DNA of 32,454 nt from Candidatus Altarchaeum sp. (GTDB lineage: Archaea > Altiarchaeota > Altiarchaeia > Altiarchaeales > Altiarchaeaceae): the NCBI GenBank assembly GCA_018260615.1, contig JAGWDQ010000099.1, forward strand, positions 2,047-34,500. Direction: 5' to 3'. A program made the translations under genes and the position numbers. The first letter of the stretch is position 1; each line of letters starts with the position of its first letter. The notes under the pieces were generated by a model. The model did not search any database. It was given only the letters and a program-made list of their open reading frames with translations, and had not been told where the DNA came from. Positions 1 to 32,454 of this stretch are shown here, piece after piece.

Positions 1-102
1 GTGGGCGGTGAAGGAGGGGGGCACAGCATTGCGGCGGGGGCGAGAATTCCGAAGGAAAGTGTTGGGAAATTTCTGGAAATTTTAGATGGGGGGGAAATTT
101 AA
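1..102 (+). CDS. 3' end of DHH/DHHA1-domain protein (RecJ-like), partial
   Basis: Frame 1 reads VGGEGGGHSIAAGARIPKESVGKFLEILDGGEI*; the GGGH..AAG motif is typical of DHHA1. The start lies outside the window. Confidence 0.75.
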   Translation: MGGEGGGHSIAAGARIPKESVGKFLEILDGGEI

Positions 103-201
103 AAGTGTAAGGTGTATTTATGCAAATTTAATTTTTGATATTTAATTTATTTATGAATTGTTATTATATTTTTAATGCAGGTAAGATAAACTATAACGAT
201 T

Positions 202-1353
202 ATGAAACAACAATTAGGGCAATTTTTTACAACAAATTCGGACTTTATTTTGCAGGGATTGGAAAAATTTATTAAAAATGAAGAGGTTACAGACCCTTTT
301 GCAGGAAACTTGGATTTGATTAAGTGGGCAAAAAAGAATGGCGCTAAAAATGTTATAGGTTTTGACTGTGATAAAAAATATGCGAATAATGTTGGTGTTT
401 TTTATAATGATTCAATAAACTCCCCCAAAAAATATAAATTTGTCTGCACTAATCCACCTTATTTACATAAAAACAAAGCGGACAAAAAAACAAAAGAAAG
501 ATTTTTTTCCGGCGATTATTCTAATTTTGAAGATCTATACCAGGTCTCAATATTTTCAATTTTGAACTGCGAAAAAGGTATTTTAATTGTCCCGTTAAAT
601 TTTCTTTGTGCGGAAAATTCAAAAAAAATCAGAAATTTATTTTTTGATAAATTTAATATCGTAGAATTAAATATTTTTTCAGAACAGGTCTTTGAGGATA
701 CAACCTACAATGTAATATCTTTTTATTTTGAAAGAAAGAAAGATGATTTGGACAAAAATAAAATTTTCGCAACAATTTTTCCGGAAAAAAAGGAAATAAC
801 TTTCACAGTTGAAAAAAAATTTAACTGGCAATTAGGAGGAGATTTTATTGACAGGATTAAAAATACCAAAAACGATTTGGGGGTTTTCCGTCTAACTGAG
901 GACTATCTGCAATCTGGCGAATATGAGGTAGAAATGGCACTCCAAAATATTAAGGACAAAAAGACATTTCGCATCAGTCAGGACTTAAAGAAATTGCTGG
1001 AAAAGAATATTCTGTTTTTAAGGGCAATAGACAGCAAAAACGGAAAGAAAATTCAACTTGAAGACATAAGAAAATATGGAATTAACGGACTTGTCGGAAA
1101 AAAGACCTCACGAAATATGGCGTATTTGATTTTTAGAAAAGAAATATCGATTAACGAACAAATAGAATTAATGAAGAAATTTAATGACGAATTAAATCAA
1201 GAGAGAAACAAATATTTTTCATTTTTTTTAACTAATTTTAGAGACAATAACAGAAAAAGAATTTCTTTTGAAACGACCTATAAATTTTTAAATAAAATAT
1301 ATTATGAAAAAAATTCAAAACAATCTTCGCTATTTTGCACTATCCCGGAATAA
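202..1353 (+). CDS. N6-adenine (amino) DNA methyltransferase of a type II R-M pair
   Basis: LGQFFT (motif X), DPFAG (motif I) and TNPPY (motif IV); overlaps the downstream nuclease ORF. Confidence 0.85.
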   Translation: MKQQLGQFFTTNSDFILQGLEKFIKNEEVTDPFAGNLDLIKWAKKNGAKNVIGFDCDKKYANNVGVFYNDSINSPKKYKFVCTNPPYLHKNKADKKTKERFFSGDYSNFEDLYQVSIFSILNCEKGILIVPLNFLCAENSKKIRNLFFDKFNIVELNIFSEQVFEDTTYNVISFYFERKKDDLDKNKIFATIFPEKKEITFTVEKKFNWQLGGDFIDRIKNTKNDLGVFRLTEDYLQSGEYEVEMALQNIKDKKTFRISQDLKKLLEKNILFLRAIDSKNGKKIQLEDIRKYGINGLVGKKTSRNMAYLIFRKEISINEQIELMKKFNDELNQERNKYFSFFLTNFRDNNRKRISFETTYKFLNKIYYEKNSKQSSLFCTIPE

Positions 1354-2224
1354 TCAGGAAAAGATTTTGGACGATTTTTATGTTTTTGACGAAAAGCACC
1401 CGCAACTGCAGAAATATATTGCCAACACTAAAGAAATTAAAAATATCCTGATAACAATAAGGACATTACAAAAGAAAAAGGAGAACAAGAAAGTTATCGC
1501 AAAATATTTTTTGGAACTTTCCAAAATAATGGGAAAATTTTCTAACTGTTCGGAATTTGGTTGTTTTATAAATGCATGTGATAGCTTTTTGGATTTTGCT
1601 AAAAAAGATATTGTTTTGCTTGAAAAAATCGCAGAGAGGTATTTTGATAAAAGAATTTTAAATGAAGCGGTTCCTGAAGAATGGGTACAGGCGATTATAG
1701 ATTCAAATTCCGCCCGCAAGAAAGGAGAAGGTGGAGAAAATAAACTTTTGAATATTTTAGAAAAATACGGTTTTCAGGAAGTAAAAACATGGGAAGCGTT
1801 TTTTAATAAGCAAAAATGTGCGGCTAAATTTTCAAAAATTTTTAGTGTAACAAATGTCCGAAAAAATTTAAACATTGAATTAGCTACAAAGAAACAAAAT
1901 AAAAAACTGGACTTGATTATCAAATGTGGTAAAAATGTCTTTTTATGCGAAGCAAAGCACTTAAACACTTCCGGCGGCGCACAAAATAGCCAAATTTCTG
2001 AACTAATTGAAATTATTGGTCTGAAAGAAAAAAATAAAAATATTTCGTATATTGCATTTTTAGACGGAAGTTATTCAAATATTCTTTTAGGTGATGCAAT
2101 CGGAGGAGATAAATTGATGACACAAAAGAAAGAGATTGGGGAATGTTTAACTCGTAATCCCAGCAGTTTTTGGGTAAATACTACGGGTTTTAAATCATTG
2201 ATTTCAGATTTAAATCAAATTTAA
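1304..2224 (+). CDS. Putative type II restriction endonuclease (PD-(D/E)xK)
   Basis: LDLIIK...LCEAKH and SGGAQN motifs; 50-bp overlap with the MTase. Confidence 0.7.
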   Translation: MKKIQNNLRYFALSRNNQEKILDDFYVFDEKHPQLQKYIANTKEIKNILITIRTLQKKKENKKVIAKYFLELSKIMGKFSNCSEFGCFINACDSFLDFAKKDIVLLEKIAERYFDKRILNEAVPEEWVQAIIDSNSARKKGEGGENKLLNILEKYGFQEVKTWEAFFNKQKCAAKFSKIFSVTNVRKNLNIELATKKQNKKLDLIIKCGKNVFLCEAKHLNTSGGAQNSQISELIEIIGLKEKNKNISYIAFLDGSYSNILLGDAIGGDKLMTQKKEIGECLTRNPSSFWVNTTGFKSLISDLNQI

Positions 2225-2463
2225 ACAGGGATAAATTTATTATCGGACTTGCGGATGACAGCGAGGACTCAACTATGAAAAAAATTTCGGCGAGGGCAAA
2301 TTTGGACATAGTTAAAAAAGGCACGAATTTGGGAAATATGATGAGGGAAGGATGTAAGGCAGTGGGCGGTGAAGGAGGGGGGCACAGCATTGCGGCGGGG
2401 GCGAGAATTCCGAAGGAAAGCGTTGGGAAATTTCTGGAAATTCTGGATGGGGGGGAAATTTAG
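2224..2463 (+). pseudogene. 5'-truncated duplicate of the DHHA1 gene 3' end
   Basis: 2362-2463 matches 1-102 at 98/102 nt. The open frame NRDKFIIGLADDSEDSTMKKISARA... begins abruptly at the REase stop. Confidence 0.8.
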
Positions 2464-2610
2464 GTTATTATCTGTTTAAATTTCGTATAATAATTTGCAG
2501 CAGAAACAAAATATATCCGGGTTGTTATGGTTATTTGGAGAAAGCGAAATCACTTAAATTATTTAATTTAATATACCTCTATCTAAATTATTATTATTAA
2601 ATTTATTAAA

Positions 2611-3162
2611 ATGGATATATTAGTAATATTGTTGGTTGGATTGATAGTAATAGGAATATTGGTTGTTATTGTCTACAACAGCCTTGTATCTTTAAGAAAC
2701 ATAGTAAAAAACGCATGGTCACAGATAGATGTTCAATTAAAGCGAAGATATGATCTTATACCAAATCTTGTTGAAACGGTAAAGGGCTATGCAAAACACG
2801 AAAAAGGTGTTTTTGAAGAGGTTACAAAAGCAAGAGCAAATGCAATGAACGCGCAAGGGGTTGCGGGACATGCTGACGCAGAAAATATGCTTACCGGTGC
2901 TTTAAAAAGTTTGTTTGCTGTTGCAGAAGCATATCCTGATCTTAAAGCAAGTACGAATTTTATGCAGCTGCAGGAGGAACTATCGGGAACAGAGAGCAAA
3001 ATAGCTTATGCAAGACAATTTTACAATGATTCTGTAATGACCTACAACATAAAAATTCAGCAAGTTCCAAACAACGTAATTGCAGGAGTTTTTGGTTTTA
3101 AAGAAGAGGTGCTGTTTAAAACAGAAGGTGTTGAAAGAGAACCTGTTAAAGTTAGTTTCTAA
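2611..3162 (+). CDS. lemA: LemA family protein
   Basis: N-terminal TM helix; [36 protein letters not shown] and YPDLKAS.NF.QLQ motifs. Confidence 0.95.
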
Positions 3163-3352
3163 ATTGAATATCTCCCAAATGGGAAAAACAATGTGTTTTT
3201 AAATAACCCTATTATCATCCGGATATTTAAAATTTATAAAATTTTAAATAACAATACACAAACAACAACATGTAAATTTCTTCGGACATTTCTTTGAAAT
3301 GTTTTATATTCGGAACAATAACTAAAATTTTGATCTTACTTTAAATATTAAA

Positions 3353-4231
3353 ATGGAAATTTACAAACAGATAGAGGAAAACAAAAGAAACTCGTGGCTT
3401 TTGTCCATACTGTTTTTTGTGATAATGTTTATTTTAGGATCTATTATTAGTGAAATCATAGGACTCGGAACGAGGGGAACAATTTTTATAATGATTCTTA
3501 CCTTAATTTATACTGGTGCCATGTATTATTTTCTTGGAAATGAAATGATATTAAGTATAAATGGCGCGCATGAAGTAAAAAAAACCGACTATCTTTATCT
3601 TTTTAACACTGTTGAAGGTTTAAGTATCGCAGCGGGAATTCCGATGCCTAAAATTTATGTAATTAAAGATCCATCTCCTAATGCTTTCGCAACCGGCAGA
3701 GATCCGCAACACAGTTCAATTGCTGTAACAACCGGGCTTCTTGAAAAATTAAACCGACTTGAACTTGAAGGTGTTATTGCTCATGAACTTTCACATATAA
3801 AAAATTTTGATATAAGATACACTTTAATTGTAATTTCAATGATTGGTGCTATAGGAATTCTTGCAGGCGTTGCATCACGTATGGGGAGGTTTGGAAAAGG
3901 AATGGGAAAAGGAGGTAAGGGTGCAGGACCATTGATAATAATCGCTGTAATTCTCGGAATCGTTGCACCAATAGTTGCCCAACTGATTAAATATGCAATT
4001 TCAAGAAAAAGGGAATATCTGGCAGATGCCAGTGGTGCGCTTCTAACAAGATACCCAAAAGGACTTGCTGACGCACTTAGAAAAATATCCCTGGCAGAAC
4101 CGATGAAATCACCGGATAAAACATCAGCATCATTATATATTTCAAATCCGTTTGGAGAAAAATCACTGAATAATTTACTTAGTACACATCCACCTATAGA
4201 AGAAAGAATAAAAGCGCTTGAGAAAATGTAA
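3353..4231 (+). CDS. htpX: HtpX M48 zinc metalloprotease
   Basis: PNAFATG, AHELSH (HEXXH), SRKREYLADA and THPPIEERI motifs; follows lemA. Confidence 0.95.
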   Translation: MEIYKQIEENKRNSWLLSILFFVIMFILGSIISEIIGLGTRGTIFIMILTLIYTGAMYYFLGNEMILSINGAHEVKKTDYLYLFNTVEGLSIAAGIPMPKIYVIKDPSPNAFATGRDPQHSSIAVTTGLLEKLNRLELEGVIAHELSHIKNFDIRYTLIVISMIGAIGILAGVASRMGRFGKGMGKGGKGAGPLIIIAVILGIVAPIVAQLIKYAISRKREYLADASGALLTRYPKGLADALRKISLAEPMKSPDKTSASLYISNPFGEKSLNNLLSTHPPIEERIKALEKM

Positions 4232-4381
4232 AACCATCGCTTGAAAAATTAGTAATTTTTTGCGATTATAACAATGCAGCCCAATATTAGTTTTTGTCCT
4301 TTTACGAGTTATACGAGTAAATATCCGAACGAAGTGAGGTTATGTTTACAGGTCAATTAGGCGTGAAAATTGAATTATTTA

Positions 4382-4689
4382 GTGTCCATCCATAAACTCA
4401 CAATTTTTGTCATTTAGGAGCAAAGCGACTAAATATCCGAACGAAGTGAGGTTATTTTCAAAATCGCAAAGATTTTGAAAATATGAGAGCGAAGCGAACT
4501 TATTTACGAACGAAGTGAGGATAAAAACATAATAATTACTGAAAATCTTTGGATTTTCAATCTTACAAAATCTATAAAATTTTGTAATTACTCTGAAAAA
4601 GTTAAAATTTTTTCAGTCTACAAGCGTAAGCTTGGAGATATTCGGAAACTCAAAGTTTCAGATAAATCATATACTTTGTGGATGAACAC
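4382..4689. mobile_element. 308-bp MITE-like element carrying hairpin modules
   Basis: Imperfect TIRs TAGTGTCCATCCATAAACT (4380-4398) and ACTTTGTGGATGAACACTA (4673-4691), 16/19; flanked by direct repeat TATTTA (4376-4381, 4690-4695); non-coding. Confidence 0.6.
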
Positions 4690-4842
4690 TATTTAGCATA
4701 TCAACACAATATTTACGGATTTATCATGTCCTCAGTCCATATGGAACCTGCCCAATAAAACGAAATAAATTTTTCAAAAAGTAAAACTTGAAATTAATGA
4801 AAGAAAATTTTAAATTTTGACCAATTAAATGACTATTGAAAA

Positions 4843-5394
4843 ATGACTATTGAAATATTTAAGAATTGGATAAATGTATTAATCAAACCAAAAGAGGTAT
4901 TTGCACAGGAAAAGGGAAATGCAAGTTTAGGCAAAGCAATAAAAATAATTTTGATTGCAGGACTTATTGCAGGTACTTTTCATCTGGTTGCGTCGTTTAT
5001 TTTATTTGATGTTTTCTCTTTTTATAGTATGGGCATTATATTTGCTCCGATTTGGCTTTTAATAACATCCGGAATATATTATATATTTGCAAAATTGCTT
5101 AAAGGTAAAGGAAATTTCACAACACAAACATACCTTGCTGCATTGGTTTCTGCTCCGTGTATGCTAATATCAGCAGCAATAAGCATATTTCCTTTTATTG
5201 GAGCAATTATTATATTTCCCGTATTTTATGAATTATATCTTTTAACATTAGCATTAAGAGAAGTACATCAATACTCAACAGCAAGAGCTATTCTTTCATG
5301 GCTAATTCCTATGCTTATAATAATAATTGTTGTGATTATTGTACTTGTTGTTGTGTTTATGTCCATAATATCATCTAGGAATCCAAATATTTAA
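4843..5394 (+). CDS. Yip1-domain membrane protein
   Basis: W.NVL.KPKEVF..EK..ASLGKA start, multiple TM helices, YELYLL.LALREVHQYS..RAI ending. Confidence 0.8.
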   Translation: MTIEIFKNWINVLIKPKEVFAQEKGNASLGKAIKIILIAGLIAGTFHLVASFILFDVFSFYSMGIIFAPIWLLITSGIYYIFAKLLKGKGNFTTQTYLAALVSAPCMLISAAISIFPFIGAIIIFPVFYELYLLTLALREVHQYSTARAILSWLIPMLIIIIVVIIVLVVVFMSIISSRNPNI

Positions 5395-5399
5395 AATTA

Positions 5400-5570
5400 G
5401 GTGCTCATCCCTTTAAATTGGGTTAATTAATTTGCGAGAGATATTTTAAAAATCTGCTTAAAAGAAATCTCAAAATTGAATATTATAAATTTAATTTTAA
5501 ACACCATATTTATAAAAATATTGGCAAAAAAACAAATATATAATTATCCCAATTTTAGTGGGTCAGCACC
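5400..5570. mobile_element. 171-bp MITE with 8-bp TSD
   Basis: TIRs of about 30 bp (GGTGCTCATCCC.../...GGGTCAGCACC); TSD TAAAATTA at 5392-5399 and 5571-5578; the paralogous empty site follows the second Yip1 gene. Confidence 0.8.
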
Positions 5571-5611
5571 TAAAATTAATGAAAGAAAATTTTAAATTTC
5601 ACAAAATTAAA

Positions 5612-6259
5612 ATGACCATTGAAATATTTGAGAAGTGGATAAATGTATTAACCAAACCGAAAGAGGTATTTGCTGAAGAAAAAGCATACGCGAGTTTAGG
5701 AAAGGCAATAAAGATAATATTTGTTGCGGGAGTTATTGCAGGTATTTTTGGCATAATTGCTAACTATATTTTGCTTTCTTTGATGGGAACATTGCTCTCC
5801 TTGCCATCCTCATATACTCATTCGTTTCCTTATGGCGACTTTTTTGGAACGCCTTTATCTTTACCGGAATATTTGGCACTTTCGTTTGTAGCTGGCGTTA
5901 TATATGCTCCAATTATATTTTTAATATTCTCCGGAATAAACTATCTATTTGCAAAATTGTTTAAAGGCGAAGGAAACTTCACAACACAGACATATCTTAT
6001 TGCCTTATTTTATGCTCCTTGTATAGTGATAACATCTGCATTAGGGATAATTCCATTTTTCGGAGGACTTTTAGCACTTTTTGTACTTATTTATGAATTA
6101 TATCTTTTGACATTGGCATTAAAAGAAACACACCAATATTCAACGGGAAAGGCGATACTTACATGGTTAATCCCATTGATTATATTGATGGTTATTATGT
6201 TTGTAATTGCTATTATGTGGTTCATTTCTATGGTGCCCTTTATGAATCCAAATATTTAA
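5612..6259 (+). CDS. Yip1-domain membrane protein, tandem paralog
   Basis: Start moved to MTIEIFEKW by alignment with the first paralog; same motifs plus an internal insertion; same C-terminal NPNI. Confidence 0.8.
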   Translation: MTIEIFEKWINVLTKPKEVFAEEKAYASLGKAIKIIFVAGVIAGIFGIIANYILLSLMGTLLSLPSSYTHSFPYGDFFGTPLSLPEYLALSFVAGVIYAPIIFLIFSGINYLFAKLFKGEGNFTTQTYLIALFYAPCIVITSALGIIPFFGGLLALFVLIYELYLLTLALKETHQYSTGKAILTWLIPLIILMVIMFVIAIMWFISMVPFMNPNI

Positions 6260-6338
6260 AATCAATGAAGGAAAATTTTAAATTTCACAAAATTTCATAA
6301 ATTTAAGGACACCTAATCAACCAGAGCATTAAAAACAA

Positions 6339-7808
6339 TTATTCAATCTCAACCTCAACACTCATAAAAACAGGCCCCTTCAAAACAATTCTTTTATTTT
6401 CATTACTTATAAACCTTTTTGCCCTTCCTTTAATCATTATATTTACATCGGAAGGACTTTTAGCCATCTTGATTTCAAAGGTAAATTTTCCCTTCTGTCC
6501 TTCTTTAACGTTGTTCTCAATCTCTTTCGCAAAATAATTTGAAATTGCATACAGGAAATTTAAATTTGCCTTTATTCCTTTTTCTTTTATATTCTTTCCT
6601 TCTTCCCCGAATTTTTCAATATCCCCGGGAATTCCATATATATTTCCATCCAGAACATAAATTTCATTCAGTGCCGCCGGACCCAGCAAATTTTTATTTT
6701 CTTCGTCCTCAAATACAGAAATTTTAATCCTGCGATTCATTAAATTTCCTTCAAAACACAAAAATTTACAGGGTGATTTTTCATCAGCATGAATTTTTGC
6801 CGTCTCATAAATTTTGCCGGCAATATTTATTCCTTCAGCTGTTTCCGGAACAGATAGCAGACCTATTGATTTGGCAATTTCTTGAGCGCTTAAATGCACA
6901 TCTTCATAAAACTGAGGATATAAGACCTTTCGGACATCACCGATATTGTTCCTGACCATCAAAATTCTTTCAAGTCCGAAGCCGATGTTAAAAACATCCA
7001 CATCATCCGGAATATTGTAATTTTTCAAAGCCGTTCTTGAATACATTCCGCAGTCGGCAATTTCTATGCCTCCTGAAAAAATTTCATACTCTTTATCCTG
7101 CACATAATAATTTGATGTCGCCTTCTTTTTGGTAAAAATAATATTCGCAAAACCCATCTCATTTAAAATTTTCTCTGCAACACTCATTCCGTCTTCAATC
7201 TTTAAATTTTTGTCAACGAGCATGCAGGATGCCCCGTAATGTGCCCTTAAATGTGTCGCATCTTGTTTTTGCTCTCTCCTGAATCTTAATCCGATGGAAA
7301 AAAATTTTAACGGCAATTCCGCCTGTTTTTCCATCTCCGCTTCAAGTGTCAGAAACCACGCAGCCGTCATGTGAGAACGAAGGGTTGTTCTACTGCATAC
7401 CGGTTCAATATTTTTAAATGCGGGAAATAAATCAAGGATTTCCATTGCCTGCGTTGCGTTAATTTTCAGGTTTTTAATCATTTCTTCAAGCATATTGTCT
7501 CCTTCAATAACACCTTCCCGGTAATTCCGCAAAATTTTCTTAAATTTATCCGTGCTTATGTATGGAGCAATTTTTTTTATTTTTGTAATATCATCATCAC
7601 TCATTCCTATATCCGGCCTCGGAAGTCCGCCGAGATAAAAGACCCTGTCAAGGATTACAGGTGCTTCTTTTCCATACTGCTTATATACATCCTCTTCCTG
7701 AATAAACACAGGATTTTCAATCTCATCAAAACCAATACTGAGGAAAATTTCCCTTGTTTTTTGTATGAGCGTGTGGATTGTATGTGCTTTGCCTTGCGTT
7801 GTTTGCAT
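6339..7808 (-). CDS. sepS: O-phosphoseryl-tRNA(Cys) synthetase (SepRS), N-terminally short form
   Basis: GKAH..H.LI...RE.FL..GF.E..NP, LDRVFYLGGLPRPDIG, TLRSHMT..WF, FRREQKQDATHL and GFGLER motifs; C-terminal ENKKLLGPA-like anticodon domain. Confidence 0.9.
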   Translation of the reverse strand: MQTTQGKAHTIHTLIQKTREIFLSIGFDEIENPVFIQEEDVYKQYGKEAPVILDRVFYLGGLPRPDIGMSDDDITKIKKIAPYISTDKFKKILRNYREGVIEGDNMLEEMIKNLKINATQAMEILDLFPAFKNIEPVCSRTTLRSHMTAAWFLTLEAEMEKQAELPLKFFSIGLRFRREQKQDATHLRAHYGASCMLVDKNLKIEDGMSVAEKILNEMGFANIIFTKKKATSNYYVQDKEYEIFSGGIEIADCGMYSRTALKNYNIPDDVDVFNIGFGLERILMVRNNIGDVRKVLYPQFYEDVHLSAQEIAKSIGLLSVPETAEGINIAGKIYETAKIHADEKSPCKFLCFEGNLMNRRIKISVFEDEENKNLLGPAALNEIYVLDGNIYGIPGDIEKFGEEGKNIKEKGIKANLNFLYAISNYFAKEIENNVKEGQKGKFTFEIKMAKSPSDVNIMIKGRAKRFISNENKRIVLKGPVFMSVEVEIE

Positions 7809-7849
7809 CGTAAATTTTTAAATTTTTTTGAGAATGTTTAAAATTTTGG

Positions 7850-8434
7850 TTAATCTTCTGTTAAATCGCAATATTTTTTTATTTTATCTTTAATTTTTAA
7901 TAGTTCATCATAGACACCTCGTTTTTTCGCATTTTCTTCAATATACTTTTCGTCTAATTTTCCTATTTGCCTTACATAAATTCCGATTGCATCATTTATG
8001 TCATGCTCTCTTGCGAATATGAGTTTGTTTATTATTGTGTCTTCCGGGGATGCCATAAGTATTTCAACGCCATTGTTATCAATTTTTCTTTCGGTCTTAA
8101 TTGTTTGTTTCTCTCCTGCACCATAAGCACCCTTAGCATCTATATGATATACAGAAAGCGTGTCAAATATAGTAAAATGACTTTTCTCTTTTAATGCTTC
8201 TTGTATTTCGTACTCGTCAATTGAAAAACCATTTGCACATAAAACATCAACAAATTCCTGAATTTTTTCATGTTTCAAGTCCATTATAACATCAACATCT
8301 CTCGTAGTTCTGATATTCCCCCAACATACAACTGCTATGCCTCCTACTATTGCATAATCAATATCAAGTTTTTTCATAATTTTTGCAATATCTGTTACAA
8401 TGTCCTCTAGTGTTCGTTTTTTATCTTCGTTCAT
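7850..8434 (-). CDS. Nucleotidyltransferase-fold protein (DUF6036-like), possible TA toxin
   Basis: YAIVGGIAV..WG..RTTRDVD (GG...DxD) and ASPEDTII.KL motifs. Confidence 0.7.
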   Translation of the reverse strand: MNEDKKRTLEDIVTDIAKIMKKLDIDYAIVGGIAVVCWGNIRTTRDVDVIMDLKHEKIQEFVDVLCANGFSIDEYEIQEALKEKSHFTIFDTLSVYHIDAKGAYGAGEKQTIKTERKIDNNGVEILMASPEDTIINKLIFAREHDINDAIGIYVRQIGKLDEKYIEENAKKRGVYDELLKIKDKIKKYCDLTED

Positions 8435-8600
8435 TTGTCGCTAATTTTGATAATTTTTCGGCAAAGTTGATCATGTCAAACATCACTTTTAAGGTCTCTA
8501 CCGGTTTTTTATCCCTCAGGGCAATAGCGTCCCTGATCCATTCTCTTTCTGTTATTTCTTTAACTTCCCGGCGCAATTTTTGTAAATTTTGAGATGTCAT
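8421..8600 (-). CDS. 59-aa small protein, putative partner/antitoxin of the nucleotidyltransferase (absent from the ORF track)
   Basis: Manual translation MTSQNLQKLRREVKEITEREWIRDAIALRDKKPVETLKVMFDMINFAEKLSKLATNERR*; overlaps the NTase start by 14 bp. Confidence 0.6.
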   Translation of the reverse strand: MTSQNLQKLRREVKEITEREWIRDAIALRDKKPVETLKVMFDMINFAEKLSKLATNERR

Positions 8601-8646
8601 TTCTTATTAATTACACTTTGATTGAATTTAAAATGATTGTGCTCTT

Positions 8647-8901
8647 GCTGATGTAAGGATTAATGCCCTTTATTTTTGAAATTTATTCATCGCTTAATTA
8701 TATATCCGGTCCGGGAAGTCCGCCAAGATAAAAGACCCTGTCAAGTGTTACCGGTGCTTCCTTTCCGTATTGTTTAGATACATCTTCTTCCTGAATAAAT
8801 AAAGGATTTTCAATCTCATCAAAACCAATAATAAGAAAAATTTCTCTTGTTTTTTGTATGAGCGTGTGGGGCAGATGTGCTTTGCCTTGCATTGTTTGCA
8901 T
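8647..8901 (-). pseudogene. sepS: Degenerate duplicate of the sepS 5' end
   Basis: About 85 codons homologous to the sepS N-terminus; homology continues through two in-frame stops (PDI*LSDE*ISKIKGINPYIS vs PDIGMSDDDITKIKKIAPYIS); ~20 bp upstream are also duplicated. Confidence 0.85.
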
Positions 8902-9112
8902 CGTAAATTTTTAAAATTTTTACAATAAATTTCACAATAAATTTGTAATGCAATGTTAAATTTTACAATTTTTACTTCTTAATTTTTGCTTTTTAATATT
9001 TAATTATAAACTTTAATTATTAATAATATTTTAAATTTTAATTATTTATACTAAAATTTTAATCCTAAATTTTAACTTTAAATTTTAATTAATAAATTTT
9101 AAAACCATCAAA

Positions 9113-10048
9113 ATGGATTACGACCTTATTGTTGTCGGGGGAGGACCTGCAGGACTTTCTGCTACATTGACCGCTGTATGCTATAAATTAAAAACACTTG
9201 TAATTGATGCTGCTTCTGCGGGAGGAGCACCGATGAATAATTTTCCGTGGAAGATTGTTGATAATACTCTTGGATTCAGGAATATGACCGGAAAGCAGGT
9301 TGCAGATATATTTGTTAACCACATAAAAGAAGAAGGTGTTGAAATAAAAGAAAATGAGAGTATTGAAAATATAACAAGAGATGATGCAGCCGATGAAATT
9401 TTAGTTGAAACAAATAAAAATAAATATACTGCAAAGGCGGTGGTGATAGCAATAGGAGTACTCGGAAAGCCGCGAAAGGCAGGTGTGGAGGGGGAAAATT
9501 TAACTGGTGTAAATTACACACTCACAGATCCAAATTTATACAAAAACAGGAAGATATTAGTTGCCGGCGGAGGAGATACAGCTGTTGAATGGGCAGTCGG
9601 ACTTGCTCATGCAGGAGCGGAAACATCCATAATGCACAGGAAAGATGTATTCAGGGCAAATGAAAAAAATCAAAATGATATTGCGCAAAGTAAGGTTAAA
9701 ATTTTGTGGAATACGGAAACAAAGGAAATTTTAGGAGAAAACGGCAGGGTTAAGAAAGTAATGTTCGCAAATAACCAGTCAAACGAAACAAAGACAGAGG
9801 ACTTTGATGAAATTTTTCTCGCATTAGGTAATGTTCCGCACAGTGATTTTCTTGAAAAAATAAAGGTTAAGACAGATGAACGCAAGATGAAAATTTTAGT
9901 TGATGAAACAATGAGAACAAGTATAAAAGGCATCTTTGCAGCAGGAGATATTACACAAAAGTGGCTTAAGATTCCGGAGGCAATCGGTGAAGGGGGATAT
10001 GCAGGAATTTGTGTTTATAAATACATAAAGAATCCTTACTGGGCATAA
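9113..10048 (+). CDS. TrxR-fold NAD(P)/FAD oxidoreductase lacking CxxC (ferredoxin-NADP reductase-like)
   Basis: GGGPAG, GGGDTA.E, HR...FRA and FAAGD motifs; GVNYTLTD occupies the position of GVSYCATCD. Confidence 0.75.
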   Translation: MDYDLIVVGGGPAGLSATLTAVCYKLKTLVIDAASAGGAPMNNFPWKIVDNTLGFRNMTGKQVADIFVNHIKEEGVEIKENESIENITRDDAADEILVETNKNKYTAKAVVIAIGVLGKPRKAGVEGENLTGVNYTLTDPNLYKNRKILVAGGGDTAVEWAVGLAHAGAETSIMHRKDVFRANEKNQNDIAQSKVKILWNTETKEILGENGRVKKVMFANNQSNETKTEDFDEIFLALGNVPHSDFLEKIKVKTDERKMKILVDETMRTSIKGIFAAGDITQKWLKIPEAIGEGGYAGICVYKYIKNPYWA

Positions 10049-10157
10049 GGGTTTTGTATCAGTATAGTATTGGTACAAAAACGCAAAACGCAGAAATTTA
10101 TTTGTTTATCTATAAATTCATAATTTAATACACATCTAAATTTTATGGTTCGGTTAG

Positions 10158-10436
10158 ATGAATAAAGAATGGCAACAAAAAATGTCCGAAAACAAGAAAA
10201 ACGTATGTGAAGAATTAAAAAGAAATCTAAAAAATGTCAGATTTGAAACACTTTGTAAAGCAGCAAATATATTCGGTTTTGAATTTAAAGGAGGCAAAGG
10301 GAGTCACAGAATATTTGTAAAATCCGGTGTCAGAGAAATGCTTAACTTTCAAAATGTTGATGGAAAAGCAAAACCATATCAGGTTAAACAATTTTTAAAA
10401 GTTGTTGAAAAATATAAACTATTAGAAAATGAATAA
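10158..10436 (+). CDS. hicA: HicA family toxin (true start may be 10182)
   Basis: GFEFKGGKGSHRIF and LNFQ...GKAKPYQVKQ motifs. Confidence 0.85.
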   Translation: MNKEWQQKMSENKKNVCEELKRNLKNVRFETLCKAANIFGFEFKGGKGSHRIFVKSGVREMLNFQNVDGKAKPYQVKQFLKVVEKYKLLENE

Positions 10437-10695
10437 AATCCATAAGTATGCAATAGAAATATTTTATAGCGAAGAAGATGAAGGATATATTGCAATATTG
10501 CCGGAACTTCCCGGCTGTTCTGCATTCGGAGAAAATGCAGGAGATGCTTTGAAAGAAGCGATGGTAGCAATGGATCTGTGGCTGGAGACCGCTGAAAAAG
10601 AGAGGATAGAAATTCCGCAACCATTGATGTCCGGAAAAAGTTTTCTGAACGAGATAATGAACATGACGAAAATCCGGCAAACTGTAACCGCATGA
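10429..10695 (+). CDS. hicB: HicB family antitoxin
   Basis: Y.IEIFYSEEDEGYIA..PELPGCSAFGE....AL motif; overlaps hicA. Confidence 0.9.
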   Translation: MNKIHKYAIEIFYSEEDEGYIAILPELPGCSAFGENAGDALKEAMVAMDLWLETAEKERIEIPQPLMSGKSFLNEIMNMTKIRQTVTA

Positions 10696-10747
10696 AATTT
10701 TAAAATGGATTCAAAATTTGAGGGTGTTAACTAAAAATACACCCTGT

Positions 10748-10781
10748 TTCGTTCGGATATTTCAGAAGCAAGTTCTGAAAT
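10748..10781. repeat. Hairpin micro-module copy
   Basis: TTCGTTCGGAT followed by stem ATTTCAGAA-GCAAG-TTCTGAAAT; adjacent AGGGTGT/ACACCCT stem at 10721-10745. Confidence 0.6.
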
Positions 10782-10858
10782 CATATAATAAAATTTAGTA
10801 GTTTTCATTCATTTAATAAAATAAATAAATTTTTACAAATTTAAAATAAAATTTAAAT

Positions 10859-13800
10859 ATGGTTGCATCTGAAAAACAGGAACCGGCTCATTCGGTCATA
10901 GTTGCCGGCGGGGGAATTGGCGGTATGCAGGCGGCACTTGATTTGGCGGAATCCGGCTTTAAAATTTATCTTGTTGAGAAAAATCCGAGTATCGGAGGGA
11001 CCATGGCACAATTAGACAAGACATTTCCGACAAATGACTGTTCTATGTGTATTCTTTCCCCCAGGATGGTTGATGTAAGCAGACACCGGAATATAGAACT
11101 TTTAACAAATTCCGAAATAGAAAGAATAGACGGATTTGCGGGTAATTTTAAAGTAAGAGTTAAGAAAAAAGCAAGATACATAAATGACAAATGTGTGGGG
11201 TGTGGTTTGTGTGCAGAAAAGTGTGTGTTAAAGAACAAATTTCCAAACGAGTTTGATGAAGGTCTGCGAAAAAGAGGGGCAATATACATTCCGTTTCCTC
11301 AGGCGGTTCCTCTGAAATACATAGTTGATAAGGAACATTGTCTTTATTTAAAACACGGAAAATGTGCGCAGAATTGTGTTAAGGCATGTGTTGCAAATGC
11401 AATTGATTTTGAGCAAAAAGATGAAGAAACTGAACTTAATGCGGGAGCAATAATTTTTGCACAGGGATTTGAGGACTTTGATGCCCGTAAGAAGTACCAG
11501 TACGGATACGGAAGATATAAAAATGTTGTTACAAGCATTGAGGCCGAAAGGATGATGTGCGCGTCCGGGCCTTCTAATGGTATCGTATTAAGACCATCCG
11601 ACAGCAAATCGCCAAAAAAGATCGGCTTTATACAATGTGTTGGTTCAAGAGATAAAGAAAATGAATATTGTTCATCAGTTTGTTGTATGTATTCAACAAA
11701 AGAGGCAATAATAATAAAAGAGCATCAGGATGCCGAATGTGTTCTATTTTACATTGATATGAGGGCTTACGGAAAGGATTTTGAGCAATATATTGAACGG
11801 GCAAAAAATATGAATATAAAGTATCACAGATGCCTGCCTTCTATTGAAGAAATGCGTGATTCAAAAAATTTAATTTTAACTTATGAAACCGAAGACGGAA
11901 AAATAGAACAGGAAATATTTGATATGATTGTTTTAGCAGTTGGTTTATGTCCTCCGAAGGACAATAAAAAAATTGCAGATGTCTCGGGAATTGAACTGAA
12001 TAAATATGGATTTTGTAAGACAACAGAAACGGCACCGGTAGAAGCGGGCAGGGAGGGAATATATGTATGCGGTGCTTTTTCAGGTCCGAAAGATATTCCC
12101 GAAACAGTGATGCAGGCGTCTGCAGCAGCATCCAAGGCAAAGACATTGCTTTCAGATTCAAAAATAAATTTTGTTGAGGAAAAGAAGCATCCTACTGAAA
12201 GAGAAACAGGAAGCGAACCGCGAACAGGTGTCTTCGTTTGCCGTTGCGGAATTAATATAGGTGGAGTTGTCAATGTTCCTGATGTTGTGGATTATGCAAA
12301 AACACTGTCAAATGTTGTTTATTCTTCTGAAAATACTTACTCCTGCTCGCAAGATACGCAAAAGAAAATAAAGGATGCAATAGAAAAGTACAATTTAAAC
12401 CGGGTGGTCGTCGCGGCATGCTCGCCGAGAACTCACGAACCGCTTTTCAGGGAAACACTCGTTGAATCCGGACTTAATCAGTATCTTTTTGAGATGGCAA
12501 ACATAAGGGACCACTGCTCATGGGTACATTCTCATGAACCGGTTAAAGCGACAGAAAAAGCAAAAGACCTCGTGAAGATGGCTGTCGCAAAAGTAAATCT
12601 CGCCGTGCCTTTAAAGATAACAACATCTGATGTTATCAGGTCAGCGCTGGTGATTGGCGGAGGCGTCAGCGGAATGACTGCCGCACTTGAAATAGCAAAT
12701 CAGGGATTTAGTGTTTCTCTTATTGAAAGGGACTCTGAACTCGGGGGAAATTTAAAAAATGTACATTATACTCTTACTGATCCGGATATATCAAAATTTT
12801 TAAATAATTTAATTGCTCAAGTAACTAACAACGACCTGATTAAGATATATACCAATACGGAAATTAAATCAGTTGATGGCTATGTCGGGGACTTCACAAT
12901 CAATACTGAAAATTCTTTGGGAATTTTCAATCTTAAAAAAACTACAAGTTTTTTTAATATAATAAATTTAAACAATACTGAAAATCTTTACGATTTTCAA
13001 TCTTTAAAAAATCCACAGGATTTTTTAAATACAAATAAAGACACACTAAAAGGAGGCGTTATTATAGTTGCTACCGGGGCACAGGAGTACAAACCAAAGG
13101 AATTTATGTATGGCACAAATCCGGGAATATTAACACAGTCCGAATTTGAAGAAAAATTATCAAAAAAGGAGGTTAATGCAAAAAGAATAGCAATGATACA
13201 GTGTGTCGGTTCAAGAAATGACGAAAGAAATTATTGTTCAAGAATTTGCTGTAATGTCGCAATTAAAAACGCATTGAAAGTTAAAGAACAAAATCCGGAT
13301 ACGGAAATTTTTGTGCTTTACAGAGACATAAGAACTTATGGATTTAATGAAAAATTTTATAAAGAAGCAAGAGAAAAAGGCATTATATTTATTGGATATG
13401 AAAAAGACAAACAGCCAAATGTCAGTGTTGAAGGGGGAAAAATTTATGTTGAAGTTGAGGACAGATATCTGCATGCGAATATCAAAACAGATGTTGATTT
13501 TCTGGTTCTTGGTTCTGCAATAATTCCGCGGACAGATGCACATAACTTGTCAGAGATGCTTAAAGTTCCATTAACACAAAGTGGTTTCTTTTTAGAAGCA
13601 CATATGAAATTGCGTCCGGTTGATTTCGCGACAGAGGGTATATTTATTTGCGGGCTCGCACATTCACCGAAATTGCTAAATGAGTCCATTTCTCAGTCAT
13701 TAGCTGCTGCCGGACGGGCATCTATTCTGCTTACAAAAGGCATCGTCCAGACCGAGGCGGTTTCATCGGAAATTGACAGCGAAAAGTGTATCGCATGCGG

Positions 13801-14422
13801 AAACTGTATCGTTGTTTGTCCTTATAATGCGCTTAGAATGAACAGAGACAGCGAAAAACACATTGTAGAATCAAACCCGTTACTTTGCAAGGGCTGCGGG
13901 GCATGTTCGGTTGTTTGTCCTGTAAAGGCAATAAAAATGAAGAATTTTACGGATATTCAGATAAACAGCATGATAAAAGCAGCACTTGAAACAATTCCTG
14001 ACAATGAACCAAAAATTATCGGCTTTGTATGTAACTGGTGTTCTTATGCGGGAGCAGATAATGCAGGCGTTTCAAGATTTCAGTATCCTCCCAACATACG
14101 GCTGATAAGGGTTATGTGTTCGGGCAGGGTGGAACCGGAATTTGTGTATAATGCGCTGCTTCTCGGAGCGGATGGTGTTTTTATTGGGGGCTGCCATATT
14201 AATGAATGTCATTATATTTCCGGGAATGTGCATGCCGAGAAAAGAATTAAAAATAAAAAGGGCGTCAAGGAATATGTTAAAGACGCGGGATTGGATGATA
14301 GAAGGGTGCGGCTTGAATGGGTATCTGCTGCGGAAGGACAAAGATTTGCAAATGTTGTTAAGGAATTTACAGAAGAACTGAAAAATTTAGGTCCGAATCC
14401 GTTAAAATTAAAAATCAGGTAA
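10859..14422 (+). CDS. hdrA: Heterodisulfide reductase subunit A-like flavoprotein (two FAD modules) fused to C-terminal MvhD
   Basis: GGGIGG, KTFPTNDCSMC, CxxCxxCxxxC ferredoxin motifs, VFVCRCG, CSPRTHE, GGGVSG; C-terminal MvhD motifs FVCNWCSY, VMCSGRV and GCHINECHY. Confidence 0.93.
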   Translation: MVASEKQEPAHSVIVAGGGIGGMQAALDLAESGFKIYLVEKNPSIGGTMAQLDKTFPTNDCSMCILSPRMVDVSRHRNIELLTNSEIERIDGFAGNFKVRVKKKARYINDKCVGCGLCAEKCVLKNKFPNEFDEGLRKRGAIYIPFPQAVPLKYIVDKEHCLYLKHGKCAQNCVKACVANAIDFEQKDEETELNAGAIIFAQGFEDFDARKKYQYGYGRYKNVVTSIEAERMMCASGPSNGIVLRPSDSKSPKKIGFIQCVGSRDKENEYCSSVCCMYSTKEAIIIKEHQDAECVLFYIDMRAYGKDFEQYIERAKNMNIKYHRCLPSIEEMRDSKNLILTYETEDGKIEQEIFDMIVLAVGLCPPKDNKKIADVSGIELNKYGFCKTTETAPVEAGREGIYVCGAFSGPKDIPETVMQASAAASKAKTLLSDSKINFVEEKKHPTERETGSEPRTGVFVCRCGINIGGVVNVPDVVDYAKTLSNVVYSSENTYSCSQDTQKKIKDAIEKYNLNRVVVAACSPRTHEPLFRETLVESGLNQYLFEMANIRDHCSWVHSHEPVKATEKAKDLVKMAVAKVNLAVPLKITTSDVIRSALVIGGGVSGMTAALEIANQGFSVSLIERDSELGGNLKNVHYTLTDPDISKFLNNLIAQVTNNDLIKIYTNTEIKSVDGYVGDFTINTENSLGIFNLKKTTSFFNIINLNNTENLYDFQSLKNPQDFLNTNKDTLKGGVIIVATGAQEYKPKEFMYGTNPGILTQSEFEEKLSKKEVNAKRIAMIQCVGSRNDERNYCSRICCNVAIKNALKVKEQNPDTEIFVLYRDIRTYGFNEKFYKEAREKGIIFIGYEKDKQPNVSVEGGKIYVEVEDRYLHANIKTDVDFLVLGSAIIPRTDAHNLSEMLKVPLTQSGFFLEAHMKLRPVDFATEGIFICGLAHSPKLLNESISQSLAAAGRASILLTKGIVQTEAVSSEIDSEKCIACGNCIVVCPYNALRMNRDSEKHIVESNPLLCKGCGACSVVCPVKAIKMKNFTDIQINSMIKAALETIPDNEPKIIGFVCNWCSYAGADNAGVSRFQYPPNIRLIRVMCSGRVEPEFVYNALLLGADGVFIGGCHINECHYISGNVHAEKRIKNKKGVKEYVKDAGLDDRRVRLEWVSAAEGQRFANVVKEFTEELKNLGPNPLKLKIR
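12902..13032. repeat. In-frame 126-bp double-hairpin insertion inside hdrA
   Basis: Units of 72 and 54 bp, each starting AATAC; four perfect stems of 8-12 bp; homologous to the array at 23815-23975. Confidence 0.85.
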
Positions 14423-14434
14423 AGTAATAAGAAC

Positions 14435-14505
14435 AGGACTTACGCAAAAGCAATACAATTTTTTGGTTTTTAAGTTTTTTTTACAAAGCGAAATGCGTAA
14501 GTCCT
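14435..14505. repeat. 71-bp element with perfect 12-bp inverted ends AGGACTTACGCA/TGCGTAAGTCCT
   Basis: Direct inspection; lies just after the hdrA stop. Confidence 0.7.
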
Positions 14506-14547
14506 AAAGAATACTAAAATTCAAAACTAAAATTCAAAAAAAATCAA

Positions 14548-14763
14548 ATGGTAATGCGAACAATAGAGGTTAAAAAAATCTCTTTTGAGGTGGAAAAGGA
14601 CAAGATAAGAGCAATCATCAAAAAGATAAAGGAATTATATGATGACTTAAAAGTCACGCGGGAAGGAAATATTGTTTCTGTCAGCGGTGATTTGGACAAT
14701 TATAAAAAAAGAAATATGTTAATATATATTTTAACCGGGGGCAAACATGGGCAGAATATATAG
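14548..14763 (+). CDS. Small hypothetical protein
   Basis: 71-aa ORF overlapping the aspartic-protease ORF; operon-like spacing. Confidence 0.6.
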   Translation: MVMRTIEVKKISFEVEKDKIRAIIKKIKELYDDLKVTREGNIVSVSGDLDNYKKRNMLIYILTGGKHGQNI

Positions 14764-15076
14764 AGCAGTAGAAATTTCAGGTAATGGCGGGAAGGAAATT
14801 GCTGTGGCAATTGTGGATACAGGTGCAGATAAGACAGTTATAAGTCAAACACTGGCAAATAAGATTAAAACCGAAATGTATGGGACATTTTATGCTGTCT
14901 GCGCATCACAAACTATGTTAAAGGGCAGATACGCAGATGTTGTAATAACAGAAATACGAAGCAAAAAGCAAACAAAAATGCCGGTTGGCGTCTCAGATGT
15001 ACCATTTGACACAGATGATATTGATGATGATGGGATAGATGTTATATTAGAAAAAAATTTAAAATTTAATAAATAA
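14747..15076 (+). CDS. Retropepsin-like aspartic protease, probably C-terminally truncated
   Basis: AIVDTGADKTVIS (DTG) motif; DVIL is followed by EK where the usual G-x-D is expected. Confidence 0.65.
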   Translation: MGRIYRAVEISGNGGKEIAVAIVDTGADKTVISQTLANKIKTEMYGTFYAVCASQTMLKGRYADVVITEIRSKKQTKMPVGVSDVPFDTDDIDDDGIDVILEKNLKFNK

Positions 15077-15094
15077 TCCATAATAAAAGATAAG

Positions 15095-15628
15095 ATGGAA
15101 ATTAAAGAAAATAAAAATAATTTAAGGAATAATATCATCAGAAAAACAAAGGGCGAATTACTCAAATGTTTTAACTGTGGAACATGCAGTGCAGGTTGTC
15201 CTGTCTCACAAATTTCAAATTTCAATCCGAGAAAAATTTTAAGAAAACTTATTTTGGGAATAAATTTGGATGAAGACATAATGTCCTGTGTCACTTGTTT
15301 TACCTGCACTGCCCGCTGTCCCAATGGAATTAATATACCAAAAATCATTGATGTTTTAAAAATACAATACAACATTGAGGGAATAAAAAACAACAACACG
15401 AAATTTAATGAGGCATTCCTTAATACGGTGGAGAAAAACGGACGGCTTTATGAAGTGGGAATGCTTTTAAAATACAACATGGATACGGGAAATTTATTTC
15501 AGGATGCCGAGTTTGGACTTCCGTTAATGCTGAAAGGTAAAATAGGAATTCTTCCTCACAAGTCAAAGAATGCAAAGGCGGCAAAAGAAATATTCAGGAA
15601 AGTGAAGGAGATTGATGAGAGGGAATGA
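15095..15628 (+). CDS. hdrC: Heterodisulfide reductase subunit C
   Basis: CFNCGTCSAGCP and CVTCFTCTARCP motifs; GRLYE. Confidence 0.9.
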   Translation: MEIKENKNNLRNNIIRKTKGELLKCFNCGTCSAGCPVSQISNFNPRKILRKLILGINLDEDIMSCVTCFTCTARCPNGINIPKIIDVLKIQYNIEGIKNNNTKFNEAFLNTVEKNGRLYEVGMLLKYNMDTGNLFQDAEFGLPLMLKGKIGILPHKSKNAKAAKEIFRKVKEIDERE

Positions 15629-15699
15629 AAACATTAAATTTAAAAATTTAAAACTTACTGTATAATTTTAATAGCAAATAATAAATAAAATATCAAAAA

Positions 15700-15891
15700 A
15701 TGGAGAATGTTACCTTAAATGTAGTGTATAAGGAAATACAAGATTTGAAATCCGTGGTGACCTATCTAAAGCACCTGCTGGAAGAAGAATATGAACTTAG
15801 TGACTGGGCAAAAGAGGAGTTAAAAAATGCGCGAGAGGAGATGAAAACCAAGACATTCTCTCACGAAGATATTATGAAGAAATACGCATAA
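15700..15891 (+). CDS. Putative antitoxin
   Basis: 63 aa ending SHEDIMKKY, 1 bp upstream of the RelE-like gene. Confidence 0.6.
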   Translation: MENVTLNVVYKEIQDLKSVVTYLKHLLEEEYELSDWAKEELKNAREEMKTKTFSHEDIMKKYA

Positions 15892-15892
15892 A

Positions 15893-16150
15893 ATGATTTT
15901 TGGAATTGAATGGAGTGAGCGGGCTGAACAAACACTCTCTAAACTACCGGGTTATATATCGTCCAGAATAGTAAGAAAAGTAGACATCAAATCTGATCCG
16001 TTTCATTATTTGGAACATTATGAAGGAAACGATGTTTACAAACTCAGGATAGGTGATTATAGAGCATTAATAGATGTGGATTTTGAGAATAAATTATTAA
16101 AGATTGTAATTGTAAGGTATAGAAGTAAAATATATGAACAAAAACTATAA
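15893..16150 (+). CDS. relE: RelE/ParE family toxin
   Basis: IEWSERAEQ.L.KL, YKLRIGDYRAL and R.KIY motifs. Confidence 0.85.
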   Translation: MIFGIEWSERAEQTLSKLPGYISSRIVRKVDIKSDPFHYLEHYEGNDVYKLRIGDYRALIDVDFENKLLKIVIVRYRSKIYEQKL

Positions 16151-16165
16151 TAAAAATTCAAAAAG

Positions 16166-17044
16166 ATGATTAAAAAAGGATATTATCCGGGATGTTCTGC
16201 CAGCGGAACATCAAAGGAATATGCAATGTCAACCAAAAAGGTCTATGAAGCGCTGGGCATAGAACTTCAGGAATTAAAGGACTGGATATGCTGCGGTTCA
16301 AGTCCTGCGCACAGTTCATCGCTTCTTTTGGCTGATGCACTTGCACTTAAAAATTTATCTCTCGCAAAAGAGCAGGAACTTAAGGAGCTGATAGTTCCCT
16401 GTATGGGCTGTTATTCCAGATTTATATTTGCCAGACACGATTTTGAAAATGACGAAGAACAAAGAAAAAAAGCAGAGGAATCAACGGGTGTTAAATACGG
16501 TGATGCCATAAAAAATATTGAAATTATACAGCCATTGACTCATTTAAATGAACACATTGCTCAAATAAAAAGCAGAATATCAAAAAAAGCAAACGGTCTG
16601 AAAGCAGTATGTTACTACGGATGCGTTTTTACGCGCCCGCCTGAAATCACACACGCAAAAAATTTTGAAAATCCTACAGAAATGGACGAATTAGTGAAAG
16701 TTACGGGTGCAGAAATTTTGGACTGGAATTCAAAGACAAAGTGCTGCGGCGCTTCATATTCAATAACAAATCAGGATATTTCGTTTAAATTGTGCGCTCA
16801 AATTTTAACTGACGCAAAGGATGCTGGAGCGGAAATAATTATTGTCGCATGCCCTTTATGCCAGAGCAACCTTGATATGAGGCAAAAGCAGATTGAAAAA
16901 AAATTTAATAAAAAATTTAATATTTCTGTGATTTATGTTACTCAGTTGCTGGGGCTTGCACTCGGGTATTCTTATAAGGACTTGGGACTTGATAAGGAGT
17001 TTTTGGATTCAAAAAATTTATTTATGTCTAAGGGAATACTTTAA
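16166..17044 (+). CDS. hdrB: Heterodisulfide reductase subunit B
   Basis: YYPGCS, two CCG domains (CCGS, CCGA), YYGC and ACPLCQ.NLD motifs. Confidence 0.92.
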   Translation: MIKKGYYPGCSASGTSKEYAMSTKKVYEALGIELQELKDWICCGSSPAHSSSLLLADALALKNLSLAKEQELKELIVPCMGCYSRFIFARHDFENDEEQRKKAEESTGVKYGDAIKNIEIIQPLTHLNEHIAQIKSRISKKANGLKAVCYYGCVFTRPPEITHAKNFENPTEMDELVKVTGAEILDWNSKTKCCGASYSITNQDISFKLCAQILTDAKDAGAEIIIVACPLCQSNLDMRQKQIEKKFNKKFNISVIYVTQLLGLALGYSYKDLGLDKEFLDSKNLFMSKGIL

Positions 17045-17145
17045 ACGAATTACTCAGAAAATTAAATTTAATATTAATTCATTAAGTCAAATTAAAAATA
17101 TAAGCAAATTTAAAAATGCAAAAAATAAAACTTCACATCACTTAC

Positions 17146-17226
17146 GCTCACTTCGTTTGTGTATTTCCAAAACTCTGTGTTTTGGAAATCGTTCGGAGAT
17201 TTCAAAATTTGTGAAATTTTGAAATG
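17146..17226. repeat. Cluster of hairpin micro-modules
   Basis: CTCACTTCGTT; stem ATTTCCAAAAC/GTTTTGGAAAT; CGTTCGGAG; stem ATTTCAAAATTT/AAATTTTGAAAT. Confidence 0.75.
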
Positions 17227-17316
17227 AGCCAAAAGAATTTTTTGATGATATGGCGTGGATGATTATGTTGCTTATTTAAAAAAATTTAAAATTTAATAAA
17301 ATTATAATTAGGAGGA

Positions 17317-18699
17317 ATGGATCAAAAACAACTCAAAGAACTCAATGAAGTTATAGAAAACGGTGAAACCGAGGAAGTAGAATTCAAGAAATCAACCGCT
17401 CAGTTAGAAAAGGGTTTGAGAGCAATATGCGCTTTTTTAAACCATAAGGGTGGGACAGTATATTTTGGAATTGACAATGGAAATTTGGTCGGACAGCAGG
17501 TTTCTGACCCTACCTTAAGATCAATATCACAGAAAATCAGGCAGAAGATAAAGCCGGAAATAAGTCCGGAAATTACGGTTCATGGGGACGGCAGGGAGAA
17601 GATTATAAAAGTTACAGTAAAAGAAGGACTTAATAAATTATATTATTTAGATGGAGTTGCTTACAAAAGAGTCGGAACAGAAAATCCTATAATCCCTCCG
17701 GAAGAAATTGAGAGAATTATTACGGAGAAGCGAAAAAAGGGCTGGGACTCTGAAATTTGTGAAGGGGCAAATTTAGAGGATATGGATTGGGAAAAAGCAG
17801 AGTGGTTCAAGGAAAGATACGAGTTCATAATCAAAAGAAAAATCCACACTTCCCGTGAAGATTTGCTAAAATCTTTGAATTGTTTGAGATTAGTGGGCGA
17901 TAAAAATAAGCCGACAAATGCAGGAGTTCTCTTATTTGGTAATGACCCACAAAAATTTTTCCCGAATACACGAGTTACAATAGTGATCTACCCATCTACA
18001 AAAGTCGGGACCAAACACAGAGATATAAGGGATTTTCAGGGATGCCTTTTGGATATAATAGATGAGACCAATGAATTTATAAAGAAAAATACCAATACAT
18101 ACTCCTATTTAAAAGAAGGTCAGCTCGCAAGAGAGGATATAAGTCAATACCCTCAATTTGTTCTGAGGGAACTTCTGGTGAATGCTGTTGCACATAGAGA
18201 TTATACTACTTCAGGTGCTAGGGTAATTATCAAAATTTTTGAAGACAGGATAGAATATCAATCTCCCGGACCCCTTCCTGCGGGAATCACGCCCGAAAAT
18301 ATTCTAAAGGAGACCTCTCACAGAAATCCCATATTAATGAAGGTCCTGAATAAAATAAAATATGTTGAAGAAGTGGGTGAGGGATGGGACAGGATTATGG
18401 ATGAAATTGAATCTCATCCATTACACCCCGCATCTCCAAAGATAGAAAACACAGAGGCAAGTGTAATAGTGACTATATTCTCTCCGGAGGATTTTGAATT
18501 TTTTGGTTTAGATTTGAATGACCGGCAGAGAAAGGCGATAGAATATGCCCGGAAAAGGGGTAGTATAAGCAAAAGAGAATATATAAAATTAAATGAAGTG
18601 TCCACAAGGACTGCTCATATTGATATAAAAGAACTTTTCATAAGAGATATATTTAAAAGGACTGGTGTCGGAAGGGCAACAAAATACAATGTGAAATAA
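17317..18699 (+). CDS. AlbA_2/Schlafen domain + HATPase_c_4 (RecG C-like) + winged HTH protein
   Basis: EEVEFKKS, ICAFLNHKGG.VYFG, RELLVNAVAHRDY, RNP.L, EEVGEG and C-terminal HTH (VSTRTAHIDIKEL). Confidence 0.85.
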   Translation: MDQKQLKELNEVIENGETEEVEFKKSTAQLEKGLRAICAFLNHKGGTVYFGIDNGNLVGQQVSDPTLRSISQKIRQKIKPEISPEITVHGDGREKIIKVTVKEGLNKLYYLDGVAYKRVGTENPIIPPEEIERIITEKRKKGWDSEICEGANLEDMDWEKAEWFKERYEFIIKRKIHTSREDLLKSLNCLRLVGDKNKPTNAGVLLFGNDPQKFFPNTRVTIVIYPSTKVGTKHRDIRDFQGCLLDIIDETNEFIKKNTNTYSYLKEGQLAREDISQYPQFVLRELLVNAVAHRDYTTSGARVIIKIFEDRIEYQSPGPLPAGITPENILKETSHRNPILMKVLNKIKYVEEVGEGWDRIMDEIESHPLHPASPKIENTEASVIVTIFSPEDFEFFGLDLNDRQRKAIEYARKRGSISKREYIKLNEVSTRTAHIDIKELFIRDIFKRTGVGRATKYNVK

Positions 18700-18710
18700 A
18701 ATTAATTATA

Positions 18711-18758
18711 AAAAGTAACCGAAAAGTAACCGAAAAGTAACCGAAAAGTAACCGAAAA
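18711..18758. repeat. Tandem repeat AAAAGTAACCG x4 plus partial
   Basis: Perfect 11-bp unit, no spacers. Confidence 0.95.
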
Positions 18759-18761
18759 ATT

Positions 18762-18951
18762 AATGTGGTTGCCCGGACCACCGCAACAGAATACCTAAGG
18801 GATTTAATTTTTACCTCACCCAATTATAAAAATCGCATTACACAGGTTAAATAAAAAAGGTATCATAATCCAGCCGGATAAGTTTGTGTATGTCATACCT
18901 GATAAAATGTTCAGAGAGTATATTTTGAGAGTAAGTGAAATCCGGCGGTAA
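18762..18951 (+). pseudogene. Gene debris: HTH fragment and winged-helix-like C-terminal fragment
   Basis: NVVARTTATEYLRDL (18762-) and IKIALHRLNKKGII...YVIPDKMFREYIL (18826-18951), without starts. Confidence 0.4.
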
Positions 18952-19046
18952 CAAGAGTAACAAAAATGAATATGATTTGTTACCTCTGTATCCGGGATGT
19001 AAATAAAGAAAAAAATAAAAATTCAAAACAATAAAATATAGATAAA

Positions 19047-19595
19047 ATGGAAAATACGAATAAAAATTTAAGATATTTAGCCATTATGGTGTTGTTTGTA
19101 GGAATAATAATGATAGGTGGATGCATTGGAGAGAAAAAAGAGATAGAATACTCCACCCATAGTGGTGACAAATCAACATTTAAATATCCTAATAACTTGG
19201 AAGATATGGATCCTTCAAAATTAGGTATGCCGCAATTACAGGATATTAAATATATTATCAAAATGGAAAAAAATAAATACTCATTTATCATCTTTGTATC
19301 GGTAGAAACAGAAAGGGTACCTATAACTGAAAATCAGTTAGATTTATATATTGATGATATAAAACAAGGTTATGGCATCACTGGAAGTGGAGGATTTAGT
19401 GTGATTGATAAAAAGATAGTGAATGATGATGAAGCGATAGTTGAAGGCAAAGCAGGAAGTTTACACTTTAGAACAAAACACTTAAACTGCGGTAACGATA
19501 AATTTAATACATTAACATTCACCTCTCGTGAAGACAAATGGAATAATTATGAGGATACTGCGTCATATGTTATTGACTCATTCAAATGCGTTTGA
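19047..19595 (+). CDS. Secreted lipoprotein (PsbP-like fold possible)
   Basis: Basic N-terminus, hydrophobic stretch, lipobox GGC; STFKYP and YVIDSFKC resemble PsbP-like ends. Confidence 0.6.
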   Translation: MENTNKNLRYLAIMVLFVGIIMIGGCIGEKKEIEYSTHSGDKSTFKYPNNLEDMDPSKLGMPQLQDIKYIIKMEKNKYSFIIFVSVETERVPITENQLDLYIDDIKQGYGITGSGGFSVIDKKIVNDDEAIVEGKAGSLHFRTKHLNCGNDKFNTLTFTSREDKWNNYEDTASYVIDSFKCV

Positions 19596-19642
19596 CACTA
19601 ATAAGTATACAAAAAATTTACTTTAGAATGCTCCACGACATC

Positions 19643-19730
19643 AGATAACATAGAATATACGCTACAGCTTCGCATTGCCTTTCAGGAAATTTTGCTACAC
19701 AAAACTTCGGATACACTCATTCCGTTAGGC
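19643..19730 (+). other. attC-like integron recombination site
   Basis: AGATAAC...GTTAGGC (AAC/GTT cores, perfect GTTRRRY), 88 bp; GAATATA/TACACTC pair better on the bottom strand; lies 47 bp after a CDS. Confidence 0.45.
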
Positions 19731-19987
19731 GACATATTACTCGGTGAATATACAAAAAACATCATAATTTGTATTTTCTGTATTTAAAAAATTAGAAAAC
19801 AGAAAAATAAAATTAAAAATTCAAATAAAACAAAATACAGATAAAATGGAAAATAAAATTAAACAAAACAGGGAAAAGGTAAATATAAATGCAAAATTAG
19901 TAAGTACAAATTTAAATGCCTGATTTAATAATTAACCAGATAAAAAAACAATACCTTATAAAAATAACACAATAAAAATACATCAAA

Positions 19988-20608
19988 ATGATTACAGCAC
20001 AAAGAAAACCAATGGAAGAAATAGTAAAAAATTTAACCGGCAAGAAGAAAGTACTCGTAGTTGGTTGTAATGGCTGCACCGCTTTTCACAGAGTTGGTGG
20101 CCAAAAACAAGTGGGAGAATTTGCAAAACTGCTCAAAATTAATACGAAATTAAAAAATTTAGATATTGAAATTATAGAATCGTGTGTTGAGCAGCAGTGC
20201 GGAAAGGAACTTGTTGAAGATGCATTAAATGAAGTTATAAAGGGATGCGATGCTGTTATTTCGCTCGCCTGTGGTGCAGGAGTTCAGCAAATCGCAGAAA
20301 TTTATGAAAAAATTTTGGTTTATCCCGCAAATGATACATTTTTGGTTGGAATTGAAAACAGGAAAGAAGAAAAACTTGTTGAGGTCTGCAGGGGGTGCGG
20401 GGACTGTATTTTGGGCGAAACAGTAGGAATATGTCCGAAAACAAGATGCAGGAAGGGATTATTAAACGGACCCTGCGCAGGTGTTCACGACGGATTATGC
20501 GAATTAAGCACAAAGGAAAACAAAATACCATGTGCGTGGATAGAAATCTGCAATAAAATGGTTGAGATGGGAATGAAGGATAAAATTTTGGAAATACGGA
20601 TGCCATGA
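19988..20608 (+). CDS. metV: MTHFR C-terminal-domain protein (MetV-like small subunit)
   Basis: VVGCNGC, SLACGAGVQ, C.GCGDC.L..T.GICP.TRC.KGLLNGPC.G and CAW motifs. Confidence 0.85.
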   Translation: MITAQRKPMEEIVKNLTGKKKVLVVGCNGCTAFHRVGGQKQVGEFAKLLKINTKLKNLDIEIIESCVEQQCGKELVEDALNEVIKGCDAVISLACGAGVQQIAEIYEKILVYPANDTFLVGIENRKEEKLVEVCRGCGDCILGETVGICPKTRCRKGLLNGPCAGVHDGLCELSTKENKIPCAWIEICNKMVEMGMKDKILEIRMP

Positions 20609-20659
20609 GTTAATGAGGGTATAAAAATTAAAAAAATAAAATTTAAAATTCAAAGTAAA

Positions 20660-21529
20660 ATGTCCGAAGAAATTTCAGTCAGAATCATAAAGCCAATAGT
20701 GTGGAATTTTGAGGTTGTAAACGGAGAAAACGCATTTAAGGAAGTTGTATATTCGGCGAGGGTTTCAGGAGTTCCGGATGTTGTCCAAGATGATAAGGTA
20801 TTTTCAATGATGGTTGAAAATGATTATGGTTCTGCACTGGAACATATAATAATAAAATTTGATGTTAAGATGAGCAAAGGAAATGCACCGGAACTGCTCG
20901 AACATAGAATAATGAGCCACAGTGGATATTCAACGAGATATATTGAAGTCAGCAAAGGGATAGATAAAGATAGCGAGGGTTACGAAGTCATCGTGCCATT
21001 ACATTTATTGGGTGCTGAATATAAAGACGAAACCACAAGAATAATAACTGAAAATTTAAGGGCTGCAATATCTGCATACAGGGAGATAAATAAAGGCGGT
21101 GTTCCGAGAGAAATTGCCAGATATGTTCTGCCTTTTGCGATTGCCGCCGGGACATATCATGTAACGATAAATTTAAGGTCGCTGTTAAATTTTTTGGGAT
21201 TACGATTATGCGTCAGAGCAGCACCCGAAATCAGGGCAATTGCTTCGCAGATATACTTTGCTTTAACTGAAAAACTGCCGCAATTAAGAAATTTAATCGG
21301 ATGCAGGGGATTTATGAGAGGTTGCTGTCCCGAAAGCGATGTAACAGGAGTAAGAATAGGAAAGCAGATAAAATCATATCCTGTTTGTATATTTAAATCC
21401 CCGGAAAGCGAAATTTACATTCCGACAATAAAGGAAATGAGAAATAATGCTCAAGTTATTAAATTTGATAAAGAAAAAGCAGTAAAATCACAGGAAATTT
21501 TATTTAAAAAATGGGCGGAATGGGAATGA
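20660..21529 (+). CDS. thyX: Flavin-dependent thymidylate synthase, divergent
   Basis: SALEH, EHRIMSHSGYSTRY (RHRx7S-like), REIARYVLP, TINLRSLLNFL.LR.C..A..EIR motifs. Confidence 0.8.
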   Translation: MSEEISVRIIKPIVWNFEVVNGENAFKEVVYSARVSGVPDVVQDDKVFSMMVENDYGSALEHIIIKFDVKMSKGNAPELLEHRIMSHSGYSTRYIEVSKGIDKDSEGYEVIVPLHLLGAEYKDETTRIITENLRAAISAYREINKGGVPREIARYVLPFAIAAGTYHVTINLRSLLNFLGLRLCVRAAPEIRAIASQIYFALTEKLPQLRNLIGCRGFMRGCCPESDVTGVRIGKQIKSYPVCIFKSPESEIYIPTIKEMRNNAQVIKFDKEKAVKSQEILFKKWAEWE

Positions 21530-21538
21530 ATAAAAAAA

Positions 21539-22470
21539 ATGGAATCAGATAACGCATTAGTTGTATTTCATGGAAAGGGTATCAGAAGAATGTGGTATGA
21601 TGATGAATGGTATTTTTCAGTGGTGGATGTGGTGCAAGTTTTGACAGATCAAGTTGATGATTATACTGCCAGGAAATACTGGAATAAACTTACACAAAGG
21701 TTGAGAGATGAAGGAAGTGAGTTGGTGACATTTTGTCACCGACTGAAATTGGAATCTTCTGATGGAAAAAAATATGATGCTAACTGTGCCAATACCAAAG
21801 GTTTATTTCGTATTATTCAGTCAATTCCTTCGCCTAAGGCAGAGCCATTTAAGCAATGGTTGGCTAAAGTAGGCTACGAGAGAATACAGGAAATAGAAAA
21901 CCCCGAACTTGCACAGGAAAGAGCAAAGGAATACTACAAACTAAAAGGTTATCCTACGGAATGGATTGAAAAACGGCTCAGAGGGATTGCAATCAGGCAG
22001 GATTTAACAGACGAATGGAAACAAAGAGGAATTGAAGAGAACAAGGACTATGCTATTCTTACAAATGAGATTTCAAAGGCAACATTTGGAATACCTATCA
22101 AAAATCATAAAGAAATAAAAGGTCTTGACCCGAAGTTTAAAAACCAGAATTTACGAGACCACATGACGGATTTGGAATTAATTTTCACGATAACCTCACT
22201 TCGTTCGGATATTTTCAAAACTTCGTTTTGAAAATGCTTGGCGAGGCATCAACAACAGAAATAGCGAGAAGTAAAGATGCACAAGGTTTTAATGAAAATA
22301 TGAATGCTGCAAGAAAAGGCGGCGGAATTGCAGGAAATGCGAGACAGGAATTAGAATACGAATCAGGAAGGAAAGTTGTAAGTAGTGAAAATTATTTGGA
22401 AATTACAGGTAAAGTTCATAAAATTAAGAAATTAGAGGACAAAAAATCAGAAAAGAAAACCGGCAAATAA
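21539..22470 (+). pseudogene. Bro-N domain protein gene frameshifted by a 44-bp insertion
   Basis: WYFSVVDVV.VLT, LKLESSDGKKY, IQSIPSPKAEPFKQWLA; deleting 22190-22233 restores DHMTDLELIFT-MLGEASTTEI. Confidence 0.85.
22190..22233. mobile_element. 44-bp two-module hairpin insertion with AT duplication
   Basis: First 24 nt are the exact reverse complement of 4320-4343 and 4432-4455; stem ATTTTCAAAAC-TTC-GTTTTGAAAAT follows. Confidence 0.8.
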
Positions 22471-22475
22471 TTAAA

Positions 22476-22760
22476 ATGGAATCGGATAAAGCATTGGTGG
22501 TATTTCAGGGAAAAGAAATCAGAAGGGAGTGGCATAATAATGAATGGTATTTTTCAGTGGTTGATGTTATAGAAGTTTTAACTGACAGCCCTACTCCGCG
22601 ACAGTACTGGGGTAAAGTTAAGGACAGAGAATTTGAAGAACTTGAGTTGTCCCCAATTTGGATACAACTGAAATTACTGTCGGCAGATGGTAAAAAATAC
22701 CTGACTGATTGTGCAAATACTGAAAACATGTTTAGAATTATCGAACTAATAAATAATTAA
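22476..22760 (+). pseudogene. N-terminal fragment of a second Bro-N gene
   Basis: MESDKALVVFQGKEIRR...RIIE parallels residues 1-95 of the upstream gene, then stops. Confidence 0.65.
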
Positions 22761-22795
22761 AAATAAATTTAAAATTTAAAATAAATTTAATTAAA

Positions 22796-23743
22796 ATGGG
22801 TCTATTAAGGGAAAATTTTAACAGGAAATTTATCGCAACGGGAGAAGTAAGTCCGCCGCCGTGTCCGGACAAGACACTATTCGCACACGAGGTTGAGGAA
22901 ATGAAACCGCTGATGGGAAGAATTTTGGGTGTAAATGTCGTTGACGGTCCCGGAGGAAGGGTGCTGATGTCATCGCTTGGAGCAAGTATATATATGATTC
23001 AGCACGGCGTTGAGCCGATACTCCAGCAGGTTGTCCGTGACAAAAACAGAGTTGCATTACAAAACGACCTTCTCAGTGCAGCAATATTCGGGATAGAAAA
23101 TGTGCTTTCAATTGCAGGAGACCATCCCGCATGTCCGGCATCAGATAACCCTAAATCAAAGCCGGTCTATGATATGGACTCAACGACACTAATCGTTATG
23201 CTGAAAAAATTAAACGAAGGAAAATTATGGAACGGAAAGGACACAAATTATGAAAACAAAAATTTAAACGCAAAGACAAATTTCTTCATCGGAGCAAGTT
23301 TAAGTCCCACTTCATCGCCACTTGACGGAGAAATTTATAAAGTTAAGAGAAAATTAATTGCAGGTGTGGATTTCTTTCAGACGCAGGGAGTATTCAGCAT
23401 AGAGCCGCTCACAAATTTTCTAAATTTATACGAAAAAACAATCGGTGAAAAAATATCCGACAAAGTCCTCGTTGGAATCGTTCCGATATGGAGTTACGGT
23501 ATGTTTAAATATTTACTTACTTTGCCGGGAATAGTTGTCGGTGAAAAATTTCTGAATGAGGTAAATGAGGCAAGGAAAAAGCAAAAAGAAACGGGACAAA
23601 AAGGGCTCATTGAAGAAGCGGGGGTAAATTTATGTGTTGACTTGGTTGATAAAATCAAAAGTTTGGGGGTTAAAGGTGTTCATATAATGCCTGTTGGGAA
23701 TTTGCACGCAATGAAGGAAATTATGGATAAAGCGGGATTGTGA
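22796..23743 (+). CDS. metF: Methylenetetrahydrofolate reductase
   Basis: TGEVSPP, NVVD.P, EPILQ.V.RDKNR.ALQ.DLL.A, AGVDFFQTQ and GVHIM motifs. Confidence 0.9.
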   Translation: MGLLRENFNRKFIATGEVSPPPCPDKTLFAHEVEEMKPLMGRILGVNVVDGPGGRVLMSSLGASIYMIQHGVEPILQQVVRDKNRVALQNDLLSAAIFGIENVLSIAGDHPACPASDNPKSKPVYDMDSTTLIVMLKKLNEGKLWNGKDTNYENKNLNAKTNFFIGASLSPTSSPLDGEIYKVKRKLIAGVDFFQTQGVFSIEPLTNFLNLYEKTIGEKISDKVLVGIVPIWSYGMFKYLLTLPGIVVGEKFLNEVNEARKKQKETGQKGLIEEAGVNLCVDLVDKIKSLGVKGVHIMPVGNLHAMKEIMDKAGL

Positions 23744-23814
23744 GAAATTTTTTATCGTACAGGAAAGTTCGTTTTATATCCTCACACGGAGACACCGAGA
23801 CACAAAGGAGAAAT

Positions 23815-24095
23815 ATACTGAAAATTCTTTGAGAATTTTCAATCTTTAAAAAATCCGTGAGATTTTTAAATACTGAAAATCCGTGAGATTTTCAATCTTT
23901 AAAAAATCTGCGAGATTTTTAAATACTGAAAATCCGTGAGATTTTCAATCTTTTAAAATCTATTGATTTTAAAATCACCTCGTTTGTGCTCAGAGATTTT
24001 AAAAACTTCGTTTTTAAAATACTCTGTGACTTTGTAGCTTTGTGTGATTTCAAAATCTTGCAGATTTTGAAATCTCCGAACGAAGTGAGGTGAGC
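23815..24095. repeat. Array of AT-delimited hairpin modules
   Basis: Three 53-55 bp double-hairpin units, then further stems and CCGAACGAAGTGAGG. Confidence 0.85.
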
Positions 24096-24203
24096 ATTTT
24101 TTATTTTTGACTATCTTTTTTGGGAGTGTTAACCAATTACTTAAAATAGACAAAGTTACGGATTAAATTTATTTTCTTATTGTATAATCTCATCTGCGAA
24201 ATT

Positions 24204-24941
24204 TTAATAATATCCGTATTTTTTCTTCTCTCTCTTTACTTCTCCAAATTTCAATACCCTTAATCCGTCTGTCAGCAGACATTCATCATTCCGGTCATTA
24301 AATTTTTTTATTATGTTCTCAAAATTTTTGCTTACTGCATCCCTGCTTTCCTTGTCGCTCATTCCCAAAATTTTTCCGAATGCCGTCAATGTCTCTGCGG
24401 GTTTGTATTCAAATATATTGCCTGCGAATGTTGAAATAATGTAATTGACTTTAGACCTTTTTGCGAGCAGGAAATTCTTTTTCATAATTGCGAGTTTCTT
24501 TACTCTTTGCATTCCCCAACAATTTAAAATTTCGGAAAAACCGAATGCGAGCGAGATAAAATTTTTATTCATATTTTTAAATACAACCTTATCTATAATT
24601 TCGTTTGCTATAATAACATCAATTTCATTATATTTCGTGAGCTCATTTAATATTTTGCTGTCTTTGCTGTCAGTAATGTTGCAGAATATGAGCCGAGCGG
24701 GATTTCTTCTTATGTTTTCAATAGAAAATTTCTCAAACAGTAATCCGCTTAAAATTTCCTCGTTACCTTTGATTTCTTCTCTGCTGCTATCTTTTTTATT
24801 GCCTTTATTTTCCTCAAATTTTTTTAACAGGATGACTGCGCTCTTTCTATTCTTTCCTTTTCTGTCGGAGATGTCAAATTCCTTTGCAATTTTCAAGACC
24901 TCTAAATGGTTTTCCTTTTTAAATATATCATAAGTTATCAT
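24204..24941 (-). CDS. rnp3: RNase P protein subunit Rpp30
   Basis: ISLAFGFSEIL...G..R, NF.LAKR..VNYIIST.A...FE and LGMS..ES..AVS motifs; start set at MITYD (24941). Confidence 0.75.
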   Translation of the reverse strand: MITYDIFKKENHLEVLKIAKEFDISDRKGKNRKSAVILLKKFEENKGNKKDSSREEIKGNEEILSGLLFEKFSIENIRRNPARLIFCNITDSKDSKILNELTKYNEIDVIIANEIIDKVVFKNMNKNFISLAFGFSEILNCWGMQRVKKLAIMKKNFLLAKRSKVNYIISTFAGNIFEYKPAETLTAFGKILGMSDKESRDAVSKNFENIIKKFNDRNDECLLTDGLRVLKFGEVKREKKKYGYY

Positions 24942-25019
24942 TGAGTGAAATTTAGGACTGAAATTTAATTTATTTTGAATTTTAAATTTAATTATGTATT
25001 CTATATAAAATTTTTCATA

Positions 25020-26225
25020 ATGGACAATAAAAAAGAAAACGAGCAAAGCGAGCACAACAACCGGAAAAGAAATCTGTATCTCGTATCAGTATTCGGTCCC
25101 GACAGGACAGGAATATGCAGGGAATTTTCAGGAATTTTTGCGAGGCGAAATTTAAACATAATTGATGTTGAGGCGATAGCGATGCGAGGATATTTTATAA
25201 TGCCTTTTCTCGTTGATTTCGGAAAGGAAGATAAAAAGAAATTTAAGGAAATTGAAAAGGAATTAAAAGAAACAGCGTTGCGGCTGAATATTACAATAAA
25301 AATTGAAGAGTATAAGGAAGAAAAGAAGGAAAAGAAGATAATTTACATTTCAACAATAGGAAAAGACAAGCCGGGAATAATTTACGGATTCACATCTTTA
25401 TTTGCGGGTTTAAATTTAAATGTTGAACGGATGAAGACAATTGGAAGGGAAGACCTCGCGGTTACGGAATATCGTCTGGATATCGGAGTTCAGAAAATTT
25501 CAGACATACGGAAAAAAATTTATGAAAAGGCGGGTGAAATCGGCGTAGATGTAATTGTTCGCGACAGGAATACTTATGAAAGGACAAAGAAATTAGTTGT
25601 TTTTGACCTGGACGGGACACTGATAGACAAAGAAATTATTGATGAAATTGCAAAATTCGCAAATGTTGAAGATGAGGTTAAAGCAATAACAAAGGATGCG
25701 ATGGAGGGAAAGATTGAATTTAAAAAAGCAATAAAAGAGAGAGTAAATTTGTTTAAAGGAATGGATGTAAAAATTTTGGAAGATATGGCAAAGGAACTTG
25801 AATTTACACCGGAGGCAAAGGAACTGATTTACCGGCTAAAGGAACTGAATTACAAGCTCGCTATAATAAGCGGTGCATTTACGATTTTTACAGACGCATT
25901 GAAGGAAAAGTATCCCGTTGATTATGTTTACGGAAATAAGCTTGAGATTAAGGATGGAAAACTGACCGGAAATTTAGAGGGAAGGATTATAGACGCTTAC
26001 GGAAAAGCCAGAATAATGAAGGATATTGCAAAGAAGGAAGGAATTAGCGTAAGCGATGTTATTGCAGTGGGTGACGGGGCAAATGACAGGATAATGATTA
26101 AAAAGGCGGGGCTTGGAATTGCATTAAATCCGAAAAAAATTTTAAAGAAATTTTCGGATGGGGTAATAAGCAGGAATGCGATGAAGGATTTGATTATGTG
26201 CATTGATAAAGAGAAGGGGTTTTAA
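25020..26225 (+). CDS. serB: Phosphoserine phosphatase with two ACT domains
   Basis: G.DRTGI and GKDKPGI ACT motifs; FDLDGTLI, ISGAF, K and GDGAND HAD motifs; start set at MDNKK. Confidence 0.92.
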   Translation: MDNKKENEQSEHNNRKRNLYLVSVFGPDRTGICREFSGIFARRNLNIIDVEAIAMRGYFIMPFLVDFGKEDKKKFKEIEKELKETALRLNITIKIEEYKEEKKEKKIIYISTIGKDKPGIIYGFTSLFAGLNLNVERMKTIGREDLAVTEYRLDIGVQKISDIRKKIYEKAGEIGVDVIVRDRNTYERTKKLVVFDLDGTLIDKEIIDEIAKFANVEDEVKAITKDAMEGKIEFKKAIKERVNLFKGMDVKILEDMAKELEFTPEAKELIYRLKELNYKLAIISGAFTIFTDALKEKYPVDYVYGNKLEIKDGKLTGNLEGRIIDAYGKARIMKDIAKKEGISVSDVIAVGDGANDRIMIKKAGLGIALNPKKILKKFSDGVISRNAMKDLIMCIDKEKGF

Positions 26226-26232
26226 ATTTAAA

Positions 26233-26367
26233 ATGGGATTAAAATTTTTTATAGCGTATGAAAAAACAGCCGGGAATCATATTGCAGAAAATCTAAAAGA
26301 ATCTCTTGAAAGGTATGAACAATCAGGGTATGTTAAAGAAGCATTTATGGCGCCTCGTACTATATAA
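26233..26367 (+). pseudogene. 44-codon TIR-like N-terminal fragment
   Basis: MGLKFFIAYEKTAGNHIAENLKESLERYEQSGYVKEAFMAPRTI* resembles the TIR betaA-alphaA-betaB pattern (FISY...A..L...L...VF.D..I). Confidence 0.45.
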
Positions 26368-26443
26368 GCGAACACTTTTTGTTAATTATTTAATTATTAT
26401 ATGTAATTATATATTCTTTTTGTTTTTAAAAAATTTAAATAAA

Positions 26444-26614
26444 ATGAAAATGAAAAAAGAAGAGAAAGAGAAAAAAAGAGAAATTTCCCTAACTCTTGAA
26501 GAGGTGTGGAAAATAATAGACGACAATAAAGAAGAAATTGAGGAAGAAATTAGAAAAGAGGAAGAAAATGAGATAGAAACAGCTCAATATTGTAGAACTT
26601 ATGTAATTAGGTAG
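26444..26614 (+). CDS. 56-aa acidic small protein
   Basis: ATG after an A-rich leader; the longer ORF-track start runs through the TIR fragment and AT-rich spacer. Confidence 0.5.
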   Translation: MKMKKEEKEKKREISLTLEEVWKIIDDNKEEIEEEIRKEEENEIETAQYCRTYVIR

Positions 26615-26742
26615 GTTGTTTTATAAGAGTAACAACATTTTTTTATAAAACAATTTATTTTTTTCATTTTTTCTTTATATTTTCCTGTTGGTAATTATTA
26701 TTTTATGAAAGTGTATATGTCTATCAACTTTATAATAATAAA

Positions 26743-28206
26743 ATGGTAACTTTTGATAGTGTCTTATTCCCGGACAAAGGAAGAAACAGAAAATTATATC
26801 TATCGTTTCTGCATACAGAGAGTGAAGTTATTAAGGCATTTGAAGATGTGTTTCCTTATAAAGAATCGTCTGTAATGAATGAAATAAAAAGAAGAATCTC
26901 ACCTTCTTTTTTTGAAAATATTAGGACATTTATTCTTGAATATCCTTACACGGAAAAAGAATGGAGGGAAATATATAATCTTCATTATGGCAAAACCATG
27001 TATGAAAACACATCACCGTTTGTGTTTAGACTTCATCTGTTAACCGGAAAAATAAACACATTAGATGATATATCTCAAGATTCATATTTGGGGTATGTAA
27101 CAATAAGACCGCTACCTATAAATTTTATTTCAAAGATAGTTTTGAAACCAAAAAAAGAACTTTATAATGTTGGTCCAGACGAACAAATATATATGATTCT
27201 GATAGACCAGAAAATACATCTAGGACACAAAGAAATAGAAATTAGTACATTTCCGTTCTTTGCTCAGGATTCCATGGTTACTGTTTGTGCACATGCAGAT
27301 ATATTAATGATTGCAAATATAATGCACAAAAAGTATGGGTGGGAAGAAATAACCGTTGAAAAACTTGTTTTGGGGTTGCCGCCCATATATCCTTCTGGAA
27401 GGGGGTTGCCATCATATGACGGATTAACTCCTGATCAAATAGGATCTTTTCTACAGACAAAGCAATGGTACAGCAGGATTAAAGGTTTTAGGAAAACTGA
27501 CAATGCCAAAGAGGCAGAAAATACAGTTTTAGAAATTTTAAAATATATTGATTCCAGAATAGAAAGTGCGATACCATGTATTTTAAGTTTTCAGCATCAT
27601 GTGTCAATTATTTGTGGACATACAATGAAAGACGATGTAAAGAACGGATATATTGTTTTTGACGACTCCGGATACCATATAAACGAATATCTTAAAAAGA
27701 CAGAGGACGATAAAAATAAAAATCTATGGTTCGCCACCAAAATATCTCTTGAAAGATTGAAAGAAAGATTGAAAGAAAAAATCATGGGGGAAAGCATACT
27801 TCTTTTATATCCTGAATTTGAAAGGGAATATTTCCCACTTTCAAGTGTGTTGAGATGCGTTCTACAAATTCAAGAACATATATCACGGACATATAAAATT
27901 CAAAAAGAAGAAATAGATCATAGGATACTTATAATAGACAGTAAAAAATTGAAAAAGGAGTTGTGGAATAAAGGTATTCACGAGTTTGATGAATTGTCCA
28001 TTCCTCATTATGTTTGGTATATAGAGTTTAGTAAGAAAGGCAACCCTTATGAATTGTTAGGATGCATATTAATTGATGCGTCTGCTCATAAAAATGATAG
28101 TAAATATTCCTATATATCGTACGAAAAAAACGGGAGCAGGTTACTATTTTTTAAGCAGAATATTCCCAAACCAAATAATATAATTTCCGTGTTATCTCCT
28201 TGTTAA
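26743..28206 (+). CDS. Papain-like (C39-like) cysteine protease domain protein
   Basis: FFAQDSMVTVCAHA (Q...C), GLT.DQ, ES.IPCIL...HVSIICGH (His), VFDD (Asp); N-terminal LEYPY and YLGYVTIRP blocks. Confidence 0.6.
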   Translation: MVTFDSVLFPDKGRNRKLYLSFLHTESEVIKAFEDVFPYKESSVMNEIKRRISPSFFENIRTFILEYPYTEKEWREIYNLHYGKTMYENTSPFVFRLHLLTGKINTLDDISQDSYLGYVTIRPLPINFISKIVLKPKKELYNVGPDEQIYMILIDQKIHLGHKEIEISTFPFFAQDSMVTVCAHADILMIANIMHKKYGWEEITVEKLVLGLPPIYPSGRGLPSYDGLTPDQIGSFLQTKQWYSRIKGFRKTDNAKEAENTVLEILKYIDSRIESAIPCILSFQHHVSIICGHTMKDDVKNGYIVFDDSGYHINEYLKKTEDDKNKNLWFATKISLERLKERLKEKIMGESILLLYPEFEREYFPLSSVLRCVLQIQEHISRTYKIQKEEIDHRILIIDSKKLKKELWNKGIHEFDELSIPHYVWYIEFSKKGNPYELLGCILIDASAHKNDSKYSYISYEKNGSRLLFFKQNIPKPNNIISVLSPC

Positions 28207-28348
28207 AATATCTTCAAGAGGATAAAAAAGTTACCTGTTTTTTCACAAGTATTTTCATATAATTTATACTTTTCTCATTTGGTGACACTTATAGGGCTTT
28301 AAATTTAAAATAGAAGTATAAAAACTTAATAATTGTTAAATTCATAAC

Positions 28349-30511
28349 ATGGAAAAATTTCTCATTTATGCAGATATTTTGGGATTTGAAGAATTAGCAA
28401 AGGAAATTGAAATTAATGAAAATATACCGTCACTTAAAGTAAGAGACGAAATTTTAAAAGAACCGGTAAAGACAGAACTTGAGAGATTAAAAAAAGAAGG
28501 TAAAATTTATGGATATGAAAAAGGCAGCGATAATTGGATTTTGGTTTTGAAAGAATTTGATTTTATATTTGAAGTTGTTTCAAGAGTTTTGAAAATTGAA
28601 ATGCCTGTTGGAAAACATGCAGCTAAATTAACAAAAGATTATGAAAACATTCCTCTTGAAATTGCAATAGGTTGCTACGGGTTTGATAAGTGGGCTGAGT
28701 TAGAAGGAGATAAAATCTCGTGCAATGACAAAGTTATAAAATTTCTTAAAACATATATTATTCCGATATATTCCAACACTTATAAAAAAGAAAATTCATT
28801 TGAAATAGGGAAATGGGACTTCTCAAAAGAACATTTGAAAAAGGAGTTCTTAAATAAAGGAATTTCATTGACGGAATGTTTAATTGAAGAAGAAATTAAA
28901 GATGAGAGGTGGAAGGTGATTGATAAGCTGAATAAATACATAATTGAAAAAGATAGAAGTTCCTTTAAGGTCTATAAGATACTAACAGAATCTTTTGTTA
29001 TATGCACAAATCATTTTTTTGAAGAATTAAAAAACAATAGTAATGAAAAATATTTTGTTGAGAATGAGTTTACATACACTAATAAAAAAACAAAGAAGGA
29101 TGAAAAGTATTACTTACTCAAGAAAGAAAATGTTATTAAAGAAGGAAAAATTCCAGATTTTCTTAATAAAATCGGGCAGCAATCAAAAAGCGATTTTTCA
29201 GGAGCATTAATTGATAGAATATTTGTTCCCCCCGATGAATATGATGAAATAAAGAAATCCTTAAAGGATAAAGGAATTGTTTTTATAACCGGAACTGCAG
29301 GATACGGAAAAACATATCTGGCAATAAGATTGCTCTGGGAAAAATATGATGATGAGGGGTATATTCCAGGATGGATTTCCGGAAAGGAGAAAGATGAAAG
29401 AAAAGATGTCAGAAAAAGGTTGACAGATATTGAGGCGGAATTAAAGCCAAAGCATATAATCTATTTTGAAGATCCTTTTGGAAAGGTTGAATACGAAAAA
29501 AGAGATGATTTAGAGGAGAACATAAGAGGAATTATTGACAGTGTAAAAAATAAAAGGGATTGTTTTGCAATAATAACATCAAGAAAGGATGTTTTTGAAA
29601 AATTTAAAAAGGAAAGTTTTTCGGCTGCTAAAGAGATAGAGGCGATTGAAAAAGAATTAAACATAATAAAACCATCTTATAGTGATGAAAAAAGAAAGAA
29701 AATTCTTGAAAAATGGGCGGAAGAGAAAGGATGCAAATGGTTATCAAACGAAAAATTAAAGGAAATTATTTTTAATTCAATTAATGATGAAAGCAAATTG
29801 CCATCACCTTTGGCAATTTATAATTTTGTTGTGGCAACAAAAAATGAAACAAATAAAAATACAATAAGGCAAAAAATAGATGAGTATTCCAAAGAACTTC
29901 CGGAAGTATTTGCAAAAGAAATTATAGAATTATCCAAATCTGGGAGGAAAGACAGGATGCGGTTTTTGTCTTTTATTTTTGTTTCTGAAAATTTTGAAAA
30001 GAAATTTGTTAAGCAGGAATATGAAAAATTAAAAGAAGAAAATTTTGAGGATTTTGAAAAAATTTTGAAAGAAGAATACAGAGTTAAAGAAGAAGAATTG
30101 TTTAAGAAAAGAGTATTGAATTTTTCTCATCCGTCATATTCTCAAGCAATTCCCTATGTTCTTGAAGATGTAGTATGTAGAAAGATATTTTGTAATGTTT
30201 TAAAAGAATTGGCAGAAAAGGACTCTGCTGCCGGAGATGTTGCACGGGCAGTTGCTGAAAATTTTGAAAAACTTCCTGATGATGTGAGAAACCTGCTTTT
30301 TGAATTGGCAAAAAAGGACTCTGCTGCTTGGGATGTTGCATGGGCGGTTGCAAATAATTTTGAAAAACTTCCTGATGATGTGAGAAATTTGCTTTTTACG
30401 GATAAAGTTCAGAAAGGGCTTAAAGAAATTATTGAAAAATTTTCAAATAGTGGATTTAAATGGAATAAAGAAAAGGCCGAAAAATTTAAAAAATTTCTAA
30501 AAAATGAATAA
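28349..30511 (+). CDS. Cyclase-like domain + nSTAND3-like P-loop NTPase + helical repeats
   Basis: YADILGF...GSDN...LEIAIG; Walker A GTAGYGKT; Walker B IYFEDPFG; IITSR; C-terminal 32-aa repeats. Confidence 0.75.
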   Translation: MEKFLIYADILGFEELAKEIEINENIPSLKVRDEILKEPVKTELERLKKEGKIYGYEKGSDNWILVLKEFDFIFEVVSRVLKIEMPVGKHAAKLTKDYENIPLEIAIGCYGFDKWAELEGDKISCNDKVIKFLKTYIIPIYSNTYKKENSFEIGKWDFSKEHLKKEFLNKGISLTECLIEEEIKDERWKVIDKLNKYIIEKDRSSFKVYKILTESFVICTNHFFEELKNNSNEKYFVENEFTYTNKKTKKDEKYYLLKKENVIKEGKIPDFLNKIGQQSKSDFSGALIDRIFVPPDEYDEIKKSLKDKGIVFITGTAGYGKTYLAIRLLWEKYDDEGYIPGWISGKEKDERKDVRKRLTDIEAELKPKHIIYFEDPFGKVEYEKRDDLEENIRGIIDSVKNKRDCFAIITSRKDVFEKFKKESFSAAKEIEAIEKELNIIKPSYSDEKRKKILEKWAEEKGCKWLSNEKLKEIIFNSINDESKLPSPLAIYNFVVATKNETNKNTIRQKIDEYSKELPEVFAKEIIELSKSGRKDRMRFLSFIFVSENFEKKFVKQEYEKLKEENFEDFEKILKEEYRVKEEELFKKRVLNFSHPSYSQAIPYVLEDVVCRKIFCNVLKELAEKDSAAGDVARAVAENFEKLPDDVRNLLFELAKKDSAAWDVAWAVANNFEKLPDDVRNLLFTDKVQKGLKEIIEKFSNSGFKWNKEKAEKFKKFLKNE

Positions 30512-30541
30512 AATTATTAACAAAAATTATAACAAAATATT

Positions 30542-32454
30542 ATGAAAAAATTTCTCATTTATGTGGATATTTTGGGATTTAAAAATTTACCAGAGGAAAT
30601 TGCAAAAAATACTAAATTTTATGAAGATACAATAACGGAAAACTTTTTCACAAAACCCTTTAGGAAAAGAATAGATGAAATTACCAAAGAAGAAAACATA
30701 AAACTAACAAATGGGAAAAGTGAAATTGAGGGATCTAAAGGTTCTGATAATTATGTTTTGTTTGTTAATGATATTGACAGAGTTTTTGAAATTTTACACA
30801 AAATCTCAACAATAAAAATACCCCATGAGGACTACGGATATATTCAGATGGAAATTGCTGTAGGTGTAAAAGAGATTGATGAGAGCGAGGATATTGAAGA
30901 TTGGATAAACCGCAAAAAGACAAAACAGTTTCTTCACGAGGATATAATAAATCCATACAAAAAATACAAAAAAGAGAAAGATGGAAAATCAACAGAAGAA
31001 ACATTTATTGTCATCACTAATGACTTTTATAATGAACTTGAAAATTTTAATAAAAAGAAATTTTGCGAAGAGATAAATTATAAAGAAAAGCATTTTTATT
31101 ATGTAAAGAAAGAATTAATTGAAAGAGAAGAAAAGATTTCGGATTTTCTTAAAGAAATTAGGCAATCAAGAAGTGATTTTTCTGGTGCATTAATTGATAG
31201 AATATTTGTCAAACCGGATGAATATGATGAAATAAAGAAATCCTTAAAAAATAACAGGATTGTTTTTATAACAGGAACGGCAGGATACGGAAAAACATAT
31301 CTCGCAATAAAATTGCTCTGGGAAAAATATGATGATGAAGGATATATTCCAAGATGGATTTCTATTGGCAGTGGAAGTGAAAAAGAAATAACCGAAGTAG
31401 CGAAAGAACTTATAGATATTGAGAAACATTTAAAGCCAAAGCACATAATTTATTTTGAAGATCCTTTTGGAAAAACAAAAACAGTATATGAAAGAAGAGA
31501 TGTTTTAAGAGAAAGGATAAAGGCCATAATAAATTCTGTAAAGAACACAAAGGATTGTTATGTTATTATAACTTCAAGAAAGGATGTTTTTGAAAAATTT
31601 AAGGAAGAAAGTTATTCTATTGAAGAAATTGAAAAATTTGAAAAAGAGTTAAACATTATGGCGCCGTCTTATAGTTATGATAAAAGAAAGGAAATTCTTG
31701 AAAAATGGGCGGAAGAGAAAGGATGTAAATGGTTGAAGGATGAAAAATTAAGAAACATCGTCTTTGATTTTATTGGAGATAAAGGAAAATTACCGGTGCC
31801 CCATAATATTCATGATTTTGTTGAAGCCACAATAGAAATAAATGATGAAACAGAATTAAGGAAAAAGATAAAAGTATATTCTCAAGAAGGTGAAAAAGCA
31901 TTTGCAGATGAAATTACAGGACTATATAAATCTGATAGGAAAGACAGGATGCTGTTTTTGTCTTTTATCCTTGTTTCTGAAAATTTTGAAAAGGAATTTA
32001 TCAAGCAGGAGTATGAAAATCTGAAAGAAGAAAATTTTGAGGATTTTGAAAAGATTTTAAAAGAAGAATACAGAGTTATACCTACTATTTGGGGAGTTGG
32101 TGAGAAAGAAATATTGAAATTTGCTCATCCGTCATATTCTCAAGCAATTCCCTATGTTCTTGAAGATGTAGTATGTAGAAAGATATTTTGTAATGTTTTA
32201 AAAGAATTGGCAGAAAAGGACTCTGCTGCCGGATATGTTGCATGGACGATTGCTAATAATTTTGAAAAACTTCCCGAAGATGTGAGAAACCTGCTTTTTA
32301 AATTGGCAGAAAAGGACTCTGCTGTCAGAGGTGTTGCACAGGCGATTGCTGAAAATTTTGAAAAACTTCCTGATGATGTGAGAAACAAACTGCTTTTTGA
32401 ATTGGCAGAAAAGGACTCTGCTGCCGAAGATGTTGCATGGGCGATTGCTGAAAA
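30542..32454 (+). CDS. Second cyclase-like/STAND/repeat paralog, runs off the window end (absent from the ORF track)
   Basis: Manual translation MKKFLIYVDILGF...KGSDNY...MEIAVG...GTAGYGKT...YFEDPFG; I found no stop to the window end. Confidence 0.8.
   Translation, partial: MKKFLIYVDILGFKNLPEEIAKNTKFYEDTITENFFTKPFRKRIDEITKEENIKLTNGKSEIEGSKGSDNYVLFVNDIDRVFEILHKISTIKIPHEDYGYIQMEIAVGVKEIDESEDIEDWINRKKTKQFLHEDIINPYKKYKKEKDGKSTEETFIVITNDFYNELENFNKKKFCEEINYKEKHFYYVKKELIEREEKISDFLKEIRQSRSDFSGALIDRIFVKPDEYDEIKKSLKNNRIVFITGTAGYGKTYLAIKLLWEKYDDEGYIPRWISIGSGSEKEITEVAKELIDIEKHLKPKHIIYFEDPFGKTKTVYERRDVLRERIKAIINSVKNTKDCYVIITSRKDVFEKFKEESYSIEEIEKFEKELNIMAPSYSYDKRKEILEKWAEEKGCKWLKDEKLRNIVFDFIGDKGKLPVPHNIHDFVEATIEINDETELRKKIKVYSQEGEKAFADEITGLYKSDRKDRMLFLSFILVSENFEKEFIKQEYENLKEENFEDFEKILKEEYRVIPTIWGVGEKEILKFAHPSYSQAIPYVLEDVVCRKIFCNVLKELAEKDSAAGYVAWTIANNFEKLPEDVRNLLFKLAEKDSAVRGVAQAIAENFEKLPDDVRNKLLFELAEKDSAAEDVAWAIAE
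32219..32454 (+). repeat. 96-99 bp coding repeats (32-33 aa)
   Basis: GACTCTGCTG at 32219, 32315 and 32414; the same unit occurs at 30221 and 30317. Confidence 0.9.

Follow-up and report, generated by a model that had tools for sequence, protein, structure and literature searches.

Tandem cyclase-fold STAND genes in a low-GC insert of a Candidatus Altarchaeum genome, adjacent to a separate papain-like protease module

Introduction

Animals, plants, and bacteria all build innate immunity on the common principle of STAND and NLR sensors, and the known effectors of prokaryotic STAND proteins are mostly nucleases, NADases, and proteases. Class III cyclases are also found joined to an ATPase, TPR repeats, and a LuxR HTH in mycobacterial proteins of the Rv0386/Rv1358/Rv2488c type, which are regarded as regulators. 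In the family described here, a cyclase, a STAND-type NTPase, and helical repeats follow one another in a single polypeptide as they do in these proteins; however, the mycobacterial proteins contain a canonical PF00211 cyclase, an NTPase from a different clade of STAND proteins, and a DNA-binding domain at the C-terminus, whereas here PF00211 is not matched, the NTPase is nSTAND3, and there is no HTH.

The nSTAND3 family (PF20720) is an NTPase family also found in Avs5 (10.1101/2025.07.08.663546). Avs5 (AVAST type 5) resembles the cyclase-STAND proteins in its single-gene tripartite plan, its nSTAND3 NTPase, and its C-terminal alpha-helical repeat sensor, but its effector is SIR2 and its repeats are of the TPR/Sel1/PPR kinds, in place of the cyclase-fold domain and 32-aa HEAT-like repeats seen here; additionally, the hosts of the cyclase-STAND family are mostly archaea, unlike those of Avs5. 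The class III cyclase fold is common to the family and to PycC of Pycsar, and an antiviral setting is presumed for the family. Pycsar cyclases are stand-alone enzymes whose partner effector gene encodes the reader of the cyclic nucleotide, whereas the present domain is joined to a STAND sensor, has no detectable sequence similarity to Pycsar, and comes with no effector gene; no PF00027 protein was found in the genome. Finally, cNMP-cyclase effector domains occur in NTPase-centered conflict systems, specifically VMAP ternary systems and iSTAND2 (PMC7159879; PMC8195603; Kaur et al. 2020/2021), where, as proposed here, a cyclase domain acts as effector, or generates the signal, in an NTP-dependent system. 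Those systems are multi-gene and bacterial, with recognizable cNMP cyclases that are rarely attached to STAND, whereas the domain described here is divergent in sequence, obligately fused to nSTAND3, and encoded in one gene.

Locus Organization and Genomic Context

The window (the whole 32,454-nt stretch of DNA analyzed here) ends in five co-oriented ORFs between 26233 and 32454, and the series described in an earlier note on this DNA, including a protease and two large paralogs, was confirmed ORF by ORF at the coordinates given in Table 1. The STAND genes occupy a low-GC insert (GC of 0.28-0.29, versus 0.35-0.37 upstream) beginning about 130 nt past serB, where similarity to same-genus genomes stops (~26230). 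At the same point after serB, one of these relatives (G007) contains PARIS-like AriB (E 1e-12) and AriA (E 2e-23) genes.

Table 1. Features of the insert, with positions given in the window.
Feature	Coordinates	Strand	Remarks
44-aa ORF, possible stub of TIR-domain N-terminus	26233..26367	+	tblastn E 0.04; left edge of insert
Acidic peptide gene, 56 aa	26444..26614	+	Paired with protease, outside STAND module
Papain-like cysteine peptidase, 487 aa	26743..28206	+	UfSP/ZUFSP/C39-like, unnamed family; model pLDDT 87
STAND paralog 1, complete, 720 aa	28349..30511	+	Cyclase-fold domain, nSTAND3, helical region, two 32-aa repeats, C-terminal cap
Paralog 1 cyclase-fold N-terminal domain, residues 1-282	28349..29194	+	Alignments; fold inferred from model of paralogous domain
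Paralog 1 nSTAND3 NTPase core, residues 292-455	29222..29713	+	PF20720 E 4.6e-20; Walker A GTAGYGKT, Walker B IIYFEDP
Paralog 1 two 96-nt (32-aa) HEAT-like repeats	30206..30397	+	TRF period 96, 2.0 copies, 88% matches
STAND paralog 2, truncated at contig end, at least 637 aa	30542..32454	+	Architecture as in paralog 1
Paralog 2 cyclase-fold N-terminal domain, residues 1-212	30542..31177	+	AlphaFold2 model pLDDT 85
Paralog 2 nSTAND3 NTPase core, residues 222-388	31205..31705	+	PF20720 E 1.1e-22
Paralog 2 96-nt repeats running off contig	32205..32454	+	TRF period 96, 2.6 copies

The right end of the window coincides with the end of the contig, and this assembly break was probably caused by the 96-nt repeats of paralog 2. 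A fragment at G000:C2:15582-16049(-) is a probable C-terminus of paralog 2 and is followed by hisF; the end of contig C2 probably continues paralog 2, the alternative being that the fragment represents a third paralog. The join of this contig (C99) to C2 could not be confirmed by synteny, because gene order past serB is rearranged in the same-genus genomes. The earlier suggestion that a signal receptor may lie beyond the window was not supported, given that the probable continuation runs straight into hisF and no neighbor is conserved across 16 loci. A sigma-70 promoter scan returned 32 sites versus 29.6 expected in shuffled sequence, under a model that is inapplicable to an archaeon.

At the left edge of the insert, an ORF was indeed present where a TIR-like fragment had been claimed, and its 44-aa product resembles the opening strand and helix of a TIR_2 protein: in a tblastn search (E 0.04), 39 aa aligned at 44% identity with the first ~40 residues of a TIR_2-TPR protein encoded in the same genome (C137:9475-11004). 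The claim stands as far as this weak N-terminal likeness; however, the ORF holds no full TIR domain and Pfam returned no match at E<=1. The ORF is probably not functional. A frameshifted full-length TIR gene was considered and rejected, as no TIR-like continuation was found in any frame.

Architecture of the STAND Paralogs

Both paralogs matched nSTAND3 well above the Pfam cut-off (72.3 and 80.9 bits versus 27.2), and the NTPase residues G320, K321, T322, E374, and D375 were invariant in an alignment of 25 sequences. The two proteins are 67% identical from residue 214 (paralog 1) and 153 (paralog 2) onward, and the variable positions of their repeats concentrate at repeat residues 9-11 and 14-15. 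Each paralog therefore combines an N-terminal effector-like domain, a STAND NTPase, and C-terminal repeats in a single protein, which is the tripartite architecture of Avs. Two claims made from the letters were thereby supported: the order of effector, NTPase, and repeats in both paralogs, through the nSTAND3 matches, the fold of the N-terminal domain, and the TRF repeats, and the NLR-like overall architecture, which is best described as NLR/Avs-like.

When compared with PADLOC 2.0, the NTPase core alone was matched, specifically by PDC-S73 (E 1e-9 to 1e-11), mad8, and SspF, and by no Avs model; as had been expected, no named system was matched in full, the library compared being that of 2023, which stands apart from the 90 families/589 STAND clades of PMC13581612. 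The Pycsar arrangement of a cyclase gene beside an effector gene with a cyclic-nucleotide-binding domain was not recovered: 16 loci shared no conserved neighbor, and the genome, 87% complete, yielded no PF00027 protein.

Paralog 1 contains two repeats only, which is short for a sensor.

The N-Terminal Cyclase-Fold Domain

The N-terminal domain spans ~210 aa, and the version in paralog 1 carries an insert of ~70 aa. As judged from the AlphaFold2 model of the paralog 2 domain, it has a class III nucleotidyl-cyclase fold. The top 13 VIA matches of the model were all class III cyclases (Z 13.5 to 11.1, rmsd 2.9-4.5 Å, 152-172 residues aligned), led by Rv1900c (Z 13.5, 2.9 Å over 152 residues), and the Pycsar cUMP/cCMP cyclases 8jsz, 7r65, and 8jsf gave Z of 11.8, 11.1, and 10.5, whereas matches to GGDEF domains were lower (Z 9.6 or less). 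The best Foldseek match had an E of 1e-5. The cyclase fold proposed earlier for this domain is thus supported by the model.

Sequence profiles did not recover this relationship. Neither N-terminal domain matched PF00211 with Pfam at E<=10, NCBIfam and PADLOC did not detect the domain by sequence, and profiles of the domain built from 25 and 84 sequences found no cyclase in the PDB; PDB profile matches to 8etq, aspartokinase, and leucine-rich repeats were set aside as coiled or low-complexity noise. When aligned by hhalign with L040, the sole canonical cyclase found in the phylum and hence the reference, 15 columns only were paired, around the beta1 motif and at a weak E of 0.076, with D9 falling on the first metal-binding Asp (FIDLRGFT); a PF00211 search of five genomes bearing the family yielded no cyclase usable as a reference. 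Sequence profiles miss the domain, so it is unannotated in the domain and defense libraries searched (Pfam, NCBIfam, and PADLOC), none of which covers the fusion of a cyclase fold to nSTAND3.

Across 84 members, conservation was high at D9 (98%), R32 (98%), D61/69 (98%), E104 (95%), and K134 (88%). D9 lies within the motif Y-x-D-I-L-G-F, and D61/D69 lies just ahead of strand beta3 in the model. All six family-conserved polar residues (D9, R32, D61, E104, K134, and Y141) are kept in paralog 1; paralog 2 keeps D9, D69, and E104 and has T32, Q102, and H132 in place of the family R, P, and K. Lacking two of the six, paralog 2 may, from its residues, be a weaker or regulatory copy.

Several features would fit a catalytically dead domain that would instead act as a nucleotide-binding or oligomerization/adaptor module recruiting an unlinked effector. 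The usual GD motif of cyclases reads SD, no conserved Asn...Arg corresponding to the class III transition-state pair was seen in helix alpha4 (R32, E104, K134, and Y141 are conserved instead), and paralog 2 is without R32 and K132; moreover, inactive cNMP-cyclase domains are reported from other conflict systems (PMC7159879). Nevertheless, a dead domain is quite unlikely, as the putative metal-binding aspartates together with R32 and E104 are kept in 95-98% of divergent members, a pattern that would be difficult to account for if the domain had no activity dependent on a nucleotide or metal, and as paralog 1 retains the entire residue set.

Distribution and Gene Neighborhoods

A search of 1.84 billion proteins yielded 303 representatives of the cyclase-fold and nSTAND3 family (E<=1e-3; clusters at 50% identity, about 300), spread patchily in archaea and among certain Chloroflexota and Zixibacteria. 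In each of the 32 members inspected (24 homologs and eight long members), nSTAND3 directly follows the cyclase-like domain. Within the phylum, the gene was present in only three of 61 genomes, and it was missing from two of the three same-genus genomes. At 16 genome loci of the STAND gene, no neighbor family was common to more than three loci, and neither a receptor nor an effector gene was conserved; by raw count, restriction-modification (RM) genes were adjacent to or near the STAND gene in four loci (L017, L019, L020, and L053). The two parts of paralog 2 also have mosaic histories: its N-terminal domain is closest to P0028 and P0027 (50% and 46%), whereas its NTPase is closest to P0008 and P0002 (75% and 74%). 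Together, the members look like an Avs-like module that travels as a single gene without a conserved partner.

These data bear on whether the proteins are housekeeping signal-transduction STANDs of the MalT or mycobacterial cyclase type, which would bind a cellular metabolite or protein through their repeats, produce a regulatory cyclic nucleotide, and have nothing to do with viruses. The order of cyclase, STAND, and repeats is known from such non-defense regulators, and the absence of a conserved effector gene and the restriction of the PADLOC match to the NTPase core are in keeping with this role. However, the host genome, at 87% completeness, yielded neither a canonical cyclase (PF00211) nor a cNMP-binding protein (PF00027), and a cNMP regulon is therefore not in evidence. 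The very patchy distribution, even inside the genus, is also at odds with a housekeeping function, as are the low-GC insert at a spot that holds PARIS-like genes in a relative, the RM neighbors, the mosaic histories of N-terminal domain and NTPase, and the lack of a DNA-binding output domain. A housekeeping role is therefore considered unlikely.

Proposed Mode of Action

The explanation that we favor, with confidence a little better than even, is that the locus encodes two tandem, self-contained NLR/Avs-like STAND proteins with a cyclase-fold effector that sense a foreign protein, the protease being separate. The repeat surface would bind a foreign, probably viral, protein, and binding would free the NTPase to bind NTP and oligomerize. 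The oligomerized STAND could then bring the N-terminal cyclase-fold domains into the pairing that class III cyclases need, and both conserved aspartates, with R32, E104, and K134, would turn over nucleoside triphosphates, either producing a cyclic nucleotide that an unlinked receptor reads or simply using up NTP and thereby arresting the infected cell. A two-copy homodimer prediction for the N-terminal domain scored 0.02 against a mark of 0.42, which speaks neither for nor against such pairing. By analogy with the C1/C2 domains of mammalian cyclases, the two tandem copies, one retaining every conserved residue and the other degenerate, might form an asymmetric heterodimer.

As neither a conserved gene for a receptor nor a protein that binds cNMP was found, the output, whether signal or NTP consumption, is one that we infer; a signaling output in particular would be without a visible receiver, as the genome has no PF00027 protein and the loci no conserved effector gene. 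This raises the question of what role a cyclase has in a single-gene system without a receptor. More tentatively, and with appreciably less confidence than the sensing model itself, the family could be the first archaeal-centered NLR/Avs family with a built-in nucleotide cyclase effector, supplying either a messenger for an unlinked receptor or a receptor-free consumption of NTP. If true, a nucleotide-converting output would be added to the list of STAND effectors, and the class III cyclase fold would have a new way to serve immunity. Few archaeal STAND systems have been studied, and the family is a possible handle on antiviral sensing in archaea.

The Protease and Its Small Peptide

The protease contains a papain-like core at about residues 131-362. 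Its closest VIA matches were Mug105/ZUFSP (Z 11.8), UfSP2 (11.7), and UfSP1 (11.3), all three over residues 120-362, and a C39 peptidase (10.5); the Foldseek E was 3e-4. With UfSP/ZUFSP (C78) and C39 it shares the papain-like fold and the Gln...Cys...His...Asp set: C182, H286, and D307/D308 were invariant among 27 sequences, and Q175 was at least 90% conserved. It differs from both in having extra N- and C-terminal domains, and its match to Pfam Peptidase_C78 (15.7-17.6 bits) fell below the cut-off of 29.1; furthermore, the small acidic peptide encoded beside it has no Gly-Gly, and no ubiquitin-like or ABC-transporter partner was seen.

The earlier note had joined the TIR stub, the peptide, the protease, and both STAND genes into one multi-gene immune system. 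In such a system the protease might, for example, process the STAND proteins or be activated by them. In its favor, all of these genes run in one direction, side by side in a single low-GC insert, and protease-STAND pairings exist elsewhere, e.g., Avs2-trypsin (10.64898/2026.08.25.746987). However, no protease homolog was found in more than 20 STAND loci (16 genome loci together with G007, G057, and L051-L053) and no STAND gene among seven protease loci, an absence of co-occurrence that had been named beforehand as counting against a single system. The protease is also missing from both other genomes of the phylum that carry the STAND gene, it has four further paralogs in this genome in unrelated contexts, and between it and STAND paralog 1 lie 142 nt that include a T-run and an AT-rich, TATA-like segment. 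The multi-gene model is largely refuted by this lack of co-occurrence and is regarded as very improbable, and the model of the locus is corrected accordingly: the protease is not a partner of the STAND genes. The protease and its small peptide instead form a separate two-gene module, independent of the STAND genes. The paralogs of the protease on C80 and C53 have similar peptides encoded upstream, and distant protease homologs in L031-L033 have small ORFs of 52-60 aa directly downstream.

Cyclase-Fold Domain, NTPase and Repeats of the Tandem STAND Proteins

The tandem STAND proteins P0002 and P0003 both matched the Pfam nSTAND3 profile (72.3 and 80.9 bits, respectively; cut-off 27.2 bits), and the Walker A (GTAGYGKT) and Walker B (IIYFEDP) motifs were intact in both and invariant among 25 homologs. 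The N-terminal 210–280 residues had no match in Pfam (even at E 10), NCBIfam, or PADLOC. An AlphaFold2 model of P0003 residues 1–212, with 25 homologs as input (pLDDT 84.9, pTM 0.83), had class III nucleotidyl cyclases as its structural neighbors in VIA, the best match being M. tuberculosis Rv1900c (Z 13.5, rmsd 2.9 Å, 152 residues), with scores of 12.8 for soluble guanylate cyclase, 11.8, 11.1, and 10.5 for Pycsar uridylate/cytidylate cyclases, and 11.1 for the Cas10 palm domain; GGDEF domains ranked lower (Z ≤9.6) and Foldseek concurred on the cyclase fold (E 1e-5). The term “cyclase” used in the earlier note was therefore right at the level of the fold.

Polar conservation among 84 divergent members centered on D9 (98%), R32 (98%), D61 (98%), E104 (95%), K134 (88%), and Y141 (88%). 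D9 lies where strand β1 ends, within Y-x-D-I-L-G-F, and hhalign weakly matched it (E 0.076, 15 columns) to the first metal-binding Asp in the FIDLRGFT motif of a canonical cyclase; D61 (D69 in P0003) directly precedes strand β3 in the model, the position of the cyclase G-D aspartate. The Asn/Arg transition-state pair of class III cyclases was sought in the N-domain family and not located. All six conserved polar residues are present in P0002; in P0003, T32, Q102, and H132 replace the family R, P, and K. The conserved D/D/R/E/K set argues for a putative role of the N-domain in nucleotide chemistry. P0002 also carries a ∼70-aa insertion within this domain (residues ∼150–220), shared with the homologs P0008–P0010 and absent from P0003 and most family members.

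The 96-nt repeats at the C-termini of both proteins encode 32-aa units with the constant scaffold (E/K)LAEKDSAA..VA...(A/V).NF(E/D)KLP(D/E)DVRNLLF and variability focused on positions 9–11 and 14–15; homologs with longer arrays matched HEAT_2, HEAT, and HEAT_PBS profiles. The same repeat (50–60% identity) occurs in three tandem genes elsewhere in the source genome, G000; in two of these it is joined to TFIIB cyclin repeats (E 3e-24 and 7e-29), which makes the module common to STAND and TFB-like proteins.

The proteins probably work as Avs proteins do: the repeats would bind a foreign protein and the NTPase would oligomerize, bringing the N-terminal domains together; Avs5 has the nSTAND3 module in common with P0002 and P0003. 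Dimerization is required for activity in class III cyclases, so induced proximity would be a natural switch. Cyclase–ATPase–TPR regulators are known from mycobacteria. Neither a canonical cyclase nor a cNMP-binding domain was found in G000 (87% complete), and no effector gene was conserved beside the family. The output could be a messenger for an unlinked, unrecognized receptor or direct NTP consumption, or the N-domain could serve as an inactive adaptor. cNMP cyclase domains are effector or signaling parts of NTPase-centered bacterial conflict systems and occasionally accompany iSTAND2 (PMC7159879; PMC8195603). The main text of a 2026 survey of 589 STAND clades, with at least 90 defense families, does not mention cyclases by term counts (PMC13581612), and our literature search found no account of a cyclase-fold–nSTAND3 fusion. 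The family, whose function and output we infer, is real and conserved and represents an apparently undescribed variation on the antiviral STAND theme, with a cyclase-fold effector.

Distribution and Mosaic History

The N-domain profile retrieved 303 representatives (50% clusters, E ≤1e-3) among 1.84 billion proteins, and nSTAND3 lay directly C-terminal to the N-domain in all members checked (24/24 homologs and 8/8 long members). Genomes with a family gene were archaeal (Hydrothermarchaeota, Methanobacteriota, Argoarchaeum, ANME-1, Bathyarchaeia, and Halobacteria) and bacterial (Dehalococcoidia/Chloroflexota and Zixibacteria). P0002 and P0003 share 67% identity from residues 214/153 onward and only ∼28% in the first 150 residues; the P0003 N-domain is nearest to those of P0028 and P0027 (50% and 46%), and its NTPase to those of P0008 and P0002 (75% and 74%), indicating that the genes are mosaics. 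One Hydrothermarchaeota genome has its family gene divided into a 627-aa part and 208 aa of repeats, with two inverted universal-stress-protein genes on either side. In G057, which belongs to the phylum of G000, an 86-aa ORF matching cyclase-fold domain residues 3–70 lies ∼1.5 kb upstream of a full-length family gene and may be what is left of another copy in tandem.

Coordinates of features in the window and related loci
Feature	Location	Strand	Remarks
SepRS	6339-7808	-	
serB-like gene	24975-26225		ACT + HAD domains; upstream of the five ORFs
TIR-like stub	26233-26367	+	44 aa
Acidic peptide gene	26444-26614	+	56 aa
P0001, papain-like protease	26743-28206	+	487 aa
P0002, STAND paralog 1	28349-30511	+	720 aa
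P0002 insertion	28796-29000		
P0002 repeats	30206-30397		96-nt tandem, C-terminus
P0003, STAND paralog 2	30542-32454	+	at least 637 aa; truncated by contig end
P0003 repeats	32205-32454		96-nt tandem, C-terminus
Protease–peptide loci	window 26444-28206; G000:C80:34261-36149; G000:C53:43051-44800		
Distant protease–peptide loci	L031:1553-3057; L032:6001-7485; L033:6001-7572		
Repeat genes, L037 (G000:C101:11500-17000)	517-1668; 1796-3661; 3684-4889	-	three tandem genes
TIR_2-TPR protein	G000:C137:9475-11004	-	509 aa
TIR_2-TPR protein	G000:C35:2852-4282	+	476 aa
Split family gene	L018:9327-13215		Hydrothermarchaeota
86-aa ORF	G057:C300:8590-8790		L046/L049
PARIS-like pair, L061 (G007:C138:5300-8387)	1606-2448; 2451-3086	-	directly after serB

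Relationship of the Protease, Peptide and TIR-Like Stub to the STAND Genes

The five co-oriented ORFs seen in the earlier note were confirmed downstream of a serB-like gene, and the right end of the window (G000:C99:2047-34500) coincides with the contig end. The 44-aa ORF had no Pfam match and no continuation in any other frame; its sequence is similar to the N-terminal ∼40 residues of G000 TIR_2-TPR proteins (E 0.04), and it is at best a remnant. Two such proteins are encoded elsewhere in G000, that on C137 matching the TIR_2 profile at E 2e-19.

The P0001 model (pLDDT 87) has a papain-like core (residues ∼131–362) with VIA matches to Mug105/ZUFSP (Z 11.8), UfSP2 (11.7), UfSP1 (11.3), Alr0975 (11.2), and C39 double-glycine peptidase (10.5), and a Foldseek E of 3e-4; its Pfam C78 match falls below the cut-off. 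C182, H286, and D307/D308 are invariant in the family and Q175 nearly so. This family, without a Pfam model, nearly always adjoins a gene for a 50–60-aa acidic peptide ending in a short hydrophobic strand, upstream in G000 and downstream in distant homologs. The gene precedes three of the four G000 protease copies with readable upstream DNA (window, C80, and C53, ending ...ETAQYCRTYVIR, ...ETAKYARNYLVH, and ...AECWTRAATYYVF; not C100), and a 52–60-aa ORF immediately follows three distant homologs (ending ...GMVYWINT, ...GLVYLINT, and ...SMIFRVK); this recurrence indicates that the peptide belongs with the protease.

The four further G000 protease copies (C80, C100, C53, and C21; 35–45% BLASTP identity) had no STAND gene nearby, no protease homolog was found in STAND loci (16 genome loci, the G007 and G057 loci, and L051–L053), and no STAND gene in seven protease loci. 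Among 61 phylum genomes, the STAND gene occurred in G000, G007, and G057, and the protease in G000 only (five copies; none in the other 60). All-against-all comparison of neighbors across the 16 genome loci gave no family common to more than three, the one reaching three being DNA methyltransferases. The earlier note had named failure of the protease and STAND genes to co-occur elsewhere as what would refute their link; they did not co-occur in these loci or phylum genomes, and the link is thus largely refuted. Of its interpretation the cyclase fold stands, but the four-gene system does not; the STAND gene is a single-gene module, present here in duplicate.

Insertion Site and Neighboring Genes

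GC content was 0.28–0.29 in the final 4 kb of the window vs. 0.35–0.37 a few kb upstream. Nucleotide similarity to two same-genus genomes, G007 and G008, extends ∼130 nt beyond serB and ends at ∼26230. Past this breakpoint lie SepRS in G008 and, in G007, a DUF4435 gene and an AAA_15 gene identified by PADLOC as AriB (E 1e-12) and AriA (E 2e-23), so the site is variable within the genus. The G007 pair, its AriA cut by the contig end, occupies the insertion point of the G000 protease and STAND genes; judged by these profile matches, the same site holds a known, PARIS-like defense system in this relative. SepRS, directly after serB in G008 (L060, G008:C27), is encoded in G000 on the opposite strand, ∼17 kb upstream, and a DHH gene and a 389-aa ORF are likewise inverted, placing the insert at a rearrangement breakpoint.

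The minus strand at the end of contig C2 encodes four more repeats and a C-terminal tail near-identical to that of P0002, followed by hisF (His_biosynth, E 4e-83). This fragment is probably the missing C-terminal end of P0003, in which case no receptor gene follows, contrary to the suggestion that one might lie beyond the window. In other genomes, family genes adjoin a Type ISP enzyme (L019), a Type IIG enzyme (L020, the P0029 locus), and a Type I HsdR/HsdS pair (L053), and HsdM lies ∼9 kb from the family gene in L017.
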